Part shown: positions 1-64,000 of the stretch, in pieces
Layout of the letters: every line of letters begins with the position of its first letter
How positions within the stretch are numbered: position 1 is the first letter of the stretch
DNA from: Halarcobacter sp.
Lineage (GTDB): Bacteria; Campylobacterota; Campylobacteria; Campylobacterales; Arcobacteraceae
DNA: 64,000 nt
Assembly (NCBI GenBank): GCA_048571215.1
Contig: CP182352.1
Span: 2,592,001-2,656,000 of the forward strand
Reading direction: 5' to 3'
Position numbers and translations under genes: made by a program
The notes under the pieces: model-generated
Told to the model about the DNA's origin: nothing
Database searches by the model: none
Seen by the model: the letters and a program-made list of their open reading frames with translations, nothing else

Positions 1-259
1 TGTTTTTAAACTCTTGCCAAGTTTTTCTTATATCATTAAAAGCATTTTTCCTACTTGGATACTCTTCTTTAAAAAGCTCAGATATATCGTTTTCATGCCA
101 CATTTTAAAATCAATTGCAAAATCAATTATCTGTTTTAACTCTTGAAAAGAGAACTGATACTCTAAAGCTTTTTGTTTTATAAACTCTTGATTATCTAAA
201 GATAGTTTTTTAAAATTTGTTTTTTCAATAGACTCTTGAAATTTTTGTAAATAACTCAT
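1..259 (-). CDS. 5' part of a gene running off the window edge; possibly a spore-photoproduct-lyase-like radical SAM protein
   Basis: Open frame MSYLQKFQESIEKTNFKKLSLDNQEFIKQKALEYQFSFQELKQIIDFAIDFKMWHE...; ATG at 259 overlaps the TGA of the upstream ORF (ATGA). The product call is recalled N-terminal resemblance only; no CxxxCxxC is visible in the window. Confidence 0.45.
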   Translation of the reverse strand, partial: MSYLQKFQESIEKTNFKKLSLDNQEFIKQKALEYQFSFQELKQIIDFAIDFKMWHENDISELFKEEYPSRKNAFNDIRKTWQEFKN

Positions 260-792
260 AAATATTTTTTCCAAGAATTTAGTGAATTTTGAATCAACTC
301 AATAACAAAGGCTTTTTTAGGGATAGTTGTATCTAAATAATCTGATACAACTTTAAAAACATAAATCTCATTACAATCTTTTTTACAAATCTCTAAAAAA
401 TATTTTGATTCCATATCTACTAAAAGTGTTTCTAGATTTTCATCACTTTCCAAAGGAGTATCAACTGTAGTTATAGGGGCAAAGTTTATCCTAGGAAGAA
501 GTTTATTTGTACAAAATAGTGTACCAATTTTAACACTACTATCACAACAAGCTGCAATACCTATATTGATAGCTTTACCTATTTTATAATTTTCAAATAC
601 AAATTTTAAAGATTTTTTACAATTTTCTTTCCCAATACCTGAAACTAGTAAAATATATGAACTCTCTTCATTGGTAAAAAGTTTTGTATTTTTAGGTAAA
701 TTTTGAACAGAATTGTCCTGTTTTAGTTTTAAAAAGTTAATTAAAGGCTGTGCTTCTGAAAGTAGTGCTGTGTAGATTAATGTTTGAAACAT
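256..792 (-). CDS. Nucleoside phosphorylase-like (PNP/MTAN fold) protein
   Basis: TALxSEA N-terminus, VSGIGK, INIGIA, VDMES and KVVSD motifs typical of the PNP_UDP_1 fold; short (178 aa). Confidence 0.7.
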   Translation of the reverse strand: MFQTLIYTALLSEAQPLINFLKLKQDNSVQNLPKNTKLFTNEESSYILLVSGIGKENCKKSLKFVFENYKIGKAINIGIAACCDSSVKIGTLFCTNKLLPRINFAPITTVDTPLESDENLETLLVDMESKYFLEICKKDCNEIYVFKVVSDYLDTTIPKKAFVIELIQNSLNSWKKYL

Positions 793-798
793 GCAAGT

Positions 799-822
799 AA
801 AACTAAGGCCTTAGCCTTAGTT
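799..822 (-). terminator. Putative intrinsic terminator after rplS
   Basis: Inverted repeat aactaaggc-N4-gccttagtt (801-822) with a short T run on the minus strand. Confidence 0.55.
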
Positions 823-825
823 AGA

Positions 826-1182
826 TTACTTTTTAAGTTCTTTAATTCTTGCAGCTTTTCCAGTAAGACCTCTAAGATAGTGAAGTTTAGCTCTTCTAAC
901 TTTACCTCTTCTAATCACTTCAAAAGATTTTAAAGACTCTGAATATAATGGGAAAATTCTCTCCACACCAACAGAGTTAGCTCCAATTTTTCTAACTGTA
1001 AAAGTAGAATCAATACCATTTCCACTTCTTGCTATAACAATACCTTCGAAAGTTTGAACTCTTTTTTTCTCACCCTCTTTAATCTCAACACCAAGTCTAA
1101 CAGTATCACCTGCTCTAAATTGTGGAATCTCTTTTTCTGCAATTTGCGCTGCTTCAAAGCTCGCAATGTATCTATTTTTCAT
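826..1182 (-). CDS. rplS: 50S ribosomal protein L19
   Basis: [33 protein letters not shown] motifs; start moved to MKNRY (1182), which follows AAAGGG. Confidence 0.98.
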
Positions 1183-1237
1183 TATATTTCCCTTTGGTGA
1201 AAGTGCCCGCATTTGCAAGTTGCGGGGTATCACACTT

Positions 1238-1927
1238 CTATTTTGTTTTTTTATTTGTGACTAAACCTGGTCTATAATATCTTGTTTTGCAAATAGCCAG
1301 ATTATTTTTCAAGTCGGCAATTTTACTATGATTTCCCTTTAAGAATTCTTTAACTACACTTAAATTTTGGAAATTTTCAGGTTTCGTAAAAGATGGAGCT
1401 TCTAAAAGATTATTTTCATAACTTTCCATCACTAAAGAATCAGCATTTCCAAGTACACCTTCAACATTTCTAGAAATAGCATCTGCCATGACTAAAGATG
1501 GCAACTCTCCACCTGTAAGTATAAATTCACCTATACTAAACACTTCATTTGCATATTTTTCTATAACTCTCTCATCAATTCCTTCATATCTTCCACTTAC
1601 AAAAACAATATTTTTTTTCTTTGCCAATCTTTTTGCATCATTTTGTCTAAATGGTTTTGCAGCTGCTAAAGGAAATATAATATATGCATCTTTATTCTCT
1701 TTTTTTATTGTGTCTAAACAATCAAATAAGGGTTGTGGGGTCATTAACATTCCTGCACCTCCACCTATCATTTGTTTATCAACCTTATTGTGTTTATTTG
1801 TTGTAAAATCTCTTGGATTATAAAATTCATAATTTATAAATCCTGATTCAACTGCTCTTTTTAAAATTGAATCATGAAAATAATACTCTATTAAATTTGG
1901 GAATAATGTTACAAAACTAAATTTCAA
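1238..1927 (-). CDS. trmD: tRNA (guanine-N1)-methyltransferase TrmD
   Basis: [33 protein letters not shown] motifs; TTG start. Confidence 0.97.
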
Positions 1928-2023
1928 TTTCTTACCTATAATATTTTTTGAAAACTTATTATATTCATTTTTATTTAATATTAAGCATAGTTGATTTATA
2001 TTTCATTTTATAAAGGTGTATTA

Positions 2024-2386
2024 TTGAAGTATTTAAGAGGTTTTAGAAAAAACTATTTTTCATTGTCAGCAATTACTGCTTTTTCTACTGCAAAAAAATT
2101 GCAGGATAAATTGTTGCACTTTAAAAAATCAAACTTTTTCTCTTTTTCATATGATTCTAAGGAAGAGGAATCTCCCCCTGATGATGAGTTACTACTACAA
2201 ACATCTTGCCTAACATTAAGCAATAAACCATGCCATTGTGATTGTGTATTTAGATTAAAAACAAAATTAGCAATTGTAAATTTCAAATTTATTCCAAGAT
2301 GTCCTTTTTATACCACTTATTTTGCATTTAGAAGAACTGGTGTTCACCCTCCATTTAATTTATCCCAAAATCACATAAACAAATAA
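2024..2386 (+). CDS. Putative regulatory leader protein (uORF) upstream of metE, with CHCDC cluster and C-terminal RRTGVHPP motif
   Basis: 120-codon open frame in AT-rich DNA; TTG at 2024 follows AAAGGTG (2012-2018); stop is 20 nt before the metE ATG on the same strand. Confidence 0.7.
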   Translation: MKYLRGFRKNYFSLSAITAFSTAKKLQDKLLHFKKSNFFSFSYDSKEEESPPDDELLLQTSCLTLSNKPCHCDCVFRLKTKLAIVNFKFIPRCPFYTTYFAFRRTGVHPPFNLSQNHINK

Positions 2387-2406
2387 AAATAAATAAAGGA
2401 TAAATA

Positions 2407-4686
2407 ATGTCTACAAAAAGTTATGTTGTAGGTTTTCCAAGAATAGGAGAACAAAGAGAGTTAAAAAAAGCACTAGAAAGCTTTTGGTCAAAAAAATCTA
2501 GTTTTGAAGAACTAGAAAAAGTTGCTAGCAAGCTAAAAAAAAGACACTGGGAGTATCAAAAAAAAGCAGGTATTGAATATATAAGTTCAAATGACTTTTC
2601 TTTATATGACAATATATTAGATACTTGCATTATGTTAAATGCCATACCAAAAAGATTTCAAAATTTAAAAGCTGAGGAGCTTTATTTTTCTATGGCAAGA
2701 GGTAATAAAGATTGTGTAGCAATGGAGATGACAAAATGGTTTAATACAAACTACCATTATATAGTCCCAGAGCTTAGTTTAGAAGATCAATATAAACTAA
2801 ATGCTTCAAAAATAATAAATGAATACAATGAAGCAAAACAACATGGTATAAAAACAAAAATCAATTTAATTGGTCCTATCACATTTTTAGGACTATCAAA
2901 AAGAGTTGATGGTGGAGATACGTTTGAGTTATTATCAAAAATTATTCCTGTTTATATTGAACTTTTAAAAAAGATTTCAAAACTTGATGAAATTGTAACA
3001 GTTCAGATTGATGAACCACTATTATCAAAAGATAATAAAGAAAAAGTGTTAAGTTTAATAAAACCAAGTTATGATAACTTAGGAACTGTTGCAAACAATA
3101 TTAAACTAATTGTAACTACATACTTTGAACACTCAAATGAAGCTACAAAAATCTTAATCAATACTCCAATATGGGCACTTGGTTTAGACTTTTTATATGG
3201 AAAAAACAATTTCAAAGTATTAAAAGAGATTGCTTATAGTAATAAAAAACTTATTGCTGGTGTTGTTGATGGAAGAAATATTTGGAAAAATGATATTAAA
3301 AAGACACTAAAGCTTCTTGATCAAATCTCCAAATTTGTTCCTAAAGAGAATATTTATATCTCATCATCTTGTTCACTTTTACATACTCCATATACACTTA
3401 AATATGAAAACAATATGGATAAAAATATTAAAAACTGGCTAAGTTATGCAGTAGAAAAACTTGATGAGATAAATTTAATATCAAAAACCTTTTTTAAAGG
3501 TTCTGATAAGTTATCTTCAGATGAACAAAGAGCTTTTATTGAAAACGTAAAAATAAATGAGAGTAGAAAAACCTCTGAACTAATTCATAATAAAGAGGTT
3601 CAAAATAGAGTTGCTAATTTTAAAAAACTATCAAGAGATGGAGATTTTAATGAAAGAATTAAAATCCAAAAAGAACTTTTACAATATGAAGACTTAGCAA
3701 CTACAACTATTGGTTCATTTCCCCAAACTCTAGAAGTTAGAAAATCAAGAAGGGATTATAAAAATAAAGAGATCTCTTATGAAAGCTATGAAAAAGATAT
3801 GAAAAACTATATTGATGATTGCATTGCATTTCAAGAGGAGTGTGGACTTGAAGTTTTAGTTCATGGGGAACCAGAAAGAAATGATATGGTTGAATATTTT
3901 GGTGAACAATTAGATGGTTTTGCCTTTTCTCAAAATGCTTGGGTACAATCTTATGGTAGTAGATGTGTAAAGCCCCCATTTATTTTTGGAGATATTAGTA
4001 GACCTAAAGCTATGACAGTGGACTGGATTACCTATGCTCAAAGTAAAACTTCAAAAATTATGAAAGGGATGTTAACAGGTCCTGTTACAATTCTTAATTG
4101 GTCATTTGTAAGAGATGATATGCCAAGAAGCGAAGTTTCAAAACAAATTGCTATTGCACTTAGTGATGAGATTGATGATTTACAAAAAGCTGGAATAAAA
4201 ATCATTCAAGTTGATGAAGCTGCTTTTAAAGAAGGATACCCTTTAAGAAAAGAAAATATAAAAGCTTATGAAGATTGGGCAGTTAGAGATTTTAAGATTT
4301 CAGTTAGTAGTGCTAAGAGACAAACACAAATACATACACATATGTGTTACAGTGAGTTTAATGATATTATAAAAACAATCGAAGCTATGGATGCAGATGT
4401 TATTTCAATTGAGACTGCAAGAAGTGGGAATGAACTACTTAAAATTTTTAAAGAAGTGGGATATAAACAAGAAGTTGGTCCAGGAATTTATGATATTCAC
4501 TCTCCAAGAGTTCCAAGTGTTGATGAGATGGTAAAACAGATTAAACTATTATTAGAAGTATTACCAAAAGAACAATTATGGATAAATCCAGATTGTGGTT
4601 TGAAAACAAGAAAATGGGAAGAGGTAAACTTGAGTTTAAAAAATATGGTTGAAGCTGTAAAAATAATAAGAAAGGATTATAGATAG
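2407..4686 (+). CDS. metE: Cobalamin-independent methionine synthase
   Basis: GFPRIG, MTKWFNTNYHY, TTTIGSFPQT, HGEPERNDMVEYF, Zn-ligand motifs THMCYSE and NPDCGLK; 759 aa. Confidence 0.98.
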   Translation: MSTKSYVVGFPRIGEQRELKKALESFWSKKSSFEELEKVASKLKKRHWEYQKKAGIEYISSNDFSLYDNILDTCIMLNAIPKRFQNLKAEELYFSMARGNKDCVAMEMTKWFNTNYHYIVPELSLEDQYKLNASKIINEYNEAKQHGIKTKINLIGPITFLGLSKRVDGGDTFELLSKIIPVYIELLKKISKLDEIVTVQIDEPLLSKDNKEKVLSLIKPSYDNLGTVANNIKLIVTTYFEHSNEATKILINTPIWALGLDFLYGKNNFKVLKEIAYSNKKLIAGVVDGRNIWKNDIKKTLKLLDQISKFVPKENIYISSSCSLLHTPYTLKYENNMDKNIKNWLSYAVEKLDEINLISKTFFKGSDKLSSDEQRAFIENVKINESRKTSELIHNKEVQNRVANFKKLSRDGDFNERIKIQKELLQYEDLATTTIGSFPQTLEVRKSRRDYKNKEISYESYEKDMKNYIDDCIAFQEECGLEVLVHGEPERNDMVEYFGEQLDGFAFSQNAWVQSYGSRCVKPPFIFGDISRPKAMTVDWITYAQSKTSKIMKGMLTGPVTILNWSFVRDDMPRSEVSKQIAIALSDEIDDLQKAGIKIIQVDEAAFKEGYPLRKENIKAYEDWAVRDFKISVSSAKRQTQIHTHMCYSEFNDIIKTIEAMDADVISIETARSGNELLKIFKEVGYKQEVGPGIYDIHSPRVPSVDEMVKQIKLLLEVLPKEQLWINPDCGLKTRKWEEVNLSLKNMVEAVKIIRKDYR

Positions 4687-4744
4687 GGGTCTTTCCCCTC
4701 TATCTAAAAATAGTTTTTATGATATTAAAAACTATTTTTAGATA
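4680..4744. repeat. Two overlapping inverted repeats between metE and ilvA
   Basis: Hairpin tagatagggg...ccctctatcta (4680-4706) and a perfect 19-bp IR tatctaaaaatagttttta-N6-taaaaactatttttagata (4701-4744). Confidence 0.8.
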
Positions 4745-4763
4745 TTATAAAAGGCAATAAAAA

Positions 4764-5984
4764 ATGAGAAGAAAAAATATGATAACACTAAACAGTATAA
4801 AACAAGCGAAAAAAGCTTTAGAGAACATTGTTCAAAACACTCCGATAAATAAAGCTCCAATTTTAAGTAAAACATTCAATAGTGAAATATACTTAAAAAA
4901 AGAGAACTTACAATTAACAGGAAGTTTTAAATTAAGAGGAGCATTTAATAGAGTTGCAAACCTCAGTCAAGAGAAAAAAGATAAAGGTGTAGTTGCTGCA
5001 AGTGCAGGAAATCATGCACAAGGTTTAGCCTTCGCAGCTCAATATTTTAATTGTGAGGCAACTATTTTTATGCCAGAGGCAACACCTCTTACAAAAGTAA
5101 GTGGGGTAAAATCATATGGGGCGAATGTTGTACTTACAGGTGAAAATTTTGATGAAGCCTATGAAGCAGCTATGGAATTTACACAAAAACACAATAAGGA
5201 GTTTATCCACCCTTTTGCTGATGATGATGTTATAGCTGGGCAAGGAACAATAGCCTTAGAAATTTTAGAAAAAATTCCAGACTTAAAACAACTTGTCGTA
5301 CCAATTGGTGGAGGTGGTCTTATCTCTGGAATTGCAATTGCTGCAAAAAGTATAAACCCAGATATAAAAATTATTGGAGTTGTTGCAAGTGGTGCTATAG
5401 GTATGAAAGAATCGTATAAGGCACAAATGCCTATTGACTCATCATATGTAAGAACCATTGCTGATGGGATTGCAGTTAGGGATGTAACTCCAAAACTACT
5501 TGATATTATTATCGATTATGTTGATCATATTGTAGATGTAAATGATAATGAGATAGCAAATGCAATTTTATTTTTACTAGAACGTCATAAATTAGTAGTT
5601 GAAGGGGCTGGTGCTGTAGCAACTGCTGCAATTATGCATGAAAAAATTGATATAGAAGATTCAAAAGTTTGTGCCTTAATTAGTGGAGGAAATATTGATG
5701 TTACAATGCTTTCACAAATTATCGAAAAAGGTTTGGTTAAATCAAATAGAAAAATGAATCTAATAGTAACACTTATGGATAAACCTGGTGCATTAATGAA
5801 ACTAACTGATATTTTTGCCCAATGTTCTGCAAATATTGTACAAATAGATTACGATAGAGACTCGATAAAACTGGAGTTTGGAGAGGCTCATGTAACAATC
5901 GCCTTAGAAACAAAAGGGGAAGAACACCAAAAAGAGATAAGGGAAAAATTGAAACAAAATGGTTACAGATTTAAACAAATCTAA
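4764..5984 (+). CDS. ilvA: Threonine ammonia-lyase with C-terminal ACT domain
   Basis: KKENLQLTGSFKLRGA PLP-lysine motif, ASAGNHAQG, PIGGGGLISG, ISGGNID, DKPGAL ACT. Start may be 4779. Confidence 0.93.
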   Translation: MRRKNMITLNSIKQAKKALENIVQNTPINKAPILSKTFNSEIYLKKENLQLTGSFKLRGAFNRVANLSQEKKDKGVVAASAGNHAQGLAFAAQYFNCEATIFMPEATPLTKVSGVKSYGANVVLTGENFDEAYEAAMEFTQKHNKEFIHPFADDDVIAGQGTIALEILEKIPDLKQLVVPIGGGGLISGIAIAAKSINPDIKIIGVVASGAIGMKESYKAQMPIDSSYVRTIADGIAVRDVTPKLLDIIIDYVDHIVDVNDNEIANAILFLLERHKLVVEGAGAVATAAIMHEKIDIEDSKVCALISGGNIDVTMLSQIIEKGLVKSNRKMNLIVTLMDKPGALMKLTDIFAQCSANIVQIDYDRDSIKLEFGEAHVTIALETKGEEHQKEIREKLKQNGYRFKQI

Positions 5985-6077
5985 AAACTCTTAAGTACAT
6001 TTATAATAAATTTAGTTAATAGAATATATAATGCCCCATATATTTAGTCAAAGTAACAAACACAAAAAAGGAAAAAG

Positions 6078-6761
6078 ATGGAAGGAAGACTGTTTACATT
6101 CTTAGGTGCAATTGGTGGTCACGGACAAGAATGGATAATCTTATCGCACTATATTTTAGTGTTAGGTATCGTTTTCTTATTAGCTAGAGCTGCTACTAAG
6201 AAGATGCAATTAGTTCCAACTGGAGCTCAAAATGTAATGGAAACATTCATTGGTGGTGTTATTAGCATGGGTGCTGATACTATGGGAGAAGAAAATGCAA
6301 GAAGATATTTACCATTAATTGGTTCTTTAGCATTAGTAATTGTTATTGCTAACCTTATGGGTGTTGTACCAGGTTTTGAATCGCCAACTGCGAATATCAA
6401 CTTTACATTATCTTTAGCGTTAATTGTATTTGTTTATTATAACTACTTAGGTATCAAGAAAAATGGTTTTGCTGGTTATTTTGGTCACTTTATGGGACCT
6501 ATGCCTATATTAGCACCATTAATGTTCCCTATTGAAATTATCTCTCACTTATCAAGAATCATCTCATTGTCATTTAGACTTTTTGGTTCAATTAGAGGGG
6601 ATGATATGTTTACTATGGTACTTCTAATGTTAGTACCTTGGTTAGTTCCAATCTCAGGATTCTTTTTATTAACAGCATTTGCTTTCTTACAAGCATTTAT
6701 TTTCAGTATTTTAACATACGTTTATATTGCTGGTTCTATTATGATGGAAGAAGAGCACTAA
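6078..6761 (+). CDS. atpB: F0F1 ATP synthase subunit a
   Basis: PTANIN, SLSFRLFG conserved Arg helix, LQAFIFSILTYVYI; hydrophobic. Confidence 0.96.
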   Translation: MEGRLFTFLGAIGGHGQEWIILSHYILVLGIVFLLARAATKKMQLVPTGAQNVMETFIGGVISMGADTMGEENARRYLPLIGSLALVIVIANLMGVVPGFESPTANINFTLSLALIVFVYYNYLGIKKNGFAGYFGHFMGPMPILAPLMFPIEIISHLSRIISLSFRLFGSIRGDDMFTMVLLMLVPWLVPISGFFLLTAFAFLQAFIFSILTYVYIAGSIMMEEEH

Positions 6762-6786
6762 GCTTACAGCAAATTATCTTTAGTGT

Positions 6787-6820
6787 AAAAGGAAGAGGTT
6801 TTACCTCTTCCTTTTTTTTT
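6787..6820 (+). terminator. Intrinsic terminator after atpB
   Basis: aaaaggaagaggt-ttt-acctcttcctttt followed by further T residues. Confidence 0.88.
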
Positions 6821-6839
6821 GCAATAAAAAAGGTAAAAA

Positions 6840-7391
6840 ATGATTAGGTATTTAATAACTGACCCCAAATACTACTCAAATGATAAAAATATATTTGAAC
6901 AAAAACTAAAGAAAGCATTAACAAAAAATATTGACATGGCTTGTTTTAGAGATAAAAGCTCCTCAAACTTTGAAGAGTTAGCAGAAGTTTTTATAAAAGT
7001 TTGTAAAGAAAAAAATATACAACAATACTTAATAAACTCAAATATCACCCTTGCAAAAAAACTAAATGCAACAGGGGTACACTTAAACTCAAAACAGTTT
7101 GATAAAATCAAAGAAGCAAAAAATTTAGAACTTTTTACAATAATCTCTTGTCATAATGAAGATGAGATTAAAAAAGCACTTGATAATAATATAGATGCAA
7201 TAACATACTCACCTATTTTTTTCACCCCAAATAAAGGTAAAGCAAAAGGGATTGAAAATTTAGAATATATTATATCAAAGTACAAAGAGCTAAAAATCAT
7301 CGCCCTTGGGGGAATTATTGATGAAAATCATATAAAACAGATAAAAGCTAGCAAAGCTTGCGGTTTTGCCTCAATTAGATATTTTATATAA
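6840..7391 (+). CDS. Thiamine phosphate synthase / TenI family protein
   Basis: YLITD, FRDK, GVHL, SCHN, SPIFxTPNK, IALGGI motifs. Confidence 0.85.
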   Translation: MIRYLITDPKYYSNDKNIFEQKLKKALTKNIDMACFRDKSSSNFEELAEVFIKVCKEKNIQQYLINSNITLAKKLNATGVHLNSKQFDKIKEAKNLELFTIISCHNEDEIKKALDNNIDAITYSPIFFTPNKGKAKGIENLEYIISKYKELKIIALGGIIDENHIKQIKASKACGFASIRYFI

Positions 7392-10122
7392 ACTTTAAAT
7401 CCACCCCATCATCTTTTAAATATATTATGCAAGAGTTTACACTATTTATTTGGTAAATCTCTTTTATAGCTTTTTTATAATGGTTTACTTGAACCTCATG
7501 TTCAATTAACTGCTCTTTTGTTGTTTTATAATCAAAAATATAAATTTGATCCTCTTTTTCAACTAATAAATCTATGATTTTTAACTCATTTTCATATATT
7601 AAAGATTGCTCTTTTTTACAAATGCTATTTTTAACTATATTTTGAAACCTCTCATTTTCTATCAATTTTTTTATTGAACTTTCAATTATAGTAAAATCAC
7701 TTTCATTTAAATATGTGGAATATCTATTTTGAACTAGTTTTAAAGATTTGTCTAAAGAAACTTTGTCAAAACTTGTCATCATCTCCAAACAATAATGGGT
7801 TGCTATTCCATAATATTTTGCATGTAGAGAGTAAGTGTTTTCCTCATCTTTATCCTCTTGTATTGGTTTATCTTGTTTACCTAAATCAACACCTTTGTAT
7901 GTTACTTTTTTTACTTTTTCATATTTTTTATTACTATTTTCACTTTTTATTAAGTTACCAACTTTTGAAGGCTCTAAACCCAAAAGTTCAAAAACAGATT
8001 TTTCACTCTTTTTAAATATAATCATATTATTTTTAGCTCTTGTCAATCCCACATATAAAATATTTAGTTCATCTTCTAAGGCTAAGCTTTTCTCTTTTTC
8101 TAAAGCATTTTTGTAGTTTTCATCATAATTTTCTAAATTTGAAATTTTATAATAGATATTTTTCAACTCTATATTATCATACTCAAAAAGTAAGGGATCT
8201 TTATTTGCCATTTTTTGTTTTATTCTATCCATTAGAATAACTGTATGAAACTCCAAACCTTTTGATTTAAATACTGTTAATATCTGTAAACCAAATTGTT
8301 CTTGGTTTTGCATTGTAGCTTCAAGCTTATCTATTTCATATACAAAATCAACAATATTTTTAAAACCACTTAAATTTTCTATTAGTTTTATAACATTATC
8401 ATCTAAAATATTTAATTGTTTTGCAATATTTAATACAACTTCATTTAGTTGTAGTTTTTTTATATCTACTTTTAAATCAATCTCACTTAAAGGTTCTCTT
8501 CCTAATATAGCATTTAAATTCTCTTTATAAATCTCTTCATCAAAATATAAATATTTAACAGCATTTATAACCCCATTTACATTCTCTTGATTTATAAGTT
8601 TAGAGGTCATCTCTGTTGTTATTTTCAAAGAGGGAAACATCACTTTCAAATATGAATATATTTCCAAAACATCATCATTTGTATAGGTAAGGATTGAAAT
8701 ATCATCACTATCAACCCCATCTTGTAAAAGTTGTGCAATCTTTTTTGCTAGATTTTTATATCTATCTTCACTTTCACTTATACTCTCATCTTCAAAAACC
8801 TCTACATATCCCCCATCTTTTATAGTTAGTTGATTATGATATTCATAGTTTGGTATTTTATTAAAAGATTCATTTACAAAATTTATAATATTTTCACATG
8901 ACCTATAATTTGTGTTTAATACTTCTACACTAAGCTGTTCATATCTATTTGCCAAATAATCAAAGAGTTCCCTTTTCCCACCTCTAAATCTATATATGGA
9001 TTGTTTAGTATCTCCCACGTAAAAAAAAGTTTGAAATTTATCATTTTTACTTGCTATTATCTCCTCTATTAAAGGTTCTAATATCTTATATTGTAAAAGT
9101 GAAGTATCTTGGAACTCATCCATTAATATATGAGAATACTTTGTATCTAATCTAAAATATAAAAAATCTTTATCAATTTTAGTGCTTAAAAGTTCATATG
9201 TTAAGTTAGATATATCACTAAAGGTTAGATAGTTTTTTGATTTATTATAATTAAATTTAAAATTTTTATACAAAGTATATAGGTGATTTAATCTACCAAG
9301 GGTAAATCCTTGTCTAAGTTTATAATATATGGCAATTTGTTCTTTTAAAAAAGAGAAATACTCTTCTAAAAGTTCATTTGAACACTTTTTAAAATACTTA
9401 TGGGAACTCATAGTTTCATAATTTAACCAATTTTTAGAGATAAGCTCATCAAAATTATCAAACTCAACACTTTTTTTAACAGCATTTGAAGCAACAGGAC
9501 AATTAAAAATAAACTCTTTTATTTTATATGCATTCTTTAAGACCTCATCTTTTTGAATAGCAATTAAACTTGCATCAATATTTAAAGGTTTTATCTCTTC
9601 ATATTTTTCATAAAGATTAGAAAAAATCTCAAAAATAGAGTTATACTTTTTATTCTCATGGAGACTAAACTCTAAAAGTTTATCAAAATCATCAAGCTCT
9701 AATTTTTGTAAAAAATTTGAACTTAATTTTTCTATATCATCATTTTTAATCTCAAAATCATCAGAGAGACCAATATATCCACAAAATTCCCTTAAAATTT
9801 TATTTACAAATTTATCAATTGTAAAAATACTTAAATTTGAATCTATAAATTGTTCAAGTAAATACTCTTTTTTTTCTAATATTTTTTCACTACTAAAGTT
9901 TGTAAGTTCTGAAATTTGTTTTAAATAATTTTTATCTTCCCCTAAATGGATTAATGTATTATGTATTCTTTCACTCATCTCATTTGCTGCTTTATTAGTA
10001 AATGTTAGGGTCAATATCTCATTTGGTTTTGCACCAAATAAAAGTAAAGATATGTAACGTACCGTTAAAGCAAAGGTTTTTCCACTTCCTGCGCTTGCTT
10101 TTAATGCTAAATAATTTTCCAT
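7384..10122 (-). CDS. addA: RecB-like helicase-nuclease AddA
   Basis: Walker A ASAGSGKT, TFTNKAA, DEFQDTS, VGDTKQSIYRFRGG, KSKGLEF, LYVGLTRA, C-terminal IDLL...DYKT nuclease; start taken at MENYL. Confidence 0.92.
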   Translation of the reverse strand: MENYLALKASAGSGKTFALTVRYISLLLFGAKPNEILTLTFTNKAANEMSERIHNTLIHLGEDKNYLKQISELTNFSSEKILEKKEYLLEQFIDSNLSIFTIDKFVNKILREFCGYIGLSDDFEIKNDDIEKLSSNFLQKLELDDFDKLLEFSLHENKKYNSIFEIFSNLYEKYEEIKPLNIDASLIAIQKDEVLKNAYKIKEFIFNCPVASNAVKKSVEFDNFDELISKNWLNYETMSSHKYFKKCSNELLEEYFSFLKEQIAIYYKLRQGFTLGRLNHLYTLYKNFKFNYNKSKNYLTFSDISNLTYELLSTKIDKDFLYFRLDTKYSHILMDEFQDTSLLQYKILEPLIEEIIASKNDKFQTFFYVGDTKQSIYRFRGGKRELFDYLANRYEQLSVEVLNTNYRSCENIINFVNESFNKIPNYEYHNQLTIKDGGYVEVFEDESISESEDRYKNLAKKIAQLLQDGVDSDDISILTYTNDDVLEIYSYLKVMFPSLKITTEMTSKLINQENVNGVINAVKYLYFDEEIYKENLNAILGREPLSEIDLKVDIKKLQLNEVVLNIAKQLNILDDNVIKLIENLSGFKNIVDFVYEIDKLEATMQNQEQFGLQILTVFKSKGLEFHTVILMDRIKQKMANKDPLLFEYDNIELKNIYYKISNLENYDENYKNALEKEKSLALEDELNILYVGLTRAKNNMIIFKKSEKSVFELLGLEPSKVGNLIKSENSNKKYEKVKKVTYKGVDLGKQDKPIQEDKDEENTYSLHAKYYGIATHYCLEMMTSFDKVSLDKSLKLVQNRYSTYLNESDFTIIESSIKKLIENERFQNIVKNSICKKEQSLIYENELKIIDLLVEKEDQIYIFDYKTTKEQLIEHEVQVNHYKKAIKEIYQINSVNSCIIYLKDDGVDLKFI

Positions 10123-10259
10123 AGGCAATTGTACAATAAGCAAGATTAAGCTACATAAATGTAAATTTATCTTAAAATTAATTGAGAAAATAAATTAATT
10201 ATAATAATTAAGAAAAATAATGATAAAATCTTTTTTAATATTATATGAAGGCAAAAAAA

Positions 10260-12101
10260 ATGGGTTCAAAACGGAAAATTTCACTTTCACTGTTCTTAGT
10301 AATGGCTATTATGTTTATTATTCTTATTGCCAATATCTTAATGAATTTTCGTGATTATGGATTAAAGAGTGTTGAGAATAAGGCTAAGGCAATTGCACAA
10401 ACTGTAAAACATAGTTTAACCTCTCATATGGTTAATGGAGTAATTGATAATAGGGAATTATTTTTAGAACAAATTTCAAATCTAGAAAATATAGATGAAA
10501 TTTGGTTATCAAGAGCTCCTGCTATAATCGAACAGTTTGGAAAAGGGAATAATAATGAAGTTGCCAGAGATAAAATTGATGAAGAGGTTCTACACACGGG
10601 ACATGAAAAAGCTGTAGTTGAAGAGAGAATCTTTGGTAAAAGTTCATATAGAATCACAATTCCATATATTGGTTCATCAGAAGGAACAATAGACTGTTTA
10701 TCATGTCATACAACTGCTAAGCCTGGAGATACACTTGGAGCTATTACTATTACCATGTCAGTTGATGATATTAAAGAGGTTGGTATGGTTACAGTTGGTA
10801 ATACAATTGTAATTGCTTTAGTTCTAATCATTTTCATACTACTTTTTGTAAATAAATTAATTTCACCATTTTTAGTACTATTTGAGTCAATCAATAGAGT
10901 TATGGAGAAAGCACAAAAAGGTGACTACTCTGATAGAATTGGTCAAACTGATGGGAAACATAGTGATGCTGTCGCAACATGGATTGATAGTCTATTGGAA
11001 AAACTTCAAACTACTCTTGATGATATTGAACAAAAAATTAGTGTATTTTTAGTACATCAAAAAAGTCAAAGAACTGATCCATTAATAGATGTTAAATCTA
11101 CAGTAAATAGACTTGCTGATATTTACAGATTTAGAAAAACTATAGAACATGATGAGCATATAAATGAGGTTTATGAAAGACTAGCTTACATTTTAAGGGA
11201 AAAATTCCAACTAAAAGATTTTAATTTTATTGAAGCTGATACTACCCACAAAAATGTAAAAATTGTTTATAAAGAGAAAGAGATTCATTGTAATGCACAA
11301 GATGGATGTAGAGCAGATAGAACAAATACAATAGTAAACTCATGCCAATTTCATCATATGTGTGATAAATTTGAACATGATACAAATAAACTTTATCTTT
11401 GTATCCCTTACTCTATCTCTAATGATTTAGACTTTATTGTTTCTATTGTTAGTGATACAAAAGAGGATCATGAAAGAGTACTTACTTTATTGCCATCAGT
11501 TCAAGACTACATAGATACTGCAAAACCAGAGATTGTAAGTAAAAAGCTAATGCATATGTTAGAACTTACTGCAAGAACTGACCCTTTAACTGGTTTATTT
11601 AATAGAAAATATTTAGAAGAATCAGTTAAAACTATAGTATCTCAAGCAAAACGTTCTAAAACTACATATGGAATACTTATGGCAGATATTGATTATTTTA
11701 AAATGATTAATGATACCTATGGACATGATGTTGGTGATGAAGCTATTAAGATAATTTCACAAACACTTATTGAAAATGTTAGGGAATCTGATATAGTAGT
11801 AAGGTTTGGTGGAGAAGAGTTCATTGTCTTACTTTATAATTGTGATGAAGAGTATATTTTAGAAGTTGCAGAAAAAATTAGAATTGCCTTTTCTAAAAAA
11901 GAGATTCCAGCAGGAACTACAACTTTTAATAAAACGATTAGTATAGGTGCTTCTATTTTTCCAACACATACAGATAACTTCTGGCAATGTTTAAAATATG
12001 CTGACTTAGCACTATACCATGCTAAAGAAAATGGTAGAAATAAATCAGTAATATTTTCTAAAGATATTTTAAAAGAAAGTGATTTAGGTGATGAGTATTA
12101 A
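10260..12101 (+). CDS. Membrane diguanylate cyclase with periplasmic CxxCH (heme c) sensor, HAMP-like linker and GAF-like domain
   Basis: Two TM segments flank CLSCH; DPLTGLFNR, DIDYFKMIND, RESD I-site and GGEEF active site. ATG at 10260 follows AAGG (alternative start 10245). Confidence 0.9.
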   Translation: MGSKRKISLSLFLVMAIMFIILIANILMNFRDYGLKSVENKAKAIAQTVKHSLTSHMVNGVIDNRELFLEQISNLENIDEIWLSRAPAIIEQFGKGNNNEVARDKIDEEVLHTGHEKAVVEERIFGKSSYRITIPYIGSSEGTIDCLSCHTTAKPGDTLGAITITMSVDDIKEVGMVTVGNTIVIALVLIIFILLFVNKLISPFLVLFESINRVMEKAQKGDYSDRIGQTDGKHSDAVATWIDSLLEKLQTTLDDIEQKISVFLVHQKSQRTDPLIDVKSTVNRLADIYRFRKTIEHDEHINEVYERLAYILREKFQLKDFNFIEADTTHKNVKIVYKEKEIHCNAQDGCRADRTNTIVNSCQFHHMCDKFEHDTNKLYLCIPYSISNDLDFIVSIVSDTKEDHERVLTLLPSVQDYIDTAKPEIVSKKLMHMLELTARTDPLTGLFNRKYLEESVKTIVSQAKRSKTTYGILMADIDYFKMINDTYGHDVGDEAIKIISQTLIENVRESDIVVRFGGEEFIVLLYNCDEEYILEVAEKIRIAFSKKEIPAGTTTFNKTISIGASIFPTHTDNFWQCLKYADLALYHAKENGRNKSVIFSKDILKESDLGDEY

Positions 12102-12252
12102 TACTCCTCCCTACTTCATTTTAAGTTTTTCCTTTATATAAAATTTTCAAATCGAACTTCTTCTAATCTCTATTATTTAATAAATAAGCAATTTTTGAGT
12201 ATAATGCACAACTTAATAAAAATTGAATACTTAAAAAAAGGTCAAAAAACCT

Positions 12253-13158
12253 ATGCAAAAAAAACTACATAAAGTACAAACCCTCTTAGATGCTATACCA
12301 TACATAAAAAAATTTTATGGGAAAACAATTGTTATAAAATATGGGGGTTCAGCACAAACTAGTCCTGAACTAAAAGAGAAATTTGCAGAAGATATAGTAC
12401 TTCTTTCCCTTGTTGGAATTAAACCTGTAATTGTACATGGTGGAGGTTCTAGAATAACAGAACTTCTAAGTAAACTAAATATCCCTTCAAAGTTTGTAGA
12501 TGGGCATAGAGTTACTTGTGAAGATAGTATGAGAGTTGTAGAAATGGTTCTTAGTGGTGAAATCAACAAAAATATAACTTCACTTTTAAATCATCATGGG
12601 GCAAAAGCGATTGGTATATCAGGAAAAGACTCAGCTATTATAAAAGCTATACCAAAAGATAATGGAAAGTTTGGATATACAGGTGTAATAACTGAAATTA
12701 ATGGAGGGATGATTAATAACCTTATCAAAGAGGGATTTATTCCTGTTATAGCTCCAATAGCAGACAGTGCTGAACCTAATCATCCTGGCTTTAATATAAA
12801 TGCAGATGTGGCAGCTTCAAAAATCGCAAGTGCAGTGGGAGCACAAAAAGTACTATTTTTAACTGATACTGTTGGGGTATTAGATAAAGAGGGAAATCTT
12901 CTAAATTCACTAGATAAAGAGGATGTAGAAAAATACAAAAATGATGAAACAATTGCAGGTGGAATGATACCAAAAGTTGATTCATGTATAGATGCAATTT
13001 ATAATGGCGTAAACAAAGCACATATTATAGATGGTAGAGTTGAACACTCAATTTTATTAGAACTATTCACAAGTGATGGTGTTGGCACTCAATTTTTAAG
13101 AAAAGACAATCCAAACAATGGAATAGATTTTGAAAAGTTATTAAAAGATAATGTATAA
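12253..13158 (+). CDS. argB: Acetylglutamate kinase
   Basis: VIKYGG, VHGGG, NINAD, GGMIPKV, HSILLELFT. Confidence 0.96.
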   Translation: MQKKLHKVQTLLDAIPYIKKFYGKTIVIKYGGSAQTSPELKEKFAEDIVLLSLVGIKPVIVHGGGSRITELLSKLNIPSKFVDGHRVTCEDSMRVVEMVLSGEINKNITSLLNHHGAKAIGISGKDSAIIKAIPKDNGKFGYTGVITEINGGMINNLIKEGFIPVIAPIADSAEPNHPGFNINADVAASKIASAVGAQKVLFLTDTVGVLDKEGNLLNSLDKEDVEKYKNDETIAGGMIPKVDSCIDAIYNGVNKAHIIDGRVEHSILLELFTSDGVGTQFLRKDNPNNGIDFEKLLKDNV

Positions 13159-13243
13159 AAAAAGATACATTTTAGTGTAATTGCTTCATTTTAAAGAGGC
13201 TAAATATAAACTCCCTTGAAAGGGATTATTTTTAAGGATATAT

Positions 13244-14722
13244 ATGAATTTTATTGAAACAAGAGGAAATGATGGAATAAAAAGTTCTGAAGTAACATTT
13301 AGTGAAGCTATACTAAACCCTAGTGCTTCATTTGGTGGTCTTTATGTTCCAAAACATCTACCTAAGCTAGAAGAGAACTTTATACAAAACCACATAGATA
13401 AAAACTACAAAGAGTTAGCTTTTGATATATTAAAAGCCTTTGAAATTGATATAAGCCAAGAGGAGATAAACAAAGCTTTATCTTTATATGATAATTTTGA
13501 TAATCCACAAAACCCTTGTCCCGTTGTAAAAGTAAAAGAGGATTTATTTGTTCATGAACAATACCATGGACCTACACGTGCCTTTAAGGATATGGCACTT
13601 CAACCCTTTGGTTCAATATTAAGCTCTATTGCAAAAAAAAGAGATGAACACTATCTTATCTTAGCTGCAACTTCGGGAGACACAGGTCCTGCTGCACTTA
13701 ATACTTTTAAAAATAAAGACAATATTCAAGTTGCTTGTTTATATCCAGATGGAGGGACAAGTGATGTGCAAAAACTACAAATGGTTTGTGAAGATGGGAA
13801 AAACTTAAAAGTATTAGGTATACATGGCAATTTTGATGATGCTCAATCAGCATTAAAAAACTTACTTTCATCTGAAACATTTAAAAAAGAATTAGAAAAT
13901 GATGGAATAAAACTAAGTGCTGCAAACTCTGTAAACTTTGGTAGAATTATATTTCAAATCATCTACCATTTCTGGTCATATATTCAACTTCTAAAGCAAG
14001 AAGAAATTAAATATGGTGAAAAAATATACTTAGTTGTTCCTAGTGGAAACTTTGGTAATGTCTTAGGTGGTTTTTATGCAATGCAAATGGGAGTACCTAT
14101 TGAAAAACTTCTTGTTGCATCAAATGAAAATGATATCTTAACTCAATGGATAAATACAGGTATATATGATATTAGAGATAAAGAACTTAAACTTACAAAA
14201 TCTCCTGCAATGGATATTTTAAAATCTTCAAATATAGAAAGAGTTTTATACTCACTATATGGAGCAAGTAGAACAAAAGAGTTTATGGAAGATTTAAATG
14301 ATAAAAAAATCTTCACTATGAATAAAGAGGAAACACTTAAACTTAAAAAATATTTTAGTGCAATTAATTCAGATGATGCGTATGGTGCAAAAACCATCAA
14401 GAACTTTTTAGATGCAGGATATTTGATGGATCCACATACTGCAACTTGCATAAAAGCCTATGAAAATTTAAAAGAAAAAAACTTAAAAACAGTTATCTAC
14501 TCAACAGCAGAATGGACAAAATTTTCACCAACTGTATTAAATGCTTTAAATGAAGATAAGATAAAATATGCCGACAAAGAGGCACTTGAAGTGATTTCAA
14601 GTAAATATAATGTTACTCTTCCAGAAACAATTAAAGATCTATTTACATCACAAATCAATCACAATAGTATAATTAATAAAAAAGATATAGAATCTGAAAT
14701 CGTAAAATTTATTAGAGGCTAA
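13244..14722 (+). CDS. thrC: Threonine synthase
   Basis: GGLYVP, HGPTRAFKDMAL, ATSGDTGPAA, SAANSVNFGR, VPSGNFGN, DPHTA. Confidence 0.95.
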   Translation: MNFIETRGNDGIKSSEVTFSEAILNPSASFGGLYVPKHLPKLEENFIQNHIDKNYKELAFDILKAFEIDISQEEINKALSLYDNFDNPQNPCPVVKVKEDLFVHEQYHGPTRAFKDMALQPFGSILSSIAKKRDEHYLILAATSGDTGPAALNTFKNKDNIQVACLYPDGGTSDVQKLQMVCEDGKNLKVLGIHGNFDDAQSALKNLLSSETFKKELENDGIKLSAANSVNFGRIIFQIIYHFWSYIQLLKQEEIKYGEKIYLVVPSGNFGNVLGGFYAMQMGVPIEKLLVASNENDILTQWINTGIYDIRDKELKLTKSPAMDILKSSNIERVLYSLYGASRTKEFMEDLNDKKIFTMNKEETLKLKKYFSAINSDDAYGAKTIKNFLDAGYLMDPHTATCIKAYENLKEKNLKTVIYSTAEWTKFSPTVLNALNEDKIKYADKEALEVISSKYNVTLPETIKDLFTSQINHNSIINKKDIESEIVKFIRG

Positions 14723-14733
14723 GCCTCTAATAA
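14709..14733 (+). terminator. Hairpin spanning the thrC stop codon
   Basis: ttattagaggc-taa-gcctctaataa perfect inverted repeat; no T tract. Confidence 0.5.
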
Positions 14734-14840
14734 TAAAACCTATACATAATATTGTCTATTTTATGTGTAGATTAATCACACCCTTGTTACAAATCGTCAC
14801 AAAACCATAGCAAATTAATAGCATTTAAGTAAATTTAGAC

Positions 14841-14846
14841 TATAAT
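14841..14846 (+). promoter_or_regulatory. Sigma70 -10 box of petABC
   Basis: TATAAT 32 nt before the petA ATG, preceded by periodic TTTAAG/AT-rich sequence typical of Campylobacterota promoters. Confidence 0.6.
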
Positions 14847-14878
14847 GTAAAGATTTAAATTTAAAATAAGGAAGCTAA

Positions 14879-15379
14879 ATGTCTAACGATACAAATAGAC
14901 GAGATTTTCTAGGTTATACATTTGCAGCTGTTGCAGCAGTTGGTGGAGCGGCCTCTCTTGTTGGGATGAAACAAGTTTGGGATCCATTACCAAGTGTATT
15001 AGCTGGGGGATTTACAACAATTGAACTTAGCGCAATTAAAGCTGGAGAACCGGAAACATTTTCATGGAGAGGTAAGCCGATTTTTATACTAAAGAAAACG
15101 GCAGAGATGAAAGATAACAAAAGAGACTTAATAGTTGATGGTGCTAGATTTACAGTTGCTATTGGTTTATGTACACACCTTGGTTGTATTCCTGCATGGA
15201 AAAAAACCAAATGGAAATGTGCATGTCACGGTGGGGAATTTAACCCAAGTGCAGAAAATATTTTTGGTCCTCCTCCAAGACCACTTGATTTACCTCCATT
15301 TAAAGTTCATGGAACTTCTATTGTATTAGGTGAAGAAGGTCCTGAATATAAAAAAATTGCTGCGGCAATGAAAGCATAA
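14879..15379 (+). CDS. petA: Ubiquinol-cytochrome c reductase Rieske Fe-S subunit
   Basis: Tat motif NRRDFL, CTHLGC and CACHGG Rieske motifs, GPPPRPL. Confidence 0.97.
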   Translation: MSNDTNRRDFLGYTFAAVAAVGGAASLVGMKQVWDPLPSVLAGGFTTIELSAIKAGEPETFSWRGKPIFILKKTAEMKDNKRDLIVDGARFTVAIGLCTHLGCIPAWKKTKWKCACHGGEFNPSAENIFGPPPRPLDLPPFKVHGTSIVLGEEGPEYKKIAAAMKA

Positions 15380-15389
15380 GGAGTAGAGT

Positions 15390-16637
15390 ATGGCAAAAAT
15401 TGAAAAAGCTAACTCTGTAGGAGAGTGGTTCGACCAAAGACTTAATATTACAGCTCTTAATAAAGTTATGATGACTGAATATTGGATTCCAAAAAATATC
15501 AACTTCTTATGGGCAATGGGGGTTTTACTAGCAGTAACTTTTACAATCTTAGTAATCTCTGGTATGTTCTTAATGATGTACTACAAACCAGATGTAAATT
15601 TAGCATTTGATTCTGTTAACTACACAATTATGCAAGAGGTTAGATTTGGTTGGTTGTTTAGACATATGCATGGAGTTGCAGCTTCAGTTGTATTCTTAAT
15701 TATATATATCCATATGTTTACGGGAATCTATTATGGTTCTTACAAAAGAGGTAGAGAGATGATCTGGATCTCTGGGATGTTACTATTTATGACATTTAGT
15801 GCAGCTGGATTTTCTGGATATATGTTACCATGGGGACAAATGTCTTATTGGGCAGCAATGGTTATTACAAACCTTTTTGGTGGTATCCCATTTATTGGTG
15901 ATTCTTTAGTTGTATGGATTAGAGGTGACTTTAATGTTGCTGATGCAACTTTAACAAGATTCTTTATGTTACATGTATTCTTATTACCTGTAGTTATTAT
16001 GGGTCTTATTGGTTTACACTTCTATACTTTAAGAATCCCTCACGTAAATAATCAAGATTCAGATGAGATTGATTTTGATGTTGAAGCTGAAAAGTATTTA
16101 AGTGGAAATAAAAAAGAATCAAAAGTTATCCCTTTCTGGCCAATATTTATTTCAAAAGATTTAGCAGTTCTAGGTATTTTCTTAATATTCTATTTTTACT
16201 TAGTATTTTTCCATTATAACTTTGCTATGGACCCAGTTAACTTTGATCCTGCAGACAATATGGTTACACCTGCACATATTTATCCTGAGTGGTATTTCTT
16301 ATGGTCATATGAAGTATTAAGAGGTTTCTTCTTTGATATTGCTGGAGTAAAAGCCTTTGATATTGGTTTAGCAGCATTTGGTTTTGCTAATGTAATTTTC
16401 TTATTATTACCATTTTTAGATAGAGATCCTGCAATTTTACCTGCTCATAAAAGACCAGTTTTCTTTGTATGGTTTTGGATTATGCTTATTGACTTAATTG
16501 TATTAACAGTTTATGGTAAATTACCTCCAACAGGAGCTAATGCATGGGTTGGATTCTTTGCTGCAGTAGCATTTATTTTAATCTTTGTATCATTACCAAT
16601 AGTTTCTAAAATTGATGCAAAAAGAAGAGGTGTATAA
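15390..16637 (+). CDS. petB: Cytochrome b of the bc1 complex
   Basis: GWLFRHMH, GYMLPWGQMSYWA, TLTRFF, PEWY. Confidence 0.97.
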   Translation: MAKIEKANSVGEWFDQRLNITALNKVMMTEYWIPKNINFLWAMGVLLAVTFTILVISGMFLMMYYKPDVNLAFDSVNYTIMQEVRFGWLFRHMHGVAASVVFLIIYIHMFTGIYYGSYKRGREMIWISGMLLFMTFSAAGFSGYMLPWGQMSYWAAMVITNLFGGIPFIGDSLVVWIRGDFNVADATLTRFFMLHVFLLPVVIMGLIGLHFYTLRIPHVNNQDSDEIDFDVEAEKYLSGNKKESKVIPFWPIFISKDLAVLGIFLIFYFYLVFFHYNFAMDPVNFDPADNMVTPAHIYPEWYFLWSYEVLRGFFFDIAGVKAFDIGLAAFGFANVIFLLLPFLDRDPAILPAHKRPVFFVWFWIMLIDLIVLTVYGKLPPTGANAWVGFFAAVAFILIFVSLPIVSKIDAKRRGV

Positions 16638-17509
16638 TGAAAGAATTAAAAATATTAGCAGTTGTAGTAGTATTTACATTAATTACATATATTGGTGTTG
16701 AACCTTATGCTCATATGAAAATGCATCCACATGTTGAAGCACCTGATTACACTTTTAAAGATGTTGATGGTTTAAATGGTTTAAAAGGAAATGCTGAAAA
16801 TGGTGCTACCTTAGTACAAACAAATTGTACTGCTTGTCACTCAATTGAAAAAGCTGGTTTCCCACCTGTAATGGATGACGCAAGTGCAGCAGCAGCATAC
16901 GGGGTTGTTCCACCTGATTTAAGTACAGCTGGAAAATTATACAATGCTGACTACTTAGCTGCATTCATTAAAGACCCTGCAACAGCATCAAATGTTTCAC
17001 ATAAATTTGTAGATGGTAGAGTTCATCCAATGCCTTCATATAACTGGATGCAACCTCAAGAGATTGCAGATATGGTTGCATATTTACAATCAATTGCTCC
17101 AAAAGAGATGACTGCAAAAGAAACATTTACTGATGCGTGTCAAAGATGTCACTCAATTAAATATGGAGATATGAAAGGTGGTTCAATGAACGCAAAAACA
17201 CCTGTTGAAAATATCAAAGCATATATGGGAAAAATTCCACCAGATTTATCTCAATATATTAGATCAAGAGGTGAAGAATATCTTCATGAATTTATTAATA
17301 ACCCACAAAAACACCTTGAAGGTACAGCAATGCCTAGAGTTGGTTTGACATTAGAAGCTGAAAATAAAGTGATTGAATATATGGAAGAAGTTGGTGATTC
17401 TAAAAAAGCTGAAAGAGAAGCCTTAGGACCTAAATTCTTAATTTATCTAGTTATTTTTGCTATCTTCGCATGGTTATGGAAAGCTAGTAAATGGAGAGAT
17501 GTTCACTAA
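16637..17509 (+). CDS. petC: Diheme cytochrome c1
   Basis: Two CxxCH motifs (CTACH, CQRCH), PPDLS twice, GTAMPRVGL, C-terminal TM; follows petB. Confidence 0.95.
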   Translation: MKELKILAVVVVFTLITYIGVEPYAHMKMHPHVEAPDYTFKDVDGLNGLKGNAENGATLVQTNCTACHSIEKAGFPPVMDDASAAAAYGVVPPDLSTAGKLYNADYLAAFIKDPATASNVSHKFVDGRVHPMPSYNWMQPQEIADMVAYLQSIAPKEMTAKETFTDACQRCHSIKYGDMKGGSMNAKTPVENIKAYMGKIPPDLSQYIRSRGEEYLHEFINNPQKHLEGTAMPRVGLTLEAENKVIEYMEEVGDSKKAEREALGPKFLIYLVIFAIFAWLWKASKWRDVH

Positions 17510-17519
17510 GAACATCTCT
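17495..17519 (+). terminator. Hairpin at the petC stop
   Basis: agagatgttc-actaa-gaacatctct perfect inverted repeat. Confidence 0.5.
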
Positions 17520-17558
17520 AATTTTAATTAATTAGATAATACTAATAAGGGGAATAAA

Positions 17559-17954
17559 ATGAAACTATTAAATATTTTAACAGCAGCAGTGCTAACTATC
17601 TCTGTTGCATCAGCTCAAGATATCATGCAACAATCTATGGCAATCATGGAAAAGGGTATGACTCAAATTCAACAAGGTTTTTTAAATAACAATATTGAAA
17701 TAATCAAAGAGGGAACAAAACTAGTAAAACATGGAAATAAACTATTTTCAGATAGAAAAGTTATCTCTGAATATCTTCCAAAAGATAAAAAACATATGAT
17801 TAATGTTGCAGCTAATGCTTCAAAAAGAATTGAACTTGATGTAAGTGTTTTAGAACTAAATTTAGATGATAAAGCATACATCAATGCAGCAAATGCATAC
17901 TCAGATGTTTTAAATGCATGTGCTAGATGCCACTCTATTGTTAGAAGTTGGTAA
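17559..17954 (+). CDS. Secreted class II (c'/c556-like) cytochrome c
   Basis: Sec signal peptide (ASA-Q), helical sequence, C-terminal CARCH; AAGGGG SD. Confidence 0.8.
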   Translation: MKLLNILTAAVLTISVASAQDIMQQSMAIMEKGMTQIQQGFLNNNIEIIKEGTKLVKHGNKLFSDRKVISEYLPKDKKHMINVAANASKRIELDVSVLELNLDDKAYINAANAYSDVLNACARCHSIVRSW

Positions 17955-17959
17955 TCTTT

Positions 17960-17989
17960 TATAAGATAGACTATTAAGTCTATCTTATA
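17960..17989. terminator. Bidirectional terminator between convergent genes
   Basis: tataagatagact-atta-agtctatcttata perfect inverted repeat. Confidence 0.7.
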
Positions 17990-18656
17990 TTAAAATCTTA
18001 GAAGCAACACTTATAGTTGCAGTTTCACTTCTTAATATCAAATTTGAATTAAATCCAACAACTTTAGAAGAGTTAAAACTGTCTCTTTCATTATTTGAAA
18101 ATCCACCTTCACAACCTATAACAATTGTTTGAATCTCATCTTTTTTCGACTCAATAGAAGTTTCACTAAAATCCAAAATAAAACTATCTGGATTGTTTAA
18201 AAGAAATTTTTCTAAACTCTCTTGTTTTTCTAACTTAATAATAGAACTTCTTCCACATTGTGAGGATGAGTTTAAAAGTATTTTTTCAAGTTTCTCAAAA
18301 TTTATTTTAAAATTCTTTTGGGAATAATCACAAGGTACAAAAGTGATTTTATCTACTCCAATTTCATTTAAAGAAGCAATATTTTTTTCTACAGTTTTAG
18401 GATCAACAATACACCAAACTATATGTAGCTTTTTAGCATTCTCTACTATCTTTTCACTTATCTCAATAAGTTCACAACTAGCTTTCCTTCTATCAATGCT
18501 TATAACTTTATACAAGTACAAGTTTTTGTCTACTAGATTTCTAAAATATATCTCATCATTAATTTTATGTCGTCGGGCTTTAAAAAGATAATTATAGGTT
18601 TCATTATCTATTTGTATAAATTGATTTTTGGCATCAGTATGATATGTAAATTGCAT
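17985..18656 (-). CDS. rsmE: 16S rRNA m3U1498 methyltransferase
   Basis: EIGV, SQCGR, IGCEGGFS, ILRSETA motifs. Confidence 0.92.
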   Translation of the reverse strand: MQFTYHTDAKNQFIQIDNETYNYLFKARRHKINDEIYFRNLVDKNLYLYKVISIDRRKASCELIEISEKIVENAKKLHIVWCIVDPKTVEKNIASLNEIGVDKITFVPCDYSQKNFKINFEKLEKILLNSSSQCGRSSIIKLEKQESLEKFLLNNPDSFILDFSETSIESKKDEIQTIVIGCEGGFSNNERDSFNSSKVVGFNSNLILRSETATISVASKILI

Positions 18657-19060
18657 TAGAAAACTTTTGAAACAATATAAACAAAAACTAAAGTCATAAT
18701 CTCAATTGTATAAATCTTTTTAGCATAAACCATAAACTCTTCTTGCAATTTAGTATCAGAACTTTTAATAACTCTCATCTTTTTATATCTTTTTATTTCA
18801 ATTACCAGTAAAAAGATAGATGCTGCAATCATCAATATAACAGTTAAAGAAAACTCATGAGCATAAGCAGCAACAATTGCACCTGTGTATATAACAATTG
18901 CATTTGTCAAATGATATAAAGGGGTCATAAACTTCAATCTTTTTGCTAAACTTATAAAATCTTTTATACTATATACAGAATAAAAATTAAAAATCATAAT
19001 TACTAAAAAAATATATATTGTATATATATGTGTTACAACTGCACCACTCATTAAATCCAT
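18656..19060 (-). CDS. Hypothetical multi-pass membrane protein
   Basis: Four hydrophobic segments from MDLMSG (19060); TAATG coupling to rsmE. The longer track ORF is just antisense overlap with moeA. Confidence 0.75.
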   Translation of the reverse strand: MDLMSGAVVTHIYTIYIFLVIMIFNFYSVYSIKDFISLAKRLKFMTPLYHLTNAIVIYTGAIVAAYAHEFSLTVILMIAASIFLLVIEIKRYKKMRVIKSSDTKLQEEFMVYAKKIYTIEIMTLVFVYIVSKVF

Positions 19061-19130
19061 GTTAATCTCACTTTTAAAAAATTTTGGTATTATATCTAAC
19101 TTGTCATAATGTATTAGTAAAAGGAAATAT

Positions 19131-20354
19131 ATGGCCATTGAGATGATAGAGGCAATCAATATTATTTCAAATTTGCAACTAAATTTAAAATATGAAATCA
19201 TACCTATAGAGTATGCAAACGGTAGAATATCTGCACAAGAGATTAAATCAGAAATCTCTTTACCTAGATTTAATAACTCTGCAATGGATGGATTTGCTAT
19301 ATTAGAAGAAAATAAAAATGAGTTATTAACTATTGTAGATACTATATTTGCAGGGGATAATAACAATAAACTTTTAAACAATAAAGAGTGTATAAAAATA
19401 ATGACTGGTGCTAAAATACCAGATAATTGTACCGCCATAGTTCCAAAAGAAGATTGTAAGTACATTGATGAGAACACAATTAAAATAGAAAAAAATATAA
19501 AAAAATTTCAACATATTAGATATATTGGTGAAGATATAAATGCTAATGAAGTATTAATAAATATTGGTGAAGAGATAAATTTTTCAAAAATCACCCTACT
19601 TGCTAGTCAAGGGCTTTCACATATTAAAGTATATAAAAAACCCAAAATCAATGTTTTTTCTAGTGGTGAAGAGTTAAAATTACATTATCAAAAAAGTGAA
19701 AACTACCAAATCTATAACTCAAATACACCAACTTTGATAAGTAGATGTGATGAATTAGGATGTAATGTAACATTTATAGGTCAAGCAAGGGATTCTGTAG
19801 AATCAATCAAAAATTTAATTAAAAATTCACTAGATGCTGATTTGTTAATAACATCAGGTGGAGTATCAGTGGGGGATGCCGATTTTACAAAAGAGGCATT
19901 TTCACAATTAGATTTTAAAACAATCTTTGATGGAATAAAAATCAAACCAGGGAAACCAACAGTTTTTGGTAAAATAGATAATACATATATTTTAAATTTA
20001 CCAGGGAACCCCCTTGCAGCTTCACTTATTTTTGAAATCTTTGGAAAACCACTTATTCAAAAACTTCTTGGTTCAAATGAGATTTATCACAATATTATAA
20101 AAGCTAAGATGGCAGAAGATTTAAAAAATAAAAAAGGAAGAGTTACTATAATACCTGGATTCTTTGATGGGGAGTATTTCACCCCTTCACAAAAAAGAAG
20201 CCCTGGAATGGTATCAACCCTTAGTGCTTGTAATTGTATGATTATTTTAAATGAAGAGCTTGAATTATTAAAAAAAGATTCAGCTGTAAATATCTTGCCA
20301 ATCAATTGGAAATTTTTTACTAAAGAAAAAAAGGATTTTTTAACAAATGAGTAG
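19131..20354 (+). CDS. moeA: Molybdopterin molybdotransferase
   Basis: NSAMDGFA, IMTGAKIP, SSGEEL, TSGGVSVGDAD, KPGKP, LPGNP. Confidence 0.95.
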   Translation: MAIEMIEAINIISNLQLNLKYEIIPIEYANGRISAQEIKSEISLPRFNNSAMDGFAILEENKNELLTIVDTIFAGDNNNKLLNNKECIKIMTGAKIPDNCTAIVPKEDCKYIDENTIKIEKNIKKFQHIRYIGEDINANEVLINIGEEINFSKITLLASQGLSHIKVYKKPKINVFSSGEELKLHYQKSENYQIYNSNTPTLISRCDELGCNVTFIGQARDSVESIKNLIKNSLDADLLITSGGVSVGDADFTKEAFSQLDFKTIFDGIKIKPGKPTVFGKIDNTYILNLPGNPLAASLIFEIFGKPLIQKLLGSNEIYHNIIKAKMAEDLKNKKGRVTIIPGFFDGEYFTPSQKRSPGMVSTLSACNCMIILNEELELLKKDSAVNILPINWKFFTKEKKDFLTNE

Positions 20355-21027
20355 CACCTTAAAAAAAAGAGCAGTTTGTATTTTAAGTGGGGGTATGGAC
20401 TCAACCTTAGCCTCATATATAGCGAAAAATGATGGTTATGAGATTATTGCTGTACATTTTAACTATGGTCAAAGAACACAAAATAAAGAATTAGAAGCAT
20501 TTAGAAATATTTGTAAAGATTTGGATATAAAAGAAAAATATGAAATAGATATTCCTTTTTTCACCCAAATTGGAGCAAGTGCTTTAACTGACAATTCAAT
20601 AGATGTTCCAATCCAAGGGGTTCAACCAGGAGTTCCTATCACTTATGTTCCTTTTAGAAATGGAATTTTTATCTCTATAGCAACAGCAATTGCAGAAAAA
20701 GAGGATGCACAATGTTTATATATTGGAGTAGTTGAAGAGGATAGCAGTGGTTATCCAGATTGTACAGACACCTTTATAGATAAAATGACAGAGGCAATTA
20801 ATCAAGGTACTAAAGAAACAACAAAATTGGAGATAAAAACTCCATTAGTTCATATGATGAAAAGTGAGATTGTAACAAAATCATTGCAATTAAATGTGCC
20901 ATTAGAACACACTTGGTCTTGCTATAAAGAGGAAAAAGAAGCTTGTGGAGTTTGTGATTCATGTAGATTAAGATTAAATGGATTTAAAGAAGCAAATGCA
21001 ACTGATCCAATAACTTATAAGGGATAA
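20347..21027 (+). CDS. queC: 7-cyano-7-deazaguanine synthase
   Basis: SGGMDS, YGQR, TYVPFRN, YPDC, TWSCY...CGVCDSCRLR. Confidence 0.97.
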   Translation: MSSTLKKRAVCILSGGMDSTLASYIAKNDGYEIIAVHFNYGQRTQNKELEAFRNICKDLDIKEKYEIDIPFFTQIGASALTDNSIDVPIQGVQPGVPITYVPFRNGIFISIATAIAEKEDAQCLYIGVVEEDSSGYPDCTDTFIDKMTEAINQGTKETTKLEIKTPLVHMMKSEIVTKSLQLNVPLEHTWSCYKEEKEACGVCDSCRLRLNGFKEANATDPITYKG

Positions 21028-21028
21028 A

Positions 21029-21568
21029 ATGATTTGGGAAATTTCAAAATCTTTTGATTTTTGTTATGGGCATAGAGTTTGGTCACAAGAGTTAAATAAA
21101 GAGTACTCAATCGACTCATGCTTAAAGTGTAGACATTTACATGGTCATCAAGGTAAGATTATAGTGTATCTTGAAGCAAGTAATCTTAAAAATGGCATGG
21201 TTACAGATTTCAAACATTTAAATTGGTTTAAAGCCTTTTTGGATGATGTATTAGACCATAAATTTATAATCGATTTAAATGACCCTTTATACCCTACTTT
21301 GCTACCCCATTTCAATAAAAAAGAATTGATAAAATTTGATGAAGAGTATTTTGTGCCAGATTTAACAAAACTTAAAGATGAGCCAATTCATATAAAAGAG
21401 ATGTATGAAGGATATGTATTAGTAGATTTTGTACCAACTAGTGAAAACTTATCAGCTTGGTTTTTAAATATCACTTCAAAAAAAATGAAAAATCTTGGAG
21501 TTAGAGTATCAAAAGTTGAATTTTTAGAAACACCTAAAAGTAAAAGTACAGTTTATGATTCAAATTAA
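21029..21568 (+). CDS. queD: 6-carboxy-5,6,7,8-tetrahydropterin synthase (long variant)
   Basis: CRHLHGH, GMVTDF, LDHKF, PTSENL, ETPKS; between queC and queE. Confidence 0.9.
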   Translation: MIWEISKSFDFCYGHRVWSQELNKEYSIDSCLKCRHLHGHQGKIIVYLEASNLKNGMVTDFKHLNWFKAFLDDVLDHKFIIDLNDPLYPTLLPHFNKKELIKFDEEYFVPDLTKLKDEPIHIKEMYEGYVLVDFVPTSENLSAWFLNITSKKMKNLGVRVSKVEFLETPKSKSTVYDSN

Positions 21569-22304
21569 TGAGATTTTTGGACCAACAATTCAAGGAGAGG
21601 GAAAACTTATAGGAACTCCTTCTATCTTTATTCGTGTTGGAAAATGCAATATGAAATGTGTAGGTTTTAATGTTGAATATGAAACCCCAAGTGGTATAAA
21701 AAACTTTTCATGTGACTCTTTCCACGCAGTTGATACAGCTTTTAAAGAGCAATGGAAAGCTATGGATTGTAAACAGATTTTGGAAGAGAGTTCTAAAATC
21801 ATGCCAAAATACAAAGTAGATATTGTAATAACAGGTGGTGAACCCCTACTTTATTGGAAAGATGAAGAGTTTCAAAAACTTTTAAAATATTTTGTAGAAA
21901 ATAATTACAAGGTGACAATTGAAACAAATGCTTCATTAAATATAGAGTTTGAATACCCATACCAAAAAGAGCTTCTTTTTTCAATGAGTGTAAAACTATC
22001 AAACTCTTTAGAACCTTTAAAAAAAAGGGTAAATATACCTACCTTAACAAAAATTTTAAAGAATACAAAAGATTCGTATCTAAAATTTGTAATAGATAAG
22101 CAGTTTTTACAAAAAGCCAGTGAGGAGATAAATTTCCTTCTTACACAAATACCTAAAGTGGAAGTTTATTTAATGCCAATGGGAGATACAGCTAAACAAA
22201 TAAGTGAAAATAGTGAAGCTGTTATTGCTATGGCTATTGAGTATGGATTTAAATATTGTGACAGACTTCATATTAGAGTTTGGGACAATAAAAGAGGTGT
22301 TTAG
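21555..22304 (+). CDS. queE: 7-carboxy-7-deazaguanine synthase (radical SAM)
   Basis: EIFGPTIQGEG, CNMKC...CD with insertion, ITGGEP, IETN, RLHIRVW. Confidence 0.93.
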   Translation: MIQINEIFGPTIQGEGKLIGTPSIFIRVGKCNMKCVGFNVEYETPSGIKNFSCDSFHAVDTAFKEQWKAMDCKQILEESSKIMPKYKVDIVITGGEPLLYWKDEEFQKLLKYFVENNYKVTIETNASLNIEFEYPYQKELLFSMSVKLSNSLEPLKKRVNIPTLTKILKNTKDSYLKFVIDKQFLQKASEEINFLLTQIPKVEVYLMPMGDTAKQISENSEAVIAMAIEYGFKYCDRLHIRVWDNKRGV

Positions 22305-22412
22305 ATATAATATGCCCTCAATAAAACTATCTTAATAGAGAATTTATTTCTCTAATTGAAAGTAGTAATACAATATGGTACCTTATTTTAGGGACTAATT
22401 TAAAGGATTATA

Positions 22413-23156
22413 ATGAAATTTAGTGGTACAAATGTACTTGTAACAGGTGCAAGTAGAGGTATTGGAGCTGAGATTGCTAAAACATTAGCGAGTTTTGGAT
22501 TAAAAGTTTGGATAAATTATAGAAGTGGAGTTGAAGCAGCAGAAGCTGTAAAAGCAGAGATTGAATCTACTGGTGGGAAAGCTGCCGTTATAAAAGCAGA
22601 TGTTACAAAAGAGGATGAGTTTAATGCAGTAATAAAAACTATAATTGATGCTGATGGAGAACTATCATACTTAGTAAACAATGCAGGAATAACAAAAGAT
22701 AAACTTGCACTTAGAATGTCAGTTGAAGATTTTACAGATGTAATTACAGCAAATTTAACTTCAGCTTTTATTGGTTGTAAGGGTGCTTTAAAAGCTATGG
22801 GTAAAAAAAGATTTGGATCTATTGTAAATATCTCATCAATTGTTGGAGAGATGGGAAACCCTGGTCAAACTAACTACAGTGCATCAAAGGGTGGTTTAAA
22901 TGCTATGACTAAATCTTTTGCAAAAGAAGCAGCTGCAAGAGGGATTAGATATAATGCAATTACACCAGGATTTATCCAAACTAATATGACAGATGAGTTA
23001 AAAGATGAAGTAAAAGCAGAATATGAAAAAAATATTCCCCTTAATAGATTTGGTCAGCCTAAAGAGGTTGCAGAGGCGGTTGCCTTCCTTTTAAGTGATC
23101 ATTCATCATATATTACAGGTGAAATTTTGAAAGTAAATGGTGGATTATACGTTTAA
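22413..23156 (+). CDS. fabG: 3-oxoacyl-ACP reductase
   Basis: TGASRGIG, NNAGITKD, NYSASKGG, VNGG. Confidence 0.96.
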   Translation: MKFSGTNVLVTGASRGIGAEIAKTLASFGLKVWINYRSGVEAAEAVKAEIESTGGKAAVIKADVTKEDEFNAVIKTIIDADGELSYLVNNAGITKDKLALRMSVEDFTDVITANLTSAFIGCKGALKAMGKKRFGSIVNISSIVGEMGNPGQTNYSASKGGLNAMTKSFAKEAAARGIRYNAITPGFIQTNMTDELKDEVKAEYEKNIPLNRFGQPKEVAEAVAFLLSDHSSYITGEILKVNGGLYV

Positions 23157-23219
23157 AAAAGTTTAATTAAATTTTTAATTTGTTATAATTTGGCGATAAA
23201 TTTATTAAAGGAAATGAAT

Positions 23220-23450
23220 ATGGCATTATTTGATGATGTAAAAGAAGTAGTAGTTGAGCAATTAGATTGCGATCCAGCTGAAGTTAAAGAGGATTCTAAA
23301 TTCATTGAGGATTTAGGTGCAGATTCTTTAGATGTTGTTGAATTAGTTATGGCATTAGAAGAGAAATTTGATATCGAAATTCCAGATGAAGATGCTGAGG
23401 GTATTTTAACTGTAGCGGATGCTATTAAATACATCGAAGATAACGCGTAA
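23220..23450 (+). CDS. acpP: Acyl carrier protein
   Basis: [20 protein letters not shown]; start MALFDD after AAGGA. Confidence 0.97.
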
Positions 23451-23469
23451 TTTCTACGCTTAACTAAAG

Positions 23470-23502
23470 AAAAGTCAGTATTTAATTATACTGACTTTTT
23501 TT
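23470..23502 (+). terminator. Intrinsic terminator after acpP
   Basis: aaaagtcagtat-N6-atactgactttt plus T run. Confidence 0.8.
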
Positions 23503-23575
23503 AGTATTTGGATTATTGAGTTTTTGATAAAAAATTGAATTATCTAAATATACTATATAATGTGGAGCATTTTTA

Positions 23576-24835
23576 ATGAGAAGAGTTGTAATTACAGGTC
23601 TAGGTACAATAAATTCAGTTGGACATAGCGTTGAAGAATCTTTTAAAGCAGTTGTTGCAGGAGAATGTGGAATTGATAAAATAACACTTTTTGATGCAAG
23701 TGCTTATTCTGTACAAATTGCAGGAGAAGTAAAAAATTTTGACCCAACTACTGTTATGGATAAAAAAGAGGTAAAAAAAGCAGATAGATTTATTCAACTT
23801 GGTATTAAAGCAGCAAATGAAGCAATGGTTGATGCAGGATTTATAGATGCAGAAAATAAAAGAGTAGATGATTCAATCTCTGAAAGATTTGGACTTATCT
23901 CAGCTTCAGGTATTGGTGGATTATCAACTATTGAAAAAAACTCTATAGTATGTGAGAATAGAGGTCCTAAAAGAATCTCTCCATTCTTTATCCCATCTTC
24001 ATTAGTTAATATGTTAGGTGGTTTTATCTCAATTGAACACGGATTAAAAGGTCCAGGAATATCACATGTAACTGCATGTGCCGCTTCAACTCATGCTTTA
24101 GCTGATGCTGTTAAAACTATCAAGTTAAATGGTGCAGATAAAGTATTAGTAGTTGGTGCAGAAAGTGCTATTTGTGGTGCTGGTGTTGGTGGATTTGCTG
24201 CAATGAAAGCCCTATCTACTAGAAATGATGATCCTAAAACTGCTTCAAGACCATTTGATAAAGATAGAGATGGTTTTGTAATGGGTGAAGGTGCAGGTGC
24301 ACTTGTACTTGAAGATTTAGATGATGCTCTTGCAAGAGGGGCTAAAATATATTGTGAGGTTATTGGTTTTGGTGAAAGTGCAGATGCAAATCATATCACT
24401 GCACCTGTAATGGATGGTCCACTAAGAGCTATGAAAGCAGCCTTAGCAATGGCAAAAGCAACTTTAGGTGAAGAGCCAAAAATTGATTATATCAATACTC
24501 ATGGTACATCAACACCAGTTGGAGATCTAAATGAATCAAAAGCAATTGTAGAGTTATTTGATGGGGAACAAAACTGTCCTCCTGTTACTTCAACTAAGGG
24601 ACAAGTTGGTCACTGTTTAGGAGCTGCTGGAGCTATTGAAGCAGTTTTTGCAATCAAATCATTAAATGAAGGAATAATTCCTCCAACTATAAATATAGAA
24701 AATCAAGATGAAGAGTGTACACTTGACTATGTTCCAGGTACAGCAAGAGAAGCAGAGCTTGAAACTGTTATGAGTAATAACTTTGGTTTTGGTGGAACAA
24801 ATGCTTCAATAATATTTAAAAAATACAAAGCTTAA
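23576..24835 (+). CDS. fabF: Beta-ketoacyl-ACP synthase II
   Basis: RRVVITGLG, TACAAS, SRPFDKDRDGFV, HGTST, GHCLGAAG, NNFGFGG. Confidence 0.96.
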   Translation: MRRVVITGLGTINSVGHSVEESFKAVVAGECGIDKITLFDASAYSVQIAGEVKNFDPTTVMDKKEVKKADRFIQLGIKAANEAMVDAGFIDAENKRVDDSISERFGLISASGIGGLSTIEKNSIVCENRGPKRISPFFIPSSLVNMLGGFISIEHGLKGPGISHVTACAASTHALADAVKTIKLNGADKVLVVGAESAICGAGVGGFAAMKALSTRNDDPKTASRPFDKDRDGFVMGEGAGALVLEDLDDALARGAKIYCEVIGFGESADANHITAPVMDGPLRAMKAALAMAKATLGEEPKIDYINTHGTSTPVGDLNESKAIVELFDGEQNCPPVTSTKGQVGHCLGAAGAIEAVFAIKSLNEGIIPPTINIENQDEECTLDYVPGTAREAELETVMSNNFGFGGTNASIIFKKYKA

Positions 24836-24872
24836 TACAGAGTAAAAACTCTATAGAAGAAGGAAAATAAAT

Positions 24873-25817
24873 TTGGCAACTTACTTAGATTTTGAAGATA
24901 AAATTAAAAAACTAGAAGATGATATCATAGTTGCAAAAACAAAAAATGACGAACCTGCTGTTAATATATTAGAAAAAAAATTAGAAAAAGAGGTTGAGAA
25001 AACATTTAAAAACTTAAATGATTATCAAAAACTTCAATTGGCAAGACACCCAGATAGACCATATGCCTTGGATTATATAAGAGGTTTATTAACAAATGCT
25101 TATGAGATACATGGTGATAGACACTATGTTGATGATCATGCTATAGTATGTTATATAGGTTATATTGGGCAAGAAAAAGTAATGGTGATTGGGGAACAAA
25201 AAGGTCGAGGTACTAAAAATAAACTAAAAAGAAATTTTGGTATGCCAAGTCCTGAAGGTTATAGAAAAGCTTTAAGAGCAGCCCAATTAGCTGAAAAGTT
25301 TAATATACCAATTTTGATGTTAGTAGACACCCCAGGTGCATATCCTGGAATTGGTGCGGAAGAGAGAAATCAAAGTGAAGCAATAGCTAGAAATCTTTAT
25401 GAATTTTCAAATTTAACGACACCAACAATTTCAGTTGTAATTGGAGAAGGGGGTTCAGGCGGGGCCTTAGCTATCTCTGTTGCAGATAAATTGGCAATGA
25501 TGAGATACTCTGTATATGCAGTTATATCTCCTGAGGGTTGTAGTGCTATTTTATGGAACGATCCAGCAAAAGTTGAAACTGCTGCAAATGCACTTAAAAT
25601 AACAGCAGATGCACTAAAAGATTTAAACTTAGTTGATGATGTTGTAAATGAACCATTAATTGGAGCTCATAGAGATAAAGAAGAAGCTATCAAAGCTTTG
25701 GGGGATTATTTTTTAACTACTTTAGAGCAATTAAAGCAACTAACACCTGCACAAAGATACCAAATGAAATACGAAAAACTTATGAATTTAGGTAAATTTC
25801 AGGATGACAATAAATAG
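24873..25817 (+). CDS. accA: Acetyl-CoA carboxylase carboxyltransferase alpha
   Basis: [42 protein letters not shown] start. Confidence 0.97.
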
Positions 25818-25838
25818 TAAGTTGTAAAACAACTTACT
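25816..25838. terminator. Bidirectional terminator accA/HIT
   Basis: agtaagttgt-aaa-acaacttact inverted repeat between convergent stops. Confidence 0.6.
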
Positions 25839-26173
25839 TATCTAACTAATTTTCCCACAGGTTCTCCACCTAGTAAATGAAAATGTAAATGGTGTACTTC
25901 TTGTCCACCTTCATCTCCAATATTTGTAATCAACCTGTAACCACTTTGTTTTACACCAACTTTTGATGCCACCTTTTGTATAAACTCTGTCATACTAGAC
26001 ATAACTTTTGGAGGCATAACATCAAATGAATCGTAGTGAACCTTAGGTATTATTAAAACATGAATCTTTCTTGCTGGATTGATATCATTAAAAGCTAAAA
26101 AATTTTCATCTTCTAAAACGGTTTGATTTGGTATCTCACCATTTACAATTTTACAGAATATACACATATTCAC
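25838..26173 (-). CDS. Histidine triad (HIT) nucleotide-binding protein
   Basis: CIFCKI, DINP, GQEVHHLHFHLLGG. Confidence 0.95.
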   Translation of the reverse strand: MNMCIFCKIVNGEIPNQTVLEDENFLAFNDINPARKIHVLIIPKVHYDSFDVMPPKVMSSMTEFIQKVASKVGVKQSGYRLITNIGDEGGQEVHHLHFHLLGGEPVGKLVR

Positions 26174-26271
26174 ACCTTGTATTTAATTTAAAAATATTAT
26201 AACCAAACTCTAATAAAATTTTAAGTACAATAGCTACCTTTTAGAAAATAAAATATTGGGAGAATTATAAA

Positions 26272-27264
26272 GTGAAAGAGTGGCTTGATAAAATAAATAA
26301 TGCTGATTCACTTGAAGTTTTAGAGAATTTGAGAGTAGATACATTAGGTAAGAAAGGTGTTATTACATCAGAATTTGCAAAGATGAAATCTATTCCAAGT
26401 GAAGAAAAAAAAGCTTTTGCAGCAAACTTAAATAAACAAAAAGCAGAAATAACAAGTGCAATTGAAGAGAAAAGAGAAGTTTTAGAAAAAGAGGAACTTG
26501 AAAGAAAATTAATAGATGATAAGATAGATGTAACTAAATTCAACAATAATTTATCAAGTGCAGCTTTTCACCCAGTTTCTTTTACAATGGATAAGGTAAT
26601 TACATATTTCCAAAATCTAAATTTTGCAGTTGAAGAGGGACCTTTAGTAGAAGATGATTTTCATAATTTTGAAGCATTAAACCTTCCTAAATTTCACCCT
26701 GCAAGAGATATGCAAGATACATTCTATAATAAAGATTATACATTATTACGAACACATACCTCTCCTGTGCAAATAAGAACTATGTTAAGACAAAAAACTC
26801 CAATAAGAATGATCGCACCAGGAACTGTGTTTAGAAGAGATTATGATTTAACCCATACTCCAATGTTCCATCAAATCGAAGGATTAGTAGTAGACAGTTT
26901 TGATAAAATTTCCTTTGCAAACTTAAAGCATGTAATGGAAGAGTTTTTAAAACATGTATTTGGCGATGTTGAAGTTAGATTTAGACCTTCATTTTTCCCA
27001 TTTACAGAACCATCAGCAGAAGTTGATATCTCATGTGTATTTTGTAAAGGTGAGGGTTGTCGTGTTTGTTCACATACTGGTTGGATAGAGATTCTTGGTT
27101 GTGGAATAGTAGATCAAAATGTATTTAAAGCAGTTGGATATGAAGATGCATCTGGTTATGCCTTTGGAATGGGTATAGAAAGAATTGCCATGTTATTACA
27201 TGATATTGGAGATTTAAGATCTCTATTTGAAAGTGATTTAAGATTATTAGGACAGTTTAAATGA
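26272..27264 (+). CDS. pheS: Phenylalanyl-tRNA synthetase alpha
   Basis: [43 protein letters not shown]. Confidence 0.98.
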
Positions 27265-29585
27265 TAGTTACAAGATCGTGGTTACAAGAGTATATTGATA
27301 TTTCAGATATCACAACAGATGATATTTGCAAAACTTTAAACTCTATTGGATTAGAAGTTGATAGTTTACAAAAAATAAGAATCCCATCAAAAGTTGTTGT
27401 AGGAAAAGTTTTAGAAAAAGTAAAACATCCTGATGCAGATAAATTAAATATTTGTCAAGTTGATATTGGGTCTGAAACTGTACAAATAGTTTGTGGAGCA
27501 AAAAATGTTGATGCGGGACAATTTGTACCAGTTGCAACTGTTGGTTGTCAATTAAGTAAAGATTTTAAAATCAAAAAAGCAAAACTAAGAGGTGCAGATT
27601 CAAATGGAATGATTTGTTCCACAACTGAGATTGGTTTGGCTAAACTAAATGATGGGATTTTAGAATTAGATGATTCTATTGGTAAATTAGTTATTGGTAA
27701 AGAGCTAAGTGAATACCCATTATTAAATGATGATATTATTGAGATTGAGCTTACTGCTAATAGAGGTGATTGTCTTAGTATTTATGGTATTGCAAGGGAA
27801 ATTTCTGCTTTTTATAATAAACCCTTAATTGAAAAAGAAAAAATAATTGAAACAAACGATTTAGGTATTGGTCAAGTATTAGAGGTGGAAAGCTCAAATA
27901 ACCTTGATAGCAGATTTATCTATATTGTTGCAAACTTAGAAGAGTATAAGCAGCCAATTATCCAAAAATTAAGAGTAGCTATTTTAGAAAAATACTCAGC
28001 ATGTGAAATAGAAGATACTTTAACTTATATAACTCATACATGTGGTGTTATTTTAAATGCATATGCAAAAAAAGATGCAAAAGTTGTTAATAATCTTGCA
28101 ACAATCTATATTGAAAAAGACCCACAAGGTTTTGATGAAGTAAAAGGAAATATGCACTTAAGTACCATGTGCATAGAACATCAAAAAGTAGAAGATGACA
28201 AAGAGAATGAATATATTATTGAAGCAAGTTATATCAATCCTGAAATCTTATCTAAAAAAGTTTTTGAAACAAAAAGAAAAACAGGAGATATTTATTATAA
28301 AAGTTCAAGGGGAAGTGAACCTGAAATTGAACTTGGAATAGAATGTTTCTGTACTTTAGTTTCACAATATGGAGCAAAAATCTATAATGGAATTGAAGCT
28401 TATGCTGATCATGCTGAAAAGTCTGTAATTGATGTAAATGTAGATAAAGTAAACTCTATAATTGGTCAAAAAATAGAAAAAGCAACCATTGAAAAAATAT
28501 TAAGCTCATTAGGTTTTGAGGTTAAAGATGGAGTTAATGGACTTTTATCAGTACAAATTCCACTTTTTAGACATGATATAAAAAATATTGCTGATATAAC
28601 AGAAGAGATTGTAAGAATAATTGGTATTGATAATATTCAATCTAAACCTTTAGAAATTGATGAAGTAAATAGAGTAAATAATACTTCAATTAACCTAATC
28701 AAGAAAAACAATTTAAGAAATAAAGCAGTAGCAAATGGTTTTTATGAAACTTTAACTTATGTTTTTGCAGATAAAGAGAAACTACAAAAATACTCTTTAC
28801 CTACAGTACAAGAGTCTCTTGATATTTTAAATCCTATTATTAAAGAATTAGATACTTTTAGAACAACTATCACTTTAAACCTAATAGAAGCTTGCTCAAG
28901 TAATATGAAATTGGGATTTAAATCAACTTCATTTTTTGAAATTGGCAAAATATTTAATACTAAAAGGGAAGAAAAAACTGTTTTATCTTTAATCTTTTCA
29001 GGGGTAAAAGAGATTGAATCAGTTGAAAATGCAGGTAAGCCTGAAAATATTGATTTTTTTGGATTCTCAAAAAAAGTTTTAAATATAATTGGTAAATTTG
29101 ATTTAGAGCCAATGAAAAAAATACCAAATGGTTTATTTCATCCCTATCAAAATGCCTCAATAATTGTTGATGGTAAAACCATAGGATATATTTCAAAACT
29201 TCACCCAAGTGTTGCTAGTGATTATGATTTAAGTGATACTTTTTTTGCTGAGATTGAGTTTGATAAAATTAAAAATGATTTAATCAAAACTAAACCTTAC
29301 TCTAAATTTCAGTCATCAAGAAAAGATTTAAGTATCATAGTTCCAAAAGACTTAGAATTTAAAGAGATTAAAAAAGTGATATATTCTCTTGAAGATAAAA
29401 ATATCAAACAATTTAATTTAATAGATATCTATAGTGATGAAAAACTAGAAGATAAAGAGAGTTTAACTATTAGATTTATCTTACAAAATGATACTAAAAC
29501 ATTAGAAGAAGAAGATATTACATCAACAATGACTAAAATTCTAGAAAATTTAAATTCAAAACTAGGTTTAGAGCTTAGAGTTTAA
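27261..29585 (+). CDS. pheT: Phenylalanyl-tRNA synthetase beta
   Basis: [42 protein letters not shown]-terminal FDX-ACB-like domain. Confidence 0.97.
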
Positions 29586-29595
29586 AAGGAAAAAA

Positions 29596-30876
29596 GTGAA
29601 AAGTTTTAATATTAAAAAATTAAGTAAATCATTTAATGTTGAGATTGATTCTATTGCAACTGATAAATCAATCTCACATAGATGTGCAATGTTTTCACTT
29701 TTTTCTAATGAGACCTCTTATATAAAAAACTATTTAACGGCAGAAGATACTCTAAACACTTTAAGTATAGTTGAACAACTTGGTGCAACAATAAAAAGAG
29801 AAGGCTCATATGTAGAGATAAGTCCTACAGCTAGACTTACAGAGCCTAATGATGTTTTAGATTGTGGAAACTCAGGAACTGCAATGAGACTTTTTTGTGG
29901 TCTTTTAGCTTCAGTTGATGGAGGTTTTGTTTTAAGTGGAGATAAATATCTAAGAGCAAGACCTATGAAAAGAGTTGCTAATCCTCTAAGAAGTATTGGG
30001 GCAAATATAGATGGTAGAGAAGATGGAAATAAGGCTCCTTTATTTATAAGAGGAGTTAAAGAGTTAAAACCATTTGAATATATCTCTCCAGTAGATTCAG
30101 CACAAGTTAAATCAGCTATGATTCTAGCAGCACTTAGAGCCACTGGAGTATCAAAATATAAAGAAAATGAACTCACCCGTGATCATACGGAGAGAATGTT
30201 AAAAGGTATGGGAGCAAATATAGAAACTGATAATGAAGGTTTTATAAATATTCACCCACTAACAACTTATTTAAAACCTCTAAATATCACTGTTCCTACA
30301 GATCCAAGTTCAGCTTTCTTTTTTGCTTTAGCTGCTGCAATTACACCTAATTCAAGAGTTCTTATAAAAAATGTAACCTTAAATCCTACAAGGATTGAAG
30401 CTTATATGGTTTTGAAAAGAATGGGTGCAATAGTTAATTTTATTGAAAAAGAGAATATCTATGAACCTATTGGGGATATTGAGATTTGCCATAAAGAATT
30501 AAATGGCGTTGAAGTTAGCGAGAATATCTCTTGGCTTATAGATGAACTACCTGCTCTTTCTGTTGCAATGAGTTTGGCAAAAGGTAAATCTATAGTAAAA
30601 AATGCAAAAGAGCTTAGGGTTAAAGAATCTGATAGAATCAAATCTGTTGTTACAAACCTAGAAAAATGTGGAGTTGAATATACAGAATATGAAGATGGAT
30701 ATGAGATAACTGGTGGAAAACTAAATGAAGCAACAATTGACTCACATGGAGATCATAGAATTGCAATGAGTTTTTCTATTGCAGGATTAGTATCAAATAT
30801 GCATATAAATGATACTGATTGTATTTTAACTTCATTTCCAAACTTTAAAGAGATTTTGGACTCTTTATATAATTAA
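29596..30876 (+). CDS. aroA: EPSP synthase
   Basis: [44 protein letters not shown]. Confidence 0.97.
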
Positions 30877-30887
30877 GGTTTATTAAT

Positions 30888-31721
30888 ATGAATGTAAAAT
30901 TAGCCTCATCTTATGGTTTTTGTTTTGGTGTAAAAAGAGCAATAAATATTGCACAAAATTATAAAAATTCAGCAACAATGGGTCCACTCATCCATAATCA
31001 AAATGAGATAGACAGACTCAAAAAAGATTTTAATGTTGGACTATATAATAATCTAACAGATGTAAAGCCAAATGATACGGTTATAATTAGAACCCATGGT
31101 ATTCCTAAAGATGAATTAAAACAGTTAAAACAAAAAAGTGATAAAGTTATAAATGCTACTTGTCCTTTCGTAACCACTCCTCAACAAATAGTGAAAAAAA
31201 TGAGTGCAGAGGAGTATTCAATTGTTATTTTTGGAGATTATGAACACCCAGAGGTAAAAGGGGTTAAATCTTATGGAAAAGATTTAGATGATGTTCATGT
31301 TGTATTAACTGTTGAAGATTTAGATGCTATCAAATTTAAGTATGAAAAAATTGCTACTGTTGCACAAACTACTAGAAAAAAAGAGATTTATTTAGATATA
31401 GTAAATGCACTTATTTTAAAAAATAAAGAAGTACGAGTTTTTAATACTATTTGTGATGCAACTTTTGAAAACCAAGATGCAGCAAGGGAGTTATCTAAAG
31501 AAGTTGATATTATGGTTATTATTGGTGGGAAAAACTCTTCAAATACAAAACAATTACACCACATTTGTCTTGATAATTGTAAAGACTCATACCTTATAGA
31601 AAATGTAAATGAGCTTGAATCTTCTTGGTTTATAGAGAAAAAACTTTGTGGAATCACTGCTGGCGCATCAACCCCTGATTGGATAATTCAACAAGTAGTT
31701 AACAAAATAGAACAATACTAA
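30888..31721 (+). CDS. ispH: 4-hydroxy-3-methylbut-2-enyl diphosphate reductase
   Basis: GFCFGVKRA, ATCPFV, AQTT, TICDAT, SSNT, TAGASTPDW. Confidence 0.97.
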   Translation: MNVKLASSYGFCFGVKRAINIAQNYKNSATMGPLIHNQNEIDRLKKDFNVGLYNNLTDVKPNDTVIIRTHGIPKDELKQLKQKSDKVINATCPFVTTPQQIVKKMSAEEYSIVIFGDYEHPEVKGVKSYGKDLDDVHVVLTVEDLDAIKFKYEKIATVAQTTRKKEIYLDIVNALILKNKEVRVFNTICDATFENQDAARELSKEVDIMVIIGGKNSSNTKQLHHICLDNCKDSYLIENVNELESSWFIEKKLCGITAGASTPDWIIQQVVNKIEQY

Positions 31722-31795
31722 ATTTATCTCGTTTAAGTAAACTTTCGATATAATCTGCAACATTTAATAAAAAACGGATAATACGAAGGAATAAA

Positions 31796-33448
31796 ATGGG
31801 TATCGATGATATTGAACTTGGTGAAGACTTTGATTTTGAGCAAATGCTTAATGAGTCTTTTGAGAATACTGAAAATAACTCTGTAGTTGATGGTGTAATT
31901 GTTGAAATTACTGATGATAGTGTGCTTGTTGATGTAGGTCAAAAAGTTGAAGGTAGATTATACCTTTCTGAAATCACTGTAAATGGTGAAGTACTATTCA
32001 AAGTTGGGGATACTATCCCTGTAATGTTAATGGGAAATAAAGGTGAAAGACCATCTATTTCTTATAAAAAAGTTTTACAAAAAGAAAAATTCGATGCTTT
32101 TGTTAAAGAGCATGGTGAAGATGTAGAAGATATCACTATTGAAGGTAAAATCATCTCTGTAAAAAATAGAGGTGGATTTATAATAGAAGATGATTCTGGA
32201 TTAGAATATTTTATGCCAATGGCGCAATCATATTTAAAAACACATGGAGCAGTTGGTAAAAAAGTAAAAGCAAAAGTTTTAAAAGTAAATGCTACACAAA
32301 ACTCTATAATAGTTTCAAGAAAAAAACTTATTGAAGAATCTAAATTACAAAAAGATACAAAAGTTAAAGAGATTTTAGAAAATAACGAACCAATTATTGG
32401 TACAGTTAAAAAAATCACATCTTATGGTATGTTTATTGATTTAGGTGGAATTGATGGTTTAGTAAACTATAATGAGATCTCTTATAAGGGACCTGTAAAT
32501 CCAGCTAACTACTATAATGAAGGTGATGAAGTTTCTGTTATTGTACTATCTTATGATAAAGAAAAACAACACTTAAGCCTATCAATAAAAGCTGCACTTC
32601 CTAATCCATGGGAAGAGATTAAAGATGAATTAGAAGTTGGTGATACTATTACTGTTACTGTTTCTAACTTTGAATCTTATGGGGCATTTGTTGATTTAGG
32701 AAATGATATTGAAGGTTTATTACATATTTCTGAAATTTCATGGAATAAAAATGTAAAAAATCCAAAAGATTTATTAACTTTAGGTGATGAAATTAATGTT
32801 GAAGTTATTGAGCTTAATGTTGAACAAAAAAGATTAAGAGTTAGTTTAAAAAATCTTCAAGAAAAACCTTTTGCAAAATTTGTTAAAGAAAATAAAGTTG
32901 GTGATATTGTTAAAGGTAAAATTGCAACACTTACTGACTTTGGTGCTTTTGTTACAATTGGAGAAGTTGATGGACTACTTCATAATGAAGAAGCTTCATG
33001 GGAATCTAATGCAAAATGTAAATCACTTTACAAAAAAGGTGATGAAGTAGAAGTTAAAATTATTAAAATTGATAGAGAAAAAGAAAATATCTCTTTATCA
33101 GTTAAAGAGATTGCTGATTCTCCTGCTAAAACTTTCCAAGATAACCACAAAATTGGTGATATTGTAAAAGGAACTGTTAAAGATAAAAAAGACTTTGGTA
33201 TCTTTATTAAACTTGTAGATAATTTAGATGGTCTTATTAGAAACGAAGATTTTGGTCCTTTAGATTTAGAAGAGATTAAAGTTGGAGATGAGCTTGAAGC
33301 TGTTGTTGTAAATATTGATGTTAAGAAAAATAGAGTTAGATTATCAATCAAAAGATTAGAGCAACAACAAGAAAGAGAGATGCTTAAAGCTGTTAATGAT
33401 GATTCATCAATGACTTTAGGTGATTTATTAAAAGATCAAATGAAATAA
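31796..33448 (+). CDS. rpsA: 30S ribosomal protein S1
   Basis: Repeated S1 domains (YGMFIDLGGIDGL, YGAFVDLG, FGAFV), C-terminal TLGDLL. Confidence 0.97.
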   Translation: MGIDDIELGEDFDFEQMLNESFENTENNSVVDGVIVEITDDSVLVDVGQKVEGRLYLSEITVNGEVLFKVGDTIPVMLMGNKGERPSISYKKVLQKEKFDAFVKEHGEDVEDITIEGKIISVKNRGGFIIEDDSGLEYFMPMAQSYLKTHGAVGKKVKAKVLKVNATQNSIIVSRKKLIEESKLQKDTKVKEILENNEPIIGTVKKITSYGMFIDLGGIDGLVNYNEISYKGPVNPANYYNEGDEVSVIVLSYDKEKQHLSLSIKAALPNPWEEIKDELEVGDTITVTVSNFESYGAFVDLGNDIEGLLHISEISWNKNVKNPKDLLTLGDEINVEVIELNVEQKRLRVSLKNLQEKPFAKFVKENKVGDIVKGKIATLTDFGAFVTIGEVDGLLHNEEASWESNAKCKSLYKKGDEVEVKIIKIDREKENISLSVKEIADSPAKTFQDNHKIGDIVKGTVKDKKDFGIFIKLVDNLDGLIRNEDFGPLDLEEIKVGDELEAVVVNIDVKKNRVRLSIKRLEQQQEREMLKAVNDDSSMTLGDLLKDQMK

Positions 33449-33465
33449 TTTAAGGAATTTTATAA

Positions 33466-35052
33466 ATGAGTAAACATACTATTGTAGTTTGCGATCATAT
33501 CCATGAAGATGGTTTAAATATCTTAAAAACTTGTGAAGATGTTAACTATGTTTATGCAGCAGATATTGACAAAACAGCCTTACTAGATGTAATAAAAGAT
33601 GCAGATGTTGCAATTACAAGAAGTTCAACAGATGTAGATGAAAAATTTTTAAATGCAGCAACTAACCTAAAAGCAGTTATCAGAGCTGGAGTTGGTTATG
33701 ATAATGTTAATATGGAAGGGTGTAGCAAAAGAGGAATTATTGCAATGAATGTTCCAACTGCAAACACAATTGCTGCAGTTGAACTTACTATGACACATAT
33801 GTTATCTTGTATGAGAAAATTTCCTTATGCACATAACCAATTAAAACAAGATAGAATTTGGAAAAGAGAAGACTGGTATGGTAGAGAGCTTTTCGGGAAA
33901 AAACTTGGAGTTATTGGTTTTGGAAATATTGGACATAGAGTAGCACTAAGAGCCAAATCATTTGAAATGGATGTAGTAACATACGATCCATATATTCCTT
34001 CAACAAAAGCAACTGATTTAGGTGTTACATACACTACAAATTTTGACGATATTTTAGCTTGTGATATAATCACTATCCATACTCCAAAAAATCAAGAAAC
34101 TATTGATATGATTGGTGAAGAAGAGATTTCTAAAATGAAAGATGGGGTTATCTTAATAAACTGTGCAAGAGGTGGTTTATATAATGAAGATGCCTTATAT
34201 AACAATTTAAAATCTGGAAAAATTTCAATGGCAGGAATTGATGTATTTAAAAAAGAGCCAGCTATTGATAATAAACTTTTAGATTTACCAAATATCACAG
34301 TAACTGCTCACCTAGGAGCAAATACAAAAGAGTCTCAAAAGAAAATTGCGATACAAGCTGCACAAAATGCTATTGAATCTGCAAGGGGAATCTCATATCC
34401 TAATGCTCTTAACCTTCCAATTGATGAGAGTAAAATCCCATCATTTGTAAAACCGTATATTGAGTTAACTCAAAAAATGGCATTTTTAAGTGCACAATTA
34501 GATAAATCTCCAATTAGATCTATCTCGGTGTGTGCCCAAGGAGATATCACTGAATATCTTGATTCATTAACTACTTTTGCAACTGTTGGAGCATTGAGTG
34601 TTTCAGCAGGGGATGAAGTGAATTATGTAAATGCTAAATTCTTAGCAGAAGAGAAAGGTATCACTTTTGAAACTTCTGAAATGAAACATACTTCAGGGTA
34701 TAGTAATAAAGTGACTCTAAAAATTACAACTGAAAAAAGAGTAAATACAATATCTGGTACAGTATTTGATGATAATGTACAAAGAATTGTAGACCTAGAT
34801 GGATTTGATTTTGATATTGAACCTAAGGGTAAAATGATAATGATGAGAAACAATGATGTCCCTGGCGTTATTGGTGCAGTTGGTAAACTTTTAGGAGATA
34901 GAGAAATAAATATCTCTGACTTTAGACTTGCTCGTGGTAAAAATAATGATGCACTTGCAATTATCTTAGTTGATGGCATAGTAAATAACAAACTTTTAGA
35001 TGAAATCAGCAATTTAGAAGCTGCAATTGCAGTTTCATATGCAGAAATTTAA
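33466..35052 (+). CDS. serA: D-3-phosphoglycerate dehydrogenase
   Basis: RAGVGYDN, GFGNIG, INCARGG, HLGANT, C-terminal ACT (DVPGVIG). Confidence 0.96.
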   Translation: MSKHTIVVCDHIHEDGLNILKTCEDVNYVYAADIDKTALLDVIKDADVAITRSSTDVDEKFLNAATNLKAVIRAGVGYDNVNMEGCSKRGIIAMNVPTANTIAAVELTMTHMLSCMRKFPYAHNQLKQDRIWKREDWYGRELFGKKLGVIGFGNIGHRVALRAKSFEMDVVTYDPYIPSTKATDLGVTYTTNFDDILACDIITIHTPKNQETIDMIGEEEISKMKDGVILINCARGGLYNEDALYNNLKSGKISMAGIDVFKKEPAIDNKLLDLPNITVTAHLGANTKESQKKIAIQAAQNAIESARGISYPNALNLPIDESKIPSFVKPYIELTQKMAFLSAQLDKSPIRSISVCAQGDITEYLDSLTTFATVGALSVSAGDEVNYVNAKFLAEEKGITFETSEMKHTSGYSNKVTLKITTEKRVNTISGTVFDDNVQRIVDLDGFDFDIEPKGKMIMMRNNDVPGVIGAVGKLLGDREINISDFRLARGKNNDALAIILVDGIVNNKLLDEISNLEAAIAVSYAEI

Positions 35053-35064
35053 GGAGTAATTGAA

Positions 35065-35628
35065 ATGGCAAATATTTCAATGAGTGAACTAAAAAAAGGT
35101 CTTAAAATAGAACATGATGGTATTCCATATAAAATTGTAGAGTATCAACATGTAAAACCTGGTAAAGGTGCAGCATTTGTAAGATGTAAAATAAAATCAT
35201 TTTTAAATGGAAAAGTTATCGAAAGAACTTTCCATGCAGGAGACAAATGTCAAACTCCAGACCTACAACAAAGAACTATGCAGTTTTTATATGATGATGG
35301 TGAGATGATGCAATTTATGGATAATGAAAATTATGAACAAATTGGATTAACTCATGATCAAGTTGGTGATGCTGCTAAATGGATTATAGATGGGATGAGT
35401 GTTGATATGATGTTTTATAATGGAAACGCTATTACAGTTGAACCCCCAGCAACTGTAGAACTTAAAATCATAGAAACTCCACCTAACTTCAAGGGTGACT
35501 CACAAGGTGGTAAAAAGCCTGCTACACTTGAATCTGGTGCAGTTATCCAAATCCCTTTTCACCTAGTTGAAGGTGATAGTATCAAAGTTGATACTAAAAC
35601 GGGTGATTATTTAGAGAAGGTCAAGTAA
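35065..35628 (+). CDS. efp: Elongation factor P
   Basis: [26 protein letters not shown]. Confidence 0.98.
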
Positions 35629-35634
35629 TCTGCC

Positions 35635-35757
35635 AAAAAGACAAAGCTTTGTCGTAATAACCTGCGATAAAGCTTTTTTTATTCACTCATTTACACTTGT
35701 AAACTCCCTCACAAAAAAAACTCTATCTTGGTTTTTACAACAAATCTTTATCTTTTT
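35635..35757 (-). repeat. 123-nt imperfect palindromic element (long hairpin) between convergent genes
   Basis: 28-nt arms with 4 mismatches, inner 15-nt arms with 2 mismatches, central tttac-actt-gtaaa mini-hairpin. Confidence 0.8.
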
Positions 35758-35803
35758 TCCTATTTATTAATTCTTTAATATATTTTTCCCAATTTGTTTT
35801 AGT

Positions 35804-36145
35804 TTAAGGACCATTTTCTTTTATATTTAAATAATAAGTAAATACTATATAACATTCAAATAATATAAAAAATATATATGTATGATTCTCAATAGTAATA
35901 TCTATATCTAGTAACATATAATTAATTGCCAACCCAATTATTAAAGATATAATACTTAAAATGACAAATATATTAGTTTTGTATATTCTATCAAATATTT
36001 TATGTTGCAATATACTTACTAACAAGATTATAGGAACTGGTACTGTATAATCTTCAAAAAAAGAATTACTATAAAACAAAAAGGAAAGTAGATTCAAATT
36101 AATAATAAATAAAATAGAATGTATTAATAGATATAAATTATTCAA
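35804..36145 (-). CDS. Hypothetical small multi-pass membrane protein
   Basis: 113-aa hydrophobic ORF overlapping the ribD stop; extremely AT-rich; TTG start; no recognisable motif. Confidence 0.55.
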   Translation of the reverse strand: MNNLYLLIHSILFIINLNLLSFLFYSNSFFEDYTVPVPIILLVSILQHKIFDRIYKTNIFVILSIISLIIGLAINYMLLDIDITIENHTYIFFILFECYIVFTYYLNIKENGP

Positions 36146-37154
36146 AAGATAATTTCTCTAAATATATAATTTTTTCATTTCCAATAAAATTTTCATGAAC
36201 AATCTCAAAATCTATATCTATATTCTCATCTTCACAATTCATTCCAAATCTTATTTTAGGATTTACTATTAAAACTATATAATCTAATTTTTCTTTTAAT
36301 AGATTTAGAAGTTTATAACCACCTTCTACCATTACAAATTTATAATCTAATAGGTCAAGTATATTATCACTTATTTTTACTTCTCTATTTGGTATTTTAA
36401 AAAGTGGGATTTGTTTATCAAATACTTTTTTTTGTGAGTAGATAAGTATATTTGGTGCCCTTCCTGCTATATATCTAGCATCTAGAGTTGGTCTATCAGT
36501 TCTTACTGTATTTCCACCTATTGCTAGTAAGTCTAGTTTATCTCTTATTGCATGTACATATGCTTGTGAAGGATTTGCTGAGATTTTTCCATTTATGCTA
36601 CCATTTAGGGTTTGTGCCATTTTAAAGAAGATAAAACTTCCTTTTGTCCATTTTATAAATGGATATAAAAGCTCATATGCTTCTTTTTTCATACACCCTA
36701 CTTCTACCTCTATCTTTGCATCTTTTAGGGTTTGTATTCCACCTGAAGCTTCTTTATTTATATCTTCATGGGCTACGATTACTTTTTGGGGTTTTAACTC
36801 TTTTAAAAGTGAAGCACATGCTGGGGTTTTTCCTACATGATTACACGGTTCTAAGCTTACATATATAGTACAATCATTGAAAAAATTATTATGGTTTTTA
36901 ATCAAATATTCATGAATTTCATGGGAAGTTTTTTTTATTTTTAGTAAATCATTTGGGTTTTTTTTTAAATAAGCAGCTTTTAAAGCATTTACTTCTGCAT
37001 GGGCATGACCTGCTTCTTTATGAGCTTCTATTGCTAAAATCTCACCATTTTTTACAACTACACAACCAACAGCAGGATTTGGATAGGTTAAAAGTTGATA
37101 TTTCCAAGCTTCATCAATGGCTAACTTCATAAAGAAGTTATCATCAATTTTCAT
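36138..37154 (-). CDS. ribD: Riboflavin biosynthesis deaminase/reductase
   Basis: PNPAVGC, HAEVNA, LEPCNHVGKTPAC, GGNTVRTDRPTL, VEGG. Confidence 0.95.
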   Translation of the reverse strand: MKIDDNFFMKLAIDEAWKYQLLTYPNPAVGCVVVKNGEILAIEAHKEAGHAHAEVNALKAAYLKKNPNDLLKIKKTSHEIHEYLIKNHNNFFNDCTIYVSLEPCNHVGKTPACASLLKELKPQKVIVAHEDINKEASGGIQTLKDAKIEVEVGCMKKEAYELLYPFIKWTKGSFIFFKMAQTLNGSINGKISANPSQAYVHAIRDKLDLLAIGGNTVRTDRPTLDARYIAGRAPNILIYSQKKVFDKQIPLFKIPNREVKISDNILDLLDYKFVMVEGGYKLLNLLKEKLDYIVLIVNPKIRFGMNCEDENIDIDFEIVHENFIGNEKIIYLEKLSFE

Positions 37155-37165
37155 TTATGCTATCC

Positions 37166-37594
37166 CTACCACTCAAAATATGTTGATGCAGATGAGATTT
37201 CATCATATGTGATTATCTCTTCTCCATGTTCAGTTTTTACTTTTATTTCATTGTTATCAGCAAAAATAAGTTCACCTTTGATGATATTTTTATCAAAATC
37301 TTTTACTCTAATTTTTTCCCCAAGAGAGGATTTATAGTGTCTAGGGTTTTTTAGTTTTCTTTCAATACCAGGTGAGCTAACTTCTAGATTATAGTTACCA
37401 TTCATTGGTTCATCTAAATCCAAAATTGGTGATATCATTCTACTAACTTCAGCACATTTATCTAAATTTACACCATCTTTTGAAGTGATATATACTCTAT
37501 AAATATTTCTGTCATTCTCTTTAGTTGAAACAATATCATAAACTTGAGCACCACACCCTTCTACTGCTAATTCAATAGATTGTTCTAAATTCAT
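37166..37594 (-). CDS. rimP: Ribosome maturation factor RimP
   Basis: [26 protein letters not shown]. Confidence 0.95.
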
Positions 37595-37950
37595 GAGTCA
37601 CTCTTTTTTGATTTCTCTATTTTTCTAAATAAATCTTCTATATTTTTTGAATTTTCTAGGGAATTATCATTTACAAATTTAAATGTTGGACACTTATACC
37701 ATCCAGTTGCACTTAAAACATACGATTTTATTCTTCCATTTGCTTTTGTAAGTAATGAGATGATTTGAGGAATCTCTTTATTTGTAAAATCACTACCATC
37801 AAAATAAACAGTAGCATCATATTTACCATTTTTACAATTAACTCCTGTAATTGGTAAAGAGTTGATTCTACTGTCACTTAGAGTTGATAAAGCTTCTGGT
37901 ACCAACTCCATAAGTAGTGATTCTGTTCTTTGTAGATTTACACTTTTCAA
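37591..37950 (-). CDS. rbfA: Ribosome-binding factor A
   Basis: Between infB and rimP; L..L.D.RI, YDATVY, WYKCP.FKF pattern of Campylobacterota RbfA. Confidence 0.88.
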
Positions 37951-37961
37951 TATAAACTCAC

Positions 37962-40625
37962 TTAATTGTCGTCAATATGAACTTTTTCTTCTATTTGAAT
38001 GAATGTTTCGATGTAATCTCCAACCTTGATATCATTGAATTTCTCAAATATAATACCACATTCATAACCATTTGCAACCTCTTTAACATCATCTTTAAAT
38101 CTTTTTAGACTTGAGATTTTACCAGTATATGTTACAACACCATCTCTAATGATTCTTGCATGTCCACCTCTAATAACTTTACCATCAGTAACTAAACATC
38201 CTGCAACTGTTCCAACTTTTGGTACAACAAAAGTATCTCTAACTTCTGCTTGTCCTGTATTTTCTTCTCTAATAACTGCACTCATCATACCTGAAAGTGC
38301 ATCTTTAACATCATCAATCAAATCATAGATAATAGTATAAGTATTAATAGCAACACCATCTGCTTTTGCTTTACTTTTAACAGCCCCTGTTGGTCTTACA
38401 TTAAATCCAAGGATAATACACCCTTCACTAGCACTTGCAAGTACTAAGTCTGATTCTGTAATACCACCAACACCTGCATGGATAACTTTTACTTTTACTT
38501 CTTCATTTTGGATTTTTTCTAATGAACCTTTAATAGCTTCTAAAGAACCACCAACATCAGTTTTAATAATAACTGGAAGTTGTTTGATTTTTCCTTCTGC
38601 TATAAGTCCACTCATCTCTTCAAGTGATACTTTTGTAGATTTACTTAACTCTTTAGCTCTTGCATGTTCAGCTCTAGTTGTAGCAATCTCTCTTGCTTCT
38701 TTATCACTATCTTGAGTAACCATAACCGAACCAGCTGCAGGAACATCATTTAATCCTAGAATATTACCAGTTTCAGATAAACCAAGCTTTTTAACAGCTT
38801 GTCCCATATCATTTGTAATTGCTTTAACTCTACCATAAGTTGTATCACAAACAATATTATCTCCAACTTTTAACTCACCATTTTGAACAATAACAGTCGC
38901 AACTGGACCTCTACCTTTTTCAAGTGAAGACTCAACAACAGTAGCTTTTGCTTTTGCAGTTGGATCAGCTTCAAGCTCCAAAATTTCAGCTTGTAAAAGG
39001 ATGTTTTCAAGTAAATCATCAATACCTTGACCAGTTAATGCAGAAACGCCAATAAACTCAACATCTCCACCCCAATCTACTGGTGTCATCTCTTTTTCAG
39101 CCATTTGTGCTTTTACCATATCAACATTAGCACTCTCTTTATCAATTTTGTTTACTGCAACAATAATTGGACATCCAGAAGCTTTTGCATGAGAGATAAC
39201 CTCTTCAGTTTGTGGTTTAACTCCATCATCAGCAGCAACAACAATGATAATAATATCAGTAACACTAGCACCTCTTAATCTCATAGATGAAAATGCTTCG
39301 TGACCTGGAGTATCTACAAAAGTGATTTTCTCACCATTTTTTTCTATAGTATAAGATGAGATATGTTGTGTAATTCCACCAGCTTCACCTGATGCAATTT
39401 TTGAAGATCTAATTTTATCAAGAAGTGATGTTTTACCATGGTCAACATGTCCCATTATTGTAACCACTGGAGGTCTTTTTACAAAGTTAGTATGATCAAT
39501 CTCTTCATCAAGATACTCTTCAACATAATTAACATCTTCTAAAGCATCTTTTACAGTTACTTCAATATCAAACTCTTCCCCAAGAATCTCTAATTCATCT
39601 TGTTTTAAGAAGTCATTTTTAGTAACCATCATACCAAGACCAAATAATACAGATATTACTTCAGATGGCGACTTACCACAAGCCTCAGCAAATTCATAAA
39701 CTCTGATATCTTCAGGTATTGTTACCTCTGTAATTACTACATCTTCTTTTTGTTGTCTAACTCTTTTTTTCCTTTTACCTCTTTTTAAACCTTGTGGTCT
39801 ATTTCCAAAAGCAGCAGGTTTTGAGCTTCGTGTTTGTTTATTATTGTTATTATTATTTGCAGGTTTTTGATCTTCAAATAGTTTTGATGTATCAGTTAAT
39901 CCCATATCAAGTAAAACAACCTCTTCACCTAATAAAGACTCGTCACTATTATTTGAAAACTCTTTAGGATCTCTTTGTATCTCAATCACCTTGCCATGTT
40001 CATGAGCTTTTGCAATACTTTTCTTTTTTTCTTTTTTCTTAGCATTTGATACTTTTGCATCTTCAGATTTTTTTTCTTGAGTAGAATCTTGTGTATCATT
40101 GTTACCTAAAATCTCACTTAAAGATTTCATTGCTCTTTTTGATTGAGGTTCAGAATTTATTGTATTTTTATTTTCATTAATAGTTTCAGTAGGCTCAGGT
40201 CTAGGTTTTCTTTTTTTGATTATTTTTAAACCTCTTCTCTTAGGTATAATCTTAGAAGGTGAAACAGTTTTTAAAGGTTTTGGCTCTTTTGGTGCCTCTT
40301 TTTTAACTTCACTGTCTTTTTGAGTCTTCTCTTCAGTTTGTGTAGTTGTTTTTACAACTTCTTCTTTTTTAGAGTCAACACTTTTAGTCTCTTCTTTTAT
40401 CTCTTTTTTCTCTTCAGCTTTTTTTATTTTTGCTACTGGTTTTTTAGTAAGTTTCTTACTTTTACCAGTCATTATATAGTTTGCTATCTCTTCTGCATCT
40501 TCAAATGAAACCGCGCTTTGAGGTGATTTAAGATCAATTCCTAAATCTTTAGCTTTCGCTATTACCTCATTACTATTAGCTCCCGCTTCTTCTGCAATTT
40601 CATATACTCTTACATTATCTGACAT
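37962..40625 (-). CDS. infB: Translation initiation factor IF-2
   Basis: [51 protein letters not shown]. Confidence 0.98.
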
Positions 40626-40893
40626 GCGTTAATATCTCCTTAAGTTGTCCTATGTAGTCATCTTTATTTTTACACTCTCTGAAAAGTGTTTTTTCTATCT
40701 TTTTGTAATCTTTTTGATTGCTTTGTGAATGCTCAATATTAGAAATACAATTACCACAGATATAAAAACTTCTACCATTACCATCAAATGATATAAGTTT
40801 TTTATCTTTACACATTAAACGTACCATCTCATTTTGCTCTAGTTTTGCTCTACAACAAATACACGTTCGTATAGGTTTTTTCAAAATAGTCAA
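40615..40893 (-). CDS. YlxR/DUF448 family protein
   Basis: PIRTCICCR and GRSFYIC motifs, upstream of infB; true start may be the TTG at 40884. Confidence 0.88.
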
Positions 40894-40927
40894 TATTATA
40901 CCTAAATATAACTTAAATTAGTAAAGT

Positions 40928-41809
40928 TTAATCATCTACTCTAATTCCTTCATTATCAAAGTGAGATGACACAACTCTAAAATGAGGGAATTTTTTCTTT
41001 AATGCATTTTCAATTCTTTGACAATCTTCTTTGTAGCAGATTGAAAAAAGAGTTGAACCTGAACCTGAAAGTGTACTCATTAGCGAACCATTTTGCAATG
41101 ATGTTTTTTGCACATCAAAAAGTTCTGGCATCTGTTTCATTCTATATTCTTGATGAAACCTATCCATTGAAGCAACTTTTAACATATCCCAGTTTTCACT
41201 CATAAATGCTGCTGCCAATAAAGAAGAGTGTGAAATATTATATACTGCATCTTCTTTTGAGTATTTATAAGGTAAGGCCTTTCTTGCCATATGTGTAGAG
41301 ATTGGTCTATTTGGGATAACAACAACAGCTCTTAAACTGTTTGGCATACTTTTTTTTATATAATTTACTTCATTATCTTTTACTGTTGCTACATTAAATC
41401 CACCCATGACAGCTGGTGTAATATTATCTGGATGATGTTCATAAGCCAAAGCTAAATTAAGTAATTTATCTTTTGCTAACTTTATGCCTTCTATTGCGTA
41501 TGCACTTGCAATCGCACTAACTATAACAGCAGATGAACTTCCTAAACCTCTTGAAAGTGGTATTTCATTTACAAATTCAAACCTAAAGTGTCTTTTTTTA
41601 TGTGATAAATTAAAATAAAAATCATTAAAAATTGAGATAAACATATTATTATCTTTTAGTGCGGGATTATTTGCTCCCTCACCTTTTAATGAAACACTAT
41701 GAAATTTTGATGGTTTAATTATTACTTGATTTTTAAGTCCAATTGCTAAACCTAAAGTATCAAATCCTGGTCCTAAATTTGCACTTGTCGCGGGAACACT
41801 TATTCTCAC
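40928..41809 (-). CDS. thrB: Homoserine kinase
   Basis: [37 protein letters not shown]. Confidence 0.97.
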
Positions 41810-41819
41810 TATTTTCCTT

Positions 41820-42272
41820 TTACACTGCTGGCAGATTATATATTGGTAATGTTTCTAAAGAGTATTTTAAACTATTTAAAACATTAGGCAATTTAAAGTC
41901 GTGTATCTTACTGTTATTTTCTAAAAAATCTACTTTAACGTTTTCATCTTCATTGATAAAATATTTTTTTCCTAAAGCTTTTATAGGTGAGTTTTGATTA
42001 AATAAAAACCCACTACAGGCTCTTAGTTCAATTTTATTCACTATAGATATAGTTTTTAAAAAAACATATGAAACCTTTATAGACATATAAGAACCTGGAG
42101 TATTTACATAATATATTATATCTATTTTATACTCTTTTAATATCTCTTCAAATACAAGAGGCAATACCTCTGAGGTCATACCACTATTTTCATATGTTTT
42201 AATAAGATTTTTATTTTCATAAATACCTATTAATAATGGTTGTGAAATACTTATAACTAAAACTTCTATCAA
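41820..42272 (-). CDS. TsaB-like (glycoprotease family) protein
   Basis: SEVLP and PGSYMSIK motifs; conserved position between lpxC and thrB. Confidence 0.75.
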
Positions 42273-42281
42273 TAAAAAACC

Positions 42282-43184
42282 TTAACTTTCCACTTTAGAG
42301 TATGCCATTTCAAACACTTCAGCCTCTTTTGAAGCCTCTTCTAAATCTATTATTTCATAATTTTCTTCATTTTCATAAAGTTTTTTTGTAAGAAGATGAT
42401 TTAGATGGTGGCTTCCTGCATGGGCACCATATTCACCAACTAAAGTATATCCCAATAAAGCCATATCACCTATGGCGTCTAAAATTTTATGCCTTACAAA
42501 CTCATCATCATATCTAAGTCCTTCAGGATTTAAAACCTTGGTTTGGTCTAATACAATTGCATTTTCCATACTACCACCCAAAGCTAGTCCCATACTTCTT
42601 AAATATTGAACTTCATGCAAAAATCCAAAAGTTCTTGCCCGACTTATATTCTCTTTATATTCAGAGATTGAATAATCAAAATGAAAATTTTGTTTACCAA
42701 TTGCTGGATGTTCAAAATCAATTGAGAAATCATAGATAATATGATTTGATGGTTTTAAAGCTACCCTTTTACCATCCACTAAAACCTCAACTTCTTTTTT
42801 CACTTTAATTGCTTTCTTAGAACTTTCTAACTCTTTTATTCCCGCTTCATCTATTAACATACAATAACCTGAAGAACTACCATCAAGTACGGGAACTTCG
42901 TCATTGTCTATAATAACTCTTAGATTATCAATTCCATAAGCATAAACAGCAGATAAAAGATGTTCAATAGTTGAAACCACCACTCCATCCTTGCCTATTA
43001 CTGTAGCCATTTTTGTATCAACTACATTTTCTATTTTCAGCGGAATAGTTACCCCTGCATCACTTCTGTAAAAGATTATTCCCATATTAGAATCCAAAGG
43101 TTCTAATCTCATTTTTACAGGAACACCTTTATGAAGTCCAATTCCTACTATATCAACACTTTTTGCTATTGTTCTTTGTCTCAT
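42282..43184 (-). CDS. lpxC: UDP-3-O-acyl-GlcNAc deacetylase
   Basis: QRTI, GIGLHKG, TIEHLLSA, ARTFGF, RHKILDAIGD. Confidence 0.97.
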   Translation of the reverse strand: MRQRTIAKSVDIVGIGLHKGVPVKMRLEPLDSNMGIIFYRSDAGVTIPLKIENVVDTKMATVIGKDGVVVSTIEHLLSAVYAYGIDNLRVIIDNDEVPVLDGSSSGYCMLIDEAGIKELESSKKAIKVKKEVEVLVDGKRVALKPSNHIIYDFSIDFEHPAIGKQNFHFDYSISEYKENISRARTFGFLHEVQYLRSMGLALGGSMENAIVLDQTKVLNPEGLRYDDEFVRHKILDAIGDMALLGYTLVGEYGAHAGSHHLNHLLTKKLYENEENYEIIDLEEASKEAEVFEMAYSKVES

Positions 43185-44548
43185 TTGCTATTAATAACCT
43201 TCTTAGCATCACTTAATATATCAGTAATTCTTGTTTTTATCCAGTTTCTATCCATCCACTCTACTGGATTTACTTCAATCCCTTGAACTAAAACTCCAAA
43301 ATGTAAATGGTCTCCAAAAACAGCACCTGTACTACCTGTATGTGCTATTTTATCTCCCCTATTTATTTTTTCACCAACATTGGTTAAAAATCTACTTGTA
43401 TGGGCATATAAAGTTTGCAAACCCCAACCGTGATCAACTATTAAAGTATTTCCATAAATACCTAGATAATCTGAAAATATAACCTCTCCACCATTTGATA
43501 TAGTAATTGTAGCATGTTTTATACTTGCCCAATCCATACCTAGATGCCAAGCTTCATCTATTTTTTGATCATCATAGAAGTATTCTCTTCTTTCTGCAAA
43601 CCCTGCAAAAGTTTTTGAGTTTCTTAATCTTTTAAAAGCTTTTATATTAAAATTATTAACTTTTTGTTTTGACATTTTTTCTAAAGAGACTTCTCTTATT
43701 TTATTAACATTTGCCTCTCTTAACTCTCTGTTTTGTTTAATAAAAATCTCTGCATTGTTTGAAGGGATATTTAGATTACTTTGTTGAAGTACAGGAACTG
43801 ATACTTTATTTATAAAATTTTCTGAGATATTTATCTTGTCATTTTTTATTTTTAAATCTTTTATATATAAAGGTACCTTAGATATGGTAGTGTTTTTTGC
43901 CTTATCAATTGCTATTAAGTTAACTCGTTCAAAATCCTCAACTCCAACTGGCCAAGCAATAATTGCAACATAATAGCCATCTTTTAAATAAGGAATTAAT
44001 TCAAATCTATATTTATCATTAAATGATATATAAAAATCTTGTAGATTTTTATCTTTTACTTCAACAACAACTGCTGCACTTCCACCTCTTCTTATATTGT
44101 ATGAGTTTCTAATTACATTTGCAATAGGTCTTGTTCTATCTATAACTAAATCAAAACTCTTAACTGTTTTATTTCCATTGAAAAAATTCCAACTACTATT
44201 ATCAACAACCTCAATAGTTAATTGGATTTTTTCAACACCTTTTGGTAAAGAAATACCATCTATATCAAAAACCAAATCTTGAAGTTTTGAGTTTATTTGT
44301 GCACTTTTTACAAGTTCATTTGTAGCACCATTTTTATAATAAACTCTATAAAACTTTATACCACTTTCATCATTTAGTTTTACTCTTAACTTATCTTTTA
44401 AATTCCAATATCCATTACTTTGTAATTCAACTTTTGGTGCATTTTTTTCAAATTTTGGTGAAAAATATACAAATACAACCGCTGCTGTTATCAATAATAA
44501 AAACATTATCACTAAAATATTTGTTATCTTATTCTTTTGTCGTCTCAA
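43181..44548 (-). CDS. M23 family metallopeptidase
   Basis: N-terminal TM, HLGMD, YGN..IVDHG, YAH, HLHFG. Confidence 0.92.
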   Translation of the reverse strand: MRRQKNKITNILVIMFLLLITAAVVFVYFSPKFEKNAPKVELQSNGYWNLKDKLRVKLNDESGIKFYRVYYKNGATNELVKSAQINSKLQDLVFDIDGISLPKGVEKIQLTIEVVDNSSWNFFNGNKTVKSFDLVIDRTRPIANVIRNSYNIRRGGSAAVVVEVKDKNLQDFYISFNDKYRFELIPYLKDGYYVAIIAWPVGVEDFERVNLIAIDKAKNTTISKVPLYIKDLKIKNDKINISENFINKVSVPVLQQSNLNIPSNNAEIFIKQNRELREANVNKIREVSLEKMSKQKVNNFNIKAFKRLRNSKTFAGFAERREYFYDDQKIDEAWHLGMDWASIKHATITISNGGEVIFSDYLGIYGNTLIVDHGWGLQTLYAHTSRFLTNVGEKINRGDKIAHTGSTGAVFGDHLHFGVLVQGIEVNPVEWMDRNWIKTRITDILSDAKKVINSK

Positions 44549-45518
44549 GAATCTCCTTTAATACTACTTCTTTTGCTTCATCTAAATCTAAAGTTTCTAT
44601 GGAAAACCCAGCTGCATTTAGGTGTCCACCACCATCAAACCTCTTTGCAACTGCTGATACATCAATACTATCTTTTGAACGAATTGATACTCTAACTTTG
44701 CCATCTGATATTCTTAGAAAAAAAGCTATTTTAACTATACCTATACTTAATACCATATCTAACACAACTTCTGTGTCTCTTGCTTGTGCTCCACTCTCTT
44801 GTAACCATACTGGTCTAGCTAAGATTGAAGCTATGGCTCCTTCATTATAAAGCTCTAAACTATCCAAAACTTTTGGTATAGCTCTATATTTTGCTAAAGA
44901 ATCCCTTCTAACCAGTTTATTTGCTATTGCCGATGGATTTGCCCCACATTTAACTAAAAAATTTACCTTTTCAAAAGTTAACTCATCACATCTATTTATA
45001 GTAAAAGCTAAAGAATCATCATATATACCTACATAAAGCGCTGTTGCTGTATGTTTTGTAATATACAAACCGTTAAATTTGAAAAAATCATACACAACTT
45101 CTGCCGTTGAACTTTTTTCATAATTTACTATATTTATAAGACCAAAATTGTTATTTGATTGATGATGATCTATATTTATTAATGGAACATTCCCATCTAA
45201 CTCAAAACCAAATCTATTTACACTTCCACAATCAACACTAATAGCCAAATCAAAAAACTTTGGCATTACATTTGTTATTTTTTCATATCTTTGAATAAAA
45301 TCTAAATTACGAGGTAAGTTATCACTTATATTAAAAACTTTATGTTTGATTTTATTCTCTGCTAAAAAATTAGAAAGTGCCAAAGCAGATGATATTGTAT
45401 CCGCATCAGGATTCATATGAGTAATAATAAGTATATACCTACTCTTTTCTATCAAATCCAAGGCATCTTTGTATGAAGATAAATCAAGTTTATTATCCAC
45501 TATAAAATCTTTTTTCAT
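44529..45518 (-). CDS. DHH/DHHA1 phosphoesterase (NrnA-like)
   Basis: HMNPDAD, NIDHH, SSTAE, GGGHLNAAG. Confidence 0.92.
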   Translation of the reverse strand: MKKDFIVDNKLDLSSYKDALDLIEKSRYILIITHMNPDADTISSALALSNFLAENKIKHKVFNISDNLPRNLDFIQRYEKITNVMPKFFDLAISVDCGSVNRFGFELDGNVPLINIDHHQSNNNFGLINIVNYEKSSTAEVVYDFFKFNGLYITKHTATALYVGIYDDSLAFTINRCDELTFEKVNFLVKCGANPSAIANKLVRRDSLAKYRAIPKVLDSLELYNEGAIASILARPVWLQESGAQARDTEVVLDMVLSIGIVKIAFFLRISDGKVRVSIRSKDSIDVSAVAKRFDGGGHLNAAGFSIETLDLDEAKEVVLKEILETTKE

Positions 45519-45562
45519 CTTTTAATTATGCCTTTGTTTCATTAACCAATAGTAAATACTTT

Positions 45563-46384
45563 CTAGTCAAATTTCATAGAAAAATCTAGCCATGTAGCTT
45601 GATGAATAATACTTCCACTACTTAAAGCATCAACCCCTGTCAAAGCAAACTCTCTAACAGTACTTAATGAGATATTCCCACTAGCTTCCAATAATACATG
45701 GGGATGATATTCATCCCTAAATTTAACCACATCTTTAATCTGTTCAGTAGTCATATTATCACACATTATAATATCAGCTCCCGATTCCATTGCTTCTTTT
45801 ACTTGCTCAAAGGTTTCACTTTCTATTTCTATTTTTGTAACCCAAGAGATTCTTTTTCTTGCATCTTTGATAAACGCTTTTAAATCTGTTATTGTTCTAA
45901 GGTGTGTATCTTTTAACATCAAACAATCATCAAGTCCAAGTCTATGATTGATAGCTCCACCTATTCTACTTGCATATTTTTCAAAATCTCTAAGTTGTGG
46001 TCTAGTTTTTCTAGTATCCAATAAAGCTACATTTAAATCTTCAATTTGTGAAGCAAACTTATTTGCCATAGTTGCAATACCACTTGCATGTTGAAGCATA
46101 TTTAAAAAAGTTCTTTCACTTGAAAGTAAAATAGAAGCTTTCCCCTCTAACTTTGCAATAACATCACCTTTTTGGAGCTTATCCCCATCATGCTTTAAAA
46201 ACTTACATTCAAACTTTTCTGTTTTTGCCAAAGCTTTTGCATACAATTCACCTGCAAAAATTCCTGCGTCTTTAGAGATAACTTTTGCTGTATATTTTCC
46301 TTTTGGGGCTATATCAAAAAATAAATCACCCCTACCATTATCTTCTATAATAGCATTTTTTACAAACTTTTTAATATTTATCAT
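45563..46384 (-). CDS. nadC: Nicotinate-nucleotide pyrophosphorylase
   Basis: ERTFLN, DTRKT, NHRLGLDD, KDTH, EASGNI; start MINIK overlaps the nadA stop (ATGA). Confidence 0.96.
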   Translation of the reverse strand: MINIKKFVKNAIIEDNGRGDLFFDIAPKGKYTAKVISKDAGIFAGELYAKALAKTEKFECKFLKHDGDKLQKGDVIAKLEGKASILLSSERTFLNMLQHASGIATMANKFASQIEDLNVALLDTRKTRPQLRDFEKYASRIGGAINHRLGLDDCLMLKDTHLRTITDLKAFIKDARKRISWVTKIEIESETFEQVKEAMESGADIIMCDNMTTEQIKDVVKFRDEYHPHVLLEASGNISLSTVREFALTGVDALSSGSIIHQATWLDFSMKFD

Positions 46385-47370
46385 ACTTCTAGCATCCTCT
46401 CTAAAGCAATTTTTGCCCATTTTCTTACATTGTCATCAACTTTTATTAATGTTTCTTCATTGATAGTATTATCTTCAATTGATTTTAATGTTTTATATAC
46501 ATCTTCTAAAGTTGTTTCGTTCATAGTAGGACACTCTGGTTTTGTTGAACTTAAGATATATGTATTTTTTTCTCTTAATCTATTTACCATATTATATTCA
46601 GTTCCCACAACTACCTTTTGTTCTAATGGGAGTTTTTTAATATACTCTATTAATTGAGAAGTTGAACCAACAAAATCTGCCATATCACAAATAGCAGGAT
46701 CACACTCAGGATGTACTGCAACTAAAATATCTGGATATTTATTTCTATAAAACTCCACATCTTCTGTAGTAAATAGTTGATGGACAGAACAAAAACCATT
46801 ATAACAAATAATATCTGCTTCATTTAAATTAGTTCCATCACCCACTACTGCTGATTTTAGATTTAGTGATTTTGCAAAGTTTTGCCCTAAACACCTATCT
46901 GGTACAAAAAATATTTTTTTGCCAGACTCCAAACCTTTTTGGATAATTTTATAGGCATTTGAAGAGGTACAAACCATTCCACCAAGCTGTCCAACCTTTG
47001 CTTTAACAGCAGCACTTGAATTGATATAAGTTATTGGTAAAATATCTTCATTTTTAATCCCAGCTTCATTTATTTGCTTTAGATTTTGTTCAAAATATCC
47101 CTCATCTATCATCCTAGCCATTGCACAGCAAGCAATTTTTGGCATAAGAACAGTTTTTTCAGGACTCAATACCTTCACACTTTCACCCATAAATCCTACA
47201 CCACAAAAAACAATATATTTTGAAGTGCTTTCCTTGGCTTTTCTTGCCAATTCTAAAGAGTCTCCCGTAATATCAGCTAAGTCAAACACTTCATCTCTTT
47301 GATAAAAGTGTGCAACAAGTGTAACATCAAGCTCTTTTTTTAATCGTAATATCTCTTCTTTTAAATTCAA
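46381..47370 (-). CDS. nadA: Quinolinate synthase
   Basis: AHFYQ, GDSLELA, CGVGFMGE, YINSSA, CSVH, HPEC, CPTM. Confidence 0.96.
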   Translation of the reverse strand: MNLKEEILRLKKELDVTLVAHFYQRDEVFDLADITGDSLELARKAKESTSKYIVFCGVGFMGESVKVLSPEKTVLMPKIACCAMARMIDEGYFEQNLKQINEAGIKNEDILPITYINSSAAVKAKVGQLGGMVCTSSNAYKIIQKGLESGKKIFFVPDRCLGQNFAKSLNLKSAVVGDGTNLNEADIICYNGFCSVHQLFTTEDVEFYRNKYPDILVAVHPECDPAICDMADFVGSTSQLIEYIKKLPLEQKVVVGTEYNMVNRLREKNTYILSSTKPECPTMNETTLEDVYKTLKSIEDNTINEETLIKVDDNVRKWAKIALERMLEV

Positions 47371-47485
47371 TGTAAACCTTTAGAATTAAATAAATCATCA
47401 CTTATATAAATTAAAAGGGAATATAACAAAATTTTAGTTATAATCCATTTAATTAAAATTAACAAATTATTTCATAAGGTTTCAA

Positions 47486-48109
47486 ATGGATTTTTTACTA
47501 AATTTCAATATCTTGTTTTATCTGATAGCATACTTAGCAGGTTCAATACCTTTTGGACTTTTATTGGCAAAAATATTTGCAAATGTAAACATAAAAGAGC
47601 AAGGTAGTAAAAGTATAGGTGCAACAAATGTTTTAAGAGTTGTAAAAGAAAAAGACCCAAAATTAGCAAAAAAACTAAGTGTTGCTACTGTTATTTTAGA
47701 TGCACTTAAAGGTGCTATTATTTTACTAGTAGCCTTAGCTTTAGATGCTTCTGCTTCAACCCTTTGGGCTATTGCAGTTTTGAGTGTTTTAGGGCATTGT
47801 TACTCTATATTTTTAGGATTAGATGGTGGGAAAGGGGTTGCCACAGGACTTGGTGTATTTTTAGTTCTTATTCCAATACCTACTTTAATAGGAGCTGTTG
47901 TTTGGATATTTTGTGCTAAAGTTTTAAAAATATCATCTCTATCTTCACTTTTAGGATTAACAGCGGTTGTAATTGCAGCTATTCTACTTAACAATGGTTT
48001 AGATGTTGAAAGTAATGCACCTATGTATTTTATAGCATTTATTATCTATTATAAACATATACCAAATTTAGTAAGACTTGTAAAAGGGGAAGAGAAAAGA
48101 GTTGTATAA
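47486..48109 (+). CDS. plsY: Glycerol-3-phosphate acyltransferase
   Basis: GSIPFG, GATNVLR, GGKGVAT, HIPNLVRL. Confidence 0.96.
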   Translation: MDFLLNFNILFYLIAYLAGSIPFGLLLAKIFANVNIKEQGSKSIGATNVLRVVKEKDPKLAKKLSVATVILDALKGAIILLVALALDASASTLWAIAVLSVLGHCYSIFLGLDGGKGVATGLGVFLVLIPIPTLIGAVVWIFCAKVLKISSLSSLLGLTAVVIAAILLNNGLDVESNAPMYFIAFIIYYKHIPNLVRLVKGEEKRVV

Positions 48110-48141
48110 AACTCATTTCTCTTTATTAAAATTTAACAAGA

Positions 48142-48459
48142 ATGAAAATTTGTATAGAAAACCTAAGTTTCAATACTATAATTGGAATACTTCCCTTTGA
48201 AAGGGAAAATCCCCAAGAAGTTATAATAAACCTTTCATTTAAATACAAATTCAAAACTGCTAATAGTTTTATAGATTATTCTATTATTGCAAATGAGATT
48301 GAAGCTATCTTTAAAAAAGAAAAATTTGAACTTTTAGAAGATTCTATTATCTATATAGAAAAATATCTTCAAAAAAAATATCCCATAAAAAAACTTAAAA
48401 TAAAAGTATCTAAACCAAATATTTTAACAAATTGTATAGTTTCTTTAAAAAACAAATAA
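48142..48459 (+). CDS. folB: Dihydroneopterin aldolase
   Basis: IIGILPFER..PQ, IDYS, FELLED, KPNI. Confidence 0.85.
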   Translation: MKICIENLSFNTIIGILPFERENPQEVIINLSFKYKFKTANSFIDYSIIANEIEAIFKKEKFELLEDSIIYIEKYLQKKYPIKKLKIKVSKPNILTNCIVSLKNK

Positions 48460-48551
48460 AAAGAAAAAAAGATAATTTAAAAATAAACTTAAATTTCCCA
48501 TGAAATCCCTTTATTGAGGTTAATTTAAGAAAACTTTAATATTTACTCATG

Positions 48552-48653
48552 TAGAATTTGCATAACGGTCTACTGGAAAGTACCTAAGATAAATTCTTAG
48601 GTTGTTCGCGCGTCCAGTTCACTGATTATAAATTTCGAAATTTAGGAGAACAA
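48552..48653 (+). promoter_or_regulatory. -10 box and structured 5' UTR of the major porin gene
   Basis: TAGAAT at 48552-48557; nested stems actgga/tccagt and acctaaga/tcttaggt; hairpin taaatt-tcga-aattta overlapping the first base of the AGGAG SD. Confidence 0.6.
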
Positions 48654-49763
48654 ATGAAAAAATTCGCAAAAATGAGTTTAGTAGCTGCTGTTGCAGTAGC
48701 TGGTTTTACTTCGGCTAACGCTAAAGATTTATCTGAAGCAATTAAAGGTGTAGATGTATCTGGTACAGTTGCATATAGATATGATGATAGAGATAAAAAC
48801 AATTCAAATCTAACAACTAACTCTTACAAAATTGCAATCAATACTAAATCTGTGATTAATGATGATTTAGCATTTAATGCAAGAACTATTATTGGTAATG
48901 GTGCTGATAATATGGCTGTAGTTAGTAGTGCAGGTGCAGACGGTGCTGCTGCGTTCGGTTTAACTCAAGCAAACTTCTCATATACTGGATTTGCTAATAC
49001 TACAATTATTGCTGGTAAACAAGCTGTTCCTTCACCATTTGCAGTAGCTGCTGATTATGCTGGTGATGAAGATACTGGTAATGGTTTAACTGTAGTTTCA
49101 AGTTTTGGAGCTGTTACTTTAGCTGGTACTTATTTACAAAATACTAACTTAGCTACTGCTGGTCAAGCAATTGCTGGTGTAGGTATCTTAGGAGCTCTTG
49201 GTCCTGTTAATTTAGATGGTTGGTACTTAAATGTAAAAGACGCAGCTGCTAATAACGGACACAAAGCTTATACTGTTGGTGCAAGTGCAAACATCGAAAT
49301 GGTTAAAGTATATGGTAGATATTCTGCTGTTGATCATGATGGTGGTGATAAAGAATCATTATGGAAAATTGGAGCAAGCGCTAAACTTGGTATTGTTGGT
49401 TTAGGTATTGATTATGGTGAAACTAATGATCCTACTGGAGGAAGAGTAACTGGTGTTGAATTAACAGGTGATGCTGATGCTGATGTATCTTTACAAGGTT
49501 GGGGTGTTGCTTTAACTCAAGCAGATGCTTCTTTAGTAAAAGTTAATGCTAATGCTGATGTAGCTCCTGGATTAAACTTATCTGTAACTTATACTGATTT
49601 ATCAGTTGATGCTATTGGTGGTACAGATGTAGATGAAGTATATGGTCAAGTATCATATAAAATGGGTAAAAACCTTTCAACTTATGTTAGATATGGACAA
49701 ATTGACCCACAAGGTGCTCCTTCAGGAGACAGAGGTAGAATTCAAGTACTTTACACTTTCTAA
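48654..49763 (+). CDS. Major outer membrane porin (Campylobacterota MOMP family)
   Basis: MKK..KMSLVAAVAVAG signal, LSEAIKGVDVSG...YRY, GKQ, C-terminal YTF; codon usage looks highly expressed. Confidence 0.9.
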   Translation: MKKFAKMSLVAAVAVAGFTSANAKDLSEAIKGVDVSGTVAYRYDDRDKNNSNLTTNSYKIAINTKSVINDDLAFNARTIIGNGADNMAVVSSAGADGAAAFGLTQANFSYTGFANTTIIAGKQAVPSPFAVAADYAGDEDTGNGLTVVSSFGAVTLAGTYLQNTNLATAGQAIAGVGILGALGPVNLDGWYLNVKDAAANNGHKAYTVGASANIEMVKVYGRYSAVDHDGGDKESLWKIGASAKLGIVGLGIDYGETNDPTGGRVTGVELTGDADADVSLQGWGVALTQADASLVKVNANADVAPGLNLSVTYTDLSVDAIGGTDVDEVYGQVSYKMGKNLSTYVRYGQIDPQGAPSGDRGRIQVLYTF

Positions 49764-49793
49764 TCATCTGATTATTAGGTTACTAAACTTACT

Positions 49794-49825
49794 AAAGGTT
49801 AGAGGTTTTCCTCTAACCTTTTTTT
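49794..49825 (+). terminator. Intrinsic terminator after the porin gene
   Basis: aaaggttagagg-tttt-cctctaaccttt plus T run. Confidence 0.9.
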
Positions 49826-49898
49826 ATGCACTTTTTAATATTACTTATTACTAAATATAATTATGGTAAAATCTTCAAAACTTTTATAAGGAAAAATT

Positions 49899-50519
49899 TT
49901 GAATAAAAAACTACTTATTATAATATTTAGCTCGCTTTCACTTTTTGCACAAACAACTATGTGTTATAAAGAAAATGTTACTTCAATGTCAGGGATAGAT
50001 GATATAAAACTTGATGGGGGAGATTGTCAAGGAGATAAATCATTAAATGATATGAAAGAATTGGGTTGGAGTGTAGATGATATAAATATCACAAAAGCTA
50101 ACAAGGGTATGAATTATATCTACATACTAAAAAATGAGACTCAATATAGTAAAAATGATATAGACAAAATCGAACAAAAGATTGTAGAAAGGCTAGAAAA
50201 GAAAAAAGTCGAAGATAAAAAAAGAAGAATTAAAGAGATAAAAATAAAAATGTCCAGAGAAGGTAAAGTTAAATATGTTCAAAAATGTCAATCTTGTCAT
50301 GGTGAAAAAGGTGAGGTGGAATATAGAACCTCAAGGGCAATTAATACCTTATCTCTTCAAGAATTTATTACAACAATAAGAGATTATGATTTAAGACAAT
50401 ATGATAGGGGGCAAGCTATAGTAATGTATCCTTATGCAAATGTTTTAGACTCTAGTGCCATAAAAAATGTTTACTTATATCTAGAATCTTTAAAACCTAA
50501 AAAAGAGGAAACTAAATAA
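49899..50519 (+). CDS. Secreted protein with C-terminal class I cytochrome c domain
   Basis: Signal peptide (LFA-Q), two-Cys N-domain, charged linker, CQSCHGEKGE and distal Met (AIVMYPYA). Confidence 0.8.
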   Translation: MNKKLLIIIFSSLSLFAQTTMCYKENVTSMSGIDDIKLDGGDCQGDKSLNDMKELGWSVDDINITKANKGMNYIYILKNETQYSKNDIDKIEQKIVERLEKKKVEDKKRRIKEIKIKMSREGKVKYVQKCQSCHGEKGEVEYRTSRAINTLSLQEFITTIRDYDLRQYDRGQAIVMYPYANVLDSSAIKNVYLYLESLKPKKEETK

Positions 50520-50522
50520 TAT

Positions 50523-51617
50523 ATGGATGCATATGAGTATAGTGAACTTTTAAAGCTATTAAATAAAAAGTTAGAGAATATAAAGGGTATTTTAAAACCT
50601 GAACTATTAAATAAAAGATTAAAAGAGATAGAAAATTTAGAATCAGATCAAGAATTTTGGCAAGATGTAGAAACTGCAACAAAAATTGGTATTGAAAAAA
50701 ATAGACTTTTAAGTAAATTAGCAAAGTTTAACAAAGCTAATGATGCCTTAAAAGGGACAAATGAATTATTTGAACTAGCAAATGAAGAGAAAGATGAAGA
50801 GACTTTTGAATTATTACATGAAGAAGCTAGTGATTTAAATGAGCTTATAAAATCTACTGAAATCTCTGTTATGTTAAGCTCTCCTGATGATGCTTCAAAT
50901 GCTATTGTATCAATTCATCCAGGAGCAGGTGGTACAGAATCCCAAGATTGGGCTAGCATTTTATATAGAATGTATCTAAGATGGGCAGAAAGAAAAAACT
51001 TCAAAGTGGAACTTCTTGATTATCAAGATGGAGAAGAAGCTGGAATAAAAGATGTTTCCTTTATAATAAAAGGTGAAAATGCATATGGATATCTAAAAGC
51101 TGAAAATGGTATCCATAGATTAGTTAGAATCTCTCCTTTTGATTCAAATGCGAAAAGACACACCTCTTTTGCATCTGTTATGATAAGTCCTGAGATTGAC
51201 GACAATATAAATATAGAGATAGAAGAGAAAGATTTAAGAATAGATACCTATAGGGCAAGTGGTGCAGGTGGTCAACATGTAAATAAAACAGAATCTGCAA
51301 TTAGAATTACACATATTCCAACAAATATAGTTGTACAATGTCAAAATGATAGATCACAACATAAAAATAAAGCAAGTGCAATGAAGATGCTTAAATCTAG
51401 ACTATATGAACTAGAATTAGAAAAACAAAAAGCTACATCTGATGGTATTGAAAAAAGTGAAATTGGCTGGGGACATCAAATCAGATCTTATGTACTTCAA
51501 CCATATCAGCAAGTAAAAGATACAAGAAGTGGTATAGGCTACTCAAATGTTGATGCTATTTTAGACGGAGATATTAGTAAAATTATTGAAGATGTCTTAA
51601 TTGCTACTTCTAAATAG
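50523..51617 (+). CDS. prfB: Peptide chain release factor 2
   Basis: [13 protein letters not shown] tripeptide, [22 protein letters not shown]; single continuous frame. Confidence 0.98.
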
Positions 51618-51629
51618 TTGTTAAGTTAA

Positions 51630-51657
51630 GTAAGTTTGTATATTTATACAAACTTAC
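51630..51657. terminator. Bidirectional terminator prfB/porin
   Basis: gtaagtttgtat-attt-atacaaacttac inverted repeat between convergent stops. Confidence 0.7.
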
Positions 51658-51672
51658 CAACTTAAAAACTTA

Positions 51673-52758
51673 CTAAAAAGAATAAGTTAGATTTGCATAT
51701 ACTTTGTCAAAATCACCAGTTAGACCTTTATCATCATAATCTACATATGTGATTGCTCCTGATAATTGTTCTGAAAAGTTATATTCAGCAATCAAGTTTA
51801 ATTCATCTGCATCACCACCTGCTGTTTCAGTAGTTCCATAAATCGCAGTTAATGCAATACCCGAAATCTCATAAGATAAGCTTCCATATACAGTTTCTTC
51901 ATCAGCTCCATAAGCATATCCAGCTTCATCAAGTGGATTCATATTATCCCCATATGCAGGGATACTACCAGCACCAACTGTTTTATCAGTTCCAATATAA
52001 CCTAATGCTGCACTAATTCCAGCAAATTTTGCTCTTGCTTCTAAATTGTAAACATCTCCATCAGGTCCAGTATCTTCACTTGAGGCTGCATAATGTGCTG
52101 TAAATCCAAACATATCATTATCATAACTAGCTTTCAAACCATAAAAATCTGCAACATCAGGTGCACTATAAAAGTATGGATTTAATTCAACATTTTCAAT
52201 ACCATTATATTTTACATCTAAAACATAAGCCCCATCTTTTGTGATTTCAGAAAAATCATCTACATGATCAAATCCAATCTCAGCTTGTCTGTCTGTATAA
52301 CCTAAAACAATTGTAGTATCTGGAACTGCTGTAATACCTGCAACAACAGATTCATTATAATCACCTAGCCATTCTAAATCAATCTCTTGTCTACCAACAG
52401 ATAAGAAAAAATTTTCATTTGCATATTTAATCACTGCTGTGTGAGCAATTGCATCATTTGCAATTTCACCTGCATAATCCCCATTGTTTTCTTCATCAAA
52501 CTCATGTTGTGCTCTAAATCCTATTGCTGCACTAAAACCATTTACGGTATCTGTTTCAAATCCTAAACCAATAGAACCTACTGTAAAACCTGCATCTGCT
52601 GCTCCTGAATTATCTTGTGTTACAGTATAAACTGTAATATCACCAGAGGTTTTACCATTTGCAAAGGCATCTTTTATACTATTTGATTCAGCAAAGGCTG
52701 ATGTTGAAACTAGCAATAAACTACTAGCTAGTAAACTTAATTTTATTTTCTTATTCAT
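51673..52758 (-). CDS. Opr/OprD-like outer membrane porin
   Basis: Signal peptide (AFA-E), SIKDAFANGKTSG, GRQEIDLEW, acidic beta-strand pattern, C-terminal YSF. Confidence 0.85.
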   Translation of the reverse strand: MNKKIKLSLLASSLLLVSTSAFAESNSIKDAFANGKTSGDITVYTVTQDNSGAADAGFTVGSIGLGFETDTVNGFSAAIGFRAQHEFDEENNGDYAGEIANDAIAHTAVIKYANENFFLSVGRQEIDLEWLGDYNESVVAGITAVPDTTIVLGYTDRQAEIGFDHVDDFSEITKDGAYVLDVKYNGIENVELNPYFYSAPDVADFYGLKASYDNDMFGFTAHYAASSEDTGPDGDVYNLEARAKFAGISAALGYIGTDKTVGAGSIPAYGDNMNPLDEAGYAYGADEETVYGSLSYEISGIALTAIYGTTETAGGDADELNLIAEYNFSEQLSGAITYVDYDDKGLTGDFDKVYANLTYSF

Positions 52759-52818
52759 TTTATATTTCCTTGTGTTTATTAAATATTCTCGCGTAAAATA
52801 TTTTTTTAGAAGAACATA

Positions 52819-52924
52819 TGAAATGTTATCAATAATTAATATTAATATCTATAGATTTCTGTTTATAAATTAAACAAATACATATTATAAGCATTAATTT
52901 GATTAATAATGATATCCATTTTCA
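52819..52924 (-). promoter_or_regulatory. Porin promoter with Fur-box-like sites
   Basis: Minus strand: TGAAAATGGATATCA (52924-52910), TATAAT (52889-52884), TGATAACATTTCA (52831-52819). Confidence 0.5.
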
Positions 52925-52975
52925 AAATTGATTCTAGCCAATTTAATCTAAAACTTTTCTTATTTGATTATTTTT

Positions 52976-55324
52976 TTATCTATTACAAATGGTTTTGTAG
53001 TTGCAATATTGGCAAGTTTGGAGCTTATCGCATTTATTGAAATTGACTTTTTGTGTATGTAGTTGTTTAAATATATCTTTTAATATGAGTAATTTTTCAT
53101 CTAAAAGTGACTCTTTTATTAATTTCATATTGTATAAATCATAATAATATGCTTCAATATTTGTAGTTGAATATAAGTTTTCTAATGCAATATAATAAAA
53201 CTCCAATTGAAAATCTACAGATTTTTCATATGTTCTCTTTGTACTTATAGTTAAGTTTTTTGATGTTTTATAATCTACTACCACATAAGTATTATCTAAC
53301 TTATCTATCCTATCAATTGTACCTTTTATTTTTATACCCTCAAACTTAGTTAGAAAATTCTTTTCCAAGTCTAATACACTTAGTTTTTCTTTAAATCTTT
53401 CTTTTTCTAATTCAAAAAAACTCTTTAATCTTTTTTTCCAAATTTCTAATTCAAAATTAAGAAAACTGCAATCTACTCTATTTTCATTAAATATTTCTAC
53501 TATTTTTTCATAAGTTCTATTATCTTGTTTATAATAATTTTCAAGAGTCTTGTGAACTATATTACCCAATTCATAAGCTTTTGGCATTATTGAGATATCA
53601 TGCTCTTTTATTTTTAATATATGGTTTAAATAGTATTTTCTTTTGCACTCTAAAAACTCTTTTAAAGCACTTGCACTCCATGTAATAGTTGAAAGGTCTA
53701 TATCAAGCTCTATTTCCTTGTCGAAGTGTTTTAAGCTCTTATTGGTGTATAATATCTCTTTATATTCATTGTCATAAACTTTTTCTTCAATATTAGTTCT
53801 AAGAAGTTTAGTTGCAAATCTTGATATTTGTTCTGTTTCATTTTTTACATATGAGATATATACATAATTTGAGTTTGATATTAGTCTATCATAATAATAT
53901 TTTTGTAGGTTCTCCCTATCAAGCAATGTTGGTAGATTTACTTTTTCTTTAATTTTCGTTGAAAGAAACTTATCTTTTACACTACGCTTTGGAATTAAAC
54001 TCTCATTAAAGTCACATATGATTACTGCTTGAAAGTTTAACATACGACTTTCTAATAAACCCATAACTGTAATTTTTCCTGAATTTACATCATCAAAACT
54101 AAGTTGTGAAATCTTTTGCAATAATATTCTAAAAAAATCTTTTATATAAACTCTTTCTTGGGTATAAAAAAATATCTTTTCTAACTTATATATTGTCTCA
54201 TCAAACTTTTCTAATAACTCTTTATTTCTTTCCAAGTTTCTTAAAAAAGTTACAACTTTACTAAATAGATCTTTTGTTAGTGTACTTTTCCAATTTTTTT
54301 TAAATAATTCATCAATAGCTTTTTTATCACATTCTAAAAATACTAAGTTTTGCTTATTTTTTATCTCATCATCACTAATATATTCATATATAGCTTGGGA
54401 TATTTTAAACAAATTACTATTATAAATATCCTTACCCATTGCAAAGTTAAAATACTTTTTATCATCAAATAAAGCTAAGACCTTAGCAAAATTTTCATCA
54501 GGTAATACGACAACTATATTTGAAGGGTCAATTCCATCATTTACCAAAACTTCAATTGATTTTTTAATATAGGCTATTTGATTTATTCTTGAGGAAAAAG
54601 CTTTTAGCTCAATATGATTGTTTGAGATTAATGGTTCTTTATTTAATATATTTTTATTATTTAAATCAATAAGATATCTATGGTCTAACTCTAAGTCAAA
54701 GCCTTCATTTATAAATTTTTCAATTGATTTGGTATTATATTTATTGTATATAAACTCTATTTCTATAGGTATTACTTTAGAAATCTTTTTTATAATTTCA
54801 AACTCAATAGTTGTAAAATAGCCTTCGAAATGTAGTTTTATAGAAGAGAATTGTTTTATATATTCATTATTTAGTAGATAAAACTTTGGCATGTTTATTC
54901 TATCTACTGCACTATTTTTTTCTAATATATCTAGATAGTTATATTTTATTTGTTTTAATAAGTCTAAATGTTCTGTATAAAATTCGTAGGTATCTTTACT
55001 TTGAATAGTTTCAACATCAATATTTTCACTAGATAGTTCTAAAAAAAATCTATATATATATTCACTTTGTTTTAAAAATTGTGTAAAACTCTTTGAGATT
55101 CCAAGTATATTTAAATCTATACTTTTTGTTGCTTCATTTAGATATAAAAATCTTTCATCTTCATCTATATATTTTTTATTTTCAAAATAGATTGATTTTT
55201 TAAAAAACTCATCAATTGTTATTATAGTTGGTAGTAGAGTATTTAACTCTTTTTTTGAGTTAATATACTCTCTAACTTTTCTAGAAGTAGGAAATACTAA
55301 AAGTTGGTTCTGCTTATATTGCAT
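52976..55324 (-). CDS. addB: AddB-like PD-(D/E)xK nuclease subunit
   Basis: VFPTSR, VMGLLESR, SASALKEFLECKRKYY, GTIDRID, DYKT, C-terminal C..C.YC....IC Cys cluster; lies after the cco accessory genes. Confidence 0.85.
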   Translation of the reverse strand: MQYKQNQLLVFPTSRKVREYINSKKELNTLLPTIITIDEFFKKSIYFENKKYIDEDERFLYLNEATKSIDLNILGISKSFTQFLKQSEYIYRFFLELSSENIDVETIQSKDTYEFYTEHLDLLKQIKYNYLDILEKNSAVDRINMPKFYLLNNEYIKQFSSIKLHFEGYFTTIEFEIIKKISKVIPIEIEFIYNKYNTKSIEKFINEGFDLELDHRYLIDLNNKNILNKEPLISNNHIELKAFSSRINQIAYIKKSIEVLVNDGIDPSNIVVVLPDENFAKVLALFDDKKYFNFAMGKDIYNSNLFKISQAIYEYISDDEIKNKQNLVFLECDKKAIDELFKKNWKSTLTKDLFSKVVTFLRNLERNKELLEKFDETIYKLEKIFFYTQERVYIKDFFRILLQKISQLSFDDVNSGKITVMGLLESRMLNFQAVIICDFNESLIPKRSVKDKFLSTKIKEKVNLPTLLDRENLQKYYYDRLISNSNYVYISYVKNETEQISRFATKLLRTNIEEKVYDNEYKEILYTNKSLKHFDKEIELDIDLSTITWSASALKEFLECKRKYYLNHILKIKEHDISIMPKAYELGNIVHKTLENYYKQDNRTYEKIVEIFNENRVDCSFLNFELEIWKKRLKSFFELEKERFKEKLSVLDLEKNFLTKFEGIKIKGTIDRIDKLDNTYVVVDYKTSKNLTISTKRTYEKSVDFQLEFYYIALENLYSTTNIEAYYYDLYNMKLIKESLLDEKLLILKDIFKQLHTQKVNFNKCDKLQTCQYCNYKTICNR

Positions 55325-55877
55325 TTGATTTTATATAAAAATAACCTGTATCATCATCTATTTTAAAAGTCCCTGTGATATTCCAGTTTCCTTTAAATGG
55401 TAAATTAAATTCTAATATATATTTTCCATCTTTATAAATAAAATCTTTTTTAGTATATTCTAGCTCATCTTTATCGCTTGTAGGTCTAGATATATTTAAT
55501 TCTATATTTGCATTTTTTATATTTTCATTATTTATTTTATCTTTAATTTCTATAAATACTCTATTTTTACCATGTAAAAAAGTATTTTTATGTATAGATT
55601 TCTCTTCAATAGCCCTTTGAGCTAAAAACATATCACTAAATGTTAAATCAAAACTTTTTTTATTAATATATATTTTAAAATCATATTTTGATAAAAATTG
55701 TTGATTTGATTTTACAATGTCATTAAAATCTTTATCCAATTCATGATATGACTTTAAAAAAGTTTTATCTTCATGTACAGGGGTATTAACAGCAGAATAA
55801 ATTGTCCATACAATCATTCCGAAGGTAAATGAAAATATACCTATAAAAAAAAGTGGCCAGTAGTTTCTTTTCATCAA
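55314..55877 (-). CDS. FixH/CcoH-like cbb3 oxidase assembly protein
   Basis: N-terminal YWP plus one TM, C-terminal LPFKGNW Ig-like segment; in the cco operon. Confidence 0.75.
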   Translation of the reverse strand: MMKRNYWPLFFIGIFSFTFGMIVWTIYSAVNTPVHEDKTFLKSYHELDKDFNDIVKSNQQFLSKYDFKIYINKKSFDLTFSDMFLAQRAIEEKSIHKNTFLHGKNRVFIEIKDKINNENIKNANIELNISRPTSDKDELEYTKKDFIYKDGKYILEFNLPFKGNWNITGTFKIDDDTGYFYIKSNAI

Positions 55878-55884
55878 ATTATTC

Positions 55885-56511
55885 CTATTTTTTTCTTCTT
55901 AAAACTGCAAAAGTATATAATAATAATCCAACAAAAATCATTGAGTACATTAGAACTTTCCATATTGTTCCAGCAACTTTTCCTGAGCTTCCTATACTAC
56001 TTTTTAGTTCAACACCTTTAGAATCAGCGATATCATCTGCAATTGCAGCATAACCATTAAGTAAAGCAGCACTAATTTTTGCATAGGTACTATTTTTATC
56101 TTTTGAAGCTAATAAGGGTACTACATAACCGTTTAAAATATCATTTTTATCTACAACTTCTTTTAATCTTGAAGATACAATTAAATTTACATGAGTATCA
56201 TCTACAGCTAGTGTTAATAACACATAGGGTTTAGTTAATGTATTAACAATTTCAGATTCGTAATTTTTAATATATTTAATTTTATCTTGTGTAGTTATGT
56301 CTGATTTTAAACCTAAAGATTCTTTTGCATAAACATAGATATTTACACCCAATTTACTTTTAACTTCGCTACCAATTTCATCTATTTTTGAAATAGTTCT
56401 TGGATCAATTAATCCATCATCACTAAGTACAAAACTGCTTGCATTTAAATTTGTAAGTAAAAAAAGTAGCAGTAAATATACTGCTACTTTAAAATTATTT
56501 AACGTAACCAT
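55885..56511 (-). CDS. Conserved membrane-anchored periplasmic protein (TPM-like)
   Basis: Signal peptide, GVNIYV, ALLNGY..IAD, C-terminal TM plus RRKK. Confidence 0.75.
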   Translation of the reverse strand: MVTLNNFKVAVYLLLLFLLTNLNASSFVLSDDGLIDPRTISKIDEIGSEVKSKLGVNIYVYAKESLGLKSDITTQDKIKYIKNYESEIVNTLTKPYVLLTLAVDDTHVNLIVSSRLKEVVDKNDILNGYVVPLLASKDKNSTYAKISAALLNGYAAIADDIADSKGVELKSSIGSSGKVAGTIWKVLMYSMIFVGLLLYTFAVLRRKK

Positions 56512-56603
56512 TAACCTACGAAAACTCTAGATGAATCAAAAAAGGCTAAATATGCAGAAAGTGCTGCAGAAACCAATAATAAAAGTCCTATAATCTTATC
56601 CAT
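56511..56603 (-). CDS. 30-aa single-TM small protein in the cco operon (not in the ORF track)
   Basis: MDKIIGLLLLVSAALSAYLAFFDSSRVFVG*; SD GGGAGAG; TAATG coupling to the next gene; fills the gap exactly. Confidence 0.82.
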   Translation of the reverse strand: MDKIIGLLLLVSAALSAYLAFFDSSRVFVG

Positions 56604-56616
56604 TTTACTCTCTCCC

Positions 56617-56859
56617 TTATTTACCTGAACCAACTAGAATATACTGTTTATGGTTATCAGCACTGTTTGCTTTTAAACCATCTAGATCTTGGTTGATTTT
56701 ATAGTAGTTTTGTGCTTCATTTTGTTGAACAAGCACAGAATTAAATACCAATACTGCTAGAATAGTTAGAAGTAAAACAGTAGCTATCAACATTCCTGTG
56801 ATACCACTAAGAGAGAATAAACCTCTCTCGTTGTCGTTCATTTGTGAATTTAAAGCCAT
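56617..56859 (-). CDS. DUF4006-type small membrane protein after ccoP
   Basis: ER.LFSL.GITGMLIATVLLL.IL motif. Confidence 0.85.
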   Translation of the reverse strand: MALNSQMNDNERGLFSLSGITGMLIATVLLLTILAVLVFNSVLVQQNEAQNYYKINQDLDGLKANSADNHKQYILVGSGK

Positions 56860-56860
56860 T

Positions 56861-57751
56861 TTACTCTCCTAAACTTTGAATATAAGCAGCTACTGCTTTT
56901 TCTTGTGTTGGATTTAGTCTACCTTTGAAACTTGGCATTGTACCAATGCTACCTTGTTTACCATTCTCTAATACAGCAGCAACTAAAGCATCATCATAAT
57001 TTTTAATGTTTGGCCCAACATATGCAATACCTGCACCATCAGTACCATGACATCCTGCACAAACACCAAATGCTGCAGGTTGTTCACCTTTAAATCCACC
57101 TGCAACATAAGTTGCAACTGCATCTATATCAGCTTGTTCAGTTAACATCATAGGAGGCATTCCACCTGGATATACTGTTTTTAAGTTGTTTGAACCATTT
57201 TTAATCACGTATTCAACTTGATCTTTAGCCATTCTAGCTGTTAAGTTTTGAGCCTTACCATTGATACCTTCAGCATCAACACCATGACAAGGTGCACATT
57301 GAACTAAAAATACTGACTGACCCATTGAAACTAATGTATCTTTTGAAGGGTTTTCCCATTTTGAAGCAAATTTTGCATTATACTCATTTACTTCTTCATT
57401 ATATTGTCCAATTTGTGAGAAACCATTTGTTGGATAACCAATAGTCCAGTACCAAAATAACCAGATAATAGTACCAATAAATGCTAATCCCCAACCTGAT
57501 GGAATTGGATTTTTATACTCACCAATACCATCCCATTTTTCATCTGCTAAATCACCACTAGCAGTATCATTCTTAATTTGATTTATATACTTAAGTGCAA
57601 CAAATACTGTTATAGTAATAATTGCTACAGCTCCAAGCATTGTTAAGCTATTAATATAATCATCACTGTTAAATGCATCACCTGCAACGATGTAAGTTCC
57701 TGCAATTAAAGCGATGATAAGAATAATTCCACCTATAATCATAGACTTCAT
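56861..57751 (-). CDS. ccoP: cbb3-type cytochrome c oxidase subunit III
   Basis: WDGIGEYKNPIP.GW, CAPCH and CAGCH hemes, MPSF. Confidence 0.96.
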   Translation of the reverse strand: MKSMIIGGIILIIALIAGTYIVAGDAFNSDDYINSLTMLGAVAIITITVFVALKYINQIKNDTASGDLADEKWDGIGEYKNPIPSGWGLAFIGTIIWLFWYWTIGYPTNGFSQIGQYNEEVNEYNAKFASKWENPSKDTLVSMGQSVFLVQCAPCHGVDAEGINGKAQNLTARMAKDQVEYVIKNGSNNLKTVYPGGMPPMMLTEQADIDAVATYVAGGFKGEQPAAFGVCAGCHGTDGAGIAYVGPNIKNYDDALVAAVLENGKQGSIGTMPSFKGRLNPTQEKAVAAYIQSLGE

Positions 57752-57752
57752 A

Positions 57753-57977
57753 TTATATCTCCTTCTCTTTTTTGTCGTTTTCTTCTTTTCTTTTTTCGAG
57801 AGGATCAGCTTCTATTGAATCATCATGCACAAGATTAGAATACTTTTCAAAATCTCTTTCACCCTTTTTATCCCTTTTATATATAGAATAAGCATAAGAA
57901 TAAAAAAGTATAAATACTATCAAGATTAAGAAAAATTTAGCATAACCTTGTATTGTCAATAGAGTTTCTTGATCCAT
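57753..57977 (-). CDS. ccoQ: cbb3 oxidase subunit CcoQ
   Basis: Single TM, YxRDKKGERDFEKY...DD; between ccoO and ccoP. Confidence 0.9.
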   Translation of the reverse strand: MDQETLLTIQGYAKFFLILIVFILFYSYAYSIYKRDKKGERDFEKYSNLVHDDSIEADPLEKRKEENDKKEKEI

Positions 57978-57986
57978 TTTAACCTC

Positions 57987-58670
57987 TTATTTTAAAGAAT
58001 TTAAATATGCAATTAATGCAACTATTTCAGGAACTTGACCGTTTGCAACGGCATCTTTTACAGCTTGGTTCTTCATATTAGCTGCAATTGCTTTAGCATC
58101 TTCTTTAGCTTTTGCAATAGCAGTTTCATGATCACCTAGCTCAACGTCAATTTTTCCATCACCATTAATATCCACATCATATGGAGTATTGAATACTGTT
58201 TTTACTGTATATGCTTCTGCATATGCCGTATCTAAATCAGCAATATTACTGAAATGATGAGGATATGCTGGCATAATTGAACCTGGAACAACTGATGATG
58301 GGTTCATCATATGATTTTCATGCCAATCTGTTGTTCTATAGTTTCCAACTCTTAATAAATCTGGACCAGTTCTTTTTGAACCCCATAAGAAAGGTCTATC
58401 ATAAGCATACTCACCAGATAATGAGTACATACCATATCTATCAGTCTCTGATTTAAATGGTCTAACTAATTGTGAATGACAAGCATTACATGAATCTTTA
58501 ATATAAACTTGTCTACCTGCTAACTCTAATACACTGTAAGGTTTTGTACCTACAGTAGGTCTTGCTTGTTTTGCAAAATCAGGAATTGCTTCAATAATAC
58601 CTGCAAAAGCAACAAATACGAATACTAATACCGCAAAGAAAAACGGTCTTTGTTCAAACCAATGAAACAT
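57987..58670 (-). CDS. ccoO: cbb3 oxidase subunit II
   Basis: CNACHSQLVRP, WGSKRTGPDL, PGSIMPAY, ALIAYL. Confidence 0.97.
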   Translation of the reverse strand: MFHWFEQRPFFFAVLVFVFVAFAGIIEAIPDFAKQARPTVGTKPYSVLELAGRQVYIKDSCNACHSQLVRPFKSETDRYGMYSLSGEYAYDRPFLWGSKRTGPDLLRVGNYRTTDWHENHMMNPSSVVPGSIMPAYPHHFSNIADLDTAYAEAYTVKTVFNTPYDVDINGDGKIDVELGDHETAIAKAKEDAKAIAANMKNQAVKDAVANGQVPEIVALIAYLNSLK

Positions 58671-58684
58671 AACTACCCTCCTTC

Positions 58685-60151
58685 TTACGCAGCTACTGGT
58701 GTAGCATTTATAGGTTCTTTATCAAGTACTCTACCTGCTGTTGCAGTTTTGTACATGTTGTATGCAAACATAAAGAATCCAACTAGGTATAATAACCCAC
58801 CAACAGCTCTAATTGTATAATATGGATGTAATACTGTTACTGTATCAATGAAAGAGTAAACTAATGAACCATATTCATCATAAGCTCTCCACATCATACC
58901 TTGAGTAATACCTGCAATCCACATAGATGTAAAATATAAAACAATTGCAGTTGTTTGTAACCAGAATTGTGTATCCATTAATGATTTAGAATAAATCTCT
59001 CTACCATACATTCTTGGTGCCATATGGAATAATGCTGCCATTACCATAAATACAACCCATCCTAGTACACCATCATGTACGTGACCTGGAATCCAGTCTG
59101 TAAAGTGCGCAATTGCATTTACTGATTTAATAGATTGAATTGGTCCTTCGATTGTAGATAACATATAGAATGTTGAAGCTAAAATCATGAACTTGATTAA
59201 TGTATTTGTTTGTAGTTGTTGCCACTCACCCTTCATAGTTAAAAGCATATTAATAGCAGATCCCCATGATGGTAAAATTAACACAATAGACATAACAGAA
59301 CCCATAGTTTGCATCCAGTCAGGAACTGTAGAGTAAACTAAGTGGTGTCCACCAGCCCAAAGGTAAACAAATAATAATCCCCAGAAAGCTAAAATAGATA
59401 ACTTATATGAGTAAACATTTTGACCTGATTCTTTTGGTAAGAAATAATAGATCATTGCAATAATCGGCACAGTAAATACGAAACCAACTGCATTATGTCC
59501 ATACCACCATTGTACTAAAGCATCATTTGATCCAGAATACATAGAAACAGAGTGAATCCATGAACCATAACCAGATACTAAAGCTGTAGGTACTTCCATA
59601 TTATTAAATAAGTATAACATTGCAACAGCTAAGAAACCAGCAATAAAATACCAAATTGAGATATATAAAGTTCTCTCTCTTCTAATCCCAATAAGACCGA
59701 AAATAGAAACACCATATAATACCCACCATACAACAACCAAAAGGTCTAAAGGCCACTCTAACTCTGCATATTCTTTAGAAGTAGTAATACCCATAAATAG
59801 TGTAACTACCGCTAATAATATCGTAATAAAATATATTGCAAAATGTAATTTTGCAACACCCATTAAAAATGGAGACTCTTTTAAAGAAACCTTTAAAACT
59901 CTTTGCCCAATGTAATACCATGTAGCAAAAATACCACTAAGAGTAAAACCAAAAGCCACACCATTTGTGTGTAAAGGTCTTAATCTACTGAAAGTACCAT
60001 ATTCCCCAGCTAAATTATTTAACTCAGGATATGCCAGTTGGAATGCTAAGACAACACCAACAGTCATACCAATGATACCAAACAGAATTGTTGCAAATGT
60101 AAACGCTTTTGCAATTGAGTAATCATACTCGATTTGTGCACCGTTTTGCAT
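58685..60151 (-). CDS. ccoN: cbb3 oxidase subunit I
   Basis: RLRPLHTN, KEYAELEWP, QWWYGHNAVG, WAGGHHL, GHVH; start ATG 60151 (or TTG 60154) after AGGAGG. Confidence 0.98.
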   Translation of the reverse strand: MQNGAQIEYDYSIAKAFTFATILFGIIGMTVGVVLAFQLAYPELNNLAGEYGTFSRLRPLHTNGVAFGFTLSGIFATWYYIGQRVLKVSLKESPFLMGVAKLHFAIYFITILLAVVTLFMGITTSKEYAELEWPLDLLVVVWWVLYGVSIFGLIGIRRERTLYISIWYFIAGFLAVAMLYLFNNMEVPTALVSGYGSWIHSVSMYSGSNDALVQWWYGHNAVGFVFTVPIIAMIYYFLPKESGQNVYSYKLSILAFWGLLFVYLWAGGHHLVYSTVPDWMQTMGSVMSIVLILPSWGSAINMLLTMKGEWQQLQTNTLIKFMILASTFYMLSTIEGPIQSIKSVNAIAHFTDWIPGHVHDGVLGWVVFMVMAALFHMAPRMYGREIYSKSLMDTQFWLQTTAIVLYFTSMWIAGITQGMMWRAYDEYGSLVYSFIDTVTVLHPYYTIRAVGGLLYLVGFFMFAYNMYKTATAGRVLDKEPINATPVAA

Positions 60152-60320
60152 CAATCTCCTCCTACTAAATTTTTTTACAAGTCACTTTTTCATGTCACTT
60201 ATCAACAAAATATTAGCTAATATGGTATAAATTTAAGCTTAATATCTTAATTTTTTTTTTAAGTTTAGTTTAATTTTGTAACTTATTTGTAATTAACTTT
60301 TTATAGAGTATTTATAAGAA

Positions 60321-60794
60321 CTACTTATAGTTTTTTAAAGCTTGCTCACTCTCCCTTTTTAAGGTCTTTTGCTTTAAATCTTCCCTTTTATCGTGTAACT
60401 TCTTACCTCTTGCTGTTGCTATTTTTAATTTCAACATATTCTTAGAATTAAAATATAATTTAAGTGGTACAATTGTTATTCCATCTTTTGTAACTTTTAA
60501 AAATAATTTATCAATCTCTTTTCTATTTAATAAAAGTTTTCTATCTCTTCTTTCATTTGGTCTAAATGTCGAATGTGCAGTACTTAAATGTGTTATATGC
60601 ATATTAAGTACAAAAATCTCATTTTTGATTATTCTAACAAAGGAATCTTTTAAATTTACTCTACCATCTCGTGCTGCTTTTACTTCACTACCTTCTAGTA
60701 CAATTCCAGCATCAAATGTTTCTAATATCTCATAATCGTGGAACGCTTTTTTGTTCTTAAACTCTAAATTTTTTTTAATCTCTTTTTTAGCCAT
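60321..60794 (-). CDS. smpB: SsrA-binding protein
   Basis: [35 protein letters not shown]; start MAKKE after GGAG. Confidence 0.97.
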
Positions 60795-61560
60795 TAACTT
60801 CTCCATTTAGTCTAAAAAATGAACTACCACTTCCACTAAAATACCAGTCTTGTTTATTATATATATTTAACTGTTCATAGTTGTAAAGTGCAGGTTCATA
60901 TAAATCATTTGCCTCATTTATGCTGAGTTTTCTTAAAATAACTTTAGAATCCAAATTTAATAATTCCTCTTTTTGTTTATAATCAATTTCTTTATAAAAA
61001 AAATTTCTAAAAGTTGAAAATATTTTTCCTGTATCACACTTAATTGGGGGTGTAATAACCTCAATATTCAAAATAGGTTCATCAAATTTTTCAACAATTT
61101 CACCAATACCTGTAACATTTGCACTATCATATTCATATATAAAAAATGGTACATCAGCACCTATGGTTGAGCCAATTGTTGCTAATTGATCTTTTGATAA
61201 ATTAAGATTACAAACTATATTTACCATATTCATAAAAGTTGCACAATTTGAGCTACCACCCCCAAGTCCTGCAAACTCCGGGATATTTTTTTCAACTTTA
61301 ACAAGATGTTCTTTAAAAAACTCTTCTACCTTAGGTGATAATACTTTTAACTTTTCATAAGCTTTATATATTGTGTTCTTTTTTAGTTCACAGCCAAATT
61401 CACCCTCTAAACTAAAATCTTTACACTCTTTATTTTCAAAAGATATTAAATCATATAAAGAATGAACTCTCACAAACCTAGATACCAATTCGTGGTAATT
61501 ACCTCTTATTCCAGCAATTTTTAAAAATATATTTACTTTTGCATAAGATTTTTTTTTCAA
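60787..61560 (-). CDS. ispE: 4-diphosphocytidyl-2-C-methyl-D-erythritol kinase
   Basis: [35 protein letters not shown]. Confidence 0.96.
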
Positions 61561-62408
61561 TTTAATGCAACCTTATTTAACAAATATTTTATTTCACCAT
61601 TTTCAATTTGAATTATACTAAAGAAATCATCAAACTTTATTAGATATTTTCCCTCATCTTTATATTTAAAATAATCAATTGATAATTTTTTACCATCTTC
61701 AAAATATTTTTTTTCACCTAAATAAATATTTTGCTTTAAATCTAAATACTCTAAGGGGTTTAAATCTCTTTCATTTTCAAAAGTGAATTTTCCTTCATTT
61801 AATCTATTTAAATAAGAAAGTGTTCCTTTTTTATCTAATCTTTTTAATAAAATCTGTGTCAAACTTCTTATATAAGACCCCTCACTTACACTTGCTTCAA
61901 AGGTAATAAAAGGATGTTTATATGAGATAAATTTACTCTTAAAAACTTTCATTGTTGATTTTTTCATCTCAACATCTTTTCCTTGTCTTGCTAAATCATA
62001 AGCTCTTTTACCATCTATTTTTTTTGCTGAATATTTTGGAGGATAGTAATCATGACTTCCAACAAGACTTTCTATTTGCTGTTTTAAAATATCTTCATCA
62101 ACACAAGTCTCTTCTTCTATATCAATAATATTTTCAATATCTAAAGAATTTGATGTAACTCCCAGCCAAATAACAGCTCTATAAGTTTTTGGTGTTTTTT
62201 CTAAATAATTAAAAAGTTTTGAGTATTGTCCAAATGCAACTATTAAACAACCGCAAGCAAAAGGGTCAAGAGTACCTGAAAAACCAGCTTTTTTATTTTT
62301 GTATTTTCTTTTTATCTCATTTAAATATGAATTAGAAGACCTAAAGATTGGTTTGTTTACTACAATTAGTTTATTTAAGGGTTTTTTATTATAAAGTTTT
62401 TTTTGCAT
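61557..62408 (-). CDS. truB: tRNA pseudouridine(55) synthase
   Basis: NKP, KAGFSGTLDPFA.G, PPKYSAKKIDGKRAY, SEGSYIRSL. Confidence 0.96.
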   Translation of the reverse strand: MQKKLYNKKPLNKLIVVNKPIFRSSNSYLNEIKRKYKNKKAGFSGTLDPFACGCLIVAFGQYSKLFNYLEKTPKTYRAVIWLGVTSNSLDIENIIDIEEETCVDEDILKQQIESLVGSHDYYPPKYSAKKIDGKRAYDLARQGKDVEMKKSTMKVFKSKFISYKHPFITFEASVSEGSYIRSLTQILLKRLDKKGTLSYLNRLNEGKFTFENERDLNPLEYLDLKQNIYLGEKKYFEDGKKLSIDYFKYKDEGKYLIKFDDFFSIIQIENGEIKYLLNKVALN

Positions 62409-62414
62409 TAAAAA

Positions 62415-64000
62415 TTAAATCTTCTCAACAAATGAAGATAAGATATCCCTTCTAGTACCACCAAAATTTATAGTAAGTTTATAATCTTTGCCAGCTTTTG
62501 TAGCTTTTTGAACTCTTCCCATCCCAAAAATTTTATGCTGTACTAAATCACCCTTTTTAAATGCAGAGTTTTTTTCAATAGTTAAACTTCCTTTTATTAA
62601 GCCACTCTCACATAAAAATCTACTTTTTAATAAGCTTGCTCTTTTACCTTTATAAAATCTTGAATGTACAAAAGATAAGGTTAAGGTATCCATTGCCCTT
62701 GTAATAGCAACATATCCTAAACGTCTTTCCTCTTCGATATCACTTCCATCACCAATTATTGGGAAAAAACCCTCTTCCAAACCTATTATAAATAGATGTT
62801 TATATTCTAAACCTTTAGAAGAGTGTATACTCATCATAGATACAGCTTGATCAGTTAACTCACTTTGTTCTGATTCTAAAGCTATCTCATTTAAAAAATC
62901 CTCTAAACCTAAATGGGGATGTTGTATAAAATAATCCCTAATATATCCATTGAACTCATCGATATTTGCTTGTCTATCAAAACCATCGGGTACATTATCA
63001 AAAGATGCCCTATAATCAAAGGTTTCTTCAAATAGATCTAAAAACCTCATTTTTGATTCTTCTAAGGTATCTTTTAAGTCCATAATTGAAGCTATAAATA
63101 CTTTTAATGTTCTTGAGTTCTTTTTCCCTACAATTGCCGATAACTCTTCGGCATCAAACTCTTCTAAAATTGTGAATATAGGTTTTTGTAACTCTATTGA
63201 TTTAGCATCAAGCTTATCAATTGTTGTTTTTCCTATACCTCTTTTAGGTTTATTTATTATTCTTTTTAAAGAGAAATTATCTGTACTATTTGTTAGAATT
63301 CTAAAATATGCAATTAAATCTTTTATCTCAGCTCTTTCATAAAACTTCATACCACCTACAAGTTTATAGTTTAAGCCTGCTTTATTAAATCCCTCTTCAA
63401 GTGATCTTGAAAGGGCATTAACCCTAAATAAAATAGCAATATCTTTTGCACTTTCTCCTGTATTAATTAGTTTTTTTATATCTTCACATATCTTTCTGGT
63501 CTCTTCATTTTCATCATGGGACTCATAAACTTTTATGCTTTCACCTTTTGTTCTTGTTCCTATTAATTTTTTTCCAAGTCTATCTCTATTGTGTTCTATT
63601 AAATTGTTTGCATGTTCTAATATAGTATCAGTTGAACGGTAATTCTCTTCAAGTTTTACAACTTTTGTATTCTCAAAATGTTCTGTAAAATTTAATATGT
63701 TTTTAATAGTAGCTCCACGCCATCCATAAATTGACTGGTCATCATCACCAACAACACAAAGATTTGTATGGGTAGAGCAAAGTTTTCTAAGAAGTTTGTA
63801 TTGTAGCTCATTTGTATCTTGATACTCATCAACCATAACATATTGATATCTATTACTAGTCTCTTTTGCTAATTGATCATTTTTTTCTAATATCTTATAA
63901 GGAAGTAGTAACAAGTCATCAAAATCTACAAGATTGTTTTTTAATAAGTATGCCTCATATTTTTCATAAACATCAGCAACTTGTTGATAAAGTTTTAGTT
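62415..64000 (-). CDS. UvrD/PcrA/Rep family DNA helicase (5' end beyond window)
   Basis: DFDDLL, VDEYQDTN, VVGDDDQSIYGWRGA, NYRST, HSSKGLE, EERRLGYVAITRA; frame stays open to the window end. Confidence 0.94.
   Translation of the reverse strand, partial: LKLYQQVADVYEKYEAYLLKNNLVDFDDLLLLPYKILEKNDQLAKETSNRYQYVMVDEYQDTNELQYKLLRKLCSTHTNLCVVGDDDQSIYGWRGATIKNILNFTEHFENTKVVKLEENYRSTDTILEHANNLIEHNRDRLGKKLIGTRTKGESIKVYESHDENEETRKICEDIKKLINTGESAKDIAILFRVNALSRSLEEGFNKAGLNYKLVGGMKFYERAEIKDLIAYFRILTNSTDNFSLKRIINKPKRGIGKTTIDKLDAKSIELQKPIFTILEEFDAEELSAIVGKKNSRTLKVFIASIMDLKDTLEESKMRFLDLFEETFDYRASFDNVPDGFDRQANIDEFNGYIRDYFIQHPHLGLEDFLNEIALESEQSELTDQAVSMMSIHSSKGLEYKHLFIIGLEEGFFPIIGDGSDIEEERRLGYVAITRAMDTLTLSFVHSRFYKGKRASLLKSRFLCESGLIKGSLTIEKNSAFKKGDLVQHKIFGMGRVQKATKAGKDYKLTINFGGTRRDILSSFVEKI

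Follow-up and report, generated by a model that had tools for sequence, protein, structure and literature searches.

The closest described counterparts of the leader reported here are SecM and the RAPP-like (RQH) peptides, and the copper-responsive leaders CruR and CutF. In SecM, a stem-loop hides the downstream gene's Shine-Dalgarno (SD) sequence and is opened by the stalled ribosome, and SecM and the RQH peptides alike carry a localisation signal at the N-terminus and, at the C-terminus, an arrest motif that ends in Pro (PMC10987492). The RQH motif is given there as (R/Q/H)-(A/G/D)-(P/G/S)-(P/G). SecM and the RQH peptides, encoded upstream of secA, secDF and yidC, monitor the secretion machinery, whereas our leader precedes metE, the gene of a cytoplasmic enzyme, and its family is found on B12 genes.

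CruR of Bordetella pertussis, a DUF2946 protein, controls the TonB-dependent transporter gene bfrG. The nascent product of the upstream ORF perceives copper through a Cys motif, and the ligand lifts an arrest at a C-terminal motif, so that the downstream genes are switched off (PMC9426467). The same logic, in which the ligand relieves arrest and the genes go off, is what we propose for B12 repression by the leader, and short paralogues of our leader are likewise located ahead of receptor genes. CruR combines the motifs RAPP and CXXC with Rho-dependent termination, whereas the leader family has [HAS]PP or [SDA]PP, its short members lack a Cys motif, and the metE-type leader has a predicted SD-sequestering helix. 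The two are not homologous.

CutF of Rhodobacter capsulatus, also a DUF2946 protein and encoded upstream of cutO, has in common with the metE leader a motif of Cys residues, Pro-Pro at the C-terminus and a helix predicted to shield the SD at the known or proposed stall site. The CutF preprint describes a nascent chain that senses periplasmic copper. The N-terminus of the metE leader likewise looks like a possible signal peptide. The motif is PPP in CutF and HPP in our leader, in which the Cys pattern is CxCxC, and the Pfam search (E <= 1) gave no sequence relation between the two. CutF controls a copper oxidase and copper induces both stalling and expression, whereas our leader would control metE and its ligand would repress.

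The genes metE, btuB, cbi/cob and those for cobalt uptake are typical targets of cobalamin riboswitches, a standard example of a riboswitch. The leader family shares with the cobalamin riboswitch (RF00174) this gene set, the 5' position and the expected output, which is masking of the ribosome-binding site. The riboswitch is a structured RNA, whereas the conserved element of the leader family is a translated peptide. In Bacillus clausii, metE is reportedly under two-input control by tandem SAM and AdoCbl riboswitches. That tandem is RNA-based; the metE leader looks modular, with an N-module shared with B12 genes and a metE-specific C-module, and a two-input reading of it is speculative.

The leader open reading frame upstream of metE

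The window is the whole 64,000 nucleotide stretch of Halarcobacter sp. DNA that was analysed, and all features below are on its + strand. The metE gene, encoding the cobalamin-independent methionine synthase, is found at 2407..4686 (Pfam Meth_synt_1, 1.4e-122; Meth_synt_2, 4.6e-148) and is the proposed regulated gene. The leader ORF (2024..2386) has 120 codons, with a TTG start at 2024 and a TAA stop at 2384-2386, and a spacer of 20 nt separates the stop from the metE ATG at 2407. The frame is open from 1991, which gives a 131-aa frame. The leader SD, AAAGGTG, was read from the sequence at 2012-2018, and an AAAGG/AAGGAG block is aligned in the 20 orthologous intergenic regions. The start column (TTG, GTG or ATG, then AAR) is also aligned across the leader orthologues.

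In brief, the peptide begins with the N-terminal motif RGFRKNYFSLSAITAFST (residues 5-22, 2036..2089; alignments A1 and A2), followed by an acidic stretch, EEESPPDDELLL (2162..2197), that contains the first Pro-Pro, P51-P52 at 2174-2179. The Cys/His cluster KPCHCDC is encoded at 2225..2245 (alignment A1), with CHCDC, residues 70-74 from C70 to C74, at 2231-2245. The most conserved block, FKFIPRCPFYTTYFAFRRTGVHPP (2282..2353), ends in RRTGVHPP (residues 103-110, 2330-2353), and its HPP codons at 2345-2353 are the proposed pause site. Comparison of the orthologues defines a variable tail of 10 codons 3' of the PP codons (2354..2383). The predicted anti-SD arm is made up of the second codon of PP together with four codons at the start of the tail (2352..2365; RNA fold and co-variation), and the metE SD (GGAT) with the start codon forms the 3' arm of the same predicted helix (2398..2409; RNA fold). 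The SD, the TTG at 2024, CHCDC, RRTGVHPP and the 20 nt spacer are all located where the initial annotation had placed them.

A consensus scan gave a candidate promoter-like site at 1975..2002 (TTAATA, 16 nt, TATATT). A transcript from this site, which is only a candidate, would begin approximately 10-15 nt before the leader start codon. The scan gave a second + strand candidate at 1995-2024 and none on the + strand between the leader and metE; the region has 3 promoter-like sites in total, whereas shuffled sequence would be expected to give 5.3. A scan of 1800-2500 found 0 terminator-like sites, and transcription attenuation was rejected. The leader peptide of the window has no internal Met codon, and a trp/his-type amino-acid attenuation leader was rejected on this ground and for the lack of a terminator-like site.

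Linkage to metE

In 78 of the 80 named genome loci metE is located downstream of the leader on the same strand, and the other two loci end at contig edges. The initial annotation had asked for conserved synteny, and this is the order found. Among a further 33 long leaders, 30 have metE downstream. One long SPP-type leader sits ahead of an untyped receptor. The upstream neighbour varies, and trmD is found there in only some loci. Within a set of 61 relatives, all 29 metE-bearing genomes of the same family have the leader and none of the 8 family genomes without metE has it. Outside the family, no leader-like ORF was found within 700 nt upstream of metE in 6 of 14 metE-bearing genomes. The loci that have the leader support its strict tie to metE.

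RNA-library contigs from one metatranscriptome run cover 1456-1927 and 2093-3275, and not 1928-2092. The second contig starts inside the ORF and bridges the leader into metE, a weak hint of co-transcription; the contigs neither place the transcript start nor exclude DNA. Two further metatranscriptome runs of the same study gave nothing for the leader-metE region.

Conservation and coding signature

The leader frame is open through an invariant FAFRRTGVHPP in all 20 orthologous loci, and the same motif is present in 120 of 120 database proteins among the matches listed. The whole of FKFIPRCPFYTTYFAFRRTGVHPP is invariant or nearly so in both sets. In the 26 leader columns with at least 90% identical residues, the entropy at codon positions 1, 2 and 3 is 0.16, 0.06 and 1.00 bits, and the codon pattern includes switches between Ser TCN and AGY and between Leu TTR and CTN. 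The median dN/dS of the leader is 0.33 (1910 pairs). The open frames in all 20 loci, despite DNA of approximately 27% G+C, together with the dominant third-position variation and the dN/dS, bear out the proposal of the initial annotation that the 120-codon ORF is a genuine coding frame. They support translation of the leader, and the comparison of the loci shows a peptide sequence that is under selection, with the conserved motif and the dN/dS below 1 that were expected if the ORF had a function upstream of metE.

Conservation breaks off directly 3' of the PP codons. The tail that follows is unconserved in sequence and varies in length from 1 to 11 codons in the 20 loci and from 1 to 17 residues in the 120 listed proteins. 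Within the Cys/His cluster, alignment A1 has an invariant C72, with K68, P69, C70 and C74 conserved to at least 90%. Some members replace Cys residues (CHCDG in locus L017, YHC in loci L004 and L008). The conserved residues of the leader include four Cys and one His, comprising CHC(D/N)C plus the RCP cysteines.

RNA helix at the metE ribosome-binding site

In the predicted fold of 2342-2418, positions 2352-2355 and 2358-2365 pair with 2398-2409 (GGAUAAAU plus AAUG, with the metE start codon included). The energy of this fold is -5.54 kcal/mol, where shuffled sequences average -2.46 (z = -1.95). Since 7 out of 200 shuffles were equal or better, this one sequence by itself is only borderline. 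Lowest-energy folds pair the metE SD core in 63 out of 78 loci, and in all 63 the 5' arm begins at -9 to +9 nt relative to where the PP codons end. The SD is not paired with the tail in the remaining 15.

We compared duplex energies in 58 dereplicated loci. The 5' arms averaged -7.77 kcal/mol with their own partners and -6.33 kcal/mol with swapped partners (z = -7.2), and 0 of 5000 permutations were as low. The duplex signal is weak in long-spacer loci (mean z = -0.7). The complementarity of the PP and post-PP codons to the metE SD and start codon, first noted in the initial annotation, is thus backed both by the fold and by the co-variation. It is the comparison across loci, in co-variation and in coding signature, that makes leader and helix more than chance. 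According to these models, the proposed stall site is positioned such that a ribosome there would disrupt the SD-masking structure.

Short paralogues and cobalamin genes

Short paralogous leaders have the same N-terminal motif as the metE-type leader (alignments A1 and A2) and lack the Cys cluster, which is specific to metE-type leaders. All of the 33 short leaders place their terminal PP at residue 49 or 50, and the first PP of the long leaders, at residues 50-55, has the same distance from the N-terminus. The codon-position entropy of the short leaders is 0.24, 0.04 and 1.20 bits (16 columns), a signature like that of the metE-type leaders. The N-terminal motif may be a signal peptide, with a short hydrophobic stretch, and is similar to the N-termini of BtuB-like receptors, which look like signal peptides; the short-leader profile matches the N-termini of 640-690 aa receptor frames with E = 1e-5 to 1e-3.

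The genes 3' of the short leaders are CbiM/CbiK/corrin-methylase operons, BtuB-like receptors with BtuFCD-like transporters, and DUF4198-CbiM, in a tally that omits three unparsed loci out of 30 (L128, L134 and L144). One short leader precedes an SsuA-like binding protein. The B12 receptor was the best NCBIfam match for 10 of 10 tested receptors, with scores under the NCBIfam curated cut-offs. Pairing to the SD is weak or absent in the short leaders ahead of CbiM-type operons, and unmasking of the SD may therefore not be general to the leader family. The short paralogues appear to start at the first base of the transcript.

A six-frame motif scan of the window genome found no leader copy besides the metE leader. 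Its BtuB-like receptor gene has a two-component system upstream and no leader, and the B12-dependent metH is present.

QueG is a cobalamin-dependent tRNA-queuosine enzyme. An action of B12 through QueG at the His/Asp codon before PP was considered and dropped, since this residue is Ser in 17 and Ala in 5 of the 33 short leaders.

Riboswitch searches and family membership

The RF00174 cobalamin model matched one of 61 related genomes, and neither RF00174 nor RF01689 had a match at E <= 1 in the window genome. It appears that the Campylobacterales as a whole order are without the cobalamin riboswitch. A scan of 1800-2600 against all of Rfam gave nothing better than E = 3.2 and no riboswitch family. 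A scan of 20 long-spacer loci at gathering thresholds matched nothing but TPP riboswitches, which 2 loci carry on the opposite strand. On these scans and the protein-type codon-position pattern, a riboswitch reading of the metE leader was rejected.

The 131-aa frame of the leader protein has no Pfam family at E <= 1 and no NCBIfam family at 1e-5. Membership in DUF2946, the CruR/CutF family, was rejected for the lack of a Pfam match and on its traits, as the leader has C-H-C-D-C plus a distant Cys, not CXXC or CXXXC, and the family has metE, cbi and btuB-like genes downstream, not copper genes. The leader was also not assigned to the RAPP-like (RQH) peptides, since V-H-P-P is outside their motif and the downstream gene is metE (78/80 loci), not secA, secDF or yidC. 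Other PP variants in the leader family are [IL]-A-P-P, x-S-P-P and x-D-P-P, and none of the sequences examined has R, Q or H as the first residue of the motif. The initial annotation had placed the ORF among arrest-peptide switches. A SecM/CutF-type design holds up, with a frame that is probably translated and tied to metE, whose conserved part ends on Pro-Pro and whose SD helix co-varies; membership in the DUF2946 or RAPP families does not.

Proposed mechanism and alternative explanations

We suggest that the ORF at 2024-2386 encodes a leader peptide that is translated, acts in cis and controls metE translation, with a pause at PP and cobalamin as signal, and we give this reading a little better than an even chance. 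A ribosome paused with the Pro-Pro codons in its decoding centre would cover the 5' arm of the helix, which would leave the metE ribosome-binding site free and metE on. A ribosome that runs on and terminates would let the helix re-form, turning metE off, and Rho-type polarity could strengthen the off state. The ligand would relieve the pause and shut off the downstream gene, by the logic published for CruR. At the time PP is decoded, the N-terminal motif would only just have cleared the ribosome, and of all parts of the leader it is the likeliest sensor. Both ribosome arrest and ligand sensing by the leader are what we infer from the comparison. The most likely signal is cobalamin or the corrinoid status of the cell, because the short leaders precede cobalt-uptake, cobalamin-synthesis and BtuB-like genes, the riboswitch is lacking and metH is present. 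Since the Cys cluster is confined to the metE-type leader, it may provide a second, metE-specific input.

The arrangement could also be plain translational coupling, in which any ribosome that reaches the end of the ORF opens the helix, with no regulated arrest and no ligand. The helix sits at the end of the ORF and is equally compatible with coupling, the leader stop of a relative (L180) overlaps the next start as ATGA, and in locus L073 the leader runs over the metE start. Coupling leaves unexplained that the last 24 residues before the variable tail are invariant at the peptide level, that PP is fixed at residue 49-50 in the short paralogues and that the leader family marks the B12 gene set, and we hold it to be improbable.

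About equally improbable is a stand-alone Cys/His-rich small protein co-expressed with metE, for example one that assists MetE by binding Zn, Co or a corrinoid, or one that is exported. The product has 110-120 aa and is conserved, including the four Cys and one His, and its N-terminus is like the signal peptides of BtuB-like receptors. AlphaFold predicts three helices, the pLDDT reaching 91 within residues 11-30, but no compact fold (pTM 0.40), and the conserved C-terminal block, the best-conserved segment, comes out as coil (pLDDT 57-61). Nor would such a protein account for the abrupt end of conservation at PP and the variable tail length, for an anti-SD arm that coincides with the codons of PP and tail and varies in step with the SD, or for short paralogues that keep the N-terminal motif and PP without the Cys cluster.

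The nascent Cys cluster may instead sense Zn, another metal or thiol redox and so tune the Zn-dependent MetE. The cysteines of CHC(D/N)C and RCP are conserved in metE-type leaders and specific to them, and ORFs with the C-module only occur upstream of metE in some genomes. There are precedents in CruR and CutF, which are described as nascent copper sensors (PMC9426467; CutF preprint). Nothing was found in favour of the Zn or redox signal raised by the initial annotation: the search for Zn-related gene context gave none, the paralogues link the family to cobalamin genes, and the Cys losses in L017, L004 and L008 also speak against it. As the main signal, a Cys-sensed metal or redox state is in our view distinctly unlikely; it is compatible with B12 sensing and could act as a second input. 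Finally, a structured RNA or unrecognised riboswitch with an incidental open frame has next to no probability, for although the metE 5' region is long (479 nt from trmD to metE in the window), metE is a classical riboswitch target and the short paralogues seem to begin with the transcript, the protein-type codon pattern with its Ser and Leu codon-family switches, the 20 open frames in A+T-rich DNA and the empty Rfam scan of 1800-2600 all stand against it.

Possible implications for B12 regulation in the Campylobacterales

A literature search, with subscription journals mostly outside its coverage, found no description of the metE leader system. The leader ORFs are annotated as hypothetical proteins or are uncalled, and the B12 regulons of the phylum are as a result currently invisible to riboswitch-based annotation. 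Arcobacter, Aliarcobacter, Sulfurimonas and Sulfurospirillum are hosts that can be cultivated. In the positions of the riboswitch, the order has translated leaders whose Pro-Pro is fixed in place, and those of metE add an SD-masking helix with co-varying arms. Extending the cobalamin reading, we speculate that a peptide sensor has replaced the B12 riboswitch in the Campylobacterales and that the metE leader is a tandem device, with an N-module for B12 and a C-module for a second input; we regard this as a doubtful proposal. The nascent N-terminal motif would then perceive cobalamin, directly or via a partner, at the PP near residue 50 and set the length of the pause, and a second input, for instance a metal, methionine or SAM status, would be read by the metE-specific C-module (CHCDC ... 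FAFRRTGVHPP). If this tandem reading is true, the metE leader would do with a peptide what tandem riboswitches do with RNA. A response of the leader family to B12 would make it the first known case of a vitamin cofactor linked to a nascent-peptide system, and peptide and RNA would have solved one and the same regulatory problem.

The leader ORF and its conservation

The gene metE (2407-4686, plus strand; Pfam Meth_synt_1 and Meth_synt_2) and trmD (1238-1927, minus strand; Pfam tRNA_m1G_MT) are separated by an interval in which the sequence reads as an open frame at 1991-2386. The initial annotation described here a 120-codon leader ORF with the SD AAAGGTG (2012-2018), a TTG start at 2024, a CHCDC cluster (2231-2245), the motif RRTGVHPP (2330-2353) and a stop (2384-2386) 20 nt before the metE ATG, and proposed that it is an arrest-peptide switch for metE. 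The observation is confirmed, as every one of these details agreed with the sequence. The single RNA contig over the leader begins at 2093, within the ORF, and does not allow the transcript start to be placed. An RNA-library contig over trmD (1456-1927) stops exactly at the trmD start codon (1927), hinting that the 5' UTR of trmD may be very short or absent.

Judged by its sequence, the leader is a coding gene rather than an RNA element. An Rfam scan of 1800-2600 gave nothing better than E = 3.2 and matched no riboswitch family. Of 61 related genomes, 48 gave a match to the translated frame at E <= 10, approximately 30 of them a strong one. In the 20 loci fetched, the arrangement of leader followed by metE is kept, and in all 20 no stop interrupts the frame up to the end of an invariant ...FKFIPRCP[FY]Y..[YFC]FAFRR[TS]G[VI]HPP. 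A tail of 1-11 codons without conservation follows the Pro-Pro (PP) and ends in TAA in every locus. The stops seen inside the matches of relatives most likely sit in this tail, as none of the 20 loci has a stop ahead of it. Conservation in the DNA alignment has a three-base period and ends directly after the PP codons. For 73 orthologues aligned by codon, the entropy at codon positions 1, 2 and 3 was 0.16, 0.06 and 1.00 bits in the 26 columns with >= 90% identical residues, and the median dN/dS was 0.33 over 1910 pairs.

A database search gave 310 proteins at E <= 1e-3; those that are named are all annotated as hypothetical protein, and none has a Pfam domain. Among the matches listed, FA[FY]RRxGxHPP is present in 120 of 120, and the tails are 1-17 residues long. 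When 1.84 billion representatives were searched with a profile, 178 clusters were obtained. The initial annotation had named a dN/dS below 1, an invariant RxxGxxPP-like motif and a conserved position upstream of metE as support for its proposal.

Linkage to metE

We found metE downstream of the leader, on the same strand, in 78 of the 80 named loci; the remaining two stop at contig edges. The genera include Arcobacter, Halarcobacter, Aliarcobacter, Poseidonibacter, Sulfurovum, Sulfurimonas and Sulfurospirillum. The gene upstream of the leader varies, and is trmD in only part of the loci. Among the 61 relatives, the leader is present in all 29 members of the Arcobacteraceae that carry metE, and the long leader is found in none of the 8 members that lack it. 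The 14 metE-bearing genomes outside the family gave five clear matches and a weak one (E = 0.0019) adjoining the metE of genome G045. We refetched G045 and the 8 non-family genomes without a match beside metE, and found a leader-like ORF upstream of metE in G045, G046 and G054, bringing the count to 8 of 14; the other 6 have no leader-like ORF within 700 nt upstream of metE. Of 33 further long leaders, 30 precede metE; a TonB-dependent receptor follows one, and the remaining two are at a contig edge. At the level of sequence, the comparison shows a translated peptide under selection that is strictly linked to metE.

Some individual loci should be mentioned. In locus L016 (G005:C1:1316000-1319329), metE appears broken after an intact leader; it is recovered as three tblastn pieces, and the Meth_synt_2 match contains one TGA, two TAG and two TAA. 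In locus L073 (3327-3438), the leader has no stop for 36 codons past HPP and its frame crosses the metE start codon. Locus L180 (G258:C1:153200-158400) has a long SPP-type leader, ...YTRSTLSPP plus 16 residues, whose stop shares the sequence ATGA with the start codon of a 652-aa TonB-dependent receptor that has no NCBIfam match at 1e-30. In two Sulfurovum-type loci, TPP riboswitches lie upstream of the leader on the opposite strand (L071, 2536-2652; L087, 2717-2883, minus).

Predicted base pairing between the leader and the metE SD

Pairing of the codons at and after PP with the metE SD and start codon, also proposed initially, is predicted in the window. The last Pro and first tail codons (2352-2355 and 2358-2365) pair with 2398-2409, a 3' arm of GGAUAAAU plus AAUG, so that SD and start codon are both covered in the fold of 2342-2418. 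This fold has an energy of -5.54 kcal/mol (z = -1.95), a value equalled or bettered by 7 of 200 shuffles. It should be noted that the single-sequence fold is borderline alone, and that the comparison across loci decides.

Where the spacer is short (51 loci, 44-80 nt between PP and the metE ATG), a long-range hairpin is nearly always predicted as the fold of lowest energy, with the tail just past PP as 5' arm, the metE SD as 3' arm and an A-rich loop. The arm sequences vary by species and complementarity is kept, as in TTATCCT/AGGATAA, CTATTTCCT/AGGAAATAG and TTAATTAATCT/AGGATTAATAA. Among the 27 loci with a long spacer, inserted GC-rich hairpins are often enclosed by the same outer helix, and the HPP codons themselves (CAYCCUCC) are frequently paired with AAGGAUG. 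GC-rich hairpins such as GGTTCC(T)nAAAGGGAACC are located between leader and metE, just before the metE SD, in loci L078, L098, L054 and L088; those of the long-spacer loci may represent repeats or terminator-like elements.

Folding gives the SD core an upstream partner in 63 of 78 loci; in all 63 the 5' arm starts between -9 and +9 nt relative to the last base of PP, and the pairing is absent in 15. Mean duplex energy of the short forms was -8.0 kcal/mol against -5.2 for shuffled sequences (mean z = -1.8); for the long forms the mean z was -0.7. In 58 of the 78 loci, retained after dereplication, own partners gave -7.77 kcal/mol against -6.33 for swapped ones (z = -7.2; 0 of 5000 permutations as low), and the tail alone gave z = -7.0, both tests being somewhat inflated by kinship among loci. 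Thus, the predicted helix joining the PP and tail codons with the metE SD co-varies. When its P and A sites are occupied by the PP codons, a ribosome would shield the 12-15 nt or so that follow, and that stretch is the 5' arm of the helix.

Leader architecture and short leaders upstream of B12 genes

In its architecture the long leader resembles a short leader extended by a C-terminal module. In brief, the N-module consists of an N-terminal motif (N-motif), approximately 27 further residues and an acidic stretch with PP at residues 50-55, and the C-module comprises KPCHC[DN]C, a basic helix, IPRCP[FY]Y and FAFRRTGVHPP. ORFs with only the C-module are also found upstream of metE in some genomes, and variants of the last motif include YSFRRSGIHPP, CRCRKTKTG[LI]APP and ..NS[IVS]SPP. 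AlphaFold, using an alignment of 102 sequences, gave a mean pLDDT of 73 and a pTM of 0.40, with helices at 14-44, 54-64 and 73-89; the invariant C-terminal 30 residues are coil (pLDDT 57-61).

The weak matches to leader residues 1-60 elsewhere in the relatives belong to the short paralogue of 52-65 residues, with the consensus MK[HN]L[RK]GY.K[RK]YF[SK]L[AS].IAMYST..KL...N..YH... and an end of [S/D/A]PP plus 0-15 residues. A profile of it matched 112 of 301 genomes of the Campylobacterales at E <= 0.01. We counted as short type the 34 places with E below 1e-13; weaker matches are metE-type long leaders or the N-termini of receptor frames of 640-690 aa. The terminal PP falls at residue 49 in 23 of 33 unique short leaders and at residue 50 in the other 10. 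The entropy of 0.24, 0.04 and 1.20 bits at codon positions 1, 2 and 3, in 16 conserved columns, indicates that short leaders are also translated. Most of them have no SD, and a -10-like box (TAAAAT or TATAAT, often with TG before it) ends 6-7 nt before the ATG (loci L028-L034 and L119-L148), which suggests that their mRNAs are leaderless.

The best 30 short-leader loci were fetched and 27 could be parsed. Downstream are 13 CbiM-like proteins, 12 TonB-dependent receptors, one SsuA-like binding protein and one contig edge. Four CbiM-like proteins fetched and scanned earlier match PF01891, and next in their operon come CbiK and a corrin methylase, beside CobB and CbiC. Of the 13 tallied, five were scanned and their sole NCBIfam matches are weak ones to CbiM, far under the cut-offs; the other eight were assigned by a conserved MHIE N-terminus. 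The B12-receptor families TIGR01779 and NF007926 are the best NCBIfam match for all 10 receptors tested (9 of the 12 and the receptor of locus L031), all below curated cut-offs. In L031 a leader precedes the receptor, behind which come Peripla_BP_2, an ABC ATPase and FecCD, and a second leader precedes DUF4198 and CbiM.

The N-motif is also the N-terminus of BtuB-like receptors, and one family of the order has the arrangement BtuB-like receptor, leader, metE (loci L163, L168, L169, L171, L179, L181, L185 and L186). Based on these observations, the leaders may be derived from the 5' end of a btuB-type gene. The receptor N-terminus carrying the N-motif in these loci is MKFAKGFKGRYFSLAAIAATVSC.

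In other bacteria metE, btuB and the cbi-type gene set are controlled by cobalamin riboswitches. RF00174 was found in 1 of the 61 relatives, against 7 of 14 control genomes in the same search, and neither RF00174 nor RF01689 matched the source genome at E <= 1. The sole cobalamin riboswitch among the relatives is L118 (G004:C14:17162-17296, minus; 67 bits). The comparison thus places the metE leader, by sequence, in one family with the leaders of B12 genes, in genomes without the riboswitch. In the source genome the metE copy is the only leader. Its BtuB-like receptor of 628 aa (L150, G000:C1:1285635-1290398) has none, and a histidine kinase with its response regulator is encoded upstream of it.

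Proposed mechanism and comparison with known systems

We suggest that a pause at HPP would unmask the metE SD and that cobalamin status would set the pause. If B12 acts as the ligand of CruR does, the pause would become shorter and the helix would close. The source genome carries metH, so a shut-off of metE when B12 is available would make sense. In our model, the N-motif would be read just as it leaves the exit tunnel, which fits because the distance from N-motif to PP is fixed.

Several observations weigh against this reading of the pause and of its signal: the weak fold in the window together with the 15 unpaired loci, the little SD pairing of CbiM-type short leaders, the BtuB assignments under curated cut-offs together with the lone metE copy in the source genome, and the RNA contig start inside the ORF.

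In working principle the metE leader most resembles CutF, CruR and SecM (PMC10987492). In CutF, ribosomes are reported to stall at a Pro-rich motif near the C-terminus and so to open a stem-loop shielding the ribosome-binding site of the next gene; in CruR, the ligand relieves the arrest and downstream genes are shut off (PMC9426467). Kinship with the DUF2946-type leaders, suggested initially, did not hold, since a Pfam scan did not place the leader in DUF2946. Nor does its motif fit the RAPP-like (R/Q/H)-(A/G/D)-(P/G/S)-(P/G), as defined in PMC10987492. We found no description of the metE leader system in the literature searched.

The idea of an arrest switch is partly supported, by the translated ORF, the linkage to metE and the co-varying helix. 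Zn, raised initially as a possible signal, gives way to cobalamin as the likely one. Should B12 indeed be sensed by a nascent peptide, the proposed control of metE would be much more novel.
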